This document shows, in pieces, positions 1-64,000 of a stretch of 64,000 nt of DNA. The notes beneath the pieces were generated by a model. The model was given only the letters and a program-made list of their open reading frames with translations, ran no database searches and was not told where the DNA came from. The position numbers and the translations under genes are program-made. The number at the start of each line of letters is the position of its first letter. Within the stretch, counting starts at the first letter, position 1. This DNA comes from a virus, in the IMG/VR virus record IMGVR_UViG_3300027899_000012, positions 26,243 through 90,242 of that record; one strand, given 5' to 3'.

Positions 1-341
1 GACGTGGCCGATGTCTCGGCCGCGAGAACGACGATGATTTCAAGAACTTCCTTGAGTTCCTGTACCCAGGTGTTCTCGATGGTCGCGCCCAGGCCGTTGA
101 GAAGAGCCTGGATGTGCTCTCTTTGCCGGGCGTCGAGCCGCTGAGCGAAGATCGGAGAGTTGGCGGCACTTCGACAGGCGACGGCCAGGGCCACCATTCC
201 CGAAGCGGCTTGAAGTGCCCCGGCGGCGCAGCCGTGGAAAGTCATGCTGATTTCGGGGATGATCTCGGTTTCCTTGAGGACACTCAAGGCGTAGGAGATG
301 AGGCGCGCGTCCACGTGGCGCCGGACGATGCCATCTGACAT
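1..341 (-). CDS. hypothetical protein, partial (runs off window start)
   Basis: Open frame MSDGIVRRHVDARLISYAL... from ATG at 341 to the window edge, read by hand; not in the ORF track. Confidence 0.55.
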   Translation of the reverse strand, partial: MSDGIVRRHVDARLISYALSVLKETEIIPEISMTFHGCAAGALQAASGMVALAVACRSAANSPIFAQRLDARQREHIQALLNGLGATIENTWVQELKEVLEIIVVLAAETSAT

Positions 342-374
342 GGCGCTTAGCATGCACCATGCATGTGATAAGAG

Positions 375-1229
375 TCAACGGGGGCGTTCGGCGGGCCAGG
401 AAAAGCACACGGGATGCATCCCTGGCAAGCGAACCTTGACCACAACCGCCGTGCTCGGGCGGCCTCGGGGGTTGAGCCGCACTATCACCGGAGCGTCCAC
501 GGCAACCTCGCCGCCGAACAGAATAGCCATCTTCTTGGCTGTCGTTCCCACCTTCTGCTGCGTTTCCAGGGCGAACGCATCGGCGGAGGTGTGCGGGGAA
601 AAAGCGGCATCGCTCACGACGATGGGGTTGCAGGCCCCGGTGAGAAGGCAAGCCTTGCTGGTGATGCCCTGCAGGACGGGACTTCGCACGTCGTAGCCCT
701 GCCCGACGGCGTCTTTCAAAATACCGCCTTCGCGGAGAGCAAGATCGTTGGCGATTGCCATGCCTTGCAGGATCTGCTTGTTGTCCACGGCCGCCATGAA
801 CGAGTGCTCGATTTCGAGCGATTTGGCGATCGCACGCGCGTCGTTCTTTTTCACGTGCCACGTGAGTGTGGGGGGAAGGGGCAGTCTTTCCTCTCGCAGC
901 AGAAACGCCAGCCCGGTCGTTTCTTGAAACGCAACAAACTCTCGAACCAGCACGCGCACCAAGGCTTCGCTCACCCACCCGAACTTCCGACCCTCGTTTC
1001 GCGCGGCAGTCGTGAGAAACTCGATCGTGCTGTCCGTGCAATCGTGCAAGCGAAACGCGATGCTGCAGCCCCGTTGAACCACGAGCCGGATGATCTCCGA
1101 CGTGCTCACGTCTTTGATGCGATCGGCGCCGACAACCAGCATCAGGTCGCGGGCGTCGCTGGGCCCATGAGCGCTTCGAGAAACTTCGGAAACACGCTCT
1201 TCGGGTTCTGAATCGCGATCTGCTGACAT
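375..1229 (-). CDS. hypothetical protein
   Basis: Start MSADRDSE after GGAGAGG SD; protein-like composition. Confidence 0.7.
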   Translation of the reverse strand: MSADRDSEPEERVSEVSRSAHGPSDARDLMLVVGADRIKDVSTSEIIRLVVQRGCSIAFRLHDCTDSTIEFLTTAARNEGRKFGWVSEALVRVLVREFVAFQETTGLAFLLREERLPLPPTLTWHVKKNDARAIAKSLEIEHSFMAAVDNKQILQGMAIANDLALREGGILKDAVGQGYDVRSPVLQGITSKACLLTGACNPIVVSDAAFSPHTSADAFALETQQKVGTTAKKMAILFGGEVAVDAPVIVRLNPRGRPSTAVVVKVRLPGMHPVCFSWPAERPR

Positions 1230-3478
1230 AGCCACACCTCTCCGTCTGTAAGGGGACGCTTCGCTGCGCGAGCGAGCATGGGTTCGATGAACTTCGAGAC
1301 GCGCTCGGGAAGGCTTCCGGGCATCTTCCACCCATCGAGCGCAAGCTTCGCGGACACGCGCTGCAGTTCTGTGGCCTTCGGGTACTCTTTTCGGGTCCCC
1401 TCGGGTTGTGCGTCGAGCGCTCGATCGATGACGAATTGTTTCTGCAAAGCCGACGCGATGACGAGAGCTTCGATGGATCCGTCCACGACCAGGTACTGGA
1501 TGAGAACGGGAAATTGCTGCCCAATGCGATGGATTCGATCTTCCATCTGAAGCAGAACCCACGGCAGCCAGTCGCCTTCTGCGAAGACCATCAGGTCGGC
1601 CGCCGTGAGCGTGATGCCAACTCCGGCCGCGTGCATGCCCGCGATGAAAACTCGGATCTTCGGGTCGGTCTGGAAGCGATCAACGACGGCCTGCCGGTCC
1701 TTGACGGGCGTCTCGCCGTACAGGGAAACAGCCATCGGCCCGAACGCTTCTTCCAGGGCGCGAATCACCGATTGATGGTGCGCTGCGATGACGACCTTTC
1801 GAGGGGAAGCTTCCAGCGCATCGCGCACGTGTTCGACAACGAGCGGGACCTTCGCCAGGGCCGTGGCTTGGCGTTCCTTGGCGATGGCTTTCGCGTCGAT
1901 TCCCGACAGGTCGGTCTGAAGTCGAGTCAAGGCCTGCTCGAACGCGAAGGAATCTCCCACGGCCTCGGCGAGCATCGCTTCGAGAACGGTATCGCTCATG
2001 GACGGCACGAGCTTGAGCCAGGCTTCGCGCTCGGCGTCGGCTGCGTCGCGGATCTTGTCGCCGGACAGGGGAAGGATCTGGCGCGTCTTTTCGGGAAGGT
2101 CCGCTAGCACGTCTTTCTTGAGTCGGCGGATCATCAGGACCGAACGGAGCCGCTCCTGAAGCTCGTCCAGGTTGGTGGCCCCGTCGAAGTTCATAACCTC
2201 GATCTGCTTGCCCCGGCCGCCCTTCACGTAGATTTTGTCGCGCGTGGGACCGCAGTACCGGAACAGAAAGTCGCCTTCCTTGCGGAACACGTCGGGCGCG
2301 AGAACGCTGATCAACGCCCACAGGTTCCGGACGCGGTTCGGGATCGGGGTTCCGGTCAGGGCCAGGATTCGATTGGATCGCTGCGCGATTCCCAGGGCCG
2401 CTTCTCGCTTTCGGCCTCGTCGGACTCCGAGCACGCGTTCGGACGTTGACGCCTTGAGGTTCACGAACCGGTGGGCCTCGTCGAGGATCAAGAGGTCCCA
2501 GGTGGTGGCCATCAGGATCTGCCAGAGGTTTCCGGCGCGCTCGGCACCGGCGAGATTGTGCGATGTATCTCCGATGACATGCGTCCAGCCGAAGGGTTGA
2601 TCCTGCAGGATCACCTGCCCGACGCCTCCCGGCGGGACCCGAACGATGATCGGCCCAGGATGGCTGGCGAACACAAGCTCCCCGGGCGAATAGCCCACGG
2701 AGTACAGGACGCCCTCGGGAAAATCGGGTTTCGGAACGTCGGGCCACGCAACCCACAAGATGCGCTGGCGCTGATCGAGCTTCACCAGCTTGGCGAGGCG
2801 CTTGCCTTCCCTGTCCGGTGCGATCTTCGCGGAAACGCTTTCCGCGGTACGTGCACGTGTCGAAATCAGCCGCTCGGCATTTGTCACGCACCACTCGCGA
2901 CCCGGGGCCGGGTCGGGAACGTCCTGGCCTTCTTCGCAGAGAGTCACCCTGGGGTTGTGAGCGTCCCAGAGCATGATTTCCTTGCGCCAGTTGGCTTTGA
3001 GAGACGCCGGACAGATCACCAGGATCCGGGATGTCGCCGACATCGTGTTGGCAATCGCGATCGCCTCAATCGATTTCCCGATCCCCATCTCGTCGCCGAT
3101 CAGGACTCCCTTGCGGGTCGCGGCGTAGGCCACCGCCGCCAGCTGATACGGCCGCAGGACGCGTCCGGGGGGCAGGGGCACTCTCACCATCGCCGAATCG
3201 GCTCGGGACGCTTCCAGCTGCCCAGGCGTGCGAGCAACCAGGGCTTTCGCGGAGGGGCTCAACTCCAGGCCCGTCTTGGACGCAATAGTCGGGTCGCGGG
3301 TGAACCAGACGAACGACGGAAGGCCAGCTTCGCAGGCGGAGCATCTCGGGGGGCAGCGCTGATCGCCGGTGGACCAGTGGAAGACCATGCCGTCTTTCTT
3401 GAGCTTGGCGCGGAGGTCGGCGTCCGTGTACGGAACGAGCACGTAGAACAGGCTCGCCTTGGCTTCGATGACGCTCAT
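1142..3478 (-). CDS. SNF2/HARP (SMARCAL1-like) superfamily 2 helicase/annealing ATPase
   Basis: Motifs DEMGIGKS, ILVICPASL, LILDEAH, ALTGTP, AAGVGITL and QMEDRIHRIGQ; ATGA overlap with the upstream gene. Confidence 0.92.
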   Translation of the reverse strand: MSVIEAKASLFYVLVPYTDADLRAKLKKDGMVFHWSTGDQRCPPRCSACEAGLPSFVWFTRDPTIASKTGLELSPSAKALVARTPGQLEASRADSAMVRVPLPPGRVLRPYQLAAVAYAATRKGVLIGDEMGIGKSIEAIAIANTMSATSRILVICPASLKANWRKEIMLWDAHNPRVTLCEEGQDVPDPAPGREWCVTNAERLISTRARTAESVSAKIAPDREGKRLAKLVKLDQRQRILWVAWPDVPKPDFPEGVLYSVGYSPGELVFASHPGPIIVRVPPGGVGQVILQDQPFGWTHVIGDTSHNLAGAERAGNLWQILMATTWDLLILDEAHRFVNLKASTSERVLGVRRGRKREAALGIAQRSNRILALTGTPIPNRVRNLWALISVLAPDVFRKEGDFLFRYCGPTRDKIYVKGGRGKQIEVMNFDGATNLDELQERLRSVLMIRRLKKDVLADLPEKTRQILPLSGDKIRDAADAEREAWLKLVPSMSDTVLEAMLAEAVGDSFAFEQALTRLQTDLSGIDAKAIAKERQATALAKVPLVVEHVRDALEASPRKVVIAAHHQSVIRALEEAFGPMAVSLYGETPVKDRQAVVDRFQTDPKIRVFIAGMHAAGVGITLTAADLMVFAEGDWLPWVLLQMEDRIHRIGQQFPVLIQYLVVDGSIEALVIASALQKQFVIDRALDAQPEGTRKEYPKATELQRVSAKLALDGWKMPGSLPERVSKFIEPMLARAAKRPLTDGEVWLCQQIAIQNPKSVFPKFLEALMGPATPAT

Positions 3479-3879
3479 TTTCGAGCCTTTTTCTTCGTTC
3501 CGACGCCAGTGCCCTGGCATTTGGGGCACATGTTGGCTGCGGTCATGAAAGTGACGGCGCGAAACGAAGGATGGTTTGGATTTCTCCCCGTTCCCTGGCA
3601 GTGTGCACAAGGGGGCCCCTTCTGCTTTCGCAGGTGCGGAGTGAGAGCAGGCGGCGGCCGCTGGTTCTTGTCGTACACGGGAGGGGCGACGGGCTCCGGC
3701 GGGATCTCCTTCACGTCAAAGTCTTCCAGCGCCAGGTGGTATTTCGCGCACGCCTTCTGCCGTGCGTCGAACCACGTCTCCGCTTCCACGATTCCGATCG
3801 TGTTGATGAGCGTCAGGGGGCGGCCGTCTTGGGTTTTCGCGCTGGCAAACCTCTGAAAAACCTTGTACTTGCGAATCAT
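3475..3879 (-). CDS. small protein with DnaJ-type CxxCxGxG zinc finger
   Basis: CAHCQGTG and CPKCQGTG repeats; ATGA coupling at both ends. Confidence 0.75.
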   Translation of the reverse strand: MIRKYKVFQRFASAKTQDGRPLTLINTIGIVEAETWFDARQKACAKYHLALEDFDVKEIPPEPVAPPVYDKNQRPPPALTPHLRKQKGPPCAHCQGTGRNPNHPSFRAVTFMTAANMCPKCQGTGVGTKKKARK

Positions 3880-4697
3880 TCCGGGCCTCCCACGGTTGCG
3901 GCGTTGTCGTACGATGGCATCCACTCGCGAGCGTTCGTCCAGAGCGACTTCTCGCCCTTGGCTGCGAATTTTCGCCAGGCGCGCATGGCCTCGAACGGCA
4001 GCAGAATTCCCGTGTGCGCTTTCTGGCAGACATCCTCGCCACGAAGCAGCCAGTCTGACAGCGTGTGCGGATCGAGCGCGAATCGACTCCCGGCCATGTG
4101 CAGGTCGAGGTTGCCTCGAAGTAAACCGAACCCGTCGATCGCGCACATGAGCGCGAATCCGAACATTCCCGCCGCCGCGCGAGGGGGCATCACGTTCAAG
4201 GCGATCGCTTCGGGATCGCCGAAGTTGCGCTTGCAGACCCCCGCGGCGGGGCTGAAAACCGAGCGGCAGGCGATCGGCCGGACTGCGTACGCGGCGCAGG
4301 ATCTCTTGTGCGTGGGTTGATCTTCAGGACCGATCAACGCAGCGCACGGGATCTTCTTGGCGCAGTACGAGGTCAGGTCCCCCTTGCTGATCCGGTTGGC
4401 CGTTTCGCACACGTCGAGCGCGACTTTCGCCCCCTGCTTTCGCATCCAGATTCCCCACAACGCCGCCTCGGGCACCGTCACCCCCACCTGCTGGTGGCAG
4501 CAGTAGGCGCAACCCGGACCGCACTCGGGCTTGGCGTTGTCGGGCAGGTCCGAGATCAGGCGGTTGGTGAGGGTTGTGAGGTTCGCGTAGGATTCGGCCT
4601 GCGCAGCGAGAACGCGCCGGGGTTCCTTGCTGGCGATGGCCCGCTGCATCCGGGAGTACTCGCGAAGGGCCAGGGCGGTGATATCGCGGCCGTTCAT
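3876..4697 (-). CDS. YkgJ/FliB-family cysteine-cluster (putative Fe-S) protein
   Basis: CGPGCAYCC and CAAYAVRPIACR motifs. Confidence 0.85.
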   Translation of the reverse strand: MNGRDITALALREYSRMQRAIASKEPRRVLAAQAESYANLTTLTNRLISDLPDNAKPECGPGCAYCCHQQVGVTVPEAALWGIWMRKQGAKVALDVCETANRISKGDLTSYCAKKIPCAALIGPEDQPTHKRSCAAYAVRPIACRSVFSPAAGVCKRNFGDPEAIALNVMPPRAAAGMFGFALMCAIDGFGLLRGNLDLHMAGSRFALDPHTLSDWLLRGEDVCQKAHTGILLPFEAMRAWRKFAAKGEKSLWTNAREWMPSYDNAATVGGPE

Positions 4698-5266
4698 TTC
4701 TTGCCCCTCTTCACGCTCGGGTTTTCCATGACGGCCACGATTTTGTCCAGGCGAACGCTCACGTTCCTTCCCACTTCTTCCGCCTCGTACCCCCGGACAT
4801 CATGCAGGATCACCCAGTCGCCGCCGTCGATCGCGCACGACGCGAAGTCAAAGGCTCCCGTGCTCACAATAGCGCGCCATCCCCTCGGCACCGCGGGTCC
4901 TTCGCACGCTGCCAGAAGCTCGACGGGGTAGATGTTCATGCACCGGTCGCAGTGTCCAATGCGCTTAGGGGGCATCTTAGCCCAACAGATAGTGCACTCC
5001 CCGGGACCGGCGAGCACTCGGGTAAGATTACCCGGGTTGCCGACTTGCTGCTCAACGGGCTTGGGGTCTAGGTAAACCTGCACCCACATGCCATCGGTAG
5101 GCAGCTTGGTGCGATCTTTCTGGGCGACGGTGTAGGTGGTTGCGTAGCCGCGCGCCATCCACGTCTCCGCGGATTTGCTCCAGTACTCGTACGAGCCGGA
5201 CTTGTCGGCGGCGCTCCCCCCCTTGCGAATGACCCACACGAGCTTGCTTGTTTGCTTGTTGCTCAC
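4694..5266 (-). CDS. hypothetical protein with CxxC pairs
   Basis: GTGA-coupled ORF; CTIC and CDRC. Confidence 0.65.
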   Translation of the reverse strand: MSNKQTSKLVWVIRKGGSAADKSGSYEYWSKSAETWMARGYATTYTVAQKDRTKLPTDGMWVQVYLDPKPVEQQVGNPGNLTRVLAGPGECTICWAKMPPKRIGHCDRCMNIYPVELLAACEGPAVPRGWRAIVSTGAFDFASCAIDGGDWVILHDVRGYEAEEVGRNVSVRLDKIVAVMENPSVKRGKK

Positions 5267-5481
5267 GACATGCCTCCCAGTTCCCACAGTCGTTCCAGCG
5301 CCTTTTCAAACCCGTGCTCGTGAAAGTACGCGAGCGCTTCCGCTTGGGCCTCGCAGGACACGACCCGGTTGTGGGGCTCGCGCTTGTTGTGGATTGCCAG
5401 GGCGAGGTCGAGCACCAGGCGTTCGTCCACGCTGGGTTGCTCAACCATCCAGAGCTGCATCTGCCGGGCCTTGTCGGTCAT
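5263..5481 (-). CDS. hypothetical protein
   Basis: Overlap-coupled small ORF in the operon. Confidence 0.65.
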   Translation of the reverse strand: MTDKARQMQLWMVEQPSVDERLVLDLALAIHNKREPHNRVVSCEAQAEALAYFHEHGFEKALERLWELGGMS

Positions 5482-5678
5482 CGTGCGCTTCCCTTCTCAA
5501 GCGCCACGCGCTCGCGTTCGGAGGTTCGGATCGCGCTGCGAAGCTCGCGAAGGGCTCGCTGGCGGTTTCGCTCCCACCTCGGGTTGGCGTTCGGGCCCTC
5601 GGCCTCGATCTTGTCCACCTCGCTTCGCAGCCAGGCGAGCCCGCGATCGACCGCCTCTACGTTGAGCGCAAGGGCCAT
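5478..5678 (-). CDS. hypothetical protein
   Basis: MALALNVEA... after AAGGAGG SD. Confidence 0.65.
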   Translation of the reverse strand: MALALNVEAVDRGLAWLRSEVDKIEAEGPNANPRWERNRQRALRELRSAIRTSERERVALEKGSAR

Positions 5679-5680
5679 GG

Positions 5681-6058
5681 CTACGCGCCCTCCTTGGCGT
5701 TCACCCAGACGAGCGTTCCGCCCCTGGGAAGCTTCTGGGGCATGTCCTCGACGCGAAGGCCCATGGCCTCGGCGATCTTGGGCAACCACTCGATCCACAT
5801 CGCGTTGGTGACGCGCCCTTCGCCCGGATCCCCGTACCCGCGATTCAAGTCTTTGTGCCCGTTGTAAGACTCGCTGGTGGCGAGCATCCACTTGGGGCCG
5901 TAGTAGGACGAGCATCCCACGCCCGACCATCCGGTGTGCCCCTTGGTCTTGCACACGCACACGCCGCCCTTGCGAATCATCACGTCCCTGTCGGTTCCCC
6001 AATCCACGCCGCAGGAATGCCGGGGCAGGATCTCACGGTCTTTTTTCGTCCACGCCAT
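5681..6058 (-). CDS. hypothetical protein
   Basis: MAWTKKDRE...; TGATG coupling. Confidence 0.65.
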   Translation of the reverse strand: MAWTKKDREILPRHSCGVDWGTDRDVMIRKGGVCVCKTKGHTGWSGVGCSSYYGPKWMLATSESYNGHKDLNRGYGDPGEGRVTNAMWIEWLPKIAEAMGLRVEDMPQKLPRGGTLVWVNAKEGA

Positions 6059-6363
6059 CACATGCCTTCCAATTCTGCGAACGCCATGTCGCTGTAACCG
6101 GCCCACTCTTCCTCGCTCACCTCGCAGCGCTCGCGCGCCAGCTTGTCGAACTCGCGCTGTTGCTTCGCGCTAGTCGGTCGGCGGACGGGAACGCGCACCT
6201 CCGCTCCGCACGTGTCGCACCAGCACGTTGCCCAGTCTCCGTGCAGAAAGCACACGTTCTGCTTGCCTCCGCACCCGGGCTCCAGGCACGTGCCCACGGT
6301 TTCGCCCTTGATGCCCAGGGCGAACAGGGTTGCGGATGGCAGGCTGCGAACGACCGCGCTCAA
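6058..6363 (-). CDS. zinc-ribbon-like hypothetical protein
   Basis: TTG start overlapping the upstream stop; CLEPGC and CDTC. Confidence 0.55.
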   Translation of the reverse strand: MSAVVRSLPSATLFALGIKGETVGTCLEPGCGGKQNVCFLHGDWATCWCDTCGAEVRVPVRRPTSAKQQREFDKLARERCEVSEEEWAGYSDMAFAELEGM

Positions 6364-6992
6364 GTTGCGCCTCCCTTCCCACCGGTGGGTAGGAGCATCG
6401 CGCAAATGTACAGGTATCCGTAGGATGCGTTCGGGTTGGCGATCAGGCGCAACCCGGGGCGCTCGATCACGACAAGCCTACGCTCGTCCGGTCGAAGCCC
6501 AAGCTCCTTGATGCGCTTGCGCAGGATGGGAAGGCCCGTGTCGTTGCACCACTGGCACAGCTTGTGAAGCTCGGCCTTGGGGCCAGCGTTCGCTTGCCTG
6601 TCGTGCAGGATGTCAATCATCAGCCCGCCCCGGAAATCATCCTGCAGGATCGCTCGCGCTCCCCATGCCGCGACGCAGGGAACGTCCGGTTGCAGGCCCC
6701 AGGCGAGGCGTTCGATAGGCTCGGGAGCGGGCGCGGTATCGTTGCTCGGCTCGGGGCCGTTCTGATCGTCCTGCAGGTCCACCTGCGAGCACAACCACTG
6801 CCAGTACTCGGGGGTGGGCTCGCCTCCTGCCCGCACACGGATCGCGCACTCGGGCACGCCTTCCATGCACGGTTCGATAGCGCTCAGGCAAGTGTTTTCG
6901 TACTCGACAGCGCTTTCCACGTTCGAGAACCGACCCAGGTAATCCTCACGCGTTGAATCGCTCACAGTGGCCTGCCTTTCCGTGCCGCTCAT
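6360..6992 (-). CDS. hypothetical protein
   Basis: MSGTERQ...; ATGA coupling. Confidence 0.65.
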   Translation of the reverse strand: MSGTERQATVSDSTREDYLGRFSNVESAVEYENTCLSAIEPCMEGVPECAIRVRAGGEPTPEYWQWLCSQVDLQDDQNGPEPSNDTAPAPEPIERLAWGLQPDVPCVAAWGARAILQDDFRGGLMIDILHDRQANAGPKAELHKLCQWCNDTGLPILRKRIKELGLRPDERRLVVIERPGLRLIANPNASYGYLYICAMLLPTGGKGGAT

Positions 6993-7423
6993 TTGCTGTC
7001 GTCCTCGTCCGTGCGGTTGCGTTCGGCCTCGTACGCAGCCAGGAACACCTCGTAGGTGATGGTTCCCTCCCGCACCAGCCGGTCGAGGATGTTTGCGGCC
7101 CATCCCTGGCGCTCTCCAATCTCGCGATCGAGGAACATGCGCGGGGTCTCCTGCACAGGCTCCATCGCGTGTACGAGCGAAGCCCACTCCTCCCTGTCGA
7201 TGCGAGCGTCCATGTACGACCAGCTTCCTGTCCAGGCTGACAGGTAGGTGATGTGCTTGCCGTTCGCATCCTTGTCCACGAACCGATCCCGGACGCGCAC
7301 GATCGTGCCCTTGCTCACGACCGGGCATTTGCGCCAGTCGCGCTTCATTCGACGGTCGGGTTCAGGCGTGTGCACGTCGCACGTCAGCACGTATGTCCCA
7401 GGCTTCACGTCCGCGAGTCTCAT
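6989..7423 (-). CDS. hypothetical protein
   Basis: MRLADVKPG... preceded by the hairpin motif and GGAAGG. Confidence 0.7.
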   Translation of the reverse strand: MRLADVKPGTYVLTCDVHTPEPDRRMKRDWRKCPVVSKGTIVRVRDRFVDKDANGKHITYLSAWTGSWSYMDARIDREEWASLVHAMEPVQETPRMFLDREIGERQGWAANILDRLVREGTITYEVFLAAYEAERNRTDEDDSK

Positions 7424-7440
7424 GTCGGTCTGTCCCTTCC

Positions 7441-7457
7441 CGCACGCCACGCGTGCG
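7441..7457 (-). promoter_or_regulatory. triloop hairpin, copy 1 (CGCACGC-GTG-GCGTGCG)
   Basis: 7-bp inverted repeat 17 nt upstream of ATG 7423. Confidence 0.7.
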
Positions 7458-7459
7458 AT

Positions 7460-7756
7460 TTACGGTCGTACGATCAGAAGCGCGCTCGCTCCCCGCTCGA
7501 ATTCCATGTGCTCGGCTACACCCGAACGCGCATCCTTCGTTCGGAGCACGCATCCCTGGCGCATGGGGCATCCTTCGGGCCGATCCGCGTCGGCGTACTC
7601 GTCGCTCACAAGGAACGCGACGGCCGGGCTGAAGTAGTCGGTCAGTCGGTCGCCCTGCTCGGCTTCGAGCACCTTGATCTGCTCCCACAGCCGATCATTC
7701 ACCAGGGCGAGCGTGTACTCGCCGTGTCCATGGTCCACCAGTACGATTGCGCTCAT
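7460..7756 (-). CDS. hypothetical protein
   Basis: MSAIVLVDH...; ATGA coupling. Confidence 0.65.
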   Translation of the reverse strand: MSAIVLVDHGHGEYTLALVNDRLWEQIKVLEAEQGDRLTDYFSPAVAFLVSDEYADADRPEGCPMRQGCVLRTKDARSGVAEHMEFERGASALLIVRP

Positions 7757-8274
7757 ACGTCCCCCAGCTTCGCCACGTACAGCATCCGATCGATCAGGTT
7801 CTGCACGTCCGCGCTCGTGAACGTGGAGCCCTCGTCCTGGCTCGCGATGATGCGTGCGACGCGAGCGAGCACGATCGCTTGCTGCATTTCGCGCCCGATG
7901 AAACGCCAGCCCTGGCTGGAGCCCACGCTTACCGAAATGCACTGGTCCACGAACATCCGGATCTGCCGGGTGGTGAACCGCGCTCGCTTCTTGGTGGGCT
8001 CGCCCTGCCCGGGAATCACGCTTCCGTCAGGGAGCGTGAAAGGCTCGCGAAGCGCGGCCTGTACAAGCTCCGTGTTGCACCAAATGGGCGTCAGGTTCGG
8101 GAACGCGATCGGCTCCTTGCACTGCGGGCATCGCGTCTTGCCCGGTGGGGCGTACAGCCCATCGTTGTGATCGTGTCCGCTCTGGTTGACCAGCCGCGTG
8201 TTGCAATGCGGGCACGTGACTGCGACCGCCGAGACGTGCATGTTCACGGGCCTGTAGTGAATGGGCTTGCTCAC
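7753..8274 (-). CDS. zinc-finger hypothetical protein
   Basis: CPHC and CPQC; GTGA coupling. Confidence 0.65.
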   Translation of the reverse strand: MSKPIHYRPVNMHVSAVAVTCPHCNTRLVNQSGHDHNDGLYAPPGKTRCPQCKEPIAFPNLTPIWCNTELVQAALREPFTLPDGSVIPGQGEPTKKRARFTTRQIRMFVDQCISVSVGSSQGWRFIGREMQQAIVLARVARIIASQDEGSTFTSADVQNLIDRMLYVAKLGDV

Positions 8275-8738
8275 AGCACAATCCCCTGTCCGCCGCAGTT
8301 CGGGCACTCGGGGTTCACTTCGATCCAGCCCGTCTCCGTGTTCGGCTCACCGCACCCTTCGCACCCGTGCGTCTCGTTCCAGGCGTTCTGCCCGTCTGCG
8401 TCCGCGTAGGCCACGCACTTGTCCCACGTCTCGGTCGCACACGGGAACGTGATCCCGTGCGGAGGAAACAAGCTGTCCGTGCCCTCGCAGTACCCCTGCA
8501 CGATCACCTGAAACACGCCCTCGCCCTGGGAGTTGGGAATGAACGCGACCGAACAGCCGCACGACGTGGCCTTGTAGACCCGGTTGCGAATGCGCGAGAT
8601 GACAGCCGCCGCTTCGTCGCCCTGGCGCACGTCGGCACCAACGTGTTCCGCGAGGTCATGCAGCCCGCCGATGATCCCTTCGGCCAGCCTGCGGGTTCCG
8701 AACGCGCTACCGAACGTGTCCGCTTTGTGCGTGCTCAT
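8271..8738 (-). CDS. Cys-rich hypothetical protein
   Basis: CEGC and CPNCGGQG; coupled at both ends. Confidence 0.65.
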   Translation of the reverse strand: MSTHKADTFGSAFGTRRLAEGIIGGLHDLAEHVGADVRQGDEAAAVISRIRNRVYKATSCGCSVAFIPNSQGEGVFQVIVQGYCEGTDSLFPPHGITFPCATETWDKCVAYADADGQNAWNETHGCEGCGEPNTETGWIEVNPECPNCGGQGIVL

Positions 8739-9541
8739 GATCTGCTCCCCAACAGGCCCCGCGCCAGTCCACGCGGGAAGCTGTCATAGTCGCCGTACGC
8801 CTTGTTTTCCTTGAGCGCAGCCTCGACGGGCTCTCGCACCTCCGCGGGCAACTCGTCGCCGTCGTGGTTCTTCCAGCCTGCGTCCTGCAGGTACTTGAGC
8901 AACGCTTCGCACTTGGTGTTGCGAAGGGAGCGCTCTTCCTCGGCGAGCGCCTTTTCCAGCGGCTCTAGCTGCGCTTTGATGGCGCTGATCGCGTCGTGGA
9001 AGGGAGCGATGTTCGCGTGCTCCACGAACCACTCTGTGGCTACTCCGCGCAGCAGCAAGCGCTTCTGCTCCTCTACGAACCTGTACTGGTGTTGGCTCAC
9101 AAGCTCTTGGATCTCGTAGTTCGCTTGCTTCACGACCGCGGCCATAAGCTCGCCTTGCTCGATGCGCTTGCGAAGCTCGGCGGCAGCGTTCGCCCGGCGC
9201 GCAGCCTTCTTGGCCTCGGTCGCGCACCCCCGGTAGTCGAATTGGTCCGTGAGCGTAGTGGCCCAGAAAGCGCGCTTCTGCAAGCCGTTGAATGGGACCG
9301 TGGGCATGACGTTCGCCGCGTCGATCTGCGCGTACACTTCATCGTGCAGCACGCCGCGTTGCTTGCCCCACACGGATGTGCCCCCCTGCGTGGCCTCGTG
9401 GAATTCCACCTCGCCAAAGACGAAGTCTTCGGGCACCAGCTTGCGCACCAGGACCACGTACCGGTCCTCGGGAGCGAAATCCTTGCGCCCGATGGGGGCG
9501 ATGGTGCGAACGACGGGACCGATCGATTCCAATGTGCTCAT
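8735..9541 (-). CDS. hypothetical coiled-coil protein
   Basis: 268 aa ORF preceded by hairpin and AGGAAGG. Confidence 0.75.
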   Translation of the reverse strand: MSTLESIGPVVRTIAPIGRKDFAPEDRYVVLVRKLVPEDFVFGEVEFHEATQGGTSVWGKQRGVLHDEVYAQIDAANVMPTVPFNGLQKRAFWATTLTDQFDYRGCATEAKKAARRANAAAELRKRIEQGELMAAVVKQANYEIQELVSQHQYRFVEEQKRLLLRGVATEWFVEHANIAPFHDAISAIKAQLEPLEKALAEEERSLRNTKCEALLKYLQDAGWKNHDGDELPAEVREPVEAALKENKAYGDYDSFPRGLARGLLGSRS

Positions 9542-9557
9542 GATCCTGAACCTTCCT

Positions 9558-9572
9558 GCCCGCCACGCGGGC
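9558..9572 (-). promoter_or_regulatory. triloop hairpin, copy 2 with compensatory change (GCCCGC-GTG-GCGGGC)
   Basis: An A-T pair is replaced by C-G relative to the other copies; 16 nt upstream of ATG 9541. Confidence 0.7.
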
Positions 9573-9598
9573 TTATGTGCTGCTCGCTTTGTGGGCCG

Positions 9599-10354
9599 CT
9601 AGGTCGGCGGCAACGCGCGCCCCTCCCCGGCCTTCGCGATCTTGCACGCTCCGCACTCGCAGCCTTCGGGGTCGCACAGGTCATGGCCGCAGTCCGTGCA
9701 AAGGGTGTTGGTGTAGGGTTGTACGAGATTGCAACACGCGCACGTTTGAATGCTCGGCTCGGTGATGCTCACCGGCTTTCGCTCGCGCGAAATCCACACG
9801 TGAGCACACTCACCGTTGCTGCACACCAAGTCTCTGCTTTGCCCCTTGTAGCAAGCGGTGCCCTTGAAGCAAATCGGACACGGAAACCCGGGTATTGCTT
9901 CGCGAACGTCGTCTGACCAGCCTCCGCTGTCTGCCCAACCTACGCTCTTTTCGTCCACGCAGAACGCTCCCCATTGCTTGCACAACGCGCACTGCACCTC
10001 GCATCCCAGATCCGTGGACGAGCACGACCGGACCGTTGCGTAGTCGGGCTCGTGCCTGCAGCGCGATTTTTCCAGGCGCCGGCAGGTTGAGCAGTCGCAA
10101 TCCGCCGGATCGCCCAGTTCCACGCGAGCGGGCAGCGCCTCCAATCCTTCCAGCATGGCTCGCTCGATTACCGTGGGCCAGTCGTTCTCGCTTTCGCTGT
10201 CGAGCAACTCGATCAACGCCTCGACGGTCCTGCATTCGAGCAATGCTTTCCGTGCTCGTTCCGCAAGCTCAGCACGAGGCGTCGTCGAGCGTGCGTGCAT
10301 CACAACCGTGTAGGGAACGTGGAGTACGGCCATGCCGTGGGCATTGAATCGCAT
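9599..10354 (-). CDS. multi-zinc-finger Cys-rich protein
   Basis: MRFNAHG...; many CxxC motifs. Confidence 0.65.
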   Translation of the reverse strand: MRFNAHGMAVLHVPYTVVMHARSTTPRAELAERARKALLECRTVEALIELLDSESENDWPTVIERAMLEGLEALPARVELGDPADCDCSTCRRLEKSRCRHEPDYATVRSCSSTDLGCEVQCALCKQWGAFCVDEKSVGWADSGGWSDDVREAIPGFPCPICFKGTACYKGQSRDLVCSNGECAHVWISRERKPVSITEPSIQTCACCNLVQPYTNTLCTDCGHDLCDPEGCECGACKIAKAGEGRALPPT

Positions 10355-10755
10355 CACGCACCTTCCTTCGGAACGATCGACAGCGAGTCGATCACGCATT
10401 CCACAACCTGTTGTGCCCATGAGCCGTGCCCACGCTTCACGTCCATCTTGCAGACGCGATCCGGGATCGCTCCCCTTCCCCAATGCCGATCCCACACGAT
10501 CTCTACGATGTACTGGCGCACCGGCGTCCAACCTGCCCTTGCAGCGCGGTCCAGGGCGATGTCCAGCGTCGGACCGTACCCGAAGGCGCCGCCTCCTTCC
10601 TTGCCGCAAGCGATGCTCACCTTCCACTTGGGTTGCGGAATGGGCTCGTTCTCGGGATAGTCGGGAGCGCCCTCCCGGAGCTTGGCCAGGGTCATGGCCG
10701 GAAGCGGGGGAACGTCAGAGAGGCGAGATAGTTCGTGAGCCTTCAGGGCAATCAT
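10354..10755 (-). CDS. hypothetical protein
   Basis: MIALKAHEL... preceded by the hairpin motif. Confidence 0.65.
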   Translation of the reverse strand: MIALKAHELSRLSDVPPLPAMTLAKLREGAPDYPENEPIPQPKWKVSIACGKEGGGAFGYGPTLDIALDRAARAGWTPVRQYIVEIVWDRHWGRGAIPDRVCKMDVKRGHGSWAQQVVECVIDSLSIVPKEGA

Positions 10756-10772
10756 CGTTGCAGTCGCTTTCT

Positions 10773-10787
10773 GCACGCCACGCGTGC
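10773..10787 (-). promoter_or_regulatory. triloop hairpin, copy 3
   Basis: GCACGC-GTG-GCGTGC, 17 nt upstream of ATG 10755. Confidence 0.7.
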
Positions 10788-10861
10788 GTTCCGTCACTGG
10801 CAGCGCTCGCCGGTTTAACCCGACCAGCGCACGTGCAGGTTAACCGCTGCACCGGGATCGA

Positions 10862-11167
10862 TCACTCGATGACTTGATCCTCCAGCGGGGCGAGATCGTC
10901 GGGCAAGTCCTCATCCTGGGAGAGCAACCACCGCGCAGCTTCTTGCGGTGATACCCACTCCGCATGCGGCAGGGTGCCTTGCCACTGGCTCGTGCACTCC
11001 AGCCAGTATCGACCCTTTCGCGACCGGTGAAGCTTCTGGTGCGTGAACTGGCTACCCGTGGCACGGCTCACGTGGTTGTTGCCGTTCCAACGTGTGCCTT
11101 CAGTCCAGGACTGCGTTGCATTCGCAGTGTCCACAACCGTCCCATCTTCCATTCGGTATCTGCTCAT
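10862..11167 (-). CDS. phage-type hypothetical protein
   Basis: MSRYRMEDG... with AGGAGG SD. Confidence 0.8.
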   Translation of the reverse strand: MSRYRMEDGTVVDTANATQSWTEGTRWNGNNHVSRATGSQFTHQKLHRSRKGRYWLECTSQWQGTLPHAEWVSPQEAARWLLSQDEDLPDDLAPLEDQVIE

Positions 11168-11218
11168 CGGTAAACCTCCTGCGCACGTGGCGCATTTGTG
11201 TTTTCGTTGACGGGCAAT

Positions 11219-11518
11219 TCAGTCGTCGCCTTCGTCTCCTTCCTCGTCGTTCTCTTCGTCTGCGTCGGCGGCCCCTTGGTTGTCCGGGTCGTTGGCGTCC
11301 TGGTGTTCCTTCTCGACCGTGGGCCAGTCCGTCTGCTTGACGGAAAGGGCCAGGGCAGCGTTGAAAATCGCCTCGGTGCCAGCGTGCAGTCGCGCCGCGA
11401 GAATCAGGCCCATGAACGCCAAGTCCTCGTTTCCTTCAGACTCATCGTCGGCCGCATTCGCAATCTCGCACGCAACGTCAAACGCTTCGTCGGCCGTGAA
11501 GCTGGAAAGCGGAGTCAC
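11219..11518 (-). CDS. acidic hypothetical protein
   Basis: Probable GTG start; D/E-rich tail; start uncertain. Confidence 0.5.
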   Translation of the reverse strand: MTPLSSFTADEAFDVACEIANAADDESEGNEDLAFMGLILAARLHAGTEAIFNAALALSVKQTDWPTVEKEHQDANDPDNQGAADADEENDEEGDEGDD

Positions 11519-11697
11519 AGGCGCGGGCCGTCGCCCGTCGCCTCGTTCCGATCTCCTACCTCCGCCGCCCCTTCGATGTCCTCGCATTTTATCCTCCACA
11601 CGTACAGGTTTGTTTCGCAAGTCGTAGACCTTGACGCCTGCTGATCGCAAGGCTTCGAGCGCACGAGCTTCCCTTCTCTTGGGACAGCCGGCCACGG

Positions 11698-12834
11698 CTA
11701 GAATTCCCCCTGCCCGATGTTCTTGACGGCTGCGGCGTAGGCTTCAACCAAGGTCGTGCCCTTGCCCTTGCCGATCGGCGTGGATTTGTCCGCGATCGTG
11801 GTCGAGTAGATCGTGACCCACGCCTGCCCGTTCTTGCCATGACCGGCCGAAAGCGACCATTTGTGCAGGTCGGCTTCGATCAACGGGTTCCCGATCGGAG
11901 CGGCCTCGACGGGGGCCGGGGTTGCGGGTGCAGTTGCCTTGGTTGTCGTTGTCTCGCTCATGGGTTGCTCGGCTTTCTCGCACGCCACGCGTGCGGTTTC
12001 GTTCGCGGGCACCTCGCCCGCAGGTTGGATTGCCACAATGGGGTAGGGGTGCGAGGCAATGTGCTCCTCGACGGATTCAAAATGCCGCCCGACCGTGCGG
12101 TCAGCGGTGAAGCTCACCGTGGGATAGCTGTGCCAGGGTTGATCGATGGTCATGGGTACGCGCAAGCGTCCCTTGCCGCCGTGCCACGTGAACGTCAGGC
12201 GAGGCGCGCGACCGTTCCATCCCAGGTTCCAATCGATCCGGACGGTCCAATCGCGGCACCGGAGCGAATCCAGGGTGCGAACGACGCTCCGGAGCTTCAA
12301 CGCGTCCGCGTACCAGCAATGATCCTCGAAATCCACGCGTAGGTTTGTTCTGCCCTTGCAGGATGCGAGAATGAGCGCCTTGAACGGTACGCGCTCCAGG
12401 ATCGCGGTCCAGTCATCGTGGATCATGCTCGCCTGCAGATGCGACCGGGCCGCGCAAACGGTGGGGTGGTCGTTCGGAACTGCCTCGCCCCTTTCGTCGG
12501 CTCTCCGTGCGCCACCTTTGACGCTTCCCAGGAACATGCCCGCGAGCTTCGCGTCGTCGATCGCTTGGATCTGCTCTCGCAAACCGTCGGCGCCGGTGTG
12601 CCACCAGTACGCGAAGGCGTCCAGGCTCGCAATCATGGCGTCGCGAATCTCGAACGTGTCGGCGCCTTCCTTCGGAGCGTCCGCGATTCGGTACTCTTCA
12701 TCGTTCGCCTTGACGATCCTCTTTGCCATCTTGACGATCGGAACCAGCATGGCCTCGAATTCGTGGCGCGTGCACGGGGGAACGGGTTCGGGCGTTGCTT
12801 CGCTTGCTTCCACGTCAACGGGTTGGCAACTCAT
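11698..12834 (-). CDS. hypothetical protein, probably with a second internal start at 11961 (MSETTTTK)
   Basis: ATGA-coupled start at 12834; internal hairpin followed by an ATG. Confidence 0.65.
   Translation of the reverse strand: MSCQPVDVEASEATPEPVPPCTRHEFEAMLVPIVKMAKRIVKANDEEYRIADAPKEGADTFEIRDAMIASLDAFAYWWHTGADGLREQIQAIDDAKLAGMFLGSVKGGARRADERGEAVPNDHPTVCAARSHLQASMIHDDWTAILERVPFKALILASCKGRTNLRVDFEDHCWYADALKLRSVVRTLDSLRCRDWTVRIDWNLGWNGRAPRLTFTWHGGKGRLRVPMTIDQPWHSYPTVSFTADRTVGRHFESVEEHIASHPYPIVAIQPAGEVPANETARVACEKAEQPMSETTTTKATAPATPAPVEAAPIGNPLIEADLHKWSLSAGHGKNGQAWVTIYSTTIADKSTPIGKGKGTTLVEAYAAAVKNIGQGEF
11979..11995 (-). promoter_or_regulatory. triloop hairpin, copy 4
   Basis: Identical 17-mer to 7441-7457; 17 nt upstream of ATG 11961. 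Confidence 0.7.
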
Positions 12835-13049
12835 GGCGCATACCTCACGCATCGGATCTGGAATTCCGCGGCCGCCCCTCCGCCGCCCGTGTACGTTTCA
12901 CCGGGCTCCAAGCGTTGGATCGCGTCCAGGACTTCCGCGAGGTACGTGTCAGCCTGGACGTCGTTCGTCGCGCGCCACTGATCGAGCGTAAACAGGGCCG
13001 GAAAGGCATCGCCTGTTTCCGGGTCTAGTTCCTGGTAAAGCTTTGTCAT
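12831..13049 (-). CDS. hypothetical protein
   Basis: MTKLYQELDP...; coupled at both ends. Confidence 0.65.
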   Translation of the reverse strand: MTKLYQELDPETGDAFPALFTLDQWRATNDVQADTYLAEVLDAIQRLEPGETYTGGGGAAAEFQIRCVRYAP

Positions 13050-13273
13050 CACGCCACCAGCCCGATCCGTCGCTCGTACGCAAGGCACGCCGCGCACGTA
13101 ACGACCGGGTTGGCTGTTCCCGCGTCCAGGACACGCCAGGACCGCGGCACGTAGGCGACCCACCCGTGGACCCGGACCACGCGCCCGCAACCATCGCAGG
13201 CCACAACCACGGGCCAGCGCGATGCGTTCGGGGTCCGCTCGCCGGGCTGGACCTTGACGGCTCGGCTACTCAC
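13049..13273 (-). CDS. small zinc-ribbon protein
   Basis: CDGC and CAAC; GTGA coupling. Confidence 0.55.
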   Translation of the reverse strand: MSSRAVKVQPGERTPNASRWPVVVACDGCGRVVRVHGWVAYVPRSWRVLDAGTANPVVTCAACLAYERRIGLVA

Positions 13274-13524
13274 GACACGCCCCCAGGGCTCGGGAAGGAC
13301 ACGCCTTCGACAACCACGGACCCGGGGGGCGGGGTTCCGTCGCGCATGGCGCGCGCGGCGTTCGTCGCGGCTTCGAGCACGGCCACGGGATCGGCTCCGA
13401 TGGCTTGGGCCACCTGGACAAGGCAATGCGTGAGCGCTGCCATGACGTCCGCCGGACCATCGTCGGGGCCGGTCATGACGTTAACCATAATCGGGGGGGA
13501 ACTGGGATCGTTCTGGCTGGACAT
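13270..13524 (-). CDS. hypothetical protein
   Basis: MSSQNDP... after GGAGG SD. Confidence 0.65.
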   Translation of the reverse strand: MSSQNDPSSPPIMVNVMTGPDDGPADVMAALTHCLVQVAQAIGADPVAVLEAATNAARAMRDGTPPPGSVVVEGVSFPSPGGVS

Positions 13525-13847
13525 GGTTTCTACCTCCGGGATCGACACTCGATCCGTCCGGGCGAACTGCCCGGGTGCAAGGTGGATGGTACGTTGCAAG
13601 GTCGTAACAGTCAAGGGGCGATCGCACCTAACCCTGCGCTTTTCTTGCGAAAACGTGTACGTGTTTGCAGGGTGCTTCGCTCGTGCGTAACACGCGCACG
13701 TGTCCGGAAGGGTGGGGTGCGGAGCGTTGCAAGGTCGCAACAACTTGCGCGCCATGGTCGCCGCGGTCGGAACGGGCGATCGGGTAGGGGGCGAAACATT
13801 GCGCGAAGCGTGCTGCGGCATGGCGGCGATCCCTGGGATGGCGGGAA

Positions 13848-13871
13848 GGGGGAACCCCGAAGGGTTCCCCC
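13848..13871 (-). terminator. GC-rich hairpin with cUUCGg tetraloop, probable terminator or stabiliser of the AAA operon
   Basis: GGGGGAACCC-TTCG-GGGTTCCCCC just after stop 13881; U-tract is weak. Confidence 0.65.
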
Positions 13872-13880
13872 GGTGGACCG

Positions 13881-15380
13881 TCAGCCGGCGGCCGGCGGGG
13901 TGGAGCCCGATCCGTTGCCTTCGGCAACGGGAGCGCGCGCCTTGAATTTACGCGGCCCGGCCTTGCCCACGCCAAGGGTTCGGAGCGCTTCGCGCGCCCC
14001 GTCAAGCTTTGCGGCGATGGCATCGCGAGCGGTTCCAGACTCCCGGACCGCTTGCCAGTCCGCAACCCCGTCCAGGGTCGCCTTGATTTGTGCAGCCACG
14101 GCCGCGAGCGCCGTATCGTTTGTGACGTCCTTGGCGGCGAGATCCTTGAGCCATCCCTGAAGGCTCGCGATACGGACGTCGCGGAACGCCTTCCGCTTGC
14201 CATCCTCGCCCGGTCGCAGCAGGGCGGTTAGTTCATCGAGCATGGTGCCCGCTTGCACGCGTGCGGCCGCCCGGATTTCGGCCCACGCTTCGCGCTGCTG
14301 TACTTTCATCGCTTCTGCATTTCGGGCCGCCATGGCCGTGTCCAGCCGCTTTGAACCCGTGAGATCCACCCATGTCGTGCTCGCCGTGTAGGACGCAACC
14401 GCGACCGATCGCGGCACGTAATCGGACGCGCGCCATACTCCCGGCAGTTCACGGATCCCGGTCATGGGATCGAGCCGTTCAACGACGTCCCGATCGTCGA
14501 TGACAGCCTGATCGTAAACGTTGCCCAGCGCTTGCACCAGGGCAGGGCGGGTGCTGGTGATATAGTCGGCGGCGAGCGCTTCAACGCGATCCATCAAGGC
14601 GATCGGCACGGGATAGATCCCGCGCAGCTGGGAAGGCAACGCAACGGACCGGATCGCGAGCCGGAACGAATTGTCAGCGGCTTCGATGCTCGCATGCTCC
14701 GGGCAAGCGCTCAGAAGCTTGACGGTCGTTTTTGTGGACTTTTTACCCTTACCGCTTGCCGCCGGATCGGCCGGCGCTTGCGCGTCAAGGCTCGTTACCC
14801 GCACGCGATCCGTGATATCGCGGCCCACGCCAAGGCGGCCGAAATCCGCGCGGAACCATACGACGTTCTTAAACGGATCCGTGATTTCCTTCGGCGCTTC
14901 TGCAAGGGCAGCGCGGAGCGCGGCATCCTCCGCCGTTTCACCGGTTGGGCCTTCGGCGGGGGGGGGCGCATCGCTGGACGGCTCCGCCGTCGCTTCGCTG
15001 GCAGCGGCCGCCACGGCCGCCGCGCCTTCGGCCTGTACCTCGATCGGGTTGCTCGCAACCCGGGCTGGCAAGGGTTCGGGCTCCGGGTCCGCTTCGGGTT
15101 GCGCGACCGGTTCGACCGGTTCGCCTACCGCGATCGATTCGAGCCATCCCACGATCGCGATCCGAGCATCCGCCCGGGTCCCCTTCGGCAGCGCTCCGAG
15201 CAACGCGGCCGCCGCGCCGAACACGGGCAGCGCGGCCGTTGGCATCGTAGCGGCTTCGCGCTCGATTTCTGCCACGATTTCGGCGCGCTTCGATCCGCCG
15301 TCGAAAGTCGCAAGCAACGCATTGGACAGAACCGCATATTGATCAGAGGTGAGGGAGTAACGGGTTGTGCTGGTATTCAT
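13881..15380 (-). CDS. large helical protein, DUF3150-like C-terminal region (tentative)
   Basis: Last gene of the AAA operon; Ala/Pro/Glu linker followed by a helical domain; family call is by resemblance only. Confidence 0.6.
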   Translation of the reverse strand: MNTSTTRYSLTSDQYAVLSNALLATFDGGSKRAEIVAEIEREAATMPTAALPVFGAAAALLGALPKGTRADARIAIVGWLESIAVGEPVEPVAQPEADPEPEPLPARVASNPIEVQAEGAAAVAAAASEATAEPSSDAPPPAEGPTGETAEDAALRAALAEAPKEITDPFKNVVWFRADFGRLGVGRDITDRVRVTSLDAQAPADPAASGKGKKSTKTTVKLLSACPEHASIEAADNSFRLAIRSVALPSQLRGIYPVPIALMDRVEALAADYITSTRPALVQALGNVYDQAVIDDRDVVERLDPMTGIRELPGVWRASDYVPRSVAVASYTASTTWVDLTGSKRLDTAMAARNAEAMKVQQREAWAEIRAAARVQAGTMLDELTALLRPGEDGKRKAFRDVRIASLQGWLKDLAAKDVTNDTALAAVAAQIKATLDGVADWQAVRESGTARDAIAAKLDGAREALRTLGVGKAGPRKFKARAPVAEGNGSGSTPPAAG

Positions 15381-15424
15381 GGCTTCGTCTGCTTTCTGCC
15401 CGGACACTCCGGGCGTTTGTGGGC

Positions 15425-15676
15425 CTATTGCTTGATCCGTTCGGGTTGCTTGGCTTGCTCGCGTACCATGCCCTTGACCACGCGAGCGGAGCTTTCGATC
15501 GTCACGTTCGCCGCTCGCGCAAATGCCGCGATCGCGTCCGCCACGGTCGAATGCGACGTCTGCATTTTTCCGGTCACGATCTTGATCACCCCAGACGGGG
15601 CGATCGTGATTTCGAGCGTATCCGTTGCCACGGTTTCACCGTTCGGGCCGTGTGAATGATTGGAATTGCCGCACAT
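15425..15676 (-). CDS. DUF2997-like small protein
   Basis: LEITIAPSGVIKIVT beta-hairpin pattern; context next to Ycf46-like ATPase and DUF1257-like gene. Confidence 0.6.
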   Translation of the reverse strand: MCGNSNHSHGPNGETVATDTLEITIAPSGVIKIVTGKMQTSHSTVADAIAAFARAANVTIESSARVVKGMVREQAKQPERIKQ

Positions 15677-15684
15677 GGTTGCAC

Positions 15685-16071
15685 CTACCTCCGGAACGTG
15701 AGCTTAACCGCCCCGTCGCTTTGTTTCACCGTGCTCGTATGCTTGAATCCGAACCGTTTGAGCGACACTTGGGCCGCCTTTGTGCCGTACGCCTGTCGGA
15801 TCTCGCCGGTCATGCGCTCGACGTCCGCTTCCGTCCCTTCCTCGATCCGGATCCGCGATCCGGACTGCCGAACGTTCAACGTTGACGTCCCCTTGCGAGC
15901 TACCAGCAAATCGCTGGCCAGCTTGACGTTCCGAGCATGGCCCCGAACGATCGCCCCTTCCTGGTACAGGGTGACGGTCCAACCGTCGCTTTCGAGCGCT
16001 TGCGCCAGCATGGCGCGATCCATCCCGTCCAGGTTGAGCCTGGAAGTCGTGTACTTTGTATCGCATGGCAT
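15685..16071 (-). CDS. DUF1257 (Ycf35)-like protein
   Basis: DRAMLAQALESDGW...IRQAYG...GF...DGAVKLTF pattern; genomic context. Confidence 0.6.
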   Translation of the reverse strand: MPCDTKYTTSRLNLDGMDRAMLAQALESDGWTVTLYQEGAIVRGHARNVKLASDLLVARKGTSTLNVRQSGSRIRIEEGTEADVERMTGEIRQAYGTKAAQVSLKRFGFKHTSTVKQSDGAVKLTFRR

Positions 16072-16073
16072 GA

Positions 16074-17723
16074 CTAAAAATCCTCGCCCGGGTCGGGAGT
16101 TTCCGTAGGGGGGGGCGCAGCAGGAGCCGGAGCGGCCGCCCGAAGCTTGCGACCGGCCGCCGGTGTCATCAGTGCGGCCGCAGACGGCGCGACATACGGG
16201 CGCCCCGTGGACGCGTCCGTATAGCTGTTTTCTGCGGCGATTCGATTGCGCTCGGCTACTTCCTTGCCCACCTTTCGCAAGCTTGCCACGTGCCGCTCCG
16301 CCGCTTGCTGGACGGTGATACCGTAATCGAGCGACTTCTGGATCGCCTGCACGATATCGCGACCCGTCCATCCCTGGTAGAGCGCTTGCGGCGGCCGCTC
16401 GGACGGCGGGAGCCCGAATTTGCGCAACTGGGCAAGCCAGATCCCTTCCAGCTGGGCAGCGTCGGGCACCCCAAAGTAGAACGTCTCAACCATGCGCGAT
16501 GTAAACTCTTCGCGAAATAGCGGGGCGCCGGTGTCATCGTGCGTCCGATTGCAGGTTGCGAACCATAGGTGCACGCCCCCGAACGCTACCAGCCGTGCGA
16601 ACGCTTGCTCCGCGTTTCTTTTTGACGCTCCGACATACTCGTTTTTTAGACTGTCCGTATCCAGCATGACGATCGGGCACTGGGCAAGGCTGGCCACAAC
16701 CCTGGCCAGCGTGGACTTGCCCACGCCCGGCAATCCGCTTGACAGGATCGTGATGTTCCGGAGCACGCGCGGATCCGGGTAAGCAAGGTGAGTGAGCAGC
16801 GACTTGAAAATCCCGGCCGTCGCTCCGCCGTCGCGCGCATCCGACCCGGATTGTACGATTTTTTCGGCTTCATCCAACAACACGACAAGGCGGATCGGGA
16901 TCCGCTTCACTAGATCCCCTGCCCAGTCCAGGACATAGGGTATGCCTGCGAAGTGTTCGGGCCGTTCGGGCTGATCAATCGTGATACCGGGCAGCGCGCC
17001 CAACATTTCGCGGGTCCGTGCGCCGACCACGTCAAGGTCAAGGCGTCCCGTGGCGCACCCCAGGGATCCAGCCTGCGACACTTGGAACCCCGTGAGCGAA
17101 GCCGTGGCCCCGCTTGCCGCCGCAATCGAGCGATCGTCCGCGGGAATGCTATTTTCCGCGCACAAGTCGCGAACGACCCCGGCGCGCTCCGCGTCCGATG
17201 GCAAGGGATCCCGGACAAGCAAGACGTCACCCTGTATCAGGGCAGGGATCCGACCCGGGTCGTTACCCAACCCAATGACCATGGATTCCGATCCGCCCGC
17301 ACAAAGCCAGTCGCGAAGGCGTAGCAGGGCGAGCGCAACCCCGGGTTTGTTCCAGACGTCGTCCGCGTCCCACCATACCAGGACGGACCGGGGCGGGATC
17401 CCGTATCGTCGGGTTGTTTCCGGGTCGATCCAGGGGCGCATAGCCTTGCACGCTTCAAGCGGCTCGCAAAGCATGCTCGGATCCTTCTCGCCGCAGAAGT
17501 CGCCGATCGAATCGCGCGCAGCGTCGTTCAAGGGTTCGAGTCCCCAGGTTGAGTCAAGGTGCCACATGGGGGGGCAGTCCAGACCGCGGGCCGCCGCGTC
17601 GTTGGCGATCGATTCTGCGATCGCCGATTCGGCAGCAGGCTGATCACCCGTGGCGAGGTACGCGATCGGAACGGATACGCCGTACGCTAGGACAATTTGA
17701 GCCGTGAATTTCGGGGCCGTCAT
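16074..17723 (-). CDS. Ycf46-like AAA+ ATPase with permuted motif order
   Basis: LLDEAEK (Walker B), GLPGVGKS (Walker A), EYVG pore loop, FATCN sensor 1, GWTGRDI lid; degenerate N-terminal AAA-like domain. Confidence 0.88.
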   Translation of the reverse strand: MTAPKFTAQIVLAYGVSVPIAYLATGDQPAAESAIAESIANDAAARGLDCPPMWHLDSTWGLEPLNDAARDSIGDFCGEKDPSMLCEPLEACKAMRPWIDPETTRRYGIPPRSVLVWWDADDVWNKPGVALALLRLRDWLCAGGSESMVIGLGNDPGRIPALIQGDVLLVRDPLPSDAERAGVVRDLCAENSIPADDRSIAAASGATASLTGFQVSQAGSLGCATGRLDLDVVGARTREMLGALPGITIDQPERPEHFAGIPYVLDWAGDLVKRIPIRLVVLLDEAEKIVQSGSDARDGGATAGIFKSLLTHLAYPDPRVLRNITILSSGLPGVGKSTLARVVASLAQCPIVMLDTDSLKNEYVGASKRNAEQAFARLVAFGGVHLWFATCNRTHDDTGAPLFREEFTSRMVETFYFGVPDAAQLEGIWLAQLRKFGLPPSERPPQALYQGWTGRDIVQAIQKSLDYGITVQQAAERHVASLRKVGKEVAERNRIAAENSYTDASTGRPYVAPSAAALMTPAAGRKLRAAAPAPAAPPPTETPDPGEDF

Positions 17724-17765
17724 TTTCTGTACTCGCTTTCTGCGGCGACACTCGCCGCACCAGGG

Positions 17766-17793
17766 AAGTTAGCACGTGCACCGCACGTGTCAA
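17766..17793 (-). promoter_or_regulatory. sigma70-type promoter of the AAA operon
   Basis: TTGACA-N16-TAACTT with an extended -10 TG. Confidence 0.6.
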
Positions 17794-17851
17794 CGGTAAA
17801 ACGTACGCGTGATTTTGGGGAAACCGTGAAACGGTTTCGAGGGTGGGGCGA

Positions 17852-18163
17852 TTATTCGAGCTTGGTCAGCAAATCCGCCAAGGGCGGACCGTCCAACGCG
17901 GGCAACGCTTCAAGGCGCACGTTGAACCCTAGATCGTGCTTGTCGCGAACGTTCAGCGCTTCCGTGAATGCTTCCGCTATGTTGCCCGATTGCAGCAGGG
18001 CAACGAAGCGATCCCATTTGACCGGATCGTCCAGGAGCGCGACGTCCAGAATGCAGGAAAGCGCTTCCCGTTGCGCGCTTTCCTCGGTTGGACAAAGCGC
18101 AACGTGCTGGATTTGTTCGTTGCGGTCCTGGAACACTACAACGAAGGCCACGGGCGCGTTCAT
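17852..18163 (-). CDS. hypothetical protein
   Basis: MNAPVAFVVV...; ATGA coupling. Confidence 0.65.
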   Translation of the reverse strand: MNAPVAFVVVFQDRNEQIQHVALCPTEESAQREALSCILDVALLDDPVKWDRFVALLQSGNIAEAFTEALNVRDKHDLGFNVRLEALPALDGPPLADLLTKLE

Positions 18164-18348
18164 TTGCCCCCCTTTGCCGCTCGGCTCCACGCAGCGGGAA
18201 GGAACCCACCACCGCGGATCCATTCGTCCATGGCCAGCACTAGCTCTGCTAGTCGATCGGCTACAGGTGTCATACCGCCCGAAGGTTTGCCGTCAACGAC
18301 GGCAGTGGCAAGGCGGACTTGTTCGGCTAGGTTCGCGTCCGGATCCAT
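18160..18348 (-). CDS. small phage-type protein (MDPDANL...DEWIRGGGFLPAAW)
   Basis: Resembles a recurrent small phage protein pattern. Confidence 0.7.
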   Translation of the reverse strand: MDPDANLAEQVRLATAVVDGKPSGGMTPVADRLAELVLAMDEWIRGGGFLPAAWSRAAKGGK

Positions 18349-19387
18349 GTTTCAATCGCTTTCTGGGGTGCCATGCGCCCCATTGGGTTGTGTGTCTGGC
18401 GCATCGCACATGTTGCGCACCTGCGAAGCATCGCCATTTTTTGCGGAGGGTCTGATCGGAAACATTGCGTCAGGCGCGCTGGCCATCGTGGTCGGCAGCA
18501 CGGGCCAGCGATCCGCGGAGCCCTGCCCGGCGACTCGGCGGACGTCGGCCAGCGTCCGGCCGCAACGCCAGCCTGCAGCCGTCCGGAGGGCTCGCCCGCT
18601 CACCAGGGAGGGGGCGCAACCCGGGCGCACCAGGATGGCCACGACGCGAAGCAACCGGGAGGGCTCGCCGGAGTCAAGCGCTCGCTCGGAAGGTCGGGCG
18701 GACGGATCGGGGTGAGCATCAAGCAGGACAAGCGCCCCCCCGTCAACCAGGGGAAGGACTGCGCCAGTGTCGCGCACCCTGCGCTCCCACGTCGAGGGGG
18801 CGAAAAGGGAGCCATCCGAAATCCCAGCTTGCCCACACGTGAGGGGCAAGCGCACACCATGCGCGGCAAGGACAAGCGCCAGCCTTGCGAGCGGTTCGGG
18901 GTGCGTTGTTCGTTCGGATACCATGCAAATATGCCTATAGCACGCGAGAGATCCGGGTGCAACCATGCAACACGCGATCGATCATACGCGCAAATGTGCG
19001 CCCGGTTCACGGTCGGGTTGTGCCGTACCAGGGAGCGGCCCGCGGTTCCTCGGACGGCGAGCCGGTCGGCACGGTCGGCACCAGGGGCGGACGGACCGAT
19101 CGAGCCGTGGACGGTCGGATCCTGGTAGAAGGGCCAGCACCCCACCCCCTCCGGACCCCGCCGGGATGTCGTGGCGATAGTGCCGAACTATCTGCACGAT
19201 GTCGAAAACATCGTGGCGATAAGAGAGAGTCAACGAGCGCGTGCGATCCCTCCTTCCCCTGTGCCCCCTTCCTCCCTTCTTCCCGCGTTCTTCCTTCGGA
19301 ATCCCGCTCCCGACTTCGTCGCCCGATCGCGTTCCTTTTCCCTGGAGCGCACTGGAGTCAACGCTAGCTCCCGTGTACGATTCGATC

Positions 19388-19651
19388 ATGGGACGAAGAC
19401 CCCGCAACATCTATGGGACGCCACAACCCAAGAAGCGTAAGCTTCCCCCTGTGTGCACTTGCAGGGTTTTTCAGCACTTTGTTGGGCACAGATGCACCCC
19501 GGCCTATTACCTTCGGGGACACGGAACGGAGAAAGGAAGAATCGTCCAGGTGCTACGACGCGACGAGCGGTTCCTCACCGCTATCGTTCTCGTTCGCTGG
19601 GATGACGGCGAAGAAAACGAGCGGCACACTGATGACTTGTGGATTTGGTGA
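19388..19651 (+). CDS. small SH3/KOW-like protein
   Basis: GRIVQV...VLVRWDDG; TACGAT-N6-ATG. Confidence 0.6.
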   Translation: MGRRPRNIYGTPQPKKRKLPPVCTCRVFQHFVGHRCTPAYYLRGHGTEKGRIVQVLRRDERFLTAIVLVRWDDGEENERHTDDLWIW

Positions 19652-19713
19652 CACTCGACTGACCGGGTTTGGTGCACTTCCATCAAACAGCCTATTACTG
19701 GTAAGCTTTCACG

Positions 19714-19896
19714 ATGTGCAACGGATGTGCTTCGCAAAACGTGCTCGGAAAATCGGGTTGCTCTTGCACCAAAGGCCTTGGTGCAACGCCAAATCCGAAC
19801 GCTGTGATTTGGGGCGCTTTCGCTGTAGGAGTCGCAGGTTTCCTTGGCGTGCTGTACTTGGCCATGCGAGGCATTTCTCGCGCTTCGGAGCGATGA
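19714..19896 (+). CDS. small membrane protein with GLG motif
   Basis: KGLGAT followed by a TM helix and basic tail; TAAGCT-N6-ATG. Confidence 0.7.
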   Translation: MCNGCASQNVLGKSGCSCTKGLGATPNPNAVIWGAFAVGVAGFLGVLYLAMRGISRASER

Positions 19897-19897
19897 C

Positions 19898-20266
19898 GTG
19901 CTGCGAGTGACGTTTCGACCTGGGCTTGGAACTGAGGTTCCAGTCGCTGCACAACCCGGGCTCCCTGGCTCGGATCCGACCCCTGCTCCCGTTCCAATTC
20001 TTCCCATGCCCCTGATGACGGTCGAAGACCTCGCGCGGCTGCAGGGCGCGGTTCTGTGCCCGCACTGGCAGAGGTTGAACCTTCGCGGCAACTGCGTGGA
20101 CCAGTGGTGGGTGGGGCCTCCGCTCTCCTGGTTCGCGGCCGCGGTAGTTACCACGCTCGGGATGGGACTTATCGGCTGGGCCCTGGTTGCGGCAAGCAAG
20201 ATCAAGCCACTGGAAAAGACGGTTTTCCGGATGCGAAAGGTTGTGAAAGCTCCCACGTGGGAGTAG
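19898..20266 (+). CDS. membrane protein with GLG motif
   Basis: PGLGTE, Pro-rich linker, C-terminal TM and basic tail; GTG start inferred. Confidence 0.65.
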   Translation: MLRVTFRPGLGTEVPVAAQPGLPGSDPTPAPVPILPMPLMTVEDLARLQGAVLCPHWQRLNLRGNCVDQWWVGPPLSWFAAAVVTTLGMGLIGWALVAASKIKPLEKTVFRMRKVVKAPTWE

Positions 20267-20278
20267 AACGACCCGATC

Positions 20279-20482
20279 ATGCGAGCGGAAGACTACGAGT
20301 ACAGGGCGAGGGCGAAGGACTTTCGGTTCGATCAGATGATGCAAGAGGGCCTGTCGAACTGTTGTTTCGAGCGTCTCGAACTCGCGAAGCGAGAATGCCC
20401 GGCGTTGCTCAACCCGAAGGACCCCTTCGCTTGCTCGGTGGTAGCTCTTGCTGCTCGTTCAGGAAGAAAACCCGCGGCCTGA
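20279..20482 (+). CDS. hypothetical protein
   Basis: Short ORF following the two membrane genes. Confidence 0.45.
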   Translation: MRAEDYEYRARAKDFRFDQMMQEGLSNCCFERLELAKRECPALLNPKDPFACSVVALAARSGRKPAA

Positions 20483-20608
20483 AAATCACACGAGCGCGAC
20501 GAGAGAAGCTTGACGAAGAAGCCATTAGCGTGAAGCCCATCCGGATGTGCGCCTTCCAGATGCAGCATCCCCCTGCGAAGCTTTCGAGGCTGCGGAAGCA
20601 GTAGAACG

Positions 20609-20779
20609 TCACGGCGTTTCCTCCGGCTGGCAGTCAGGTGATGTTCCCTTTCCCTGGCATCGACGGCACTGGAACCATCCCAGCATGACCGTGCCCCTTC
20701 CGTCGCACCAGAGGCACCGTTCCGGTTGAGGGCCAGGCACGTTGGGCCACACCAGGAGCTTGCGGAGCCAGGCTAGCAT
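20609..20779 (-). CDS. mini DnaJ-type zinc-finger protein
   Basis: CLWCDGRG and CRRCQGKG. Confidence 0.65.
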   Translation of the reverse strand: MLAWLRKLLVWPNVPGPQPERCLWCDGRGTVMLGWFQCRRCQGKGTSPDCQPEETP

Positions 20780-20949
20780 CACAGCACCAGCCCGTTCTTG
20801 CTCACCGCGATGATGACCGGGATCTCCACGAACTCGGGACCGTTCGGATCGAGGCGAAGGCGCACGCGAGTGCGGAACATAGGCTTCACACGAGCCTTTT
20901 TCTCCCGTTCGAGTCTTCCATCGTTCCACCAGCGCCGGTCGCATTTCAT
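20779..20949 (-). CDS. hypothetical protein (56 aa, not in ORF track)
   Basis: MKCDRRWW...GLVL; coupled to both neighbours. Confidence 0.55.
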   Translation of the reverse strand: MKCDRRWWNDGRLEREKKARVKPMFRTRVRLRLDPNGPEFVEIPVIIAVSKNGLVL

Positions 20950-21362
20950 GACTTCACAAACTCCACGTTCGAGCCCGAAGCGATCTGCGGCACGTGACCT
21001 TCAATCGCGGTCGCGGGAAGGCAAGTCATCGCAACCGGGGGGGATTCTGGCGAGCCGATTCTGATCTCCGCCTGCACCATGATTGGCAGGTTGAAGTCTA
21101 CCGGGAACGTGCTCGTGAACAGAACCCGGGCGAAGATTTCCTTCGCACCCTCGAACTTCGGTCGCAGCTTCAAGAGGTCGCCTTTCATCCACTTGAGCTG
21201 CCATTCTGGCAGGTCGCGAGCGGGCGTCTGGGAGTCTCCCATGTCCACGTAGTCGATCCAGGTGAGCCGGTCGAGGGAAGAGCCCGCAGCCGGGGGTTGA
21301 GCGAGGGAAGGCTTCGGAGGGATGACGCCGAAGATGTCCAGCTGGTCGTTAGCGATCTTCAT
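20946..21362 (-). CDS. hypothetical protein
   Basis: ATGA-coupled ORF. Confidence 0.65.
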   Translation of the reverse strand: MKIANDQLDIFGVIPPKPSLAQPPAAGSSLDRLTWIDYVDMGDSQTPARDLPEWQLKWMKGDLLKLRPKFEGAKEIFARVLFTSTFPVDFNLPIMVQAEIRIGSPESPPVAMTCLPATAIEGHVPQIASGSNVEFVKS

Positions 21363-21598
21363 GCGGGCGGCTGCAATTCTCCCACGGAACGGGACACAGA
21401 CTCCATCCCTTCAGCGATAGATTTTCCACATGTCTCGATCGCCTCCGCAACGGACATTCCCTCCCGTTCGCTGTATTTGAGGGCGTAGAGCAGTTTCGTT
21501 TGCGCCTCAGCAACAGCGTGAAGGCCAGCAGCCACGTTCAAGACCGCGTTCACCATCGGATCATCTACACCTACGAAATTCACAGGTTTCCAGTCCAT
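21359..21598 (-). CDS. hypothetical protein
   Basis: SD-led coupled ORF. Confidence 0.7.
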   Translation of the reverse strand: MDWKPVNFVGVDDPMVNAVLNVAAGLHAVAEAQTKLLYALKYSEREGMSVAEAIETCGKSIAEGMESVSRSVGELQPPA

Positions 21599-22003
21599 TT
21601 ATCCTACCTCCATCGTTCCGTCCCATCCGAGCGCGAATGCCTTCGCGAGGCCCAAAGCGCACGCGTTCGTGTAGTCGTCGCCGAAACGCGTGATGACGTC
21701 CATTTGCGAAGAACGCTGCTGCGGCAAACCGATCCACACTTCGATCCAGCGCCCCTCGCTTGCCTGCTCTTTCGATGCCGCGTTCTGAGCCGCGGTGCGA
21801 TAGGGAGCAACGTCGCAAAGGGCTTCGCTGCGCTCTCCCAGCAAGCGCACGAGGAAGCGATCTTCGCTCCATCTCGCCGATGCCACGTCTGTGCCGAAGA
21901 ACTGGTGGATGACTTTGAGCACCTGCTCGCGCGAGGGCTTCACGCGTTGTCCCGAGGTTTGGCCGCTCTTGTGCTTCCAGTACACGAAGATGTCACTTGC
22001 CAT
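21599..22003 (-). CDS. hypothetical protein
   Basis: MASDIFVYW... after GGAGAGG. Confidence 0.7.
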   Translation of the reverse strand: MASDIFVYWKHKSGQTSGQRVKPSREQVLKVIHQFFGTDVASARWSEDRFLVRLLGERSEALCDVAPYRTAAQNAASKEQASEGRWIEVWIGLPQQRSSQMDVITRFGDDYTNACALGLAKAFALGWDGTMEVG

Positions 22004-22286
22004 CGCGCACGACCTCTCCTTCCGTATCGCTACCGACGCGGAGGGATCCTTCGGGTCCTTTTTTCTGGTGCTCGCGCACCACACGGATGTTGTGGACCTT
22101 CATGTCTCCGCCCATGAGCGCGCAGTATAGGATGCTTCGCGTGTCCGCGACACCAGTGGTAGATCCAACACCCACGAACCTGCCCTCCTCGTCGGTGACG
22201 ATCACCACAACCCGGCATCCGGGCTCGGGTAAAACAACGGCTTTCGCAGTGGATTGAGCGAGTGTTGCCATTTCTTCGCGCTTCAT
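21993..22286 (-). CDS. hypothetical protein
   Basis: SD-led ORF in the operon. Confidence 0.65.
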   Translation of the reverse strand: MKREEMATLAQSTAKAVVLPEPGCRVVVIVTDEEGRFVGVGSTTGVADTRSILYCALMGGDMKVHNIRVVREHQKKGPEGSLRVGSDTEGEVVRDGK

Positions 22287-22290
22287 GTCC

Positions 22291-22587
22291 TCACCAGTCC
22301 TGCTTGTTGCGCCATTTGAAGTACGAGTCGCCGTACACGGCGTTCATGGCCGCTTCATACACGTAGTACTTGAAATCGTCGTCGGGAGCCTGATGAACGA
22401 CTTCTGCTTCCACTCCCCTCGCGATCACCTGTCGAAGAACAGTGAAATCCGGCGAGGCGACCATCATGGGAACATCTGTGGCCGCGCGCGTTCTTCGTTC
22501 GAGTTCCTCCGCAATTTTTCCCTCGCGCATCCTTCGCTCAAGCTCCGCCTGAATCACGGACAAGGGAATGTCTTTGAGTTCGGTCAT
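22291..22587 (-). CDS. hypothetical protein
   Basis: MTELKDIP...; ATGA coupling. Confidence 0.7.
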   Translation of the reverse strand: MTELKDIPLSVIQAELERRMREGKIAEELERRTRAATDVPMMVASPDFTVLRQVIARGVEAEVVHQAPDDDFKYYVYEAAMNAVYGDSYFKWRNKQDW

Positions 22588-22799
22588 GGGTTCTGCCCGC
22601 CTTTCATCGCTTCTGCGTTCGATCTGGAGAGAGCGCGAGCGGCCGAACTGGCGGAACGAGCTTCGGGTGACGACGAAATGAACCGGTGGCCGTACGGTCG
22701 GTTGCAATCCAAACAGACCCATTCGGATCCTTGACCGTAGTCTGGACTTTTTAACTCGACGCGAGAGCCTCCGCAGTCAGGACAAAGAACCTTACCCAT
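22584..22799 (-). CDS. zinc-ribbon protein
   Basis: CPDCGG and CLDC. Confidence 0.65.
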   Translation of the reverse strand: MGKVLCPDCGGSRVELKSPDYGQGSEWVCLDCNRPYGHRFISSSPEARSASSAARALSRSNAEAMKGGQNP

Positions 22800-23391
22800 T
22801 CTGCCCGCCTTTCTTGGCCTGCCGGGTCGTGTACCAAGCTCGCAACCGCTTGGCTTCCCTCTCCAAGGTCGCCACCACGTCCTCCGTGACTTCGTCAGGA
22901 TGGCCGCAGAATCGATGAACGCCCGTCTCGCAGCCCCCGGAGCACCAGACCCAGTGGAGCGCGTCCAGGGCCCGGTTCCGGCGCTCGGCAGCGGTTTGCA
23001 TGCCGGCGATCGTCCCTCGCAACCGCTTGATGACCGCAAGGGCCCCCAGGAGCTTCAGCTCGTGTGCCGACTGCTCGCACTGGCTCTGCGCCTTGGCGAC
23101 AATGGCTGTGATAATCTGCTCGGAAATGATCGTGGCTCCGCACATGGCGCAGCAGCCGTCCTCGTCGCACTTCTCGACCTGGCCGCACTGCGGGCACCAC
23201 ATGGGCTCGGGCCGGGCGGGAACGGCCAGGATGGAAGGGGGCGGAGGGCCGGCGTTCACGTCCGAGACCATCCTGTAGAAGTCGTCGCTGATTCTCCGTG
23301 TGCGAAAAGCAGCTATGCGGAACTTGAATGCGCACGTTCCAGCGTCGCACGTGGACAGGTTGTCCGGAGTGGATTTCTTGCAGTCGTTCAT
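22792..23391 (-). CDS. Cys-rich hypothetical protein
   Basis: MNDCKKST...; CPQC and CAMC. Confidence 0.65.
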   Translation of the reverse strand: MNDCKKSTPDNLSTCDAGTCAFKFRIAAFRTRRISDDFYRMVSDVNAGPPPPSILAVPARPEPMWCPQCGQVEKCDEDGCCAMCGATIISEQIITAIVAKAQSQCEQSAHELKLLGALAVIKRLRGTIAGMQTAAERRNRALDALHWVWCSGGCETGVHRFCGHPDEVTEDVVATLEREAKRLRAWYTTRQAKKGGQNG

Positions 23392-24014
23392 CACAACCTC
23401 TGCAGTTCTTCGAGGATACGACTGATCGCCCACGCCTTTTCGGGATCGGTCGGAAACTCGTCCTCGGTGTCGGGATCCTCAGAACCGTCCTCGCCGTTGG
23501 ACTCCTCCCGGGCGTTGTCGCCATCGCAGTGGCCCTGGATGTACGCTTCTTTCACGAGCGATCGAAGCCTGTTGGAGACAAGCTCCGCCGTGTGCGCCCT
23601 GCACCGCCAACGCTCGAACGCTGGCGACGGGCCGTCTGGATCTGGCCCTTGCGCCTCGCGGGCTATGTGAGCTTCTAACCGCTCTATGTCTTTGCGATCG
23701 ATGTCTCGGCACCTTCGCAACGTCTCGCATTCGGCTTCCGCGCTCTTGGCCGACACGAGCGCGTCCACGAGCTTGGCGCCCATCTCGACATTCGCTCGGA
23801 TCGTGTTCTTGTAGTCCTCGCGAAGCTGCTCCAACTCCACGAGGAAACCCGCCTTCAAGAACGATCGAGCCATCGAAAGCGCGGCGCCACCGAAGCGGGT
23901 CATCTTCGCCAGGAACTGCTGCTGGCGGAGGTGCTTGTCGCGCGAAGGCGCCCCCATCCAATCCACGAAGGTGCGGCTGAGTTCTTCCAGCTGTTCCGCG
24001 GTCGGAGCGTTCAT
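23391..24014 (-). CDS. coiled-coil hypothetical protein
   Basis: MNAPTAEQ...; coupled. Confidence 0.7.
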   Translation of the reverse strand: MNAPTAEQLEELSRTFVDWMGAPSRDKHLRQQQFLAKMTRFGGAALSMARSFLKAGFLVELEQLREDYKNTIRANVEMGAKLVDALVSAKSAEAECETLRRCRDIDRKDIERLEAHIAREAQGPDPDGPSPAFERWRCRAHTAELVSNRLRSLVKEAYIQGHCDGDNAREESNGEDGSEDPDTEDEFPTDPEKAWAISRILEELQRL

Positions 24015-25603
24015 TTTCGCGTCTCCACAACGGCGTGCACCCACTGGTCGAAAATCTTGTCTTGATCGGGCGTGTTGGTGTCGCATGGCCGGACGAGGAA
24101 GAATTGGCCGTCCACGAGCTTGCGTGACAGGCGAATGATCTCGCGTGCAGTGTCTCGCTCCCTTCGCATGATCGTGATCGCGGCCAGAGCCTTCGCCATG
24201 TTGGTGCCTGGCTCGGGGACGGGAAGCAGGAGTTCTCCGGCAGCTGCAACAACGTCGGCGCGAGCTTCCCTCAGCTTCTCATCCAACTGCCGAACGAGGT
24301 CGTGGCGGTTGTGCATCCACTGTCCCAGGCTGCCGTTGACTTGCAGGTCCCAGCCGAGCTTGCGGGCGTCCTGCGTGAGCGCGTTCAGGACTTCGTCGCG
24401 TTCTTTGACGCGTTCTCTCAGTACCTCGATCGTGGTCTGGCAAGTGGTTGCCTCTCCCACCAGCCCCTGAAGGAATTCGTCCGACACCGAATCGGACAGG
24501 CTCGCACCGATCGCTCGCCCTACGTCAATCAGCGTGGATCGAAGCGCACGGACACGATTTTCTTCGTGCTTCCAGTTCGCGCAGGGGTCGCAAAGGGCGG
24601 GGCTGTCATCGCCCGCTCCGTGCGAGACGGGCCAGACCAGGCCACAACCGGCGCATCGGAACGTGGCGTTTGGATCGATCGGTAGAACGTCGAGGACCGT
24701 GTCGAAGCGGCCACCGGCCGATGTAGAGAGACAGACGCCGGTGACGACCGTGTAGCGTTGCCCACCCTCGATGACTTCTTGAAGCGTGTCACTGTTCGCG
24801 TACAGCATCTGCCGGGGACCGGCAGCGAAGCACCAGCCCTTCAGGCCTTCGGGGGCGGGCTCAACTGCGCGGTGTTCCGTCGGGTTCAGCGTCTGCTTGT
24901 GGCTCCACGTCACAAGGTCCTCGACCGTCGAATTGCCCATGCGTCGTCCGGTGCAAAGCATGTAGTTCGCCACCAACTCGTCGATCGCCTTGTGAAGGAA
25001 AGCATGGCGCTCGACGTGCTCATCCTTCGCTTGTTGGACGGGTTGCGGCGAGGGGGAGCCGGGGCTCGGGCTTCCCGACTTCTTCCACAGGCCCTCGAAG
25101 TAGGAGGCGTTTGTGAACAGGCGATCGATTGCCTTCGCCACCTCGTGACCCTTGGGCGTCAGCTGCCCCCAGGCCTGCCCCACAGACGCTTGCCACAACC
25201 CATCGAGGTCCCGCTGGTGCATCGATCGCTCGTCGTCGAGCGCGCGCTGCGTGGACGCGAGCTTGTCTCTTAGATCCTGCATTTCCTCTTGGGCGCGGCC
25301 CCAAGCCTTCTGGTTTGCTTCGAGCGCCGACTTCGCTTCGGCAAGCTCGACCCTCACGCTGTGCAACGCGGCACCTGTCAGTTCCCATTCCTCCGGTCCA
25401 GGGGCCTTCGACGACTTCGCATCCGGCCCCACGAGTTTCGCCCAGTACACGAGCGATGCAGCGTACGCGCACGCTTCCGTTCGATCCATGTACGCCACCG
25501 CCATGCCGCCGGTTTCAGGAAGAGTCATCGACAAAGCGACGCATTTCTTCCCCTGCACCGGCTCGCCCAATCCGACGGTCACGTTTGCTCTGAAAAGTTC
25601 CAT
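24011..25603 (-). CDS. large mosaic coiled-coil/zinc-finger hypothetical protein
   Basis: 530 aa ORF with CAGC and CDPC. Confidence 0.75.
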   Translation of the reverse strand: MELFRANVTVGLGEPVQGKKCVALSMTLPETGGMAVAYMDRTEACAYAASLVYWAKLVGPDAKSSKAPGPEEWELTGAALHSVRVELAEAKSALEANQKAWGRAQEEMQDLRDKLASTQRALDDERSMHQRDLDGLWQASVGQAWGQLTPKGHEVAKAIDRLFTNASYFEGLWKKSGSPSPGSPSPQPVQQAKDEHVERHAFLHKAIDELVANYMLCTGRRMGNSTVEDLVTWSHKQTLNPTEHRAVEPAPEGLKGWCFAAGPRQMLYANSDTLQEVIEGGQRYTVVTGVCLSTSAGGRFDTVLDVLPIDPNATFRCAGCGLVWPVSHGAGDDSPALCDPCANWKHEENRVRALRSTLIDVGRAIGASLSDSVSDEFLQGLVGEATTCQTTIEVLRERVKERDEVLNALTQDARKLGWDLQVNGSLGQWMHNRHDLVRQLDEKLREARADVVAAAGELLLPVPEPGTNMAKALAAITIMRRERDTAREIIRLSRKLVDGQFFLVRPCDTNTPDQDKIFDQWVHAVVETRK

Positions 25604-25607
25604 GTGC

Positions 25608-26315
25608 TCAGCACCCTTCCGTCATCGCGTCCTGAATTTGTCGGCGTAGATCGTTCACCTGCGACATGAGCTTGTTGCGCTCATCGGCCGCCGCTCCGTA
25701 CCGGCGTTCGCTCTCGTCGAGGAGGTGTCGAAGTTCCTGCACGTCGGCGATTGCGGCATCGACCACAACCGGGGCGTTGCCTGCGCCGGGCTCCAAGGCC
25801 TCCCCGATCGCGCCGAACAGACTGCGCTGCGTTTGGACGAGGCAAGCGTAGCTGTGATCTCGCGCCGCGAACCCGTCTGCCATCTGCTTCTTGAGCGATT
25901 GCACGACCAAGGCATGATCCTTCTCGTGCTGCTGGCAAACATCGAGTTCCCTCATCAGCCGCTTGGCTACGCTGGTAAGAGTCTCGGTTGAAGTGCTGTG
26001 CAGAATCCCGTGCAACACGTCTGCCTCGTGCTGCTCCATCGGCTCAACATCAGGCATGGCGTGCACGAGTTCGTCGCGCCAGTCGGCGCGGAGCCTTTTC
26101 GCCTCGTCTTCCAACTTCACGAAGCGCTTCTCTCCTTTCATCAGCGCCCGATCGATGTGCTCGCGAAGCAGAGCGGCCATGGCCGTCACCTGCTCCTTCG
26201 ACTCCGCGCGAAGCTTCTCGGACATCGCTTCCACCTGGCGTTGCGCGCACTCCCCAGAGTGATTTTCCGCGCCCACGAGCACCTTTCCGCAGTACGCGCA
26301 CGAGAAGGTTCCCAT
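25608..26315 (-). CDS. coiled-coil protein with N-terminal zinc finger
   Basis: CAYC...H...C; GGAGG SD. Confidence 0.7.
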   Translation of the reverse strand: MGTFSCAYCGKVLVGAENHSGECAQRQVEAMSEKLRAESKEQVTAMAALLREHIDRALMKGEKRFVKLEDEAKRLRADWRDELVHAMPDVEPMEQHEADVLHGILHSTSTETLTSVAKRLMRELDVCQQHEKDHALVVQSLKKQMADGFAARDHSYACLVQTQRSLFGAIGEALEPGAGNAPVVVDAAIADVQELRHLLDESERRYGAAADERNKLMSQVNDLRRQIQDAMTEGC

Positions 26316-26316
26316 A

Positions 26317-27156
26317 TCAGCCTCCCACCATCACGACCGCCTCTTCCCACAACCGGGCGAGAAGTCCGTCGGGAGCGATGACGCGCACTTCTCTCTGGCG
26401 ACCGCAGTTGTCGCTCACGTTGATGTGCACTTGCCACAGTGGGCCGTCTGCCGGCGTTTCTCTAAGCACTTCGGCGTTGCAATTCGAGAGGATGAAGGGG
26501 CGATTGTCGAAGCGTCCCTCGCCTTCCACTGGATCCAAGATGCCCGGTCGCGCCTTGCTGGCGAGGGCCCGCACCATGCGCGCCAGCCTGATATCGGTGT
26601 CCCTGTCGAGGATGGCGAAACTTTCGCTCACGGAGAAGCCTGTCTTTCGCGCCCAGGCAACCGGATCGTTCACCCTGCTCCCCAGGATCGATTTCTCGTA
26701 ATCGATCGCCCACCGAAGAAGCGCGTTCTCCAGCGGCTCCACGTCTCCTGCCGCCCACTCGTTCCATGCGCGCGTGAAAGCCCGCAGCCCGACGTGCAAC
26801 CTCTCCCCGTCGCCCTTGTAGGATTGGCCGTTGCTGGATGCGTGCAACACCAAACATCGATCGGGCGTGTCCCCGTCGCCCAGCATCACGCATCCTACGA
26901 AATGGTGGATGGAGGTGCCGGTGATCGTGATGCAGTCCGCCTGCACGACCGCCTGTGCGGACACGCCCGCCTTCGTCACAGCGGCCGACAGGATCTGCCA
27001 GTCCTTCTGCGACATGTGAGAGCGCTTGCACCAACACTGGCTCGGGATGGGAGGGACGCTGAGTTCTCGCACCTTCTCTTCGTATCGCTCCCGTTCCTTG
27101 GCAATCTGGGCCACGCCGATGCGCTGAATGAACGAGCCTTCCAACTTGAACGTCAT
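26317..27156 (-). CDS. hypothetical protein
   Basis: 279 aa; ATGA coupling. Confidence 0.75.
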   Translation of the reverse strand: MTFKLEGSFIQRIGVAQIAKERERYEEKVRELSVPPIPSQCWCKRSHMSQKDWQILSAAVTKAGVSAQAVVQADCITITGTSIHHFVGCVMLGDGDTPDRCLVLHASSNGQSYKGDGERLHVGLRAFTRAWNEWAAGDVEPLENALLRWAIDYEKSILGSRVNDPVAWARKTGFSVSESFAILDRDTDIRLARMVRALASKARPGILDPVEGEGRFDNRPFILSNCNAEVLRETPADGPLWQVHINVSDNCGRQREVRVIAPDGLLARLWEEAVVMVGG

Positions 27157-27380
27157 TGATCATCTCCTTCGATCTCAGGATTCGCCAGCATCTTGCTCAC
27201 CATGGCGTCGATGTGCTCCGGCGGGATCCCCTGCTTCACCATGCCCTTGCGCACGGAAATCAACGCTTCGATCGCTTCCGGCGTCATCGTGGTGACGCAG
27301 CGGTGGCACTCCTGGTAGGCCCATCCCGTGCGTTCCTGCAGAGCGCGCGCCTTCTTCTTGTGCGGGCTTTTCTGCGTCAT
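27153..27380 (-). CDS. hypothetical protein
   Basis: MTQKSPHKK... after GGAGG. Confidence 0.65.
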   Translation of the reverse strand: MTQKSPHKKKARALQERTGWAYQECHRCVTTMTPEAIEALISVRKGMVKQGIPPEHIDAMVSKMLANPEIEGDDQ

Positions 27381-27382
27381 GG

Positions 27383-27568
27383 TCAGCCTCCCCCTTCCAT
27401 CATGGAGCGGTAGGGATCCCAGCACGCATCGTGGATCCAGAATTCGCGCCCTTCCTCGCCGATGCTCAACCGGCGGCCCTTCTCAACGGCCTGGTTGCAC
27501 CAGACGCATTTCGTCGGCTTGGGGGGAACGGTGGGGGGCGGCGATTGATCGTCGAGGGGGCATCGCAT
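27383..27568 (-). CDS. small zinc-finger protein
   Basis: CVWC...HDAC; leaderless promoter directly upstream. Confidence 0.6.
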   Translation of the reverse strand: MRCPLDDQSPPPTVPPKPTKCVWCNQAVEKGRRLSIGEEGREFWIHDACWDPYRSMMEGGG

Positions 27569-27574
27569 CGCACA

Positions 27575-27603
27575 TGCTTAGCAAGTGCGTAGCTTTGCGT
27601 CAA
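27575..27603 (-). promoter_or_regulatory. leaderless-type promoter overlapped by a 21-bp near-palindrome
   Basis: TTGACG-N17-TAAGCA-N6-ATG(27568). Confidence 0.6.
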
Positions 27604-27606
27604 CGG

Positions 27607-27882
27607 CTATTTCGGAGGGGCGTCTTTCGCGGCTTCTTCGGCGGCGAACACCTCGCACAGCGTCTTGCCGACGGGCTTCACGCTCAGCCACCGACAGACC
27701 TGCACCTTGGCTGTACCGTCCTCCGCGAACGATTCAACTCGCCACATCCAGCCCGGCGCTCCGGGAACCAGGAAGTGCCACGCAGCCAGGCGGCTTTTTC
27801 GTTGCGCGACGGTGTCGTACGGCTGCTTCAAGTGCTCTCGCACGTCAGCTTCGATAGCGCTCATTTTCTCCGCGGTCATCAT
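27607..27882 (-). CDS. hypothetical protein
   Basis: MMTAEKMSA...; coupled. Confidence 0.6.
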   Translation of the reverse strand: MMTAEKMSAIEADVREHLKQPYDTVAQRKSRLAAWHFLVPGAPGWMWRVESFAEDGTAKVQVCRWLSVKPVGKTLCEVFAAEEAAKDAPPK

Positions 27883-28067
27883 CACTTGTACCCCGTGCTT
27901 CCCCACCGGCCGCCCTTGAGCGCGAAGTTGCAGGACGAGATCAGCCTGTGGGCGCTTTCTTTCTTGCACTTCGGGCACACCTTGTCGGGATCTTCCTTGA
28001 TGCTTTGTTCCTGCTCCCAGCTGTGCGCGCAGTCAGGATCCAAGCACTCGTAGTCGTAGGTCGGCAT
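27882..28067 (-). CDS. FmdB-family zinc-ribbon protein
   Basis: MPTYDYEC...CPKC...RLIS...FALKGGRW..TGY. Confidence 0.88.
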   Translation of the reverse strand: MPTYDYECLDPDCAHSWEQEQSIKEDPDKVCPKCKKESAHRLISSCNFALKGGRWGSTGYK

Positions 28068-28069
28068 CG

Positions 28070-28297
28070 CTAGTTCACCATCGTTGTGGGAGACAGTCCT
28101 CTCTTCTCGTTCCAGGCCGCCGCACACTGCCCTCCGCACACGGGCTTGTTCGTGCCCATCTCGAACCACCAGCCGTAGACGGACGCCGCAATCATTTGAG
28201 CTTCCTCCGCGCCCGCCGGAGTCGATACGATGAGCATCTTCCTGCAGTTTTCGCACGTGAACTTGTGCTCGACCTCGATCTTGGCGGGCTCGCTCAT
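28070..28297 (-). CDS. zinc-finger hypothetical protein
   Basis: CENC and CGGQC. Confidence 0.65.
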   Translation of the reverse strand: MSEPAKIEVEHKFTCENCRKMLIVSTPAGAEEAQMIAASVYGWWFEMGTNKPVCGGQCAAAWNEKRGLSPTTMVN

Positions 28298-28539
28298 TTG
28301 CCTTCCTCGTGGATGTTCACAACCCCGGCGTCGATGCACTTCTTGAAGGTTTCTGCGTTGATATGCACGTTGTACACCGTGCCGCCGATCTCGACGCCTG
28401 CGTAGTAGTAGGGTCGAGGCGCTCTCCCACCGACAAAGGTCACCGGAAGCAACCGAACGTGCCGGATGCTGAGCGAGAGCGAGGCTTCCTGCTCACGCAG
28501 GTGTCGAACAAGCTTTCGGAAAGAACCAGCAGCGGGCAT
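28294..28539 (-). CDS. hypothetical protein
   Basis: TACGCA-N6-ATG; coupled downstream. Confidence 0.6.
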   Translation of the reverse strand: MPAAGSFRKLVRHLREQEASLSLSIRHVRLLPVTFVGGRAPRPYYYAGVEIGGTVYNVHINAETFKKCIDAGVVNIHEEGK

Positions 28540-28559
28540 GGCCCGTGCGTATCACATGC

Positions 28560-29231
28560 TTACGGCGAGGGCAAGAGGGTCGCGACCGGCCCGGAGGGGG
28601 TGGCGGCCACTTCGATTGCGGGCGGCGCGGGCATCGGCTTGTTGTTGAGCTTCTTCGCCAACCGGATTCGCCGCTCGCTCTTGTTTCGGCCGTCTTCGCT
28701 CGTGGCGTTGCCGGCGGCGTAGATGACCAGACGGTAGTCGAGAGGCAATCCTGGGGTGGATGAGAACGAGCGTCGGGCAGCGTGGAGGGTGGCCCGGATG
28801 CACTTCTCCCGGTCCTGGACCAGGTCCCGACCGCTCCAACCTTCAGATGTGCGTTCGGCGCTGTCGTAGCCCCCTCCGGGAAGCATCTTGAGTCCCAAGT
28901 TGTGCTGGCCCATGCACCAGGATCGACCGTGGTCCTGCCATCCGGTGCCTGCGAGTCGAAGTCGGTCGATGTCCAAGTCCACGTCCCGGCGCCAGCCGGC
29001 AGACTCGTGGAAAGTGAGCGAAATCAGCAGCGAAGCAGTGAACTTCCGAGAAAGAACCGGTTCCTCCGAAGGATCCTGAACGACTCTACGAATTACCTCT
29101 GCGATTTCCGTGTACCGCTGCTTACCGTCCTCTACGCTTTCCTTGGCAGCGGTGATGAATGTGGGCCGGCCGGGAGGGGCCAACGCAACCATGGTCGTGA
29201 AGATCCATGTACTCAAGGTTGTGGGGTCCAT
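28560..29231 (-). CDS. secreted lysozyme-like/transglycosylase-fold protein (tentative)
   Basis: Hydrophobic N-terminus; FHES and DHGRSWCMGQ resemble the SLT ES and GLMQ motifs. Confidence 0.55.
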   Translation of the reverse strand: MDPTTLSTWIFTTMVALAPPGRPTFITAAKESVEDGKQRYTEIAEVIRRVVQDPSEEPVLSRKFTASLLISLTFHESAGWRRDVDLDIDRLRLAGTGWQDHGRSWCMGQHNLGLKMLPGGGYDSAERTSEGWSGRDLVQDREKCIRATLHAARRSFSSTPGLPLDYRLVIYAAGNATSEDGRNKSERRIRLAKKLNNKPMPAPPAIEVAATPSGPVATLLPSP

Positions 29232-29344
29232 GGCCGAAGTGGTGACACAGGGCCGGTCGTGAAGTCAACACGGCCCGTTCACGGTGGCGGGCGCTGGCCG
29301 GCGGCGCTCTCGTGGGAAGCAAGCGGTGCGGGTAGGATGGGTTT

Positions 29345-29797
29345 ATGGCGAGCATGGTTATTTTGCCGGTGTGGGACTCTCAGGTGGCGATGACGGGGCG
29401 CGCGGCGGGGTCGAAAGGCCCAGGTCGGGGCGGCATCTTTGGATTGGGAGCGGCCGCTCCTCTCACCCCGGCGCCTGGCCCCACGGACGTCGTGGTTGAC
29501 AGCCTCCCGGCCAACTGTCCCGACTGCCCGCCGACGATCTCGTGCGCTCCCTGCCCCCCAACATCCTGTCCGAAGCTCCCCGAAAGCCTGGCGAAGCAGG
29601 TGGGATGGCACTTCTGGGGGGACCCGGCCACCGGCAAGACCATGTGCGTCCGAACGCGCGCACCATCAGAGGCAATGGATGTCACCCCGGGATATCTCGC
29701 ATGGATCGAGGCCCACGCGATGGTTTCCGCCATCATCTTCGGCGTCGGAGTGCTCGGCATCGGAGCCTGCGTCGCTTACTCTCGCCGCCATGGTTGA
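29345..29797 (+). CDS. membrane protein with GLG motif and Cys/Pro-rich region
   Basis: GIFGLGAA; C-terminal TM then RRHG; TAGGAT-N6-ATG. Confidence 0.7.
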   Translation: MASMVILPVWDSQVAMTGRAAGSKGPGRGGIFGLGAAAPLTPAPGPTDVVVDSLPANCPDCPPTISCAPCPPTSCPKLPESLAKQVGWHFWGDPATGKTMCVRTRAPSEAMDVTPGYLAWIEAHAMVSAIIFGVGVLGIGACVAYSRRHG

Positions 29798-29822
29798 CAC
29801 GTGCTCAGCACACCGATAGCGT
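29794..29822 (+). promoter_or_regulatory. leaderless sigma70-type promoter
   Basis: TTGACA-N17-TAGCGT-N6-ATG(29829). Confidence 0.7.
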
Positions 29823-29828
29823 GTGCGC

Positions 29829-30218
29829 ATGAGCCGCCTCCCCGAATCCCTCATGGCCCTGGCCGACGTTCTCGAAGAAGCCCTACTCTTTGACCCGTGC
29901 GACTACGACGCGGCCATTGTCGGTTGTGTCGAAAACTCGAAGGGGGAGAAAGTCGTTGCCTACGACTACGAAAAGCTCGCGGAAATTACCGCGCTCATCT
30001 GCGGCGCTTCACCAGGAACCCCGGGCTGGGAAGACGCCTGCGAGGAGGCCATGCAGCACGTGGACTACAACATGGTCCGCGGAGCGATGTACATGCAGAA
30101 CAAGCGAGGCCCGGTCGTGCTCGCGAAGGTTCAGGACGAGCAGGCCCTGCTGGAGGCCGACGAGGACGACCCGACGGTGATCGTGGAGCTTGCCGGAGAG
30201 CGCTGGACGTACGCTTGA
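29829..30218 (+). CDS. conserved phage hypothetical protein
   Basis: DAAIVG...VVAYD...EA..H.DYN..GA..GP pattern recalled from phage proteins. Confidence 0.75.
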   Translation: MSRLPESLMALADVLEEALLFDPCDYDAAIVGCVENSKGEKVVAYDYEKLAEITALICGASPGTPGWEDACEEAMQHVDYNMVRGAMYMQNKRGPVVLAKVQDEQALLEADEDDPTVIVELAGERWTYA

Positions 30219-30403
30219 GCGACTGCCGAGCTTGCGAAGGGCGAGGAAAGGTCTGGGTCCGGCACTGGGACCCGTGGATCGGCCTTTGCGTGGTCTACGA
30301 GGACGTGTGCGAAGCCTGTTACGGCGCCGGAATTGACCTGGCGGACGACGATGCTTGGGAAGAAGCGGGCCTTCCGAACAAGCCAAAGCCCCGAAGCCGA
30401 TGA
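30215..30403 (+). CDS. mini DnaJ-type zinc-finger protein
   Basis: CRACEGRG and CEACYGAG; TTGA coupling. Confidence 0.6.
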   Translation: MSDCRACEGRGKVWVRHWDPWIGLCVVYEDVCEACYGAGIDLADDDAWEEAGLPNKPKPRSR

Positions 30404-30487
30404 GAGCCGCGGGCCTCAGCCCAGGCGAAGGCGAACGCCTGACGCGAAGGGAATGAGTCATCATTCTACGCGCCTACCCCTTTGCCG

Positions 30488-30931
30488 TCAACCCCCTTCG
30501 ATCCAGGCTTCGTCCAGCCAGGTGCCAACGTCCGGCAGCGGAGAGTCTCCGTCGATCGCCCACCACAGGTGCTCGACGCCTTCCTGCTCCGGGTCCTGAT
30601 CGTGCTTGCCTGCGCAGCCGTACGGCATCATCACGTGCAAAACGATCGCGTGCTCCGGGTAGAACATGCGATGGAGCAGGTTCAACTCAGAGCGCCTCAC
30701 GGGCTTGCCGTCCCGGTGGCCGACGATCAGATGCCACCACCTCTTGCCAGAAGCGTCCTGGGTGCCAACAGCGCGCGCGCACAGGCCGTCATCGCGCTCG
30801 TACATCCCCCCGTCGTGGCAGTTCTCAACCCGGGCCCAGCCCTTGGGAAGCCGAGCGGGCAGGTTAAGAAGGGCCCACGTGATGGGAACGGGCTGGTCCT
30901 TGATCATCTTCGCGAGGGTGCCAGGTCGCAT
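30488..30931 (-). CDS. phage hypothetical protein, distantly similar to 48260-48658
   Basis: WWHL...HLW pattern; leaderless promoter. Confidence 0.65.
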   Translation of the reverse strand: MRPGTLAKMIKDQPVPITWALLNLPARLPKGWARVENCHDGGMYERDDGLCARAVGTQDASGKRWWHLIVGHRDGKPVRRSELNLLHRMFYPEHAIVLHVMMPYGCAGKHDQDPEQEGVEHLWWAIDGDSPLPDVGTWLDEAWIEGG

Positions 30932-30937
30932 CCCCGG

Positions 30938-31014
30938 AAACTACGCGCGTGCGCAGCATGCGTCAAGCTCTGACAAAGCGCGATGTTGACGGCACGTCTA
31001 GCACGTGATACGCA
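30938..31014. promoter_or_regulatory. back-to-back leaderless promoters
   Basis: Minus strand TTGACG-N17-TAGTTT-N6-ATG(30931); plus strand TTGACG-N17-TACGCA-N6-ATG(31021). Confidence 0.7.
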
Positions 31015-31020
31015 CGTCTC

Positions 31021-31284
31021 ATGTCTGCAGCGACCAGCAAGAAATCGACGAAGACCCCCAAGCGCGAAACCTACGAGGCGACGGTGATGCTCAGAATCAC
31101 CAGCGAATTCACCGAGCGGTTGGACAGGGCAGCAGACTTGCTCGCGACCAAGGAGCGAGCATTCGGGCGCGCGAGGAAAGTTGGCCGGGCGACTGTTGTC
31201 TACGAAGCGATGGTGCTAGGGCTTCCATTGCTGGAAAAGGACGTGGCAACGAAGAAGGGAGCGGCCGATGACGCAGCAGAGTGA
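31021..31284 (+). CDS. ribbon-helix-helix-like DNA-binding protein (tentative)
   Basis: VMLRITSEFTERLDRAA...GRATVVYEAM matches a beta-alpha-alpha pattern. Confidence 0.55.
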   Translation: MSAATSKKSTKTPKRETYEATVMLRITSEFTERLDRAADLLATKERAFGRARKVGRATVVYEAMVLGLPLLEKDVATKKGAADDAAE

Positions 31285-31660
31285 GGAGAAGCCGGGTCTG
31301 GCGAAAGCCGGAGTGCCCGCGGAGATCGCGGAAGTGCAGTCGGAGCCCGCACCCACGATCGAAGTGGTCGATGCCCAGGAAATGCTGCTTCAACGCGTCT
31401 TGCAGCACGCTTTGAACGTCCTGGTGGCCTTCCGGATCCGCGCCATCGATCGCACCGTGTACCTGCTCAAGGACATGAGCGCCGAGGATCTAGAAACGGC
31501 CGTGTCCGTGGCCGAACTCACCAAGCTCGCGATCGAGCACAAGTGCGAGGGCATCGACCTGCTGACCAAGCCGCCCGTGGTAATCGTCACCGAGACGGCC
31601 ATCCGCGACAGGAACGACACGGTAGTGACCGGTGCAGGCGGGGTTTTCAACGATCGCTAA
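31268..31660 (+). CDS. hypothetical protein
   Basis: SD-led ORF. Confidence 0.65.
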   Translation: MTQQSEEKPGLAKAGVPAEIAEVQSEPAPTIEVVDAQEMLLQRVLQHALNVLVAFRIRAIDRTVYLLKDMSAEDLETAVSVAELTKLAIEHKCEGIDLLTKPPVVIVTETAIRDRNDTVVTGAGGVFNDR

Positions 31661-32190
31661 GAGGTCGCGGTATCCGCGGGCAATTCGTCCGCCATCTCGT
31701 ACTTCGCGAACTTCGTCTTGCTGCCCACGCGTTTGACCACTCCCATCGATTCCAGCCACTTCATCGCCATCCGAACCCGGAACCGGCTCACGCCGAAGCT
31801 CCGAAGGTGATCGTGCGCTTCGGTCAGCGAAACGGGCGCTCCGATCGAAATCATGAAATCTCGAAGCTCGGACCGGATCATGTCCGGAGACGTGTCCTGC
31901 ATGCAGGCAGGCCCGCGAGCGTCCGAGTTTCGGGCTTTGCGGAGCGACTTGGCGACGCGCGCTCGCTGGTAGCCAGGCCCTGACAGGTGATTGCCTCCCC
32001 TGCCCTCCGCCGTGATCGTGAGGCGCACGTCTCCTTCGGCGACCGGAACGGCCGACAGTCCGCGCGCGAACTCGATGTGCAGCTGCGCGTGCATGACCGC
32101 AAGAGAATCAGCCACGTCCGCGGGGTAGTATCGCTCGAATACTTCCTTGAAACCCCGCTTCAAATGCATGTGATTGATTGTGTCTGGCAC
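31657..32190 (-). CDS. protein with C-terminal winged helix-like region
   Basis: RVRMAMKWLESMGVVKRVGSKTKFAKY. Confidence 0.55.
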   Translation of the reverse strand: MPDTINHMHLKRGFKEVFERYYPADVADSLAVMHAQLHIEFARGLSAVPVAEGDVRLTITAEGRGGNHLSGPGYQRARVAKSLRKARNSDARGPACMQDTSPDMIRSELRDFMISIGAPVSLTEAHDHLRSFGVSRFRVRMAMKWLESMGVVKRVGSKTKFAKYEMADELPADTATS

Positions 32191-32226
32191 GTGCTAAGCA
32201 TCGCATGATGCTTCGCCAGGCGCAAC

Positions 32227-32937
32227 CTACCGTCGGGGTGGGCCGCCGAAAGCTTCCCAAATTCGCCCGGTGATATCCCAATGGATGTCGGCGAAGAAGA
32301 ATCCCACCGTGGCGAGGCAGAAAACGACGACGCCCGCTTGCATGCCCACTCCGACTTCTCCGCCCACGGCTGGTCGGGCCAGGCCCATGTTGGCGAACGT
32401 GTTGGCCGCGCGCACGAAGTTCGCGACGTAGTCGTTCTGGCCGTACATGCCCAGAATGCCGGGGCCCGAAGTCATACCGGTGTCCTTGCACGCGCTGCCA
32501 CCGTTGTAGGCCTTGACGCCCGAGAGAACGCATCCTCCGTGCGCGGCCGTGTTTTTCAGGATCACGTCGGCCGCATCCGGGATCTGATCGGCCGGGTTCG
32601 ACATGTAGTACGAGCAGTCGGGGTGGCCGTACATTCTGCAGGTGAAAGGCATGAACTGCATCAACCCGCACGCGCCAGCAGACGAGCACAGTTTCGGGTT
32701 GCCGCCCGTCTCGATCTTCATGATCGCGACCAGCCACGAGGTCGGGATCGAGTATTTGTCGGCGGCGGCCTGGATCGGGACGCCCCAGTCTTCCCAAATC
32801 TTCGCGATCTGCTTGCCGTGCGCTCCCGCTGCGTCCCAGGCGGGGAAGCCTGCCCCCTCCACTTCAAAGCGGCCGTCGGGCAGCCAGCGGTAGGGCACGC
32901 CGCAGGGGTTGTGCCAGGTATTCGGGGCGATGAGCAT
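32227..32937 (-). CDS. lytic transglycosylase (SLT) with C-terminal membrane anchor
   Basis: AIMKIETGG, SSAGACGLMQFMP, AYNGG; C-terminal TM. Confidence 0.9.
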   Translation of the reverse strand: MLIAPNTWHNPCGVPYRWLPDGRFEVEGAGFPAWDAAGAHGKQIAKIWEDWGVPIQAAADKYSIPTSWLVAIMKIETGGNPKLCSSAGACGLMQFMPFTCRMYGHPDCSYYMSNPADQIPDAADVILKNTAAHGGCVLSGVKAYNGGSACKDTGMTSGPGILGMYGQNDYVANFVRAANTFANMGLARPAVGGEVGVGMQAGVVVFCLATVGFFFADIHWDITGRIWEAFGGPPRR

Positions 32938-32993
32938 GTCCCCGAGGATAGCGGCGTTGTGGCGATCGCGGGAGTGCGCGTACCATGTGCACC

Positions 32994-33599
32994 ATGGAAG
33001 TGCAGTGGAAGTGGGTGATGATTGCGGGCGGCGTGATCGTGGCGGTGCCCGTGATCGCGTACCTGCTGGAACGAAACGCCCTGGCGGCACTCCCCGTTGG
33101 GGTCCCCGGCACAACCGGGGGGACAGCCAACGCGCAGTCGCAGGCGAACTTCGGGCCCCTTGAATTCGTGCCAGACCCGCAGTCGAACAACCCGGAGGCG
33201 ATCAAGATCACCAACGGCTGGGCCGAAGCGAATGTCGTGAGCGTCCCGATCCCGCAGCTGGGCAAGAACGTCGCCTGGCACCGGAAATGCGCTGACCAGC
33301 TGGTGCAGCTGTTCGACGCCTGGGAGCAGGCTGGGCTGATCGGACAGATCATCACATGGGGCGGCTCTTGGAACCCGCGCTTCGTGAGAGGTAGCCGCAC
33401 CAGTCTCTCCAACCACGCGTTCGCCACAGCATTCGACATCAACGCGCAATGGAACCCCATGGGCAGCCCGGCAGCGGCATCCGGCGAGTACGGCAGCGTG
33501 CAAGACCTCGCATTGATCGCCAAGTCTCTCGGCTGGCGCTGGGGAGGGGATTACACCGGAAGGCCCGACGGGATGCACTTCGAGCGGCTGTCCTGCTGA
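32994..33599 (+). CDS. M15-family peptidoglycan peptidase with N-terminal TM
   Basis: SNHAFATAFDIN and DGMHFE zinc-binding motifs; RWGG. Confidence 0.9.
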   Translation: MEVQWKWVMIAGGVIVAVPVIAYLLERNALAALPVGVPGTTGGTANAQSQANFGPLEFVPDPQSNNPEAIKITNGWAEANVVSVPIPQLGKNVAWHRKCADQLVQLFDAWEQAGLIGQIITWGGSWNPRFVRGSRTSLSNHAFATAFDINAQWNPMGSPAAASGEYGSVQDLALIAKSLGWRWGGDYTGRPDGMHFERLSC

Positions 33600-33600
33600 G

Positions 33601-34866
33601 CCAGATCGTTCTGGATCTTATTTATATGGCGTGGTAGACATGAGTGGTGTCGCACAGAAACATCGAGATCGCGTGGACTCCAAACGGAAAAGCCGCTTGG
33701 GCGACGTTCACGGCCAGTCGCAAGGAGGCTGCTCGTCTTTGGTGCGATCTCGTCAAGCGCCACGCGCGTCTTCGTCGGCTTAACTGGAAATGGCCGTCAC
33801 TTTCTCGCTGGCAGCGCTGGGGCAAAAAGCGGTATCCGGGATTGCTAGCGCAGAGCGTTCAACAGATCATTACGGAATTCTGCGAAGCCGTGAATTCGGC
33901 GACGCAACTGCGCAAGCGGGGTCACGCCGACGCTCGCTACCCATGTCGACTTCCGAAGTATCACGACGTCACGTACACGAATCAGGGTGCCCGCATTCGC
34001 GATGGAAATTTGTTTTTGCCAAATGGCAAGAGCGGTACGCTGCGTGTAAAGATACCCAGCACGCTAACGCTGCCGGGACGATTGATGGAAGTACAGGTGG
34101 CTTTCGGGCGAGTACTTATCTCGTGCGAGATAGCCGATGATGTGCGCCACGTCTCGGGCGTGATAGGGGTGGATCTCGGCGTGAATACGCTGATCGCGGC
34201 AGGCGACGACCAGCGCGCCGTACTGGTGAGTGGGAGAGAAGCCAAGGCCACGGTGCAGTGGCGTGCCAAGAAGCTCGCGTCGATATGGTCGGCACAATCT
34301 TCGCGAACGAAGGGCTCGCGGCGGTGGAGGCGACTGGAACGCAGAAAACATCGCATGCTCGACAAAGCGCAGTTCCGTATCCGAGACATCACGCACAAGG
34401 CGACGAGAATCGTCGCGGACGCCTTCCCGCGCGCCAGTGCAGTGGTGGGAAAGCCATTCAACGGCGCTGGCGACAAACTAGGAAAAAAACAAGCTCAGCA
34501 AGTGTCTCAGGCCTGCAACGCGAAAATAATCGCGTTGCTAGATTACAAGTGTTCGGGAGCTGTGGAAATCCCCGAGCCGTACACCTCGCAGACCTGTCCG
34601 GTATGCGGGGAGCGTCGCCGCTGTGGGCGAGTCTTTCGGTGTGCGTGCGGACTAGTGGTCCCGCGCGACGTGGTTGGTTTTACGAACATTCGACGAATCG
34701 GGTTGCGCGGGAGGATGGCCCCGTCTCCCGAGGTTGCAACAAACATCATGTTTGTGAGGCCGACTCGCAAGTATCCCGTGGCAGCACGGGTAGTTCCGGC
34801 GGAACCCCGGCAAGTAGCTCAGGCTCAAGCCTGAGAAGCCCCATCCTTCGGGATGGGGAGGTTCAC
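33601..34866 (+). mobile_element. IS200/IS605-family TnpB-only (IS1341-like) element; left end approximate
   Basis: tnpB gene; right end GAAGCCCC...hairpin...TTCAC ending at 34866; no tnpA in the window. Confidence 0.75.
33644..34834 (+). CDS. tnpB: RNA-guided endonuclease TnpB
   Basis: GVDLGVN (RuvC-I), EPYTSQTCPVCG, CACG, PRDVVGFTNI (RuvC-III). Confidence 0.92.
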   Translation: MVSHRNIEIAWTPNGKAAWATFTASRKEAARLWCDLVKRHARLRRLNWKWPSLSRWQRWGKKRYPGLLAQSVQQIITEFCEAVNSATQLRKRGHADARYPCRLPKYHDVTYTNQGARIRDGNLFLPNGKSGTLRVKIPSTLTLPGRLMEVQVAFGRVLISCEIADDVRHVSGVIGVDLGVNTLIAAGDDQRAVLVSGREAKATVQWRAKKLASIWSAQSSRTKGSRRWRRLERRKHRMLDKAQFRIRDITHKATRIVADAFPRASAVVGKPFNGAGDKLGKKQAQQVSQACNAKIIALLDYKCSGAVEIPEPYTSQTCPVCGERRRCGRVFRCACGLVVPRDVVGFTNIRRIGLRGRMAPSPEVATNIMFVRPTRKYPVAARVVPAEPRQVAQAQA

Positions 34867-34886
34867 CAGTGGGGTGGTGGTCGCGT
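34770..34886 (+). ncRNA. predicted omega/reRNA, 3-prime part, with flanking guide
   Basis: Three successive hairpins (CCCGTG/CACGGG, CTCAGGC/GCCTGAG, CCCCATCC-TTCG-GGATGGGG) before TCAC; 5-prime boundary unknown. Confidence 0.6.
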
Positions 34887-34978
34887 GGGAGGGGGATAGG
34901 GGCCAAGTTCTCGCTGGTTTAGGTCATTTCGGCTGAGCGCGGTTGTGCGCCGCTTGCCTATCGACGTACCATAGGCCC

Positions 34979-35752
34979 GTGGACTACCGCGCCTCAACCC
35001 CCTGGCTTCTCGGCGGCATCTTGATGCTCACCGGCGTCGGCATCGTGTACGCGATGCGACAAGGAGCCGGCGTGTGCAACGTCTCGGTGCGGCCGGGAGA
35101 CCGGGTGCTGCTGTTCGGTGACAGCCTGGCCGTAGGTCTCTCGGCTCCGTTCCGATCGGTCGCCAAGCAGGGAGGATGCGATTTCACTTCCCAGGCCGAA
35201 ACGAGCACGAGCATGGCGCAGTGGCTCAGCGAGCCACGCCAATCGCAGCTGCAGGCGCTGATGGCTTCTTTTCAGCCGACAGTCGTGCTGGTGAGCCTTG
35301 GGACGAACGACTCCAAGGGAAACGCGGAGACGTCGAGACTCGCCGCCCAGATCGTGCAGATCCGAGACTGGATCGCGAGCACCGGCGCCAAGCTGGTCTG
35401 GGTGCTGCCCCCGAAGCTTCCCTTCCCCGAACGCGTGAGCGCTGGCGTTCGAGCCGCAGGCATTGACGGCTTTCCGTCAGCGAACCTCCCCTTGCCCCAG
35501 GTGGACGGAATCCATCTGACGGGGCGAGGATACGCGGGGTGGGCCGAACACATCTGGGCCTTCCTCAGTTGCTCTCCCACGCCCTCGGACGCCCTGGCGG
35601 GGCTGGGCGCGGCGCTGCATCCTGTCCTGCCGTCGTTCATGGTCCCTGCGCGGCCGGCGCGAGTTCAGCAGACTACGCAGGCGCAGCAGCAGATGCAGCA
35701 GAGGTCGCGGAGCAACAAGAGAAGGCGGGGCAAGAAGCGGAGGATGGGCTAG
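34979..35752 (+). CDS. SGNH/GDSL hydrolase with N-terminal TM, GLG motif and basic tail
   Basis: FGDSL, LGTND, DGIH; TACCAT-N6-GTG. Confidence 0.9.
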   Translation: MDYRASTPWLLGGILMLTGVGIVYAMRQGAGVCNVSVRPGDRVLLFGDSLAVGLSAPFRSVAKQGGCDFTSQAETSTSMAQWLSEPRQSQLQALMASFQPTVVLVSLGTNDSKGNAETSRLAAQIVQIRDWIASTGAKLVWVLPPKLPFPERVSAGVRAAGIDGFPSANLPLPQVDGIHLTGRGYAGWAEHIWAFLSCSPTPSDALAGLGAALHPVLPSFMVPARPARVQQTTQAQQQMQQRSRSNKRRRGKKRRMG

Positions 35753-36111
35753 TACGCGCAGCCGATGCATGTCGGCGGCATGTCCAGTTGCGATCCCGAA
35801 GGACCGCCGGGCAGAAGCTTCGCGCACGAGATGGCTCCCAAGTCGTGGATGCAATCGTTGCAGTATCCCGTGGCCGGAGTGTTGCACCCTCCTTTGCAGC
35901 AGTCGGTGACCTCGGCCTGGGTAGGGCTCTCGCAGGATTGCCCCGGAGACAGGCTCAGCCCGCACTGCACGAGCTTGGTGCACAGAACGCTCATAACGTC
36001 CTCGCAAACTCCGTAAACGGTGTAGGTGTTTGCGGCCGGTTTGGGGCTCGAATCAGAAGATGAGCACGCTGAAAGAGCAGCGAGCATCGAAATTAGAATC
36101 GACAGTTTCAT
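35749..36111 (-). CDS. Cys-rich lipoprotein
   Basis: Lipobox LSAC followed by a Ser-rich linker and many Cys. Confidence 0.75.
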   Translation of the reverse strand: MKLSILISMLAALSACSSSDSSPKPAANTYTVYGVCEDVMSVLCTKLVQCGLSLSPGQSCESPTQAEVTDCCKGGCNTPATGYCNDCIHDLGAISCAKLLPGGPSGSQLDMPPTCIGCAY

Positions 36112-36134
36112 GGGTGTCCGACTTTCTGTTGCAC

Positions 36135-36527
36135 TCACGCCTTCGCTCCGGGCTTGCCGCCGGTTAGAGTTGCTTCCATGGCCGAAATGAACGATCCGAA
36201 CGCCGGCCCTCCCGGGTCGAGACCGTAGAGCTTGAACAGGGCGCGGAGGTCGTTAGCGAGCCGCGCTTCCCAACCCGGGGTGCCGAGATGCTTCTCCGGT
36301 GCGGCAGGCATAGGGAAGATGATCTTGTTCTTGCCGTTGAGTGTGCACCCCCAGCAAGTTCCGTGTTTCTCGTGATGCGCGTACACAGTATCAAACATGG
36401 CCCCAACCCTCCCGGTGCCAGGGCAGTGGTTTTCCTCGATGTCCTCCTGCGCGCTGTACCCACCTTCTTCGTCGTCGGGGACTTCCACTTCAATCTCGTA
36501 CGTGCATCGAACTCGAACCTTTCTCAC
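36135..36527 (-). CDS. hypothetical protein
   Basis: GTGA-coupled with GGAGG SD; HCPGTG. Confidence 0.65.
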   Translation of the reverse strand: MRKVRVRCTYEIEVEVPDDEEGGYSAQEDIEENHCPGTGRVGAMFDTVYAHHEKHGTCWGCTLNGKNKIIFPMPAAPEKHLGTPGWEARLANDLRALFKLYGLDPGGPAFGSFISAMEATLTGGKPGAKA

Positions 36528-37309
36528 TTTGCACCTCCGCCCTTGGCCGCAGCTTCCGCCCTTCGAGCGGCCACGGCCTCGTCGTGCTTGATCTGCGCTT
36601 GCCTCATCGCAGGCAGCACTTCTTCGAGCCTGTGAGGCAGCTTCGGTGCCATGGCGAGAAGGATGCGACCGGCCGCGTAGGCGTCGCCCTTGGCCCGGTG
36701 CTTGTGCCAGTCGCCGACCCCCCACCTCTCTGCTACCGAGGCCAATCCCCTTCCCTTTGCGCTCGGATTGAGCACGATGTCGAGCGCCATCGTGTCCAGA
36801 ATCACCTTGTGCTCGCTTTCGATTTCGTCGAGGGAAGCTTCGGAAGGCTTGATCGTGCCGGCAGCGAGGCACCTGGTGATCTCGACTTGAAGCATGCGCT
36901 GGTCAAATCGAGCGTTGTGGGCCACGCGAACGGCCGCCTGGTGAAAGACGTGCCTCACGAGCCAGAAATTCTGGGCAAATGTTGGCGCTGTTGCGATGTC
37001 GGCGACAGTCAAACCGTTGACCCCAAGCGCCTCCACAACCCGGGCGTCGGTCGTGTCTATCGAGCCGGGGTTCACGAAGAACGCCCAGTCAACGACCTTG
37101 ACGCCATCCTCCCAAAGTACGGCACCGAATTCAAGGATGCGAGCGTCGTCGTCCGTTCCGGTGGTCTCGGTGTCGAACGCGACGATCCTGTGCGCCCACG
37201 AGGGCAAGACGACCGGCGCGGGCGGGGGCTTGGGCGGAGGGGGTTTGGCCGCTGGCAGCTTCGCGCCCTCGTCTGGCGGCATGATGAAGTCGTCGTTGGG
37301 ATCGCTCAT
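36524..37309 (-). CDS. DEDDh 3'-5' exonuclease (DnaQ-like)
   Basis: FDTETTG, AHNARFD, LDT, HRAKGDA. Confidence 0.92.
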   Translation of the reverse strand: MSDPNDDFIMPPDEGAKLPAAKPPPPKPPPAPVVLPSWAHRIVAFDTETTGTDDDARILEFGAVLWEDGVKVVDWAFFVNPGSIDTTDARVVEALGVNGLTVADIATAPTFAQNFWLVRHVFHQAAVRVAHNARFDQRMLQVEITRCLAAGTIKPSEASLDEIESEHKVILDTMALDIVLNPSAKGRGLASVAERWGVGDWHKHRAKGDAYAAGRILLAMAPKLPHRLEEVLPAMRQAQIKHDEAVAARRAEAAAKGGGAK

Positions 37310-37311
37310 GG

Positions 37312-38367
37312 CTAGTTGTTTCCCGGGGGAGGGGTGCTGCGGAGCATGTGTGCTCCCTCCGGCTCCATCACGGTCGCAAAGCCGTCCCACTCGTCGATCG
37401 CGGTCAAGCCGAAGGATGCGATCTGGCTCGACTCAGTCAGGCCGTACTGGTTGGCGAGCGAGCATCCCACCACGTACCAGGGGCACGCGAGATCGGAGTC
37501 AGGAAGGCAGTCGATCCCGTTCTTCACCAGGAAGCGAATCATCCCGGCCAGGTACGCCAGAAGCGGAGCGATCGCTTCAGCTTTCACTCCAGCGTGAGGG
37601 TTAGGGGAAAGCCTCTTGAATGATTCGACTGCGGCTGCGCGGTAGTCGGCCATCAGCTGAGCAAGCGGCGTAGGAGAGCCCACAACCCTGGCCTTCGGGG
37701 GAAGGCGTTCGACGATGTTGTCTCGCTCCGGCTTGCCATGCCCTCCCCGGCATATTCCCTCGCACTCAGCGCACAGACCCTGATCCTTGAACCAGCAACG
37801 GGTCGAGATGACTTCGGCCCGCAGCTGCACGATCCCGTCCTCGAACTGCACGGCAATGGGAACGCTCACAAAAGCGTAAGACCAGTTTTCCTCGCCCACC
37901 GTCGATCGCCTGGTAACAGTGACCACCTGACGCTCTCCGGCAAGCGTTCCTGGCTCCACGGTAATAGTCATCCCCCGGGCCTCCATGGCTGCATTTCGGA
38001 CGGAAGCGGGCGCTCCAAGAAGCTGGAGCAGGGCCGTGCCTTCCTTGCTGTTAAAGGAATCCTGCATGACCAGGGGCGTGACGCCTTTTTCCGTCGCCGT
38101 CAGCGGATGCGCTGCATGCAGGTTCCTCATCTGTTCGGGACTGGCCTGGGCCAGGCACTCGACCACTTCATCGACGCCTTCCATGACGTGAAGAGGGTCG
38201 TTGAGCGTCGGCTTGGCCTTGGTCACGTCGGCAAGGGTTTGGAGAAGCTCGCCGATGGTCGGTGCCGAGACGCACAGACCGAAGTTCGTCTTGGCCGTGT
38301 ACGTCACGTTGGCACCATCGACCAGGGCTTCCATGCAGATCGATCCCACGCGGAACTGCTCGGTCAT
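37312..38367 (-). CDS. hypothetical protein
   Basis: MTEQFRVG...; ATGA coupling. Confidence 0.7.
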   Translation of the reverse strand: MTEQFRVGSICMEALVDGANVTYTAKTNFGLCVSAPTIGELLQTLADVTKAKPTLNDPLHVMEGVDEVVECLAQASPEQMRNLHAAHPLTATEKGVTPLVMQDSFNSKEGTALLQLLGAPASVRNAAMEARGMTITVEPGTLAGERQVVTVTRRSTVGEENWSYAFVSVPIAVQFEDGIVQLRAEVISTRCWFKDQGLCAECEGICRGGHGKPERDNIVERLPPKARVVGSPTPLAQLMADYRAAAVESFKRLSPNPHAGVKAEAIAPLLAYLAGMIRFLVKNGIDCLPDSDLACPWYVVGCSLANQYGLTESSQIASFGLTAIDEWDGFATVMEPEGAHMLRSTPPPGNN

Positions 38368-38663
38368 GACTGCTCCTCGATGCCCCGGCGCGCGAGACGG
38401 CGCTTGCGCGTGCGGCTGTGGGCGTAGGCCGCTCTGAGTTGATCGTCGGTGTACCAGTCGTCGAAATGGACCGTTTCTTTCGATAGATCGTGAATGGCTC
38501 GGCGCTGGTGGGGTTCGGGAGCGTTTTCGCCTTGGCACCATCGGTAGACGGTGGGACGGGCTACCCCGAGAAGCGTCGCGAGCCACCCTTGGGAGCGATC
38601 TCCGACCAGCCATTCGGCCATGTGAGCGATCGCCGGAACGCAGGTTGTGTCCTTGGTGAGCAT
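38364..38663 (-). CDS. Cro/XRE-like helix-turn-helix regulator
   Basis: SQGWLATLLGVARPTVYRWCQG; promoter TTGACA-N17-CAACCT-N6-ATG. Confidence 0.8.
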   Translation of the reverse strand: MLTKDTTCVPAIAHMAEWLVGDRSQGWLATLLGVARPTVYRWCQGENAPEPHQRRAIHDLSKETVHFDDWYTDDQLRAAYAHSRTRKRRLARRGIEEQS

Positions 38664-38845
38664 GGCGGTAGGTTGCGTCGGGCCGGGCGGATTGTCAAGT
38701 GATTTCTCTTTGTGCTCATGCAACAGAGTGCTCCTCTTGTTGTGCGGAAACGCGACCAGCTTCCAATCGCAGACAGGCCGGTTATGCGCATTCATCTATG
38801 ATTGAAGCTTTACGCAGGTGCAACAAAGAAAGTTCGCATCTGTTG

Positions 38846-38873
38846 TTGACAGCACGTTGCGCATGCGTATAGT
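38846..38873 (+). promoter_or_regulatory. leaderless sigma70-type promoter of the recombination operon
   Basis: TTGACA-N16-TATAGT-N6-ATG(38880). Confidence 0.75.
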
Positions 38874-38879
38874 GGCTGC

Positions 38880-40037
38880 ATGCTCACAGCTGCCCAGATC
38901 AAGATGCGCCAGACGGGCCTGACGGCCACGGACATGGCCTCGATCTCGGGCGAGAACCCCTTCGGCGGGCCGGCCGGGGTCTACGACGACAAGACGTGCC
39001 CCTTGGATGTCCTTCTGGAGCGCAGCCAGCGGCCCACCAACGAGGCGGAGACGGGGAACGTCTTCGAGGCCGCCCTGGCGCGGCGATACTGCATGGCGGC
39101 CGCTCCGGAGCCAGGAAAGGTTCTCCGGGTCGTCCAGAGCAGGCACAAGACCTTCCGGCACCCCACGTGCGAGTGGGCGCTGGCTACGCCTGATCGATTT
39201 GTGATGTGCCTGGACCGAGGCGAGCAGATATCGCACGCGGGCCTGGTGCACGGGATTTGGCCCGAGAAGTACGAGAAGTGGCTTCTGGAGTGCAAGCTCG
39301 TCGGCCCCCGGATGATGCGCGAGTGGGACACGTCCCTGGATGCCGACGAAGATGCCGATCGCATCCCCTCGTACGTGTACGTGCAGGTCCAGTGGCAGAT
39401 GTTCGTCCTGGAACACACTAGGTGCGACGTGGCCGCCCTGCTGGGGGGAACGACCTTTCGCCACTTCAGGATCGACCGAGACCAGCCGTACATCGACGCA
39501 CTGGTGAAGCTGGGAGACGCTTTCTGGCGAGAGCACGTTCTCGCCAGGGTCCAGCCGCCCCCAGACGGATCGGCATCCTACGACCGGCTTCAGGCCCGGC
39601 TGTTTCCCGAGCCTCCCCAACCCCCGGCCCCCGCGCCGGCCGGCGTGGCGGAGCAGGCCTACCAGCGCATGATGAAGCGGCTGTTTCCGAAGCGCTTCGA
39701 CAACCTGGTGCCAGCGCCCGAGGGAGCCGAAGAGATCGCGCTGCGGTACCGGCGAGCGAGACAAGCCGCTAAAGAAGCCAACTACCAGCAGAAAATCTGC
39801 CTGCAGACGCTCAAGCAAATCGTGGCCGAAGCTCCGGGCATTCGGGCGGAACGCTTCCAGGCCTTCTGGGCAAGCAGCAGAGGAAACATTGACGTGTACG
39901 CGTTGGCCGCTGAACTAGGGATCACGGCCGCGCAGCTGGACAAGCACCGGAAGCCTCCGCGCAGGGGCATGCGGGTGACGGTGTACGGATCCGATGGGAT
40001 TGCAGAAGGCGAACGAACGGACGAGGAGGAGTTCTGA
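38880..40037 (+). CDS. YqaJ-like viral recombinase (lambda-exonuclease family)
   Basis: RQTGLTATD, GNVFE, ATPD, LECK, YVQVQWQM. Confidence 0.92.
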   Translation: MLTAAQIKMRQTGLTATDMASISGENPFGGPAGVYDDKTCPLDVLLERSQRPTNEAETGNVFEAALARRYCMAAAPEPGKVLRVVQSRHKTFRHPTCEWALATPDRFVMCLDRGEQISHAGLVHGIWPEKYEKWLLECKLVGPRMMREWDTSLDADEDADRIPSYVYVQVQWQMFVLEHTRCDVAALLGGTTFRHFRIDRDQPYIDALVKLGDAFWREHVLARVQPPPDGSASYDRLQARLFPEPPQPPAPAPAGVAEQAYQRMMKRLFPKRFDNLVPAPEGAEEIALRYRRARQAAKEANYQQKICLQTLKQIVAEAPGIRAERFQAFWASSRGNIDVYALAAELGITAAQLDKHRKPPRRGMRVTVYGSDGIAEGERTDEEEF

Positions 40038-40939
40038 TGAGGAAGGCGAGAGCACCACGCAAGGCGAAGATGGCGCGCAATGATGAGTACGGCGCGCAAA
40101 CCCGGGGCCAGACGCTGGTCTACAATCCCAACGACCTGACGCTGGTCACGGACCCGACGCATCCGCTTTTCGATCCGTCCGTGCACGCCAAGCCGCCAGA
40201 AGAAATGGTCCTGAGCATCCTGGAGCACGGGGTGCTCGTTCCCATCGTGATCCGTCGCAACGGCACCAACAAGGACGGTCGGGCGATCGTCGAGGTTGTG
40301 GACGGCCGCACCCGCGTTCTCGCTGCCAGGGAGGCGTGGAAGCGCCAGTCGCAGTCCGGCATCCCCAAGGAGGGGCGCGTGGTCGTCGGAGCCGTGCTCA
40401 AGAAGACCCTGCGCGACGCGGCAGCCGAAACGGCCATGGTCATCTGCAACGAACACCGGCGCATCGAGGACGTTCTGACCCGGGCCGAGAAGCTCCGGCG
40501 CTACCTCGCGCACGGGCACACGGAGTCGCAGGCCAAGGTCGCCTTCAGCATGAAGGCTCGCGGCTTCAAGGTGCTCATGGACGTGCTCGAAATGGGCGAC
40601 CCCCTGAAGGACGCGCTTCGTGAAAAGAAGATCACGCTGGAGATAGCGCGCACGATGGCTGCTCTTCCCGAGAGCAAGCAGGCTGCGGCGCTGACCGACG
40701 TGCTCGCGAAGGGAGCGGGGAGAGGAGCCGATGCCAAGGGCGCGGCTACCAAGGCCACCAAGGAGCGGGGCAGCCAGCCCAAGCTCACAACCCAGCGGCC
40801 CAAGACCTACCGCCAGATCATGACCGCGATCGACACGGTTGCGTGCATGTCAAACGAGGTGCGCCGGTCTTGCATCCTCGAAGCCCTGGAGTGGGCTGCG
40901 GGGACGAAGAAGGTCGTGTGGTCGGGAGAAAAGACGTGA
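40037..40939 (+). CDS. ParB/Srx-like protein
   Basis: SILEHGVLVPIVI...VVDGRTRVLAA...NEHR. Confidence 0.85.
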   Translation: MRKARAPRKAKMARNDEYGAQTRGQTLVYNPNDLTLVTDPTHPLFDPSVHAKPPEEMVLSILEHGVLVPIVIRRNGTNKDGRAIVEVVDGRTRVLAAREAWKRQSQSGIPKEGRVVVGAVLKKTLRDAAAETAMVICNEHRRIEDVLTRAEKLRRYLAHGHTESQAKVAFSMKARGFKVLMDVLEMGDPLKDALREKKITLEIARTMAALPESKQAAALTDVLAKGAGRGADAKGAATKATKERGSQPKLTTQRPKTYRQIMTAIDTVACMSNEVRRSCILEALEWAAGTKKVVWSGEKT

Positions 40940-41295
40940 ACGTAGTCGTCGGCGGCAGCAGGTTTCTCGCGGATCGGGCGTTCGTGTTCGCGACCCTCGA
41001 TTCCATCCATGCCGACACTCCCATCAAGCGCCTGGCGCACGGCGACTGCGACGGAGCCGACAAGCTCGCCAAGGAGTGGGCGGTGGCTCGCGGGGTCGAG
41101 CAGATCCCGTACGAGATCACGCAGGCGGAGTGGAAGGAAATCGGCCGAAGCGCTGGCCCGAAGCGCAACGGTCGAATGCTCAAGATCGAGCAGCCCCAGC
41201 TGGTGATCGCGTTCCCGGGAGGATCGGGCACCCGGGACCTGGTGAGACAAGCGCGCAGGATGAACTTCCGCGTGCTCGAAGTGGCGAAGTACTGA
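40936..41295 (+). CDS. SLOG-family (YspA/DUF2493-like) protein
   Basis: GGSR, HGDCDGAD, AGPKRN, VIAFPGGSGT. Confidence 0.88.
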   Translation: MNVVVGGSRFLADRAFVFATLDSIHADTPIKRLAHGDCDGADKLAKEWAVARGVEQIPYEITQAEWKEIGRSAGPKRNGRMLKIEQPQLVIAFPGGSGTRDLVRQARRMNFRVLEVAKY

Positions 41296-41307
41296 CAGGA
41301 GGATTCA

Positions 41308-42228
41308 ATGGCTGATCTCGCGAAAGTCGCACAGAACCGCACCAACATCATGGGACAAATCAACGGGGCCAAGGGCCTGATTGTCCCGCTGCTTCCCAAG
41401 CATGTGGATTTCGATGCGCTCGTGGCGCGGATGAACAAGCACATGCATGAAAACCTCCGGCTGCTGGAGTGCTCGCCCACGAGCGTTTTCTGGGCGTTCG
41501 TCCACGCGGCCGAGATCGGCCTGAGCGTCGGGGATTACGCCGGCGAGGCCTACATCCTGGGGTACGGCAACAAGCAGAACCCGAACGGCCCGAAGCGCGC
41601 GCGCATGATCCCGGGCTACAAGGGATTGATCAAGCTCGCGTACCAGTCGGCCCTGGTGTCCCGTGTGGACGCGTACGTGATCTACGACCGGGACGTGTTC
41701 ATCATCGACCTGGGGCGCGAGAAGGATCGCGTGCACTACGTGCCGTACCTGGGCGGAGAGAAGCCCGGTAACGTCATCGCGGTCTACACGCAGATCCAGC
41801 TTTCCAGCGGCGCGGTCAAAGATCACGTGATGCCGCTGTGGCGGCTGGAGCAAGTGAGAAGCAGGGCCCCGAGCGGAGGCGACGCTTCGAGCCCTTGGAG
41901 TACGGACCGGCCGGAGATGTACAGGAAGACCGGGTTGCGCCATTCGCTCAAGGACGCGCCGAAGAGCACCGAGATGGATCGCGCGCTGCGGCTCGACGAA
42001 GCTGCCGAGAACGAGGACGATGACGATCTGCCCGATCTGCCCGCGCTCGACGAGCAGCCGAGCGGGCAGGGGAGGGCGGCCAAGAGCCGCCAGAGGGTCG
42101 AGCAGAGGGCGGAGCAGGCCCAGGCAGCGCTTCCGGTGGGAACGGTCGTGCAGACGCCACAGTCGGCTGCGCAGCCCGCCACGGTGGCAGCGCAGGGCGA
42201 AGTAGGGGGCGACGACAACTTCGACTGA
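41308..42228 (+). CDS. recT: RecT-family single-strand annealing protein
   Basis: LLECSPTS, AAEIGL, GEAYIL, GYKGLIKLA, PW...EMYRKT. Confidence 0.92.
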   Translation: MADLAKVAQNRTNIMGQINGAKGLIVPLLPKHVDFDALVARMNKHMHENLRLLECSPTSVFWAFVHAAEIGLSVGDYAGEAYILGYGNKQNPNGPKRARMIPGYKGLIKLAYQSALVSRVDAYVIYDRDVFIIDLGREKDRVHYVPYLGGEKPGNVIAVYTQIQLSSGAVKDHVMPLWRLEQVRSRAPSGGDASSPWSTDRPEMYRKTGLRHSLKDAPKSTEMDRALRLDEAAENEDDDDLPDLPALDEQPSGQGRAAKSRQRVEQRAEQAQAALPVGTVVQTPQSAAQPATVAAQGEVGGDDNFD

Positions 42229-42238
42229 GGAGACGGTC

Positions 42239-42520
42239 ATGGCTGAAGGCGACAGAGGCGCATTTGATCGATTCGCGGAGCGGTCCCGTAACCGGGTGCG
42301 ATGTCTGCATTGTGGCATCAGTCCGGCGCGGACGTTCCCGATCGTGAACGAGCAGCTGACCAACGCCTTCTGCTCGGAGACGTGCGCCCTGGCCTGGGCC
42401 TTGGCGCACGCCCGGCTGCACTACCACTGGTGCAAGCCCGTCCTGGCGTGGCGTCCCGGGCCTCTGTTCTGCAGCGACTGCGCGCCGTCTCCCGCACCCG
42501 AGGAAGGAGGTCCAGACTGA
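42239..42520 (+). CDS. zinc-finger protein
   Basis: CLHC and FCSETC. Confidence 0.65.
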   Translation: MAEGDRGAFDRFAERSRNRVRCLHCGISPARTFPIVNEQLTNAFCSETCALAWALAHARLHYHWCKPVLAWRPGPLFCSDCAPSPAPEEGGPD

Positions 42521-42810
42521 TGGGCAAGCAAGGATACCCCGCGCTCAGCAGCGCTCACGCCGCCGCACTGATGGGTTTCATCGAGGGGCTGGTGAGCGAG
42601 CCGAAGAGCGCGAACTTCGGCCGACGGTACGCTGGCAACGACTTAGAAATCGAGATCGTGGTGGCTGTGCGCGACCGGTGGCTCATCACGCCAGGCGTGT
42701 GCGTGGCGCTCCAGTCGCTGCTGGCCGAACTGACAGGCGTGCCTTTCCCGGTGGTGTACCTGAGCGGGGCTCCGCATGAGACCGCAAGAAAGGCTATGGC
42801 GCACGAATGA
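42520..42810 (+). CDS. hypothetical protein
   Basis: Coupled ORF. Confidence 0.6.
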   Translation: MGKQGYPALSSAHAAALMGFIEGLVSEPKSANFGRRYAGNDLEIEIVVAVRDRWLITPGVCVALQSLLAELTGVPFPVVYLSGAPHETARKAMAHE

Positions 42811-43937
42811 AACGAGGAACGCTCTACTGCGGCGACTGCTTGCAGGTGCTCGAAGAGCGCCTGGAGCCCGAGTCCGTGGACCTGATCTACCTGGACCCTC
42901 CCTTCTTCTCGAACCGGAACTACGAAGTCATCTGGGGCGACGAGTGCGAGAAGCGGTCGTTCGATGACCGGTGGGAAGGCGGCATCGAGGTCTACGTCGC
43001 CTGGATGGGCGAGCGGCTGCGAGCGTGCCACCGGGTCCTGAAGCCGACGGGATCGATCTACCTGCACTGCGACTGGCATGCGAGCCACTATCTCAAGGTG
43101 CGGATGGACGAGATTTTCGGCATCAAGAACTTCTTGAACAACTGCGTGTGGATCTACGGCCTGGGAGGCAGCAGCAAGCGGTACTGGCCTCGCAAGCATG
43201 ACGAGATCCTGTGGTACTCCAAGATGCCCGACAAGCACTTCTTCGATCCGCCGATGGTCGAGGCCACGTCCAACGCGATGAAAGGCAAGCTCAAGAAGAT
43301 GCTCGACTCGTGGGACATCCCCGCGATCAACAACATGGCGAAGGAGCGGCTCGGCTACCCGACGCAGAAGCCCGAGGCCTTGCTGGAACTGATCATCGCT
43401 TCCAGCAGCAGGCCGACGGACGTAGTTCTCGATCCGTTCTGCGGCTGCGGCACGACCATGGCCGTTGCGCACCGCCTGGGCCGCCCCTGGATCGGGATCG
43501 ACATCTCACCCACCGCGGTCAAGACAGTGCTCAACCGCGTGAAGCCTGGCCCGGACGAGGTCAGCGTGCTCGGCCTTCCCACGAGCATCCCCGAGCTTCG
43601 CGCGCTCAAGCCTTTCGAGTTTCAGAACTGGGTCGTCCGCGAGCGCTTCAACGGAACGCTGGGCCCCAAGGGCGGCGACAAGGGCATCGACGGCTTCACG
43701 TTCATGCTCCACGAGCCCATCCAGGTGAAACAGTCCGAAGGCATCGGCCGCAACGTGGTGGATAACTTCGCGTCGGCCATGCGCCGGGTCAGCAAGAAGA
43801 AGGGCTATATCGTCGCGTTCTCCTTCGGCAAGGGAGCGATCGAAGAGGTGGCGTGCCTGCGGCACCGAGACGGTGTGGAGATCGTACTGGTGACCGTGGG
43901 AGAGATCCTGAACGCGAAGTTTGCGAGGGAAGCATGA
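42807..43937 (+). CDS. N4/N6 DNA methyltransferase (beta class) fused to an Mrr-like PD-(D/E)xK domain
   Basis: DLIYLDPPF, YPTQKP, DPFCGCGTT; C-terminal GDKGIDG...IQVKQ. Confidence 0.9.
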   Translation: MKRGTLYCGDCLQVLEERLEPESVDLIYLDPPFFSNRNYEVIWGDECEKRSFDDRWEGGIEVYVAWMGERLRACHRVLKPTGSIYLHCDWHASHYLKVRMDEIFGIKNFLNNCVWIYGLGGSSKRYWPRKHDEILWYSKMPDKHFFDPPMVEATSNAMKGKLKKMLDSWDIPAINNMAKERLGYPTQKPEALLELIIASSSRPTDVVLDPFCGCGTTMAVAHRLGRPWIGIDISPTAVKTVLNRVKPGPDEVSVLGLPTSIPELRALKPFEFQNWVVRERFNGTLGPKGGDKGIDGFTFMLHEPIQVKQSEGIGRNVVDNFASAMRRVSKKKGYIVAFSFGKGAIEEVACLRHRDGVEIVLVTVGEILNAKFAREA

Positions 43938-44350
43938 GCTACAACATCGAGCTGGTGGGAGAGAAATGCCCCCACTGCGGCGTGACTCCGGCAGAGCCCG
44001 ACGACTGTCCCGACCCCACCTACAATCTGGCGGGCATCTTTCATCTGGCTCTCACGGGACGGCGCATGAACGATCCGGACATCTCCATTTTTGGCGAGGT
44101 GATACTGAAGGAGAAGGTGTCCGCCCCCCGAGGACTCTGCGTTCTGTCGGGCAAGCGCGCAGAGGAAACGGTGGCCGATCTGCAGCTGGCAATCCAACGC
44201 CTCCAGGACCCATCGCCCGCGAGCGTGACGGACTTCTGGCTGCTCGAACCCGACAACGGGTGGGGGAATGTCGAGGACGCTATCTGGGTGCTCGACAAGT
44301 TGCTCTGGCTCGCGAGCAATTACCCGAAGTACACGTGGAAGATCAGGTGA
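43934..44350 (+). CDS. conserved phage hypothetical protein
   Basis: TYNL...LSG...PDNGWG pattern. Confidence 0.75.
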   Translation: MSYNIELVGEKCPHCGVTPAEPDDCPDPTYNLAGIFHLALTGRRMNDPDISIFGEVILKEKVSAPRGLCVLSGKRAEETVADLQLAIQRLQDPSPASVTDFWLLEPDNGWGNVEDAIWVLDKLLWLASNYPKYTWKIR

Positions 44351-44355
44351 CCGAC

Positions 44356-45264
44356 ATGCCCATCAACCCGTTCGACGAGCAGGATAAGTTCACGTGCCCC
44401 CGGTGCGGGTCGCACAACTTCGGGCCCTCCGGCTTCCCTCACGAGGTTGCGTGCAACGGGTACGTGGAAGGGGGGAAAAGACTCTGCGACTACCGCTTCG
44501 TCCGCGAGCCCGCCGCTCCTCCGAAGGAATCCCCCACGATCCGCGTGGGCCGATGGTGGCGGCACCGAAACTCGACCACGCTGGTGCGAGTCTACCGCGT
44601 CGAGGCGTGGCCCAGCTGTCTCACTGGCGAGCCCGATCGCCAGGAGGTGTGGTTCGAGACGAGCGACGGAACGAAGCGGCAGGACCGCCTCCTGGACACG
44701 CTGTTCTTGGAGTACTACCGGCCGCACTCGCAACCCGGCAACGAGCACGAGTCCGATGCCCTGCCCGATCCTCCGTCGCTCAAGTGCGAGGGGACATCCG
44801 ACTGCAAGCAACCGGTCACGCACGCCGAACATTACAACGGTCGCATCCGGGGATGGTGTGAGAATCACACGCCCTGGAGCGGGCACGGGGAGAGGTGCGG
44901 GGATCAGTGCAGGAAGTGGGGCGGAACGGGCGTGATGGTGAAGACGGACAGCCGAGACGCCGCCACGATCGCGTTCGACGAGATCGTCAAAATCTGCGAC
45001 GTGCCCACGTGGGACTACCCCGGCCAGGTCATCCGAGACGTGAGGATGCTCCGGGACCAGCGAGATAAGGCGATGAGAACGCTGGCTCGACTGGTTAAGG
45101 CATGCGGCGCCGATCGGCCCGATCCTGTCTGTGAAGGCTGCGGCCGACGCAAAGCGACATCGATCGGGTTCGTCCACAACGCGGTCATGCTGCTGTGCTC
45201 GGAACTGTGTGAGGGGATGTATCCGGATGCGCCACAAATTCGGCTAGACGAGGTGCTGAAGTGA
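44356..45264 (+). CDS. mosaic multi-zinc-finger protein
   Basis: CPRCGS, WCENH, CEGC. Confidence 0.65.
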   Translation: MPINPFDEQDKFTCPRCGSHNFGPSGFPHEVACNGYVEGGKRLCDYRFVREPAAPPKESPTIRVGRWWRHRNSTTLVRVYRVEAWPSCLTGEPDRQEVWFETSDGTKRQDRLLDTLFLEYYRPHSQPGNEHESDALPDPPSLKCEGTSDCKQPVTHAEHYNGRIRGWCENHTPWSGHGERCGDQCRKWGGTGVMVKTDSRDAATIAFDEIVKICDVPTWDYPGQVIRDVRMLRDQRDKAMRTLARLVKACGADRPDPVCEGCGRRKATSIGFVHNAVMLLCSELCEGMYPDAPQIRLDEVLK

Positions 45265-45554
45265 GTGAGCAAGACAAGGGTGTCGTTTAGCAAGACGAGA
45301 ACGGAAAGCTCGTTTCGTACTGCGCCTGCTGCAAGAAACATCACGCAGATGCGGACAACGATCCGGCCGTCACGTCGCTCGTGGAGTCGCTCGACCTGAT
45401 CGAGGACGTGCAACACGACGGTGATCGATATCACCCGGAGCCGTGCTGTCCCTGGTGCTTCGCCCTTCCAGAGGAGGCTCACGAAGCCGACTGCAAGGCC
45501 GCGCTGCTGCTTCGCAAGCACGGGCGCAAGGTGCGCTTCCAGGGGGAGCCATGA
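45261..45554 (+). pseudogene. paralog of 45742-46089 interrupted by an in-frame TAG at 45288-45290
   Basis: MSEQDKGVV*QDENGKL...CPWC...DCKAALLLRKHGRKVRFQGEP; coupled to both neighbours. Confidence 0.75.
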
Positions 45555-45745
45555 TCCAAGAAACACAGTTCGTGGAAGTCCGCATCGTCTTCTACGACTT
45601 CGCTGGTGCGATGCCGATCGTCAGCGTGGGACAGCACACGCAGGCGAAGGTGAGCAGGAAGGGTCTTGAAGTGCTCGACCTTGCGGTCATTCGGACGTCG
45701 CTGCTCAAGGGTTTTTCGCTGGTTGTGAGGGAGAGGGAGCCATGA
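45551..45745 (+). CDS. hypothetical protein
   Basis: ATGA-coupled at both ends. Confidence 0.7.
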   Translation: MIQETQFVEVRIVFYDFAGAMPIVSVGQHTQAKVSRKGLEVLDLAVIRTSLLKGFSLVVREREP

Positions 45746-46089
45746 AGAACGAGAAGGAACCATGGGTAGATCTCGGCCCCGAGATCATCACGCACGACAA
45801 GCCTGTCATGCTGCAGGCAGATGCGAATGGTCGGCTTCTCTGCAAGTGTCCTTCGTGCGAGCGCGAGCACTCCGTACCGATATTCGGAGGATCGGATCTG
45901 CAACAAGCCCTCGACGCGATCGAATCAGTGATCCTCTTCAGCCCCCCGGACCTAGCCTCCAGCCTGTGTCCGTGGTGCGAGACGTGGTGGAAGGCGTCTC
46001 GCGATAGCCTTCCGCACGCCCGCGACTGCAAGGCTGCTCTGCTGCTCCGCAAGCACGGGCGCAAGGTGCGCTTCCAGGGGGAGCCATGA
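45742..46089 (+). CDS. zinc-binding hypothetical protein
   Basis: CPSC..H and CPWC...H..DC. Confidence 0.75.
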   Translation: MKNEKEPWVDLGPEIITHDKPVMLQADANGRLLCKCPSCEREHSVPIFGGSDLQQALDAIESVILFSPPDLASSLCPWCETWWKASRDSLPHARDCKAALLLRKHGRKVRFQGEP

Positions 46090-46295
46090 CCTTGATCGTG
46101 GACGGGAAGGAAGTCGTCGGGATCGCTGCGTCCTTTGAACCGTGTGCGACCTGTGGATGCCCCAGGTGGCTTCATTACAATGGTCGCGGCGGGTGTTCTC
46201 GTAGTCCTGGCGATCATGTTGGGGTGGGGGATCACTTGTCGAAGTACGTGGAGTGCCCGCGATGGCGCAAGGTGCGCTTCCAGGGGGAGACATGA
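46086..46295 (+). CDS. small Cys/His protein
   Basis: CATCGC...H; ends RKVRFQGET. Confidence 0.7.
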   Translation: MTLIVDGKEVVGIAASFEPCATCGCPRWLHYNGRGGCSRSPGDHVGVGDHLSKYVECPRWRKVRFQGET

Positions 46296-46663
46296 CGGAC
46301 GACTTCGGATTCGACTTGACTGCACCGCCCAAGGCTCCCAAGCCACCGACCCAGTTGTCATTCTGGCACGCCATCCCTGGCGTCGCTGCGATTCTGGCCC
46401 TGTCGGTTCTGGCGTCCTGGGTCGGCCAGATCATCTCCTGGTACACGGAGCCGTTGTACATGGAGCGGTGCATGCCGCCGTACTACACGACGTGGACGAA
46501 GTGGGTGGACGCAGACAAGGTTCGTCTGACCATTGCCGAAGAGCAGCAGGTTGCGGTCGAACGAGCGTACTGGACCGGATACGAGGCGGGTACGAGGTCT
46601 GGGTGCGTTCAATGCGCAGCCGTCTGCGGAGTGCGACGAGATGCTGCCGGAGGAAAGCCATGA
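46292..46663 (+). CDS. single-pass membrane protein
   Basis: One TM segment; AYWTGYEAG. Confidence 0.7.
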   Translation: MTDDFGFDLTAPPKAPKPPTQLSFWHAIPGVAAILALSVLASWVGQIISWYTEPLYMERCMPPYYTTWTKWVDADKVRLTIAEEQQVAVERAYWTGYEAGTRSGCVQCAAVCGVRRDAAGGKP

Positions 46664-46944
46664 AAGCCTACACGATCACGCTGACGGCAAAGCAGTGGCG
46701 GATGGTGCAGACTTCGATGTCGGAGTACCGAGCGACCAGTGATGGTGAGGCGGGGTCAGGACCATGTTCTCACCAGGAAATGTGGCAGTGCAGGACGGAT
46801 TGTGTCCGGGTGTGCGCGTGCGGGCATCTGTGCTCGATCCACGAACAGATGGATTCTCAATCGAGCCGTGGCGACGATCCACTTGGCTTCAAGCCGTGTC
46901 TGGAGTCCGGTTGCCAGTGCATGCAGTTTGAGGAGAAGCTATGA
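46660..46944 (+). CDS. Cys-rich hypothetical protein
   Basis: CACGH...H...C...C.C. Confidence 0.65.
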   Translation: MKAYTITLTAKQWRMVQTSMSEYRATSDGEAGSGPCSHQEMWQCRTDCVRVCACGHLCSIHEQMDSQSSRGDDPLGFKPCLESGCQCMQFEEKL

Positions 46945-47294
46945 CGCCGGAAGCCGAAGACCGGTTGTGGTGGACAAAGTTCTGGATCGTCTGGGCCGTC
47001 GTAGTAGTAGCGGTTCTGATCGTCATGGTGAGCGACTACAGGTATGCGAACCGCGAGCGCTTCACAGGTGACGGTGTGACGATTGCTCGCCGCACCGTGT
47101 GGGCGTTGCAGAACGCGTACCTGTGGGAGAGCGGGCGAAGGCAGGGGCTCCAAGAGGCACTTGTCGTGTCCGATCTGATCTGGTCGCAGGCGTACTGGGA
47201 CGGATGCTTGTCCTGGATGCGGGAAGTGCCCTGCGACGAATACGCGGTGCGCAACATGTGCTCGCGACTCACCAGCGAAGCGAGGAAGCCATGA
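46941..47294 (+). CDS. single-pass membrane protein
   Basis: N-terminal TM; AYWDG. Confidence 0.7.
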   Translation: MTPEAEDRLWWTKFWIVWAVVVVAVLIVMVSDYRYANRERFTGDGVTIARRTVWALQNAYLWESGRRQGLQEALVVSDLIWSQAYWDGCLSWMREVPCDEYAVRNMCSRLTSEARKP

Positions 47295-47524
47295 CCCTCT
47301 TCTTTGGAGCGATTGCCTTCGGGTGCCTTCTCTACGGCGTGGTCAGTATGTCGATGCGGATCGTACGCGCCGAAGAGCGCCTGGACCAGCAGGAGCGCGA
47401 GACGCAGTCCATCCGCCAGTTCCTGGACCGGCACATACAGGGCGTGTCGATGCGAGAAGACATCGAGGACACGAAGACCGACATCGGCAAGGACGTACTG
47501 GAACGCTTGAAAGGGAAGGTGTAG
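47291..47524 (+). CDS. small membrane-anchored coiled-coil protein
   Basis: N-terminal TM. Confidence 0.65.
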   Translation: MTLFFGAIAFGCLLYGVVSMSMRIVRAEERLDQQERETQSIRQFLDRHIQGVSMREDIEDTKTDIGKDVLERLKGKV

Positions 47525-47526
47525 CC

Positions 47527-47769
47527 GTGGCCTGGTTCGAGCCCCTCGTGCTACATGCACACAACCCCAGGTGGCCTGGGCCTCTCTGTGAGTACGAGGT
47601 GGCCGCGGGGCTTCGACCGAACCGGCGCCCTCCCGTCTTCGCGGACACGATGGAAGGCGTGACGTGCAAGCGGTGCCTGCGACGGCTGGGCAAGCTGCCG
47701 AAGCAACCGATGCCGGGGCAGGCGTGGATCATGAAAAAGAAGCGCGAGATGTTCGGAGGTGCCTCGTGA
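47527..47769 (+). CDS. zinc-binding hypothetical protein
   Basis: H...PLC...VTCKRC. Confidence 0.65.
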   Translation: MAWFEPLVLHAHNPRWPGPLCEYEVAAGLRPNRRPPVFADTMEGVTCKRCLRRLGKLPKQPMPGQAWIMKKKREMFGGAS

Positions 47770-48263
47770 AACTTGAACAACTGATTGGCGCCGTCCGAGA
47801 GCAGCTGGTGAGCGAGTATGAGAAGGGCCTCCTCACCGACGCACCGCGCGTGCACCTGGCGTTCATGCGCGAGCCCTACATGCAGCTCGTACTCGACGGC
47901 AAGAAAACGATCGAGTCGCGGTTCTCGCGCAACAGGATCGTGCCGTTCGCTCAAGTCAGCGCAGGCGACGCGCTGATCTTCAAGCGGTCGGGTGGTCCCA
48001 TCACAGCGCTTGCGTTCGTGTCGGCGGTCCTGTTCAAGCGCAAGGAATTCGCCGAAGATTGGTGCAGCCTTCGCGACCTGGGAGAACAGATCGGCGTGGA
48101 TGCGTCGTTCTGGCGCGGCATGCAGGATCGCCGATTCGCCACGCTCATGTGGCTTGCCGACGTGACGCCGCTCGCACCGTTTTCGGTAGAGAAGAACAAT
48201 GGCGACCGGCGCGGATGGATCGTGCTTCGCGACAAGCAGACGCAGATCGGAGCCCCGGCATGA
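47766..48263 (+). CDS. ASCH/PUA-domain protein
   Basis: PYMQLVLDGKKTIESR...GD. Confidence 0.85.
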   Translation: MKLEQLIGAVREQLVSEYEKGLLTDAPRVHLAFMREPYMQLVLDGKKTIESRFSRNRIVPFAQVSAGDALIFKRSGGPITALAFVSAVLFKRKEFAEDWCSLRDLGEQIGVDASFWRGMQDRRFATLMWLADVTPLAPFSVEKNNGDRRGWIVLRDKQTQIGAPA

Positions 48264-48658
48264 ACCGCCGCGCGTCCCGAGCTTCCGAAGCCAACGGCCG
48301 ACGGCTCATGAAGAAGGGCTGGTCCGACTGGGAATTGATGCCGCAGCCGGATCTTCGCAAGTATCCCTCGCTCGATCGAGTCACCGCAGTTTGGAAGAAC
48401 AACATGTACATCGTGCAGGTGTTCGTCGAAGCCGACTGCGAGTGGGGGCCCATCGAGCGACTGCTGGTGCGCCGCAACGACGGCTCGAAGGTCCGGGACT
48501 GGGCCGACCTGCAGCGCATCAAGAACGAGATCGCCGGGCCTGATCGCGTTGCCGTGGAAGTATTCCCGGCCGTGGCCGCGCTCGTGGATTCCGCGGACGT
48601 GTACCACCTGTGGGTTCTGCCCGAGGGCTTTCAGCTGCCATTCTGGCTCGAAAAGTGA
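48260..48658 (+). CDS. conserved phage protein (DUF7694-like, tentative)
   Basis: WADLQRIKNEIAG...AVEVFP...VD...YHLW. Confidence 0.75.
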   Translation: MNRRASRASEANGRRLMKKGWSDWELMPQPDLRKYPSLDRVTAVWKNNMYIVQVFVEADCEWGPIERLLVRRNDGSKVRDWADLQRIKNEIAGPDRVAVEVFPAVAALVDSADVYHLWVLPEGFQLPFWLEK

Positions 48659-48665
48659 GGACACT

Positions 48666-48962
48666 GTGAACGACTATCAAATGCACTCGAAGGCAGAGAC
48701 GCTCGCGGAAGCTCTCTCCGGCATGAGCCGGGACGGCCAGATTGCCGTGCTCGTCGAGGCCATGAAGCTCGCCGCAGCCGACGAGCGGAAAGCGTGCATC
48801 CGCTCCCTGCAGGAATGCGTCCAGTGCACCGCGAGGCAGCACGACGTTGTGAAGTGCTGCGTGACCGTGCTGGAAATGCGAGAGCATACGAACGTCCCCG
48901 CGCCGGTGTGCGTCCGCCAGTTCCGAAGGGATCGCAAGCTCAGGGCGAGGGCTCGGCGGTGA
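48666..48962 (+). CDS. hypothetical protein
   Basis: GAGG SD; coupled. Confidence 0.6.
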   Translation: MNDYQMHSKAETLAEALSGMSRDGQIAVLVEAMKLAAADERKACIRSLQECVQCTARQHDVVKCCVTVLEMREHTNVPAPVCVRQFRRDRKLRARARR

Positions 48963-49423
48963 GCTTGGTCGTCTACACCGCCCGCATAGGCTCCTACCTT
49001 GGACCCGACGTGCTCGACATCACCCGCTCGACTGCTCACAACGTCGGCGAGGTCATGCACCGCGAGGTGCCCGGCGCCATCTTCGCGCCCAGCTGGTCGA
49101 TTCTCAACCGGTGCGACCGCTCGAAGGACGCCGCCGACCGAGAGCACGCGTACGGCCGGCTGCAGCGCTGGGATCACATGCACCAGGCCGCGTGGGAGCA
49201 GTACTGCAAGGACTACACGGCGGAGATGCGAAGCTCGTACCGCGTGAATCGCGCCGGATGGGACGCTCTCCTGAAGCGAGACGTGGTGACGTTGGTGTGC
49301 TTCTGCGTGAATCCCGCCTTCTGCCACCGGACTCTGCTCGCGGGCATGCTCGGCAAGCTCGGCGCGGAGGTTCGCGGGGAACGAGAGAGCCCGCAGCGAA
49401 AGCTGCCGGGATTGGAGGGCTGA
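48959..49423 (+). CDS. DUF488-like protein
   Basis: LDITR, FAPSW, VTLVCFC...CHR. Confidence 0.75.
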   Translation: MSLVVYTARIGSYLGPDVLDITRSTAHNVGEVMHREVPGAIFAPSWSILNRCDRSKDAADREHAYGRLQRWDHMHQAAWEQYCKDYTAEMRSSYRVNRAGWDALLKRDVVTLVCFCVNPAFCHRTLLAGMLGKLGAEVRGERESPQRKLPGLEG

Positions 49424-49759
49424 ATGCCACCGAATGAGCAAATCACGATGACGTTCGACGAGTGGGTCGCCAAGGGAACGAGCCTGTTCGGGCCCGATCG
49501 GAACACGTGGAAGTTCGTCTGTCCGGTCTGCGGCCACGTCGCGACGCCCGCCGACTGGGCCGCCGTGGGGGCAGGGGACGGCGAGGTGGCGTTCTCCTGC
49601 GTCGGTCGGCGCATCGAGGGGTCCAGGAAGGCCTTCGAGCAAGGGGGCAAGGGGCCGTGCTCCTACGCGGGCGGCGGGCTGTTCCGGCTCAACCCCGTGC
49701 ATGTCAAGACTCCCGACGGCCAGGAGCACGACGTGTTCGACTTTGCGGAGGCACCATGA
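49424..49759 (+). CDS. VVA0879-like phage protein
   Basis: FG...WKFVCPVCGH...SCVGR...GGLF...FDFA. Confidence 0.8.
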   Translation: MPPNEQITMTFDEWVAKGTSLFGPDRNTWKFVCPVCGHVATPADWAAVGAGDGEVAFSCVGRRIEGSRKAFEQGGKGPCSYAGGGLFRLNPVHVKTPDGQEHDVFDFAEAP

Positions 49760-50769
49760 CGATCGAGTACACCACGGCCAGCTGGAACACCCTGGTGGGT
49801 TGCGAGGCGCACTCCGTCGGGTGTCACTCGTGTTACGCCGCGCGCGAGGCAGGCACGCGTCTGGCGCACATCCCGGCCTACGCCGGACTGACGATCAAGC
49901 GGGCCGACGGGGGCTTCGCCTTCAACGGCACGGTGCGCTTCCTGGAGGACCGGCTCGACCAGCCTCTTCGCAAGACCAAGCCCCAGCGATACTTCGTGTG
50001 CTCGACCAGCGACATGTTCTTCGAGGGCGTCAAGGATGAGTGGCGCGACAAGATCATGGCCGTGATGCTGCTGTCCCCGTGGCACACGTATTTACTGTGC
50101 ACAAAGCGGCCCGAGAAGGCGTACGAGTACCTGACGGCGCCGGACCTGTACGAACGCGTGCTCTACCAGGCTGCCCCGATCCGAGCGGCGAGGCCTGGGC
50201 TGTGCAGCGTCGGCGTTTCGGACCCGACCAAGGGACCGTTCCAGCCGTGGATCTGGTGGGGCACGAGCGCTGAGCGGCCGAAGGAATTCAAGGAGCGCAT
50301 CGGATGGCTCCGCCGGCTACCGGTCGCGCGCCGGTGGCTGAGCCTGTCTCCGCTGCTGGAGGAGATCCCGCTCGATGGAGAGCTGCAGGGCTGGGGCAGC
50401 GAGTCGCAAGACACGGGCAACCTCGCGCAGATCGACTTCGCTGTGCTCGAAGGCGAATCGGGACCGAACGCCCGGCGGTGCGATTGCGGCTGGTTGCGGA
50501 GGATGATTGCATCCTGCAAGGCACAGGGGACGGTCGCATACCTGAAGCAGCTGGGAGAACACTCCACGGACGTGGAGACGCCGAATACGCACACCGGAGA
50601 ATGCTCCGTCGGCGAAAGCCACGTCGGCCGGCGAGGGCATGCAGCTCGCGCCGAAGAGTGCTGGCCCACGGACCTGCGCGGCAACAAGCAGCTGCCTGCG
50701 TTCTGGCAGCCAGACGTAGCAACCCAGCTGCACTTCCCCACGATGGCGCGCAAGAGGAAGGAAAAGTGA
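49756..50769 (+). CDS. DUF5131 / phage gp37-gp68 family radical-SAM-like protein
   Basis: WN.LVGCEAHSVGCHSCYA, SDMF, TKRP, GESGPNAR, KQLG. Confidence 0.9.
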   Translation: MTIEYTTASWNTLVGCEAHSVGCHSCYAAREAGTRLAHIPAYAGLTIKRADGGFAFNGTVRFLEDRLDQPLRKTKPQRYFVCSTSDMFFEGVKDEWRDKIMAVMLLSPWHTYLLCTKRPEKAYEYLTAPDLYERVLYQAAPIRAARPGLCSVGVSDPTKGPFQPWIWWGTSAERPKEFKERIGWLRRLPVARRWLSLSPLLEEIPLDGELQGWGSESQDTGNLAQIDFAVLEGESGPNARRCDCGWLRRMIASCKAQGTVAYLKQLGEHSTDVETPNTHTGECSVGESHVGRRGHAARAEECWPTDLRGNKQLPAFWQPDVATQLHFPTMARKRKEK

Positions 50770-51203
50770 GCACGATGGATGAAAAGATCACGCTTGAAAT
50801 CAGCCGCGAGGATCTCACCAAGGCAATCGCGCAGGTGCTGGTCGAACGCAGCCAGGGGGCCGACCGCCTGCAGGCGATCGAAAGCCAGCAGGTGTCACGG
50901 CACATCCGAGACCTGCTCGCGGACCTGAACATGAAAGACCGGGTCTGGAGGTTGGCGGACGAAGCCCTCAGCGCGGCGGTGAAGGAGAAGGCGGCCCCGG
51001 CCCTCGCCGGCATCCAGAACCTGATCGATGGTTATTTCCTGCCCACCGGCCCCTCTCGCGCCTCGCGCGCTGAGTTCGCGGTCGCGGACGCAGTCAGCGG
51101 CACGGTGAGGCAGATGCTCATCGACAAGCGCAAGACGATCACGAAGATGGTCGAGGATATCGCCGATCGCCTGGTGGTGGGGCCGCCCAAGGACGGGAAG
51201 TAG
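50766..51203 (+). CDS. hypothetical protein
   Basis: Coupled ORF. Confidence 0.65.
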   Translation: MSTMDEKITLEISREDLTKAIAQVLVERSQGADRLQAIESQQVSRHIRDLLADLNMKDRVWRLADEALSAAVKEKAAPALAGIQNLIDGYFLPTGPSRASRAEFAVADAVSGTVRQMLIDKRKTITKMVEDIADRLVVGPPKDGK

Positions 51204-51421
51204 GCGCCGGACGGAGGCTGGAGGGGGGGGATCAACACGCGCACCGCCCGGCGTTGAGGTTCAGACTACGCCCCCTCATGGTCCCCCACAAGGGGGCGCC
51301 CTTTGACGCTTCCTGGCCCCGCAAAGGCCTTCCGGCCCCGGACGCTCCCCTGCACGCCCCAGAACCCCAGCCCCTACAAGGGGCAGTTGTGGCCCGCGGC
51401 GAGCCAGGCGACAATGCTGGC

Positions 51422-51637
51422 ATGCGAGACGTTGAAGCCACGGGCGTCCCAGGCACCCTGAACCCGGAATCCGAGCAGGCCCTTCGCTCGGCCGGCTGCG
51501 TGGTCGAGCGAGACGGCGACCGAACCCGCATCGTCTGGCCCAAGGGGACGGTACTGGACTCGTTCACGAACGAGTATCGGTTGCCGTCGGGCAGGTTCTT
51601 TCACGTGCGGGGGTCAACCATCACAACCCGGGGCTGA
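51422..51637 (+). CDS. hypothetical protein
   Basis: GACAAT-N6-ATG; abuts the next gene. Confidence 0.55.
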   Translation: MRDVEATGVPGTLNPESEQALRSAGCVVERDGDRTRIVWPKGTVLDSFTNEYRLPSGRFFHVRGSTITTRG

Positions 51638-51638
51638 C

Positions 51639-52160
51639 ATGTCGAATTCGATTGGCCGGCACACCTATCACGGCTCCAACCCACTTCAGACGTGGAGAGC
51701 GCACGAAGAAATCCGCATCGGCAACTTCTGCTCGATCGCGGAGGGCGTTCTGATCTGTGCCGGCGGGCGCCACCACACGCAGTTCGCTTCCACGTTCCCG
51801 CTTGAAGCCATCCTGCTGGCTCGCCACGAGAGCGAGCGCAACTACCAGACCACCAGGCCGACCGAGATCGGCAGCGACGTGTGGATCGGAGCGCGCGCCA
51901 TCATCGTAGGCGGCGTGCACGTCGGCCACGGTGCCGTCATCGGAGCGGGCTCGGTCGTCTTCAGCAGGGTGCCGCCGTACGCCGTCGTCGCGGGCAACCC
52001 CGCCGAGGTGCTCTTCTACAGATTCGACCGGGAAAAGGTCAAACGACTTCTCAAGATCGCGTGGTGGGACTGGAGCGATGACGTGATCAAGGAACGCATC
52101 GAGTGGTTCTACAAACCGATCGCTGAGTTCATCGAGAAGTTCGATCCCGTCACGCCTTGA
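51639..52160 (+). CDS. CatB/Vat-like hexapeptide-repeat O-acetyltransferase
   Basis: IGNFCSIA, STFP, IGSDVWIG, GAVIGAGSVV, VAGNPA, WWDW. Confidence 0.92.
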   Translation: MSNSIGRHTYHGSNPLQTWRAHEEIRIGNFCSIAEGVLICAGGRHHTQFASTFPLEAILLARHESERNYQTTRPTEIGSDVWIGARAIIVGGVHVGHGAVIGAGSVVFSRVPPYAVVAGNPAEVLFYRFDREKVKRLLKIAWWDWSDDVIKERIEWFYKPIAEFIEKFDPVTP

Positions 52161-52713
52161 AGGCAACGGCGAGCACTCCCGCCTGTCGGAAGCCCGAAAG
52201 AGCCGCGCACTCTGCGATCGCGTTGCCCCCGCTCCGGTCCACGTCGTGTTGAGCCCACACCCCACCCGGTCGAAGCGCTGGCAGCCATTCTTGCATGTCG
52301 CGCTTGACCGACTCGTAGTCGTGGCTGGCGTCGTGGAAGATCAAGTCCACCTCGCCGGGCTCGAACAGCCGCGCCGCCCTCAGAACCGAGCAGCGGATCG
52401 GGTGCACGTATTCGAGAACCCCTTCGCGGCGCATGTTCTCCAAGAAAACTCCCATGAACCCAGGCGCTCCGCGATGCTTTTCGTCCGCGAAGATTTCCTT
52501 GGGAGACACCTCCGGCGTCACCCGCCACAGATCGACCGTATAGACCTCGAACTCGCGTTCTCTCGCGATCGCTCCCAGCAAAGCAGTTGACCTGCCCGCA
52601 TACGCTCCAAGCTCGACCACGGTTCCTCCAGGCCGAACATTGGTTCTCACGACGCTTGCCAGCAGCGCGCCTTCTTCGGTACTGAACCACCCTTCAACAT
52701 CATGCCAGGCCAT
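52150..52713 (-). CDS. class I SAM-dependent methyltransferase (Methyltransf_24-like)
   Basis: VELGAYAGRST, DLIFHDASHDY, LRPGG...HD. Confidence 0.9.
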   Translation of the reverse strand: MAWHDVEGWFSTEEGALLASVVRTNVRPGGTVVELGAYAGRSTALLGAIAREREFEVYTVDLWRVTPEVSPKEIFADEKHRGAPGFMGVFLENMRREGVLEYVHPIRCSVLRAARLFEPGEVDLIFHDASHDYESVKRDMQEWLPALRPGGVWAQHDVDRSGGNAIAECAALSGFRQAGVLAVAFKA

Positions 52714-52721
52714 GCTCTCTC

Positions 52722-53423
52722 CTACGGCTGAAAGTACTGGGTTGCGAGCGGTCGATTCGCGGCGAAGGTGGACACGTCGCCAACGTGCTGAATCAGGCAC
52801 GGATGACACGCCAGCAGGGGCGTTCGGGTGTATCGGCAGAACGCCTTGACCGCGTAGTCGCCAAACCAGTCGAAGCGAATGCTTTCGATAGATGACGCCC
52901 TGGCCCGCCGGAGCATCTGCCCGAATTCTCCAGCCACGGACGCGGGAAAAGCCAACCCCTGCGCTCCGTAGAATATCTCGGGGTTTCTCCAACGAGTGAG
53001 TTGCACCCCACAAGGCGTGTCCTGATAGTTTGAAAAATCTGATGGCTGGTAGAAGTAAATCAGCGAGAGCACCCAACGCTTCGCGTACGACAAGTCGGCC
53101 GCCTGCACCAGGTGCGAGAGCTTTTCCACCCAGTCGGTCGTAAAGCGAACATCGTCCTCGAACACGCAGCCCCAGCCGTCAGGCGCCTGCGCAACCCAGT
53201 CGATCGCGCGCATGAAGTTGTACGTGCCCACTGCAGCCTGGCCCTTCACGAACGCCAGTTCGTCCGGGGTGCGAGTGAGAACCTGGACGCCCGCGGGAAC
53301 GGGCGGCGGCTCGATCGAGTCCGAGAAGACCAGCACGTCCTTGGCCTGCAGAACGCCGCTGAGCGTTGCCGACAGGTAGTCCACGCCTCCCGGCCTCGGA
53401 GCGGTGATGACGGCCGCTCTCAC
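52722..53423 (-). CDS. GT-A fold glycosyltransferase
   Basis: VFEDDV, YGAQG, PCLIQHVGDVST. Confidence 0.8.
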   Translation of the reverse strand: MRAAVITAPRPGGVDYLSATLSGVLQAKDVLVFSDSIEPPPVPAGVQVLTRTPDELAFVKGQAAVGTYNFMRAIDWVAQAPDGWGCVFEDDVRFTTDWVEKLSHLVQAADLSYAKRWVLSLIYFYQPSDFSNYQDTPCGVQLTRWRNPEIFYGAQGLAFPASVAGEFGQMLRRARASSIESIRFDWFGDYAVKAFCRYTRTPLLACHPCLIQHVGDVSTFAANRPLATQYFQP

Positions 53424-54166
53424 TTGCGGCTCGCCTGGTCAAAGTGAAGGCACATGCGCCCGGGCCTGACTGTCTCCCACTCGTAGAGCGACGAGACATC
53501 TCCCACGTGCTGAATCAGGCACGGGTTGGGAGCGTAGATGCCGTAGCGGTGCTCGACCGCGCACATTCTCCAGATGCCCTCGTCCATCATCCACCATCGG
53601 CGCTCGGGCGCCGGCAGCGTGAACTTCAACTCGAACAGGTCCGCGAAGCCTCGGGCCGTGGAAGCGAGCATCATGTAGCCCTGCGATCCCCACAGCGGTC
53701 CCTGCTCGTTCCACTTCATGATCTGCCCATCGCAGCCTTCAACCGCGTCAAAGTGCCCCTCGTGCGGGTAGAAGTGCTGCAAAGTGAGAAGCCACGGCTG
53801 TTTTCGTTCGACCAGGCGGCGGCAAATCGCCAGCCCCCGCGACTGCCAGTCTCCCGCAAACTTCACGTCGTCCTCAAGAACACACACGAACTCGCTGTTG
53901 TTGGCCGCCCACCGGAGCGCTCTTTGCAGGTTGAGTGTTCCGAACAGTTCCTCGGTACGGATCCGATCCAGTCGATCCTGATCGGAACACTCGACGTGGT
54001 TGAGCCACGGGGGCAATCCTTCGGGCAACACCAGCGAGTCGCTGAAAACGCCGCAAGGCCTTCCTGCGGCGCCAGGGTCTTGCTCGGCCATGTCCTTGAG
54101 CGTGGATGGAAGGTAGCTGGCGCCTTTGCGAGGGCAGGTGATGACGGCCGTCTTAAGCTCTTGCAT
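53420..54166 (-). CDS. GT-A fold glycosyltransferase, paralog of 52722-53423
   Basis: VLEDDV, WGSQG, PCLIQHVGDVSS. Confidence 0.8.
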   Translation of the reverse strand: MQELKTAVITCPRKGASYLPSTLKDMAEQDPGAAGRPCGVFSDSLVLPEGLPPWLNHVECSDQDRLDRIRTEELFGTLNLQRALRWAANNSEFVCVLEDDVKFAGDWQSRGLAICRRLVERKQPWLLTLQHFYPHEGHFDAVEGCDGQIMKWNEQGPLWGSQGYMMLASTARGFADLFELKFTLPAPERRWWMMDEGIWRMCAVEHRYGIYAPNPCLIQHVGDVSSLYEWETVRPGRMCLHFDQASRK

Positions 54167-54392
54167 CGGGTTCGGCTCCAGGTTGGATCACGGCGATGCG
54201 CTCGGGCAATTCCTTGTCCGCCCACACGCAACCGTTGTGGATGTGCATCAGCTGAAGTCGGTGTGTCTGCCGTCGCACCAGGAAGCTGCCGCATCGGGGG
54301 CACCGGGGGGCGTCTTGTGGCGGAGCTAGCCTTTCACGCAGAGCCCGCGCGAAGCGGTCGAGGCAGGCGGGAAGCGAGATCATGGCCGCCAT
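54153..54392 (-). CDS. small zinc-ribbon protein
   Basis: CPRCGS; start uncertain (54383 or 54392). Confidence 0.55.
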   Translation of the reverse strand: MAAMISLPACLDRFARALRERLAPPQDAPRCPRCGSFLVRRQTHRLQLMHIHNGCVWADKELPERIAVIQPGAEPDARA

Positions 54393-54429
54393 CCTACCAC
54401 TGCCCTCCGAACGTCGGCAGCCCGGCCGC

Positions 54430-55191
54430 TCACGGCTCTCGGACGAAGCGATGGCACTGGATGAACGAGTACTCGGGGCACGATCGGCCGATTTCGTTGA
54501 GCCACACGTTCACTTCCTCGTCATTGTCCGTGATCGACCGGATCTTGTCTCCCAGCTCTTGTTCCATCGACCAGTACGGCGCCAGGTGCACACCGCAGGC
54601 CTTGTCATGGCGGAATCCGTGCTTTCGGACAGCGTCGATCAGTTCCGTGTAGCCGAACTCGTGAATGTGATCGTTCGAGCAGTACGGCGCTTCTCTTTTG
54701 AATTTTCGACTCATCCGGCAGTGCAGGCTGTCTCGGTTGGGCGTCGTTAGAACAAACCAGCCCCCGGGCTTGAGCACGCTCGCCACAACCCGCAGGCCCT
54801 GCTCGGCGTTGGTCCAGTGCTCGATTGATTCTTGAGCTACGACGAGATCGAACGGTCCGTCGTACCACGACGCCTGGGCAAGTACTTCGATGGCGCTTGC
54901 CTCGAAGTGACCGGTGGGAAAGTTGTGGCGTGCGCGCTCGATAGCGACCGGGCTGATGTCGATCCCGATCACGTTCCGGTGCGGGAAGAAAGCCGTGATG
55001 CCTCCCTCGCCGCACCCGATATCAAGAATGCGAGCGGTCGGATCCTGAGCGAAGGGAGTGGACAGGTGCAGGCTGGTTGCTCTGATCTGGTTGCCTCGGA
55101 TCGCATCGAAAACGAGCGCCGACTGGTACGCCTTGCCGCTGGCGTACAGAACGTCCATTTCCGATCGCACTTCATCGACTGTCTTCGTCAT
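54430..55191 (-). CDS. class I SAM-dependent methyltransferase (Methyltransf_11/23-like)
   Basis: ILDIGCGEG, GIDIS, FDLVV, IEH, LKPGG, TTPN. Confidence 0.92.
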   Translation of the reverse strand: MTKTVDEVRSEMDVLYASGKAYQSALVFDAIRGNQIRATSLHLSTPFAQDPTARILDIGCGEGGITAFFPHRNVIGIDISPVAIERARHNFPTGHFEASAIEVLAQASWYDGPFDLVVAQESIEHWTNAEQGLRVVASVLKPGGWFVLTTPNRDSLHCRMSRKFKREAPYCSNDHIHEFGYTELIDAVRKHGFRHDKACGVHLAPYWSMEQELGDKIRSITDNDEEVNVWLNEIGRSCPEYSFIQCHRFVREP

Positions 55192-55258
55192 CGTGCGCGA
55201 GCGTAGCACGAAATTGCGACCATTGACATCCCATGCGTAGCACAAGCATATTTCGGTC

Positions 55259-56140
55259 ATGCAACCTCGCGTCGTGTGGGTCGCCCAGGCTCCGCTGCTT
55301 CTCAACCGGCTGTGCCGGTCCCGATCGTGGAACATGCAGGTGGCTTGCCTACAGGACGCCGACGGGCTCGCCGAAATGGCGCAGATGCACGCGCCGAAGT
55401 GGGATGGAAGCCCCAAGGGGGTCGTCGCCGCCTTCGCGTGCGCTCCCGACCACGTTCGATGGGTGCAGCAGCACCTGCCCGAAGCCAAGCTCGTGATCGT
55501 GGCGCACCAGGGTTACGCGCAGAAGCTCCCTCCGGCCCCTCACACCACGGCCGTCGTCGCATTCAGCAGCCGCTGCGCGTTCTTCGTATCCTCGCAGATC
55601 GTCCAGCAGGTGAGTGTCCTAACGCCCGCCTACGAGCCGATGCCTGCCTGGTCGTGGGCACCCGGCAAGCTCTGGACAATGATGTCTCGGCCCAAGACCC
55701 GAGAGCACATTTCCTTTGCCGCTCTGGATGATGCGCGCAGGATCGCGACCACGCGGATTGATATCTACGGCCAGGATCAGCCCGCCGGCTTTCTTTCGTC
55801 CGAAGTCAAAACGAAGCTACTTTCCTCATGCAGCGCGTACTTTGAAGCCCTGCCACCACGCGCAGGCTTCGGCCTCGCGGAGCACGAGGCTATGTCCGCT
55901 GGATGCCCGGTCGTTGGAGCGGCGTGGGGCGACATCTACACGCGCCTTTCGTGCCAGAAGGCCTTCGCGGACTACGGCAACATCTACGGGCTCGCTGCGC
56001 TCGCAGACCGTGCCGCCAAGGACAAGCAGTGGGCCGAGGAACGGTCTGCCGAACAGCTTCAGTACATCCGGGACTGCTTCTCTCAGGAGCGCATGGACGA
56101 GAGCGTGGAGCGAGCGATGGCGCACATCACGGCTGGGTAG
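55259..56140 (+). CDS. GT-B fold (GT4-like) glycosyltransferase
   Basis: GFGLAEHEAMSAGCPVV. Confidence 0.8.
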   Translation: MQPRVVWVAQAPLLLNRLCRSRSWNMQVACLQDADGLAEMAQMHAPKWDGSPKGVVAAFACAPDHVRWVQQHLPEAKLVIVAHQGYAQKLPPAPHTTAVVAFSSRCAFFVSSQIVQQVSVLTPAYEPMPAWSWAPGKLWTMMSRPKTREHISFAALDDARRIATTRIDIYGQDQPAGFLSSEVKTKLLSSCSAYFEALPPRAGFGLAEHEAMSAGCPVVGAAWGDIYTRLSCQKAFADYGNIYGLAALADRAAKDKQWAEERSAEQLQYIRDCFSQERMDESVERAMAHITAG

Positions 56141-56681
56141 AAGGCTTTCGATCGAACACGTACTGGGGGACAGGGAAGCAGGACATGACGCCCTTCCACA
56201 GCGCCGGCTCGCAGGCCTTCACGTCGGCGAGGATGTAGAGCCGCGCGTACGTCCCGGCGACCTTGAGCCAGGCCTTGACGCACTCGTCGCGAAGAGCATC
56301 GAAGCGCTTGTCGGGCGGGTTGTCGATCACGAACGTAGCTTCGTGGATGCGGAGGTACAGAGCCTGCAGCGTCTCGTTCACCGACGGAGCCCGCGAATCA
56401 ATCAGGGGCCCCCGAGCCAACCATCCCACAACCCGGCAGCTGGCGAAGACGTGCCCGAACGGCGCGCTGTGCCGAAAAGGGCTGCTCATTGGCGGCATCA
56501 GCCCCGCCTTCGACAGCGTTGCCGCGATCTCCGCGTTGTTGCCGCCCTGCGTCTGGTTGGTCTGCGTCGAGCAGTGGAGACCGAACAGCTTGTCGGCGAA
56601 CGCGTGCGTCTTGCCGATCACGCCGCAGCCGTTGTGCAGCAGGGCCAGAGCGATCGGAGCGCGGACGCTGATTGTTCTCAT
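56127..56681 (-). CDS. divergent ASCH-like protein (tentative)
   Basis: ISVRAPIALALL...LH..., C-terminal KG...F.V pattern. Confidence 0.55.
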   Translation of the reverse strand: MRTISVRAPIALALLHNGCGVIGKTHAFADKLFGLHCSTQTNQTQGGNNAEIAATLSKAGLMPPMSSPFRHSAPFGHVFASCRVVGWLARGPLIDSRAPSVNETLQALYLRIHEATFVIDNPPDKRFDALRDECVKAWLKVAGTYARLYILADVKACEPALWKGVMSCFPVPQYVFDRKPSTQP

Positions 56682-57082
56682 CGAGTCTCGGGCCCGTCGT
56701 ACTCGCCGGGGAAACCTTCGTCAGCGCCTCCCGCACCTGCTTCGTCCTTCGGCTTGGTGCCGGCTGGCCGAACGCGATCCGGCCGGAAGTTGTGCATCGT
56801 GTACTTCTTGCCGTCGATCTCCTGCTGGTACGACTGGATGGTACCGTACACGCCGACGGCTGTGCCCTTCTTGCACCACGTCAGGTTCTTGCTTTCAGCG
56901 CTCTTGCCGAAGAGGGCGAAGCGCATCCAAGTCGCGCGCTCGATCCAGTTTCCGTCGGCGTCCTGTTCGGGCGTGTTGACCACAACGGAAATGCTGGCTC
57001 TCGCCCTTCCGTTGGGAAGTTTGTCGAGCTTCACGTCCTCGGAGCACGTTCCCAGAACCTGAAATGTTGCGAAGCCTTGCAT
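56678..57082 (-). CDS. ssb: single-stranded DNA-binding protein
   Basis: OB-fold pattern TW.R..LFGKSAE...KKG..V.V.G.I; acidic tail. Confidence 0.88.
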   Translation of the reverse strand: MQGFATFQVLGTCSEDVKLDKLPNGRARASISVVVNTPEQDADGNWIERATWMRFALFGKSAESKNLTWCKKGTAVGVYGTIQSYQQEIDGKKYTMHNFRPDRVRPAGTKPKDEAGAGGADEGFPGEYDGPETR

Positions 57083-57149
57083 GCGATGATCTCCCGGCCC
57101 CGGGAGATCCGGAAGCCTTCGCATGTGATACGCGAATGCTTAGCAAGTG

Positions 57150-57740
57150 TCAACCGTCGGGTTCGATCCCGTCGCCGGGATGATCTTCGAGGTTGCGAAG
57201 GAAGGCCCAGACGAACGGCTCTCCGGCGGCGAAGGCCGCGAAGCAACGGTGGTTGCCGTTGCGAATCTGCACGCTTCGGTATCCCAGGTCCGCCTTCGTC
57301 CACGGCCGGGCTCCGGGGATGGTCGCAACGATGTGCCCCATCCCGCCCGAAGTGATGTGCACTGGACCCGAGCCGCACCCGTACTCCTGCGATTCCTGCA
57401 CGTCGATCGGGTCAATCTTGCCCACAATCGCAGCGACGCAGCACGGGAAGATCACCTTGCGAGCGTTCCTGATCGTCTGCACGAAGTACGCGAACTTGAA
57501 CGGGTCGAACGTGTTGTCGGCGACCGGGTACGCTTCGGCCGGGTACACCTTCACCATCTCGCCCGGGCTTCCCATCCACACGCATTTCTTGCCGGCGAAT
57601 GGCTTGCCGCTCATGTCGTCGCCCTCGTAGCGGTACCGCGAAAGCGCATGAGGGGGTCGGTAGCCTTCGCGCAGGAGGTACGCGGCGTAGTAGAGCACGG
57701 GGCTCCAGTCCCAAGCGGGCGGGCGGTTGTGGCGGCTCAC
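57150..57740 (-). CDS. ParB/Srx-like protein (GNHR motif)
   Basis: VQIRNGNHRCFAAFAAG; start could be 57614. Confidence 0.65.
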   Translation of the reverse strand: MSRHNRPPAWDWSPVLYYAAYLLREGYRPPHALSRYRYEGDDMSGKPFAGKKCVWMGSPGEMVKVYPAEAYPVADNTFDPFKFAYFVQTIRNARKVIFPCCVAAIVGKIDPIDVQESQEYGCGSGPVHITSGGMGHIVATIPGARPWTKADLGYRSVQIRNGNHRCFAAFAAGEPFVWAFLRNLEDHPGDGIEPDG

Positions 57741-58276
57741 GGGAACCCCAGCTTCCTGCGCCAGTACTCGTTTCGCGCTCGGAGATGTTCTTCCAATGTC
57801 TCGTGCTCGTCCTGCTGCTCACGCTCGGCTTTCCGTCTCCAAGCACCGTGCATCTTCGGCTCGTGCCATTGAGCGTAACCTTCAAAAAAGGTGATGGGCA
57901 ACCACTTCTCCAGCTGAAGCTGCGCCTCGGTTCGGGCCTGCTCCCTCTTGGACATAGCGCTCCACTCGCGCCTTCCGACGCCCACGATTCTCTGGTGATC
58001 GGGTTCCCACCAGAACATCAGGCGGCCCACGGGAACGGGCATTTTCGATCTCGATGCGTGCTCTGCCACCTGGATGACAACCAACCCGTCTTCCGCGAAG
58101 CCCACTTCGATCATGCGCGTGGTGTACGTCTTGTCCTTCGCAGTGGCGATGATGCGAGACCGATCGTACGCATGCTCAAAGGCGAACACGTCCCAATCGA
58201 ACCACTGCCGAGGAGTCGGACAAGGCCCGTCAGGATCCACGCCGAACTTGTCCCACGGGCGGTTGTTGGGGGTCAT
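57737..58276 (-). CDS. hypothetical protein
   Basis: Coupled ORF. Confidence 0.7.
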   Translation of the reverse strand: MTPNNRPWDKFGVDPDGPCPTPRQWFDWDVFAFEHAYDRSRIIATAKDKTYTTRMIEVGFAEDGLVVIQVAEHASRSKMPVPVGRLMFWWEPDHQRIVGVGRREWSAMSKREQARTEAQLQLEKWLPITFFEGYAQWHEPKMHGAWRRKAEREQQDEHETLEEHLRARNEYWRRKLGFP

Positions 58277-59357
58277 TCGGGATCGCCTTCAATCAAGACT
58301 ACCATCATCGTACTGCCGCAACTGGGGCATTTTTCCACTGAGTTAGCTCGCCCCACTCGTACGACTTCACGCCGAGCAGAGGCACTGCGTTCCACTGGCT
58401 CTCGGTGAACGATCGGCCGCAGCTGCAGCGCTTGATCACCGGACCCGCGAGCGACCACTTCGCGTTCGGGTAGTACCCCCGATTGCGAGTGAGGTACTGC
58501 CAGAGCAGGTAGCCGATCAGGCCTGCGACCCCCACAGCGATCGCCGTCTTCGCAGCCGAGGCAGGATCCGACAGCAGGTTGCCGATCCCGCCAGGCCGAA
58601 CGTCGGCCATCCACGGGGCTCCGTAGTACGACATCATCGGGGTGGCGAGCGCGACCACGTGCCAGCCGTGCGGGCTGTACTCGCCGCCGCAAGGCTTTGG
58701 CAGTCCCGACGTCATGGTCTCGTAGTGCAGCCAGATCAGGTTGCCCACGCGCATGGCCTTCGTCGGCTGAGGCATGCCCGGGGGAATCTCCGGCGTGCTC
58801 ACACTCAACCCCGCGCCGACGGCCGCGTTCCAGACAAGCTCGAAGCACTGCGCGCCGCTCGTGATGTTGAAAGTGGACACGTCGCCGCCGCCGTAGTCGT
58901 ACGAGTACGAAAGCGCCTTGCCCCACGGACCGTTCGTGGTCGCGGTCATCATCTTGCCGCCGGTGCCAGCGGCTGCCTGCTTCGCGAAAGCCGCGTACCC
59001 CGCGTGAGGCTGCGTCGCTCCGGATCCCAAGAAGCACGCGTCCGCCAGGTGCACGTAGCAACATCGATCGAAGTCGGCCGGGTTCTTCAGGAAGGCATTT
59101 GCGAAGCCGTGAAACGCGCTGAATCCGCCGATGCCGACGTTGCCGAGAGACGCCGGATCGATCTTCGCCTTCTCGGCCATTGCTTTCCAGGCGTAGCCGT
59201 CGCGCGCAGCCAGGTTCTGGTAGACCGCGGCCTGGTCGGTGGACGTGTTCTTGACGGTGCCCGCGGCGACGCTCAGCACCTGGGTTGGCCGCTGCCAGGC
59301 GACCTTCTGCGCGTAGCAGGGTCCAGCGGGTCCACCGAATGCCATGAGATCAGTCAT
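58273..59357 (-). CDS. membrane-anchored protein (alpha/beta-hydrolase-like GFSA region, tentative) with a frameshifted C-terminal zinc ribbon
   Basis: TM TAIAVGVAGLIGYLLW; frame 0 stops at 58305, while the -1 frame supplies CPSCGST and stops at 58273. Confidence 0.65.
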
Positions 59358-60292
59358 CAGGGAACCACACTCAGTTTGTACACATTCTTGCCGAGATTGA
59401 TGCCGCACGCAAAGTACAGTCCGTTGCTCGTGCTCCATGCCGTGGAGGCATGCGACTCCGCGAACGGCGAATCGTACAACCGTTCCCAGATCACACCGTC
59501 CGACGTGTGCCATACGTCGTTCCGATTCAGACCGTTTGCGTAGCCGCCCAGAATCCACAGTTCATCGTCAAAGACGGCGAGGCATTGGTACCGACGTGGG
59601 GGCACGGAAGAGACGCAGACCAGTTCCCACGTGATCCCATCTGGACTACGCCACACGTCGCAGTATTCCACGGCAGGCTGTGCACCGACCGCACTCGGAT
59701 AGATTCCGCCGCAGGCAACCCACATGTACCCGCGCCATGAGACTGCGGAAAAGATCGATCCGCGTGGTCCCCATCCACAACCGTCCGCGATCTTTGTCCA
59801 CGCTGCGCCATCCACGCTGCGCCACACGTCACTGTACGTGACCATCGGACCGGGCACTATGTCCGGGATCGTCTGCCCACCCAAGAGGTACATGGCCCCA
59901 TTGTGAGGCACAACCATGTGCAGACAACGATCACCCAGTCCCCAGTCTGCCGTCACCTGTGTCCACGAGGAACCATCAGGAGAAGACCAGACATCCGTGT
60001 GATAGAAGCCAGAGTTGTTGTCGCCTCCGATCACCCAGAGTTTGGAGTCGAACTCGCAATGCCCAAAGCTATGGCGCGACGCCCAGCCAGGGGCGGCGGT
60101 AAGAAGGTTCCACGTGGCTCCATCGTCGCTGCTCTTCCACACCTCGGAACATGTGAAACCTGGGGCCGGAAACACACCGGGATTCCAACCACCATACAGA
60201 TACAGTTCGTTTCCGAGAACATCTCCCGCTGCACCATCACGAGCATCGTATGCGGCGGCGGCAGTGGGGCTCGACCACTGCCACCTACTCAA
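59357..60292 (-). CDS. Kelch-repeat beta-propeller
   Basis: Repeated LYLYGG / LWVIGG / MYLLGG / LWILGG...DVW.S.DG..W units. Confidence 0.9.
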   Translation of the reverse strand: MSRWQWSSPTAAAAYDARDGAAGDVLGNELYLYGGWNPGVFPAPGFTCSEVWKSSDDGATWNLLTAAPGWASRHSFGHCEFDSKLWVIGGDNNSGFYHTDVWSSPDGSSWTQVTADWGLGDRCLHMVVPHNGAMYLLGGQTIPDIVPGPMVTYSDVWRSVDGAAWTKIADGCGWGPRGSIFSAVSWRGYMWVACGGIYPSAVGAQPAVEYCDVWRSPDGITWELVCVSSVPPRRYQCLAVFDDELWILGGYANGLNRNDVWHTSDGVIWERLYDSPFAESHASTAWSTSNGLYFACGINLGKNVYKLSVVP

Positions 60293-60298
60293 AAAGGG
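60257..60298 (-). other. predicted -1 programmed ribosomal frameshift signal
   Basis: C CCT TTT heptamer, 6-nt spacer, 11-bp stem GGTGGCAGTGG/CCACTGCCGCC. Confidence 0.7.
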
Positions 60299-61554
60299 CC
60301 GTAGCCCATTCTGCCGATGTACCCCATGGCCTGCTCTACCTCTGCCGGGGATAGCGCCTTCATGATCACAGCAAGGTAAGCCATTCGGCCAGTCATCGGC
60401 GCGCTGCTCAGCCCGTTGGACCATTGGGTTCCAACGCTGAAGGTCTGGAGCGTCACCGCTGTCGTGTCGCATGCGGCTGCGTTGATGTCGATCTCGCCGT
60501 CGATGTACGTGCTCACGGTCGTGCCCGAGAACGAGACGATATGTACGTGCGCAGCCGTGTCATGCGCTGCACCGTGGATCCAGCCGCTGTTGTCCCCAGC
60601 GTCTGCACGACGCCAGATCGTACGCACACCGCCATCGTATCCGTACAGCCAGTTCGGCGTGGTCGATGCGTTTGCGCCACCGGACCACATCACACGGTTG
60701 ACGTTCGCTGCCGTTTCTTGGAAACAACAAATCACGGTGTGGGCAACGTCGCTTCCTGCCAGAAGCGCGCCAATGGCAGCGCTGATCAGGTAGTCCGTCC
60801 CGTCGAACAGGATCGACGGCTTGCCGTTCCAGCCAGTCGGCTCGTACGTTGGCTGATCGGCTGCTGTCCCCTGCGTGAGAGGGCGACCGCTGACCTGATC
60901 CGCGACGGAGGTGATCTTCCCAACGCGCGTCACGCCTTTGTCGGCTGTCCATTCCGCCCATTCGACGCCCAACGAATCCGGCGTCCACGCGTTGACGATC
61001 GCTTGAATTGTCATGGCTGTGGTGAGCAAAGTCGCTCCCGCAGCAGCCGCCACATAGGTCGGCGCTTGCTCCGGGTGATCGACAGGCTGAAAGATGCGAG
61101 CGGGAGACGTGTCGAACAGCCACGTCCCAGGGAGCAAGATCAGTGGCCACCCATTCGCGTCCGTCACAGCTTTGACTGCTAACAGACGCGCCTCGGCACT
61201 ACCGGACGCCAGAGGCGCAAGGTAGACCTGGCCGAAGCGTGGCCCAACCGCATCTGCTGCCTGCGAAGCAGCTAAGGTTGGGTCGGTCTCATAAATGACG
61301 CCTCCCACCGAAACGCCTGCCGAACTTGCCCGCTTGTAGCCCGGCCCTACGCTCCCGACTCCGGCCCCCCCCGGGACGATGAAGTTCAGACCGTCGTCCG
61401 TTCCTGGGGTATCCGTGTACTCGAACCATCCGGCGTCTTGCGGAGACAAGGACTCTGTAAAGGCGAAAACTCTGCCGCCACCTGGTCCACCGATCCAAGC
61501 CTGATTGACGCCAATAGCCTGCTTGGGAGAAAAATATGTGATCCGCTTTTTCAT
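60289..61554 (-). CDS. probable virion/receptor-binding protein with C-terminal LamG/concanavalin-like domain
   Basis: QPTY...NGKPSILFDGTDYL...TYIDG...ALSPAEV...Y pattern. Confidence 0.8.
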   Translation of the reverse strand: MKKRITYFSPKQAIGVNQAWIGGPGGGRVFAFTESLSPQDAGWFEYTDTPGTDDGLNFIVPGGAGVGSVGPGYKRASSAGVSVGGVIYETDPTLAASQAADAVGPRFGQVYLAPLASGSAEARLLAVKAVTDANGWPLILLPGTWLFDTSPARIFQPVDHPEQAPTYVAAAAGATLLTTAMTIQAIVNAWTPDSLGVEWAEWTADKGVTRVGKITSVADQVSGRPLTQGTAADQPTYEPTGWNGKPSILFDGTDYLISAAIGALLAGSDVAHTVICCFQETAANVNRVMWSGGANASTTPNWLYGYDGGVRTIWRRADAGDNSGWIHGAAHDTAAHVHIVSFSGTTVSTYIDGEIDINAAACDTTAVTLQTFSVGTQWSNGLSSAPMTGRMAYLAVIMKALSPAEVEQAMGYIGRMGYGPF

Positions 61555-62723
61555 GAGATTCTCCGAACGTACCAGATCCCGCCGCCAACAACTGCGATCA
61601 GAAGAGCCGCCCCGACCGCGATCCAAGTCACCTGCGGCAGGCCCTTCGCCCACGTCACGAGCGCGTTTGGCGCCACCGCTGCAGGCTTCACGGGCACGAT
61701 TGTCTTGAGCCTGGACGCGCTGCTCTTCGGCACAACCGGCGCGGCCGCCTTGGCGAGTGTTGGCAGGGTCAGGCGCGTGGTCGCGCTCAGCTTCACGGGC
61801 CCCGCCTTCGCGTCATCCATCGCCTGGACTACGGCTGCGCCGATGACTTCCGGCACCGCTTTGGTCAGCGCTTCCAGTCGGTATCTCCAAACGTCCGAGA
61901 TGCACTCCGCGAGCTGCTTCTGGGTGTTCGGGTTGAGATCGAGCGGCCAGTTATCCGTCTTCACCCCAAACGGACCCATTCCGGCCCACACGTTGGGATC
62001 GGCCCCAGGAGGACTCGCTCCCCCCATTTCGACCGTTCCTTCGATCTCCGTGTTCCAGACCCAGGCCCACCGACCGCTTCCCAGATCCTGCTGGCATCCC
62101 TTTGTTGTTTTCCAGCCCTTCACGTACGAATTGAGCCAATGCAGCAAACACTGGTCCGCTCCCTGGATCACGCTCTCTGAACTTGTCAGGCCCCCGATCA
62201 GTGACGAGAGCAAGTCCGTGGGCGCGCGCTCTGCCGGCGACACGGGACGAAGAAGGCCCGACCTGATCGCGACGGCGGTAGAGGGAGGAATACCTTGCGC
62301 CTGACGAACAGCGTCCCATGCCACCTGCACCGCGGCCACGGCCTGTTTCCACACTCCCACCAGTGGGTATTCCCCGGCTGGACCGTCAAACATGCTGCCT
62401 TCGACAACAGCCGCGCTGATGACCCCGTGAGCAGGAAACGCCTTCTGCAATAGAGCTGTCACACCAAACATTGCCGCCACGAACGGCATGGCCGGCGCCG
62501 CGCCGGGAATCAAAGTCATCGCGGTCATGGCAGCAGCGACAGCGGCGTCCTGCTTGGCCTTCGCGTCGCCATTGGTCATGGCATAGGCAGCGTCCGCTGC
62601 CTGCATCACGTAGCCGTAGCCGGAGGTGACCGACTGCGGGATCACCGCCGCCTTCGTTCCGTACGACAGGACCGGTGCGACGAGCGCCTCGGCACCAGAA
62701 AACCCTCGGGAGATCCTGATCAT
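61551..62723 (-). CDS. Ala-rich membrane protein with C-terminal TM
   Basis: WIAVGAALLIAVVGGGIWYVRR; TAACAT-N6-ATG. Confidence 0.75.
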   Translation of the reverse strand: MIRISRGFSGAEALVAPVLSYGTKAAVIPQSVTSGYGYVMQAADAAYAMTNGDAKAKQDAAVAAAMTAMTLIPGAAPAMPFVAAMFGVTALLQKAFPAHGVISAAVVEGSMFDGPAGEYPLVGVWKQAVAAVQVAWDAVRQAQGIPPSTAVAIRSGLLRPVSPAERAPTDLLSSLIGGLTSSESVIQGADQCLLHWLNSYVKGWKTTKGCQQDLGSGRWAWVWNTEIEGTVEMGGASPPGADPNVWAGMGPFGVKTDNWPLDLNPNTQKQLAECISDVWRYRLEALTKAVPEVIGAAVVQAMDDAKAGPVKLSATTRLTLPTLAKAAAPVVPKSSASRLKTIVPVKPAAVAPNALVTWAKGLPQVTWIAVGAALLIAVVGGGIWYVRRIS

Positions 62724-62771
62724 GCCTGGATGTTACGCCGACCCCGCAACCGGGTCACGTGCGCCCCGAAA

Positions 62772-63212
62772 CTACCGGTGCCTCGTGAGAATCATCCACG
62801 CGTACACGATCGCCAGCGCCGGCTCTCCCTTGAGCAGCGTCGCCACCCCCTCGGCTTCGGCCGGGTCGCTGAAGCTGTGCCCCCACAGCGGCTCGTCGTG
62901 CCCCAGCAGGTGCACCACAACCGTTGATCCTTCCGCGGTCTCGCTCACCCCGACGCGGACCTTGCTGCCCTGGGGATGGCCGTCGCGGAAGTTCTCGATC
63001 GCGACCAGAAACAGGTAATACAGGAGATCCTCGCGAAGATGAGCGCCGGCAATCATGGCGCTTTTCAGCGGGTCCCGCTTGATCAGGTCATCGTGCTCGT
63101 GCTCAATCTCCATTCCGATGCGAAGTTGCTCGATCGTGTTCGCGTCGGTGGGAAGGCGCAGAGCGAGGGCGTATTTTCGGGCGTCTGCCGTGGTGTAGCG
63201 GGAGGGGCGCAT
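62772..63212 (-). CDS. DUF5661-like protein
   Basis: GMEIEHEH...IAGAHLRE...YY. Confidence 0.8.
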   Translation of the reverse strand: MRPSRYTTADARKYALALRLPTDANTIEQLRIGMEIEHEHDDLIKRDPLKSAMIAGAHLREDLLYYLFLVAIENFRDGHPQGSKVRVGVSETAEGSTVVVHLLGHDEPLWGHSFSDPAEAEGVATLLKGEPALAIVYAWMILTRHR

Positions 63213-63393
63213 GACCGGATGGTAGGCTGGGACGCCTGAAAGGACAACGCCGACAACCTTGCGGCGGCCGGCGTTGGGCACTGACCCCGGTTTCGAGCAT
63301 GAAGTCGGGTGCCCCTCCGTGTTCCCTCTCGGGAACCAGCGTGCCTTGGGGTCTTGCGTCCAGACCTACCAGGACGCGCCCAGGGGGTCAACC

Positions 63394-63678
63394 TCAGCGA
63401 GGAGTCCACTGTGGGCTCGGCGAGCCCTTGGCACCCCCGTCGCTGCTCGCGGCGAGGCTTTCCCCGCCGTAGCAGCACATGCCCGCGGGACAGCTGCTCC
63501 CAACAGCCCCTCCGCAGTCTTCGGACAGCCAGCAGCAAGAGAGAGCCGGAGCCGTCGAGCACACGCGCGCACGCGTCCCACAGGGATAGTCGGGCGACAC
63601 GGGGTTGGGAACGGGCTGGTTGCAGCTGCCACAACCCGCGGTGGCTACGCACAGCGCGAGCATTCCAGACTTGAGCAT
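63394..63678 (-). CDS. Cys-rich lipoprotein
   Basis: Signal ending TAGC; about 10 Cys. Confidence 0.7.
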   Translation of the reverse strand: MLKSGMLALCVATAGCGSCNQPVPNPVSPDYPCGTRARVCSTAPALSCCWLSEDCGGAVGSSCPAGMCCYGGESLAASSDGGAKGSPSPQWTPR

Positions 63679-63712
63679 GGGGGGACCCTCCGGTGCGGAT
63701 GTTAGCACGTGC

Positions 63713-64000
63713 TTACTTCTTGCGTCGCCGCTTTTTCGCCACCGGCGGCTCGTGGTGCCAGGGGCCCCAGTGCTGGTACACCGCGAGCATCGTCGAAAGC
63801 TCGTCCCAGGGGTACGAGGCCTCGGGAATCGCGTTGAACATCTGCGAGAACAGGTACGCGTCCCATTCTTCGTCGGTGATGGGCTCGTAGATTTTCGACC
63901 CCAGGTCCACCCACGCATGCCCGATGCGGGGATTCCCGAACCCCTGGATGCTGCCGTGAACGAGAACGACATCGCCTTGCGGAACGGGACGGCGTCCCCG
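63713..64000 (-). CDS. partial protein with transglutaminase/papain-like HAWV motif
   Basis: Frame is open to the window end: VVLVHG...GHAWVDLGSKIYE...HWGPW. Confidence 0.6.
   Translation of the reverse strand, partial: RGRRPVPQGDVVLVHGSIQGFGNPRIGHAWVDLGSKIYEPITDEEWDAYLFSQMFNAIPEASYPWDELSTMLAVYQHWGPWHHEPPVAKKRRRKK

Follow-up and report, generated by a model that had tools for sequence, protein, structure and literature searches.

The window, by which we mean the entire 64,000-nt stretch of DNA under analysis, carries a gene whose 549-aa product is a tandem (type II-like) AAA ATPase, Ycf46-like in kind, with a permuted active domain. Its host is a 90-kb viral contig. The explanation that we favor, with a probability of roughly 0.85, is that of a phage-borne Ycf46-like AAA ATPase consisting of a degenerate N-domain and an active domain in which the adjacent blocks A and B have been swapped, the fold being apparently unchanged. 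It is built on motif order, residue conservation, block homology, strand count and a covariation ladder, all of which the analysis shows.

Motif order and domain organization

The gene and its domains are laid out as follows:

16074-17723, minus strand: whole gene, 549 aa (open reading frame and translation)
16992-17723, minus strand: residues 1-244, N-terminal degenerate AAA-like domain (D1 equivalent), without P-loop, canonical strand order
16896-16991, minus strand: residues 245-276, linker and helix alpha-0, followed here by the Walker B strand and not by strand 1
16764-16895, minus strand: residues 277-320, transposed block B, with the Walker B strand (E277-283; D284, E285), the pore-loop-2 region and helix 301-314
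16578-16763, minus strand: residues 321-382, block A, with strand 1, Walker A (G330-S337, K336), helix 1, strand 2, pore loop 1 (Y363, V364, G365) and helix 2
16224-16577, minus strand: residues 383-500, block C, with the sensor-1 strand (N392), R410, strand 5 and the helical lid with R455
16077-16223, minus strand: residues 501-549, C-terminal tail with a Pro/Ala-rich end, low-confidence model

The motifs of the active domain lie at these positions:

16860-16886, minus strand: VVLLDEAEK, residues 280-288
16713-16736, minus strand: GLPGVGKS, residues 330-337
16623-16640, minus strand: EYVGAS, residues 362-367
16548-16568, minus strand: LWFATCN, residues 386-392
16494-16505, minus strand: FTSR, residues 407-410

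Along the chain, the ATPase motifs come in the order Walker B (D284, E285), Walker A (K336), pore loop, sensor 1 (N392) and the arginine R410. That Walker B precedes Walker A within one reading frame had been noted in an earlier sequence-only reading of this DNA, and is seen in the translation of the 549-aa ORF; the interval assigned to the feature at that time, 16540-16895, takes in all the other motifs but leaves FTSR 35 nt outside. The P-loop consensus GxxxxGK[ST] is satisfied by GLPGVGKS at 330-337, and a P-loop match occurs only once in the ATPase, at residue 330; the Walker B consensus hhhhDE with its catalytic Glu is satisfied by VVLLDE at 280-285, at a non-canonical place in the chain; and N392 and R410 provide the sensor-1 Asn and the arginine finger region of classical AAA proteins. 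What is missing is the collinear full-length Pfam AAA order of Walker A, pore loop 1, Walker B and sensor 1. The Pfam AAA model (PF00004) matches residues 327-377 only, corresponding to profile positions 2-52 out of 131, and a stop at 377 is expected if the chain departs from the canonical order after the second helix.

Conservation of the permuted order

At E<=1e-3, relatives of the ATPase fall into 1210 representative clusters; of 8000 proteins scored, 2290 reach E<=1e-10. Conservation was counted on 333 distinct aligned sequences with a mean column identity of 23%. A search for homologs with the same order, suggested in the sequence-only reading, found it in all 333 aligned relatives; by a strict regular expression, it was recovered in 78 of 80 viral loci and in 75 of 77 loci from metagenome-assembled genomes (MAGs). 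A related-loci search also yielded two unrelated P-loop fragments, which were left out. It is also present in an isolated phage, as gp103 of the Tunturiibacter phage Tunturi_3. Recurrence of the Walker B-first order is far beyond chance. None of the 333 aligned relatives has a second Walker-B-like motif between the post-pore-loop helix and sensor 1, in agreement with the earlier remark that the Walker B unit is absent from its normal place, and the spacing from G365 to N392 is 28 residues in 292 of them. Motif spacings are tight and intermediate arrangements are absent among aligned family members, the scan for intermediates having covered the best 150 of the E<=1e-3 clusters and the best 120 of the E<=1e-10 proteins. 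Neither PHROGs nor NCBIfam has a dedicated family for these proteins, yielding only partial matches to the P-loop region and no full-length match.

We see next to no chance that the order is an assembly or frame artefact. The contig is metagenomic, the only DNA run found to contain it may be its own source and not an independent one, and the Logan assembly has a break at 16153-16158. However, the relatives that share the order come from many independent assemblies, at viral and MAG loci alike, as well as from Tunturi_3; moreover, the Logan contig, which comes from a second assembly of the likely source run, shows 0 differences over 16153-18300, a span with all of the motifs in it, and its break falls in the C-terminal tail. 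The misassembly that would have refuted the permuted order is not encountered, the independent assembly of the likely source run being identical across the motifs. Among the sequencing runs listed as containing the contig, none was an RNA run.

The catalytic positions were likewise said to look intact, and they remain so throughout the family. K336, N392, R410 and G330 are each invariant (333/333), position 337 is S or T in every sequence, E285 is Glu in 332/333, and the D284 column contains Asp in 325 and Glu in 8 of the 333; ATPase activity is inferred from these residues. Position 409 is Arg in 300 sequences and Ser in the window ATPase, so that the first of the two usual arginines is missing there. 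Wherever R409 has been lost, an Arg is present at 455 (33/33), as it is in the window ATPase, which combines S409 with R455. As far as can be judged from the alignment, the Arg at 455 looks like compensation for the loss of R409 rather than decay. The assignment of R410 and position 409 to particular p97 arginine fingers is an assumption on our part.

These counts also bear on the possibility that the fold is permuted and the protein is a catalytically dead scaffold, in which the conserved residues serve nucleotide binding only. The loss of arginine 409 in the clade of the window ATPase is compatible with such a scaffold, and no activity data exist; nevertheless, the catalytic Glu, the sensor-1 Asn, the P-loop Lys and R410 would hardly be expected to stay invariant or nearly so at such low overall identity, and the arginine at 455 in each sequence without R409 argues in the same direction. 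We consider a dead scaffold unlikely.

Block-for-block homology to canonical AAA proteins

Alignment of profile A2 with the D2 domain of Cdc48 (6chs_H) breaks into pieces. Profile positions 302-360 fall on residues 528-586 with 41.1 bits (block A), positions 259-299 on 584-627 with 13.9 bits and a conditional E of 8e-7 (block B), and positions 361-448 on 630-722 with 24.8 bits (block C). On Cdc48 D1, the three profile pieces come in the same order as on D2, with overlap. Against PDB sequences, the Walker B piece by itself scores poorly (i-Evalue 0.14); it attains significance only in small searches, with close canonical relatives as targets.

Such relatives are provided by canonical Ycf46-like ATPases whose genes are linked to those for DUF1257, DUF2997 and, in some cases, DUF3150; examples are WDT73634.1 from a Ca. 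Manganitrophus plasmid, WP_281009472.1 from a Pseudanabaena galeata plasmid, WP_013524972.1 from Thermovibrio and gp050 of Rhizobium phage L338C. Like the family represented in the window, they are about 480-560 aa long and have a homologous N-domain and blocks A, B and C, each of them significant; they have Walker A before Walker B, whereas the window family has the reverse. Profile A3 matched each of the six canonical-order proteins tested in four non-collinear pieces (6/6). In the Pseudanabaena protein, the pieces score 3.5e-22 for the N-domain, 9.2e-16 for A, 1.7e-7 for B and 7.6e-18 for C, with block B carried by profile positions 261-301 on residues 320-359 (i-Evalue 1.7e-7). Tunturi_3 gp103 aligns to the same profile collinearly over 3-486, at 2.6e-145. 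The N-terminal part of the family profile (starts at 4-81, ends at 251-254) matches the N-domains of all six canonical relatives with i-Evalues from 2.4e-18 to 2.8e-38. All six are plasmid or phage sequences, with no plastid or chromosomal cyanobacterial Ycf46 among them; the latter presumably has the canonical motif order as well.

By the evidence of these profile alignments, a Walker A block of ~58 aa and a Walker B block of ~40 aa are exchanged, while the remainder is collinear. Block B (the Walker B strand, pore-loop-2 region and next helix) now lies ahead of block A, and only loop connections would have been altered, strand 3 being entered from alpha-0, strand 1 from helix 3, and strand 4 from helix 2.

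Predicted structure and placement of the transposed strand

The AlphaFold model of the ATPase has a mean pLDDT of 93.4 and a pTM of 0.87; in the C-terminal tail, the mean pLDDT per ten residues, from 511 to the end, is 73, 59, 69 and 61. In this model, the N-terminal AAA-like domain is complete in itself, its strands all present and its lid ending at about residue 242, alpha-0 is a DSSP helix at 262-274, and the active domain has strands at 277-283, 323-330, 351-354, 384-391 and 413-417, without a sixth. A five-strand active domain is reached only by counting the upstream strand 277-283, which supports the swap.

The whole model aligns with D1 plus D2 of p97/Cdc48/Rix7. Superposition of its residues 1-500 on p97 (7lmz_C, 204-763) by VIA-align gave a Z of 18.7 and an rmsd of 3.7 with 404 residues aligned, and that of residues 244-500 on p97 D2 (3cf0_A, 465-763) gave a Z of 15.3 and an rmsd of 2.9. 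The D2 alignment covers 205 of 257 model residues, a shortfall of about one 44-residue block. The active domain also aligns with Vps4 (Z 15.3, VIA-align), Foldseek E-values of Cdc48/p97-type neighbors are about 1e-12, and the structural neighbor in the ESM Atlas is a cyanobacterial ycf46 cluster with a TM of 0.67, which we regard as a lead only. Sequential structure aligners cannot show where the transposed block sits. A complex prediction with three copies of residues 245-500 and three ATP returned a score of 0.00 and a mark of 0.42, and gives no evidence either way on oligomerization.

The placement of the strand was addressed by mean-field DCA on the 333 sequences, the effective number of which is modest (Meff 238); sequence relatedness can inflate couplings. 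Strand-strand pairs among the top 150 connect only strands 5 and 1 (2 pairs), strands 1 and 4 (1), strand 4 and the Walker B strand (7), and the Walker B strand and strand 2 (1). For the Walker B strand, residues 380-392 form the strongest partner window: 7 pairs are seen there and 0.52 expected (Poisson P 1.3e-6). The same strand (277-286) is also coupled to 354, and has no couplings to strand 1 or strand 5 in the top 150, nor any to N-domain elements within the analyzed range. The pair 286-389 exhibits a size swap, from I/A to G/M. In the main clade alone, the ladder persists with 8 pairs, whereas the two controls with shuffled columns retain 0 and 1. Not all pairs of the ladder score above the shuffled-control maximum of 1.77; 286-389 and 281-387 are among those that do. 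Helix 301-314 is connected to helix 364-381 by 10 coupled pairs, and is coupled to pore loop 1 as well; alpha-0 is coupled to alpha-1 and strand 5 (264-417, 268-343, 264-339).

Inasmuch as couplings between alignment columns can reveal it, recovery of the canonical 5-1-4-3-2 sheet is supported, with the transposed strand acting as strand 3 between the sensor-1 strand and strand 2; no coordinate distances enter into this inference. If the transposed strand keeps position 3, D284 and E285 are expected beside the P-loop K336 and the sensor 1 N392. That these two residues should be near the P-loop rests on strand count, homology and covariation, and not on a measured Asp/Glu-to-Lys distance. The sequence-only reading had inferred a natural segment swap, and block mapping on canonical ATPases, residue conservation, strand count and covariation all agree with it.

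Some room is left for a transposed strand at a non-canonical position in the sheet, such as its edge, which would change both the order of the sheet and the layout of the active site, as no coordinates were inspected and sequential aligners are blind to block placement. Such an arrangement is very unlikely, however: strand-strand couplings are found only between neighbors in the 5-1-4-3-2 order, they place the Walker B strand between 382-392 and 350-355, and helix 301-314 couples to 364-381 and pore loop 1 as canonical helix 3 would.

The same couplings speak to the alternative that the upstream DEAEK is part of a separate degenerate domain far from the P-loop, which would leave the active domain without a Walker B. 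A degenerate N-terminal AAA-like domain does exist, and the Pfam AAA match is confined to 327-377, as might be expected under this alternative; yet the D1-like domain is already complete, with its own strands and lid to ~242, and the partners of the 277-286 strand are 382-392 (7 of the top 150 pairs) and 354, with none in the N-domain within the analyzed range. Furthermore, D284 and E285 are as strongly conserved as K336, and the block that contains them has a homologous counterpart in canonical relatives, namely their Walker B block. A separate domain, which had been put forward as the finding that would overturn the permuted topology, is disfavored by covariation, conservation and homology to the canonical Walker B block, and we give it scarcely any weight.

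Gene neighborhood and phylogeny

Downstream of the permuted ATPase gene, three genes follow on the same strand:

15685-16071, minus strand: 128 aa, DUF1257-like, with its start codon 2 nt past the ATPase stop
15425-15676, minus strand: 83 aa, in the DUF2997 position, membership not shown
13881-15407, minus strand: 508 aa, DUF3150-like partner

Against Pfam DUF1257, the 128-aa protein reaches an E of 0.0028 and 18.3 bits, short of the 22.2-bit cut-off. An HMM seeded from it finds the proteins annotated as DUF1257 in Pseudanabaena (1.4e-8) and Tunturi_3 (2e-8), and its relatives are found near the ATPase in 69 of the 80 viral loci. For the 83-aa protein, which has relatives in 36/80 viral loci, there is no Pfam match, and its HMM reaches annotated DUF2997 proteins only at E 0.021 and 0.35. 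A Ycf46-type neighborhood is present in that a DUF1257-like gene adjoins the ATPase, with DUF2997 membership of the 83-aa protein not shown. Of the Tunturi_3 proteins, gp102 clears the Pfam cut-off for DUF1257 and gp101 that for DUF2997.

Relatives of the 508-aa protein occur on the same strand and within 4 kb of the ATPase in 76/80 viral loci and in 41 of the 49 full-length MAG loci. The window's own 508-aa protein has no Pfam match; when four of its relatives were compared with Pfam DUF3150, two passed the cut-off, one fell below it and one had no match. The 508-aa HMM matches the annotated DUF3150 protein of the Ca. Manganitrophus plasmid at 5e-35. On that plasmid, a canonical-order AAA gene lies within an AAA/DUF1257/DUF2997/DUF3150 module, its neighbors being DUF1257, DUF2997 and DUF3150, while the canonical gene of Pseudanabaena has DUF1257 and DUF2997 as neighbors.

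In a tree of 56 rows, 50 permuted and 6 canonical proteins are split by one branch with an SH-aLRT of 100; only six canonical rows were included, and the blocks were aligned separately. The swap probably took place once, in a lineage already bearing the AAA/DUF1257/DUF2997/DUF3150 module, and most economically, blocks A-B would have been duplicated in tandem, with the first A and the last B lost afterwards.

Comparison with known systems and implications

Few molecular machines have been studied as closely as AAA+ motors, whose order of motifs is treated as fixed. Both domain folds of the window ATPase match those of the type II classical AAA proteins Cdc48/p97/VCP, Rix7 and NVL, and its active domain matches those of Vps4 and spastin. 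It differs from Cdc48/p97 in having no N-terminal substrate-adaptor domain, in the absence of a P-loop from its first domain and in the reversed order of blocks A and B. Pore loop 1 is mostly Leu-Val-Gly in the permuted family, and Tyr-Val-Gly in the window ATPase. By analogy, the protein may hydrolyze ATP through the usual residues, may assemble into a ring like its Cdc48/Vps4-type structural neighbors, and could remodel or thread a protein substrate via pore loop 1 (Y363-V364-G365), possibly acting jointly with the co-transcribed DUF1257-like and DUF3150-like proteins; each of these steps is inferred, without data on activity, oligomeric state, substrate or binding, respectively.

Circularly permuted P-loop GTPases comprise the YRG/YlqF/YawG group (G4-G5-G1-G2-G3) and cpRAS (G3-G4-G5-G1-G2). 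Like the window family, they represent a natural and conserved re-ordering of motifs in a P-loop NTPase with the fold kept (PMC2430557). In their case, however, it is a circular permutation of the whole domain in the TRAFAC class, whereas the window family shows an internal swap of adjacent blocks in an AAA (ASCE) domain, both ends of which (alpha-0 on one side, strand 4 through the lid on the other) are unmoved, so that only the two inner blocks change order. The window ATPase does not belong with the cpGTPases, as it has AAA motifs and not GTPase G-motifs.

We found no report of a permuted AAA domain or ATPase in full-text literature, a search that left subscription journals and supplementary files out of scope and does not exclude an earlier description. 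In the searches on DUF1257/DUF2997, DUF3150 and Ycf46, which brought up PMC10954446 among others, no description of the swapped order was met with. We are inclined, with only slightly better than even confidence, to see here the first recognized natural re-ordering of the AAA/ASCE core, in a large, mostly phage-borne family of which hundreds of members have been seen, and which arose a single time, within the shared four-gene module, out of canonical Ycf46-like ATPases.

Such a natural and conserved exchange of blocks shows that the ASCE core can withstand re-wiring of the very strand on which the catalytic glutamate lies, and provides evolutionary evidence for permutation via duplication and loss inside a domain, not at its ends. 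The large, mainly viral family is under-described by profile-based annotation; it was recognized only as a 50-residue fragment because Pfam AAA and like models assume a fixed motif order. If the reading of a single origin inside the module holds, canonical and permuted motors with the same partners would form a matched pair, with which the importance of chain connectivity around Walker B, pore-loop-2 and the inter-subunit-signaling helix in ATP-driven protein remodeling could be probed. Both the function of the re-wired domain and the role of the Ycf46-type module are accessible to experiment through the shared DUF1257/DUF2997/DUF3150 partners and a cultured phage-host pair with a permuted member, namely Tunturi_3 and Tunturiibacter psychrotolerans.

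Motif order and assembly

The order described in the sequence-only reading, with Walker B ahead of Walker A and followed by EYVGAS, LWFATCN and FTSR, is borne out by translation of a single ORF for a Ycf46-like AAA ATPase (hereafter, the ATPase). The parent IMG/VR virus record spans 90,242 bases, with an estimated completeness of 91%.

16074..17723, minus strand: ATPase ORF, 549 aa
residues 280-288 of the ORF translation: VVLLDEAEK, Walker B
residues 330-337: GLPGVGKS, Walker A
residues 362-367: EYVGAS, pore loop 1
residues 386-392: LWFATCN, sensor 1
residues 407-410: FTSR

The interval originally assigned to these motifs, 16540-16895, does contain four of them, but FTSR lies 35 nt beyond it. 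The Pfam AAA match is restricted to residues 327-377, corresponding to profile positions 2-52 of 131. Misassembly as the cause of the motif order can be excluded in practice, given the family-wide order, its presence in the phage Tunturi_3 (see below), and agreement with a second, independent assembly: the Logan assembly of the sole run containing the ATPase stretch, a freshwater metagenome from 2017 which is probably the source sample of the record, is identical over 16153-18300, with 0 differences. At 16153-16158 the Logan assembly breaks into two contigs that overlap by six bases; the break falls within the part of the gene encoding the ATPase's C-terminal tail, and neither side shows differences.

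Conservation of the permuted order

An initial word-based search yielded four relatives (89-27% identity), and the motif order is common to all five sequences. In an exhaustive phmmer comparison, 1210 representative clusters passed E<=1e-3 and 780 passed E<=1e-10, almost all with a length of about 500 aa. Of 8000 candidates scored with a profile, 2290 proteins reached E<=1e-10. Without including every match, we gathered 347 sequences; removal of 3 by length and of 11 duplicates left an alignment of 333 distinct sequences of 400-650 aa. Residues G330, K336, N392 and R410 are invariant in this alignment, while position 285 is E in 332 of the 333 sequences and position 284 has D in 325 of them and E in the other 8, so that the catalytic motifs are indeed intact as far as residue conservation goes, ATP hydrolysis being inferred. 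As had been proposed, Walker B is missing from its normal place: the stretch from helix 2 to sensor 1 is free of any Walker-B-like motif in all 333 aligned sequences, and none of them represents an extra-block form or an evolutionary intermediate. Spacing is also uniform, at 25 residues from GGL to D284 (297/333), 29 from K336 to G365 (326/333), and 28 from G365 to N392 (292/333). A strict regular expression placed Walker B 30-60 residues ahead of Walker A at 78 of 80 viral loci; for the ATPase ORFs of bacterial MAG loci, the figure was 75 of 77. Homologs with the same order extend to an isolated Tunturiibacter phage, Tunturi_3, in which gp103 is permuted and collinear with the family profile.

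Nature of the rearrangement

Even the single ATPase sequence, when compared with PDB sequences, was already non-collinear on Cdc48. A profile of the permuted family (A2, 149 sequences) aligned to Cdc48 D2 (6chs_H) in three pieces, with profile positions 302-360 matching 528-586 (41.1 bits), 259-299 matching 584-627 (13.9 bits, conditional E 8e-7, i-Evalue 0.14), and 361-448 matching 630-722 (24.8 bits); on D1, three overlapping pieces followed the same order as on D2. Annotated plasmids and phages provided six relatives with Walker A before Walker B, from Rhizobium phage L338C and from plasmids of Pseudanabaena galeata, Treponema succinifaciens, Ca. Manganitrophus, Arthrobacter and Thermovibrio. 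On each of the six, another profile of the permuted family (A3) mapped as four pieces, namely the N-domain, block A (residues 321-382, with Walker A and pore loop 1), block B (277-320, with Walker B) and block C (383-500, sensor 1 to lid), with A and B exchanged. All pieces were individually significant in these small searches; those for Pseudanabaena were 3.5e-22 (N-domain), 9.2e-16 (A), 1.7e-7 (B) and 7.6e-18 (C). The change therefore consists of a swap of two adjacent blocks, and the proposed natural segment swap within one reading frame is seen against both Cdc48 and all six canonical relatives. It amounts to a circular permutation confined to the inner A-B segment, neither end of the domain having moved.

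Predicted fold and covariation

The AlphaFold model (149-row alignment) has a mean pLDDT of 93.4 and a pTM of 0.87. Its first 244 residues make up an alpha/beta domain and a lid, with no P-loop. In the second domain the model places helix 262-274, the Walker B strand (277-283), a pair of helices (287-294, 301-314) and then strand 323-330, helix 336-346, strand 351-354, helix 364-381, two strands (384-391, 413-417) and a lid; without the transposed strand, the count would be four strands instead of five. In Foldseek and VIA-align comparisons, the whole model superposes on D1+D2 of p97, Cdc48 and Rix7 (p97 7lmz_C: Z 18.7, rmsd 3.7, 404 residues aligned by VIA-align), and the second domain (model 244-500) aligns with p97 D2 (3cf0_A: Z 15.3, rmsd 2.9, 205 aligned) as well as with Vps4 and spastin. 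About 50 model residues within 244-500 remain unaligned to p97 D2, roughly as many as the transposed block contains, and they may represent that block.

Strand placement was assessed by mean-field direct-coupling analysis of residues 245-500 (333 sequences, Meff 238), restricted to the 150 highest-scoring of 31,626 pairs. Two combinations of structural elements accounted for more pairs than any other: helices 301-314 and 364-381 shared 10, and 7 joined the Walker B strand (277-286) to the sensor-1 strand (382-392). These 7 form a parallel ladder (278-382, 279-382, 280-386, 281-387, 284-390, 286-389 and 279-388), and at 286-389 an I/A to G/M change compensates for size. Strand-strand couplings were limited to 1-5 (2 pairs), 1-4 (1), 4-Walker B (7) and Walker B-2 (1), precisely those expected between neighbours in a 5-1-4-3-2 sheet that has the transposed strand in position 3. 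The window that pairs best with the Walker B strand is 380-392, at 7 pairs versus 0.52 expected (Poisson P 1.3e-6); the ladder persists without the window's own clade (8 pairs, 300 sequences), and two column-shuffled controls gave 0 and 1 pairs, with highest scores of 1.77 and 1.73 versus 5.65 observed. It should be kept in mind that Meff is modest, that shared ancestry can inflate couplings, and that some of the ladder pairs score no higher than the shuffled maximum.

The complete set of AAA active-site residues is conserved, and covariation supports their placement on a canonical sheet. We consider it highly probable (about 0.85) that the block swap is genuine and conserved and that it retains the canonical three-dimensional active site, the closeness of Asp/Glu to Lys being inferred without coordinates. 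The original observation is confirmed, and its interpretation is supported by conservation, the A/B exchange, strand count and covariation.

The top-scoring pair, 409-455 (score 5.65; window 16494-16505 and 16359-16361), displays a strict either/or arginine: R409 accompanies non-Arg 455 in 300 of 333 sequences, and the other 33, including the window ATPase (S409/R455), have R455 with non-Arg 409. This looks like one nucleotide-contacting arginine moved from the arginine-finger motif to a lid position, which we take to be the site used as sensor 2 by other AAA+ clades.

Inferred mechanism and novelty

The ATPase would bind and hydrolyse ATP via K336, D284/E285, N392 and R410, assemble into a ring as its structural neighbours do, and act on protein substrates via pore loop 1 (Y363-V364-G365), probably jointly with the DUF1257-like and DUF3150-like proteins discussed below. 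Three connections would be re-wired: alpha-0 to strand 3, helix 3 to strand 1, and helix 2 to strand 4. The end of helix 3 bears a conserved M-Q-D-type motif.

Natural permutation is already known in P-loop proteins, namely the circularly permuted GTPases of the YRG family and cpRAS (PMC2430557). We found no description of a permuted AAA domain, or of the ATPase motif order in the DUF1257/DUF3150 module, in the full-text literature, with most subscription journals and supplements outside the scope. We regard this ATPase, Ycf46-like but permuted inside its AAA core, as a new form of a known kind of protein.

Origin and distribution

A tree of 50 permuted sequences (10 chosen and 40 random from the 333) and the 6 canonical ones, built on separately aligned and concatenated blocks (476 of 696 columns kept), separates the two forms by a single branch (SH-aLRT 100). 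This fits a single origin without proving it, with only six canonical rows. By the simplest route, A-B would have been duplicated, after which the first A and the last B were lost.

ESM Atlas feature neighbours are mostly viral clusters (Uroviricota), and structural neighbours include a cyanobacterial ycf46 cluster (TM 0.67), which is only a lead. ATPase relatives are encoded in 543 of 600 candidate stretches from species-representative genomes; the best 80 of the 543 are MAGs, mostly Acidobacteriota (Bryobacterales, Terriglobia), but also Armatimonadota, Nitrospirota, Myxococcota and Planctomycetota, with some copies on megabase contigs and several copies in some genomes. One Acidobacteriota MAG (contigs of CAWHRX01) carries the permuted ATPase on at least 6 contigs, including those of 3.65 Mb and 2.1 Mb, which points to several copies in each genome, as prophages or mobile elements.

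Gene neighbourhood

Three genes follow the ATPase:

starting 2 nt after the ATPase stop codon, same strand: 128-aa gene
downstream of the 128-aa gene, same strand: 83-aa gene
13881-15407, minus strand, downstream of the 83-aa gene: 508-aa gene

HMMs seeded from the window proteins detected relatives of the 128-, 83- and 508-aa products near the ATPase at 69, 36 and 76 of 80 viral loci, and at 21, 2 and 41 of 49 MAG loci with full flanks, respectively. By profile similarity, the 128-aa family is assigned to DUF1257: its HMM matched two annotated DUF1257 proteins (1.4e-8 and 2e-8), although the window's own protein is under the Pfam cut-off. The 508-aa family is DUF3150-like; two of four relatives tested against Pfam DUF3150 were above the cut-off, one was below and one had no match, and the family HMM matched the annotated DUF3150 protein of the Ca. 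Manganitrophus plasmid at 5e-35. No tie of the 83-aa family to DUF2997 was found in comparison of its HMM with annotated DUF2997 proteins (E 0.021 and 0.35). Tunturi_3 gp101 is a DUF2997 protein by Pfam. The Ca. Manganitrophus plasmid combines a canonical-order AAA gene with DUF1257, DUF2997 and DUF3150, indicating that the same module exists with either motor.

On that plasmid (CP114554, 5623-6509), two consecutive overlapping ORFs, annotated as DUF3150 and hypothetical, both match the DUF3150-like HMM (5e-35 and 5e-36); a split or frameshift of the gene in this record is possible. The DUF3150-like partner measures 508 aa in the window versus 280-486 aa at other loci; judging from the translation, the additional length looks like an N-terminal extension rich in Ala, Pro and Glu. 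DUF1257, DUF2997 and the AAA ATPase are not alone in the canonical module of the Pseudanabaena galeata plasmid (NZ_CP112875, 130747-139162): it also encodes a member of the Hsp70 family, an "ATP-binding protein" and a hypothetical protein of 734 aa, which hints at a chaperone-linked system. Elsewhere in the window, an 822-aa ORF (1142-3610, minus strand) matching the PHROG DNA helicase family phrog_62 (E 4.4e-89) is part of the phage replication region.
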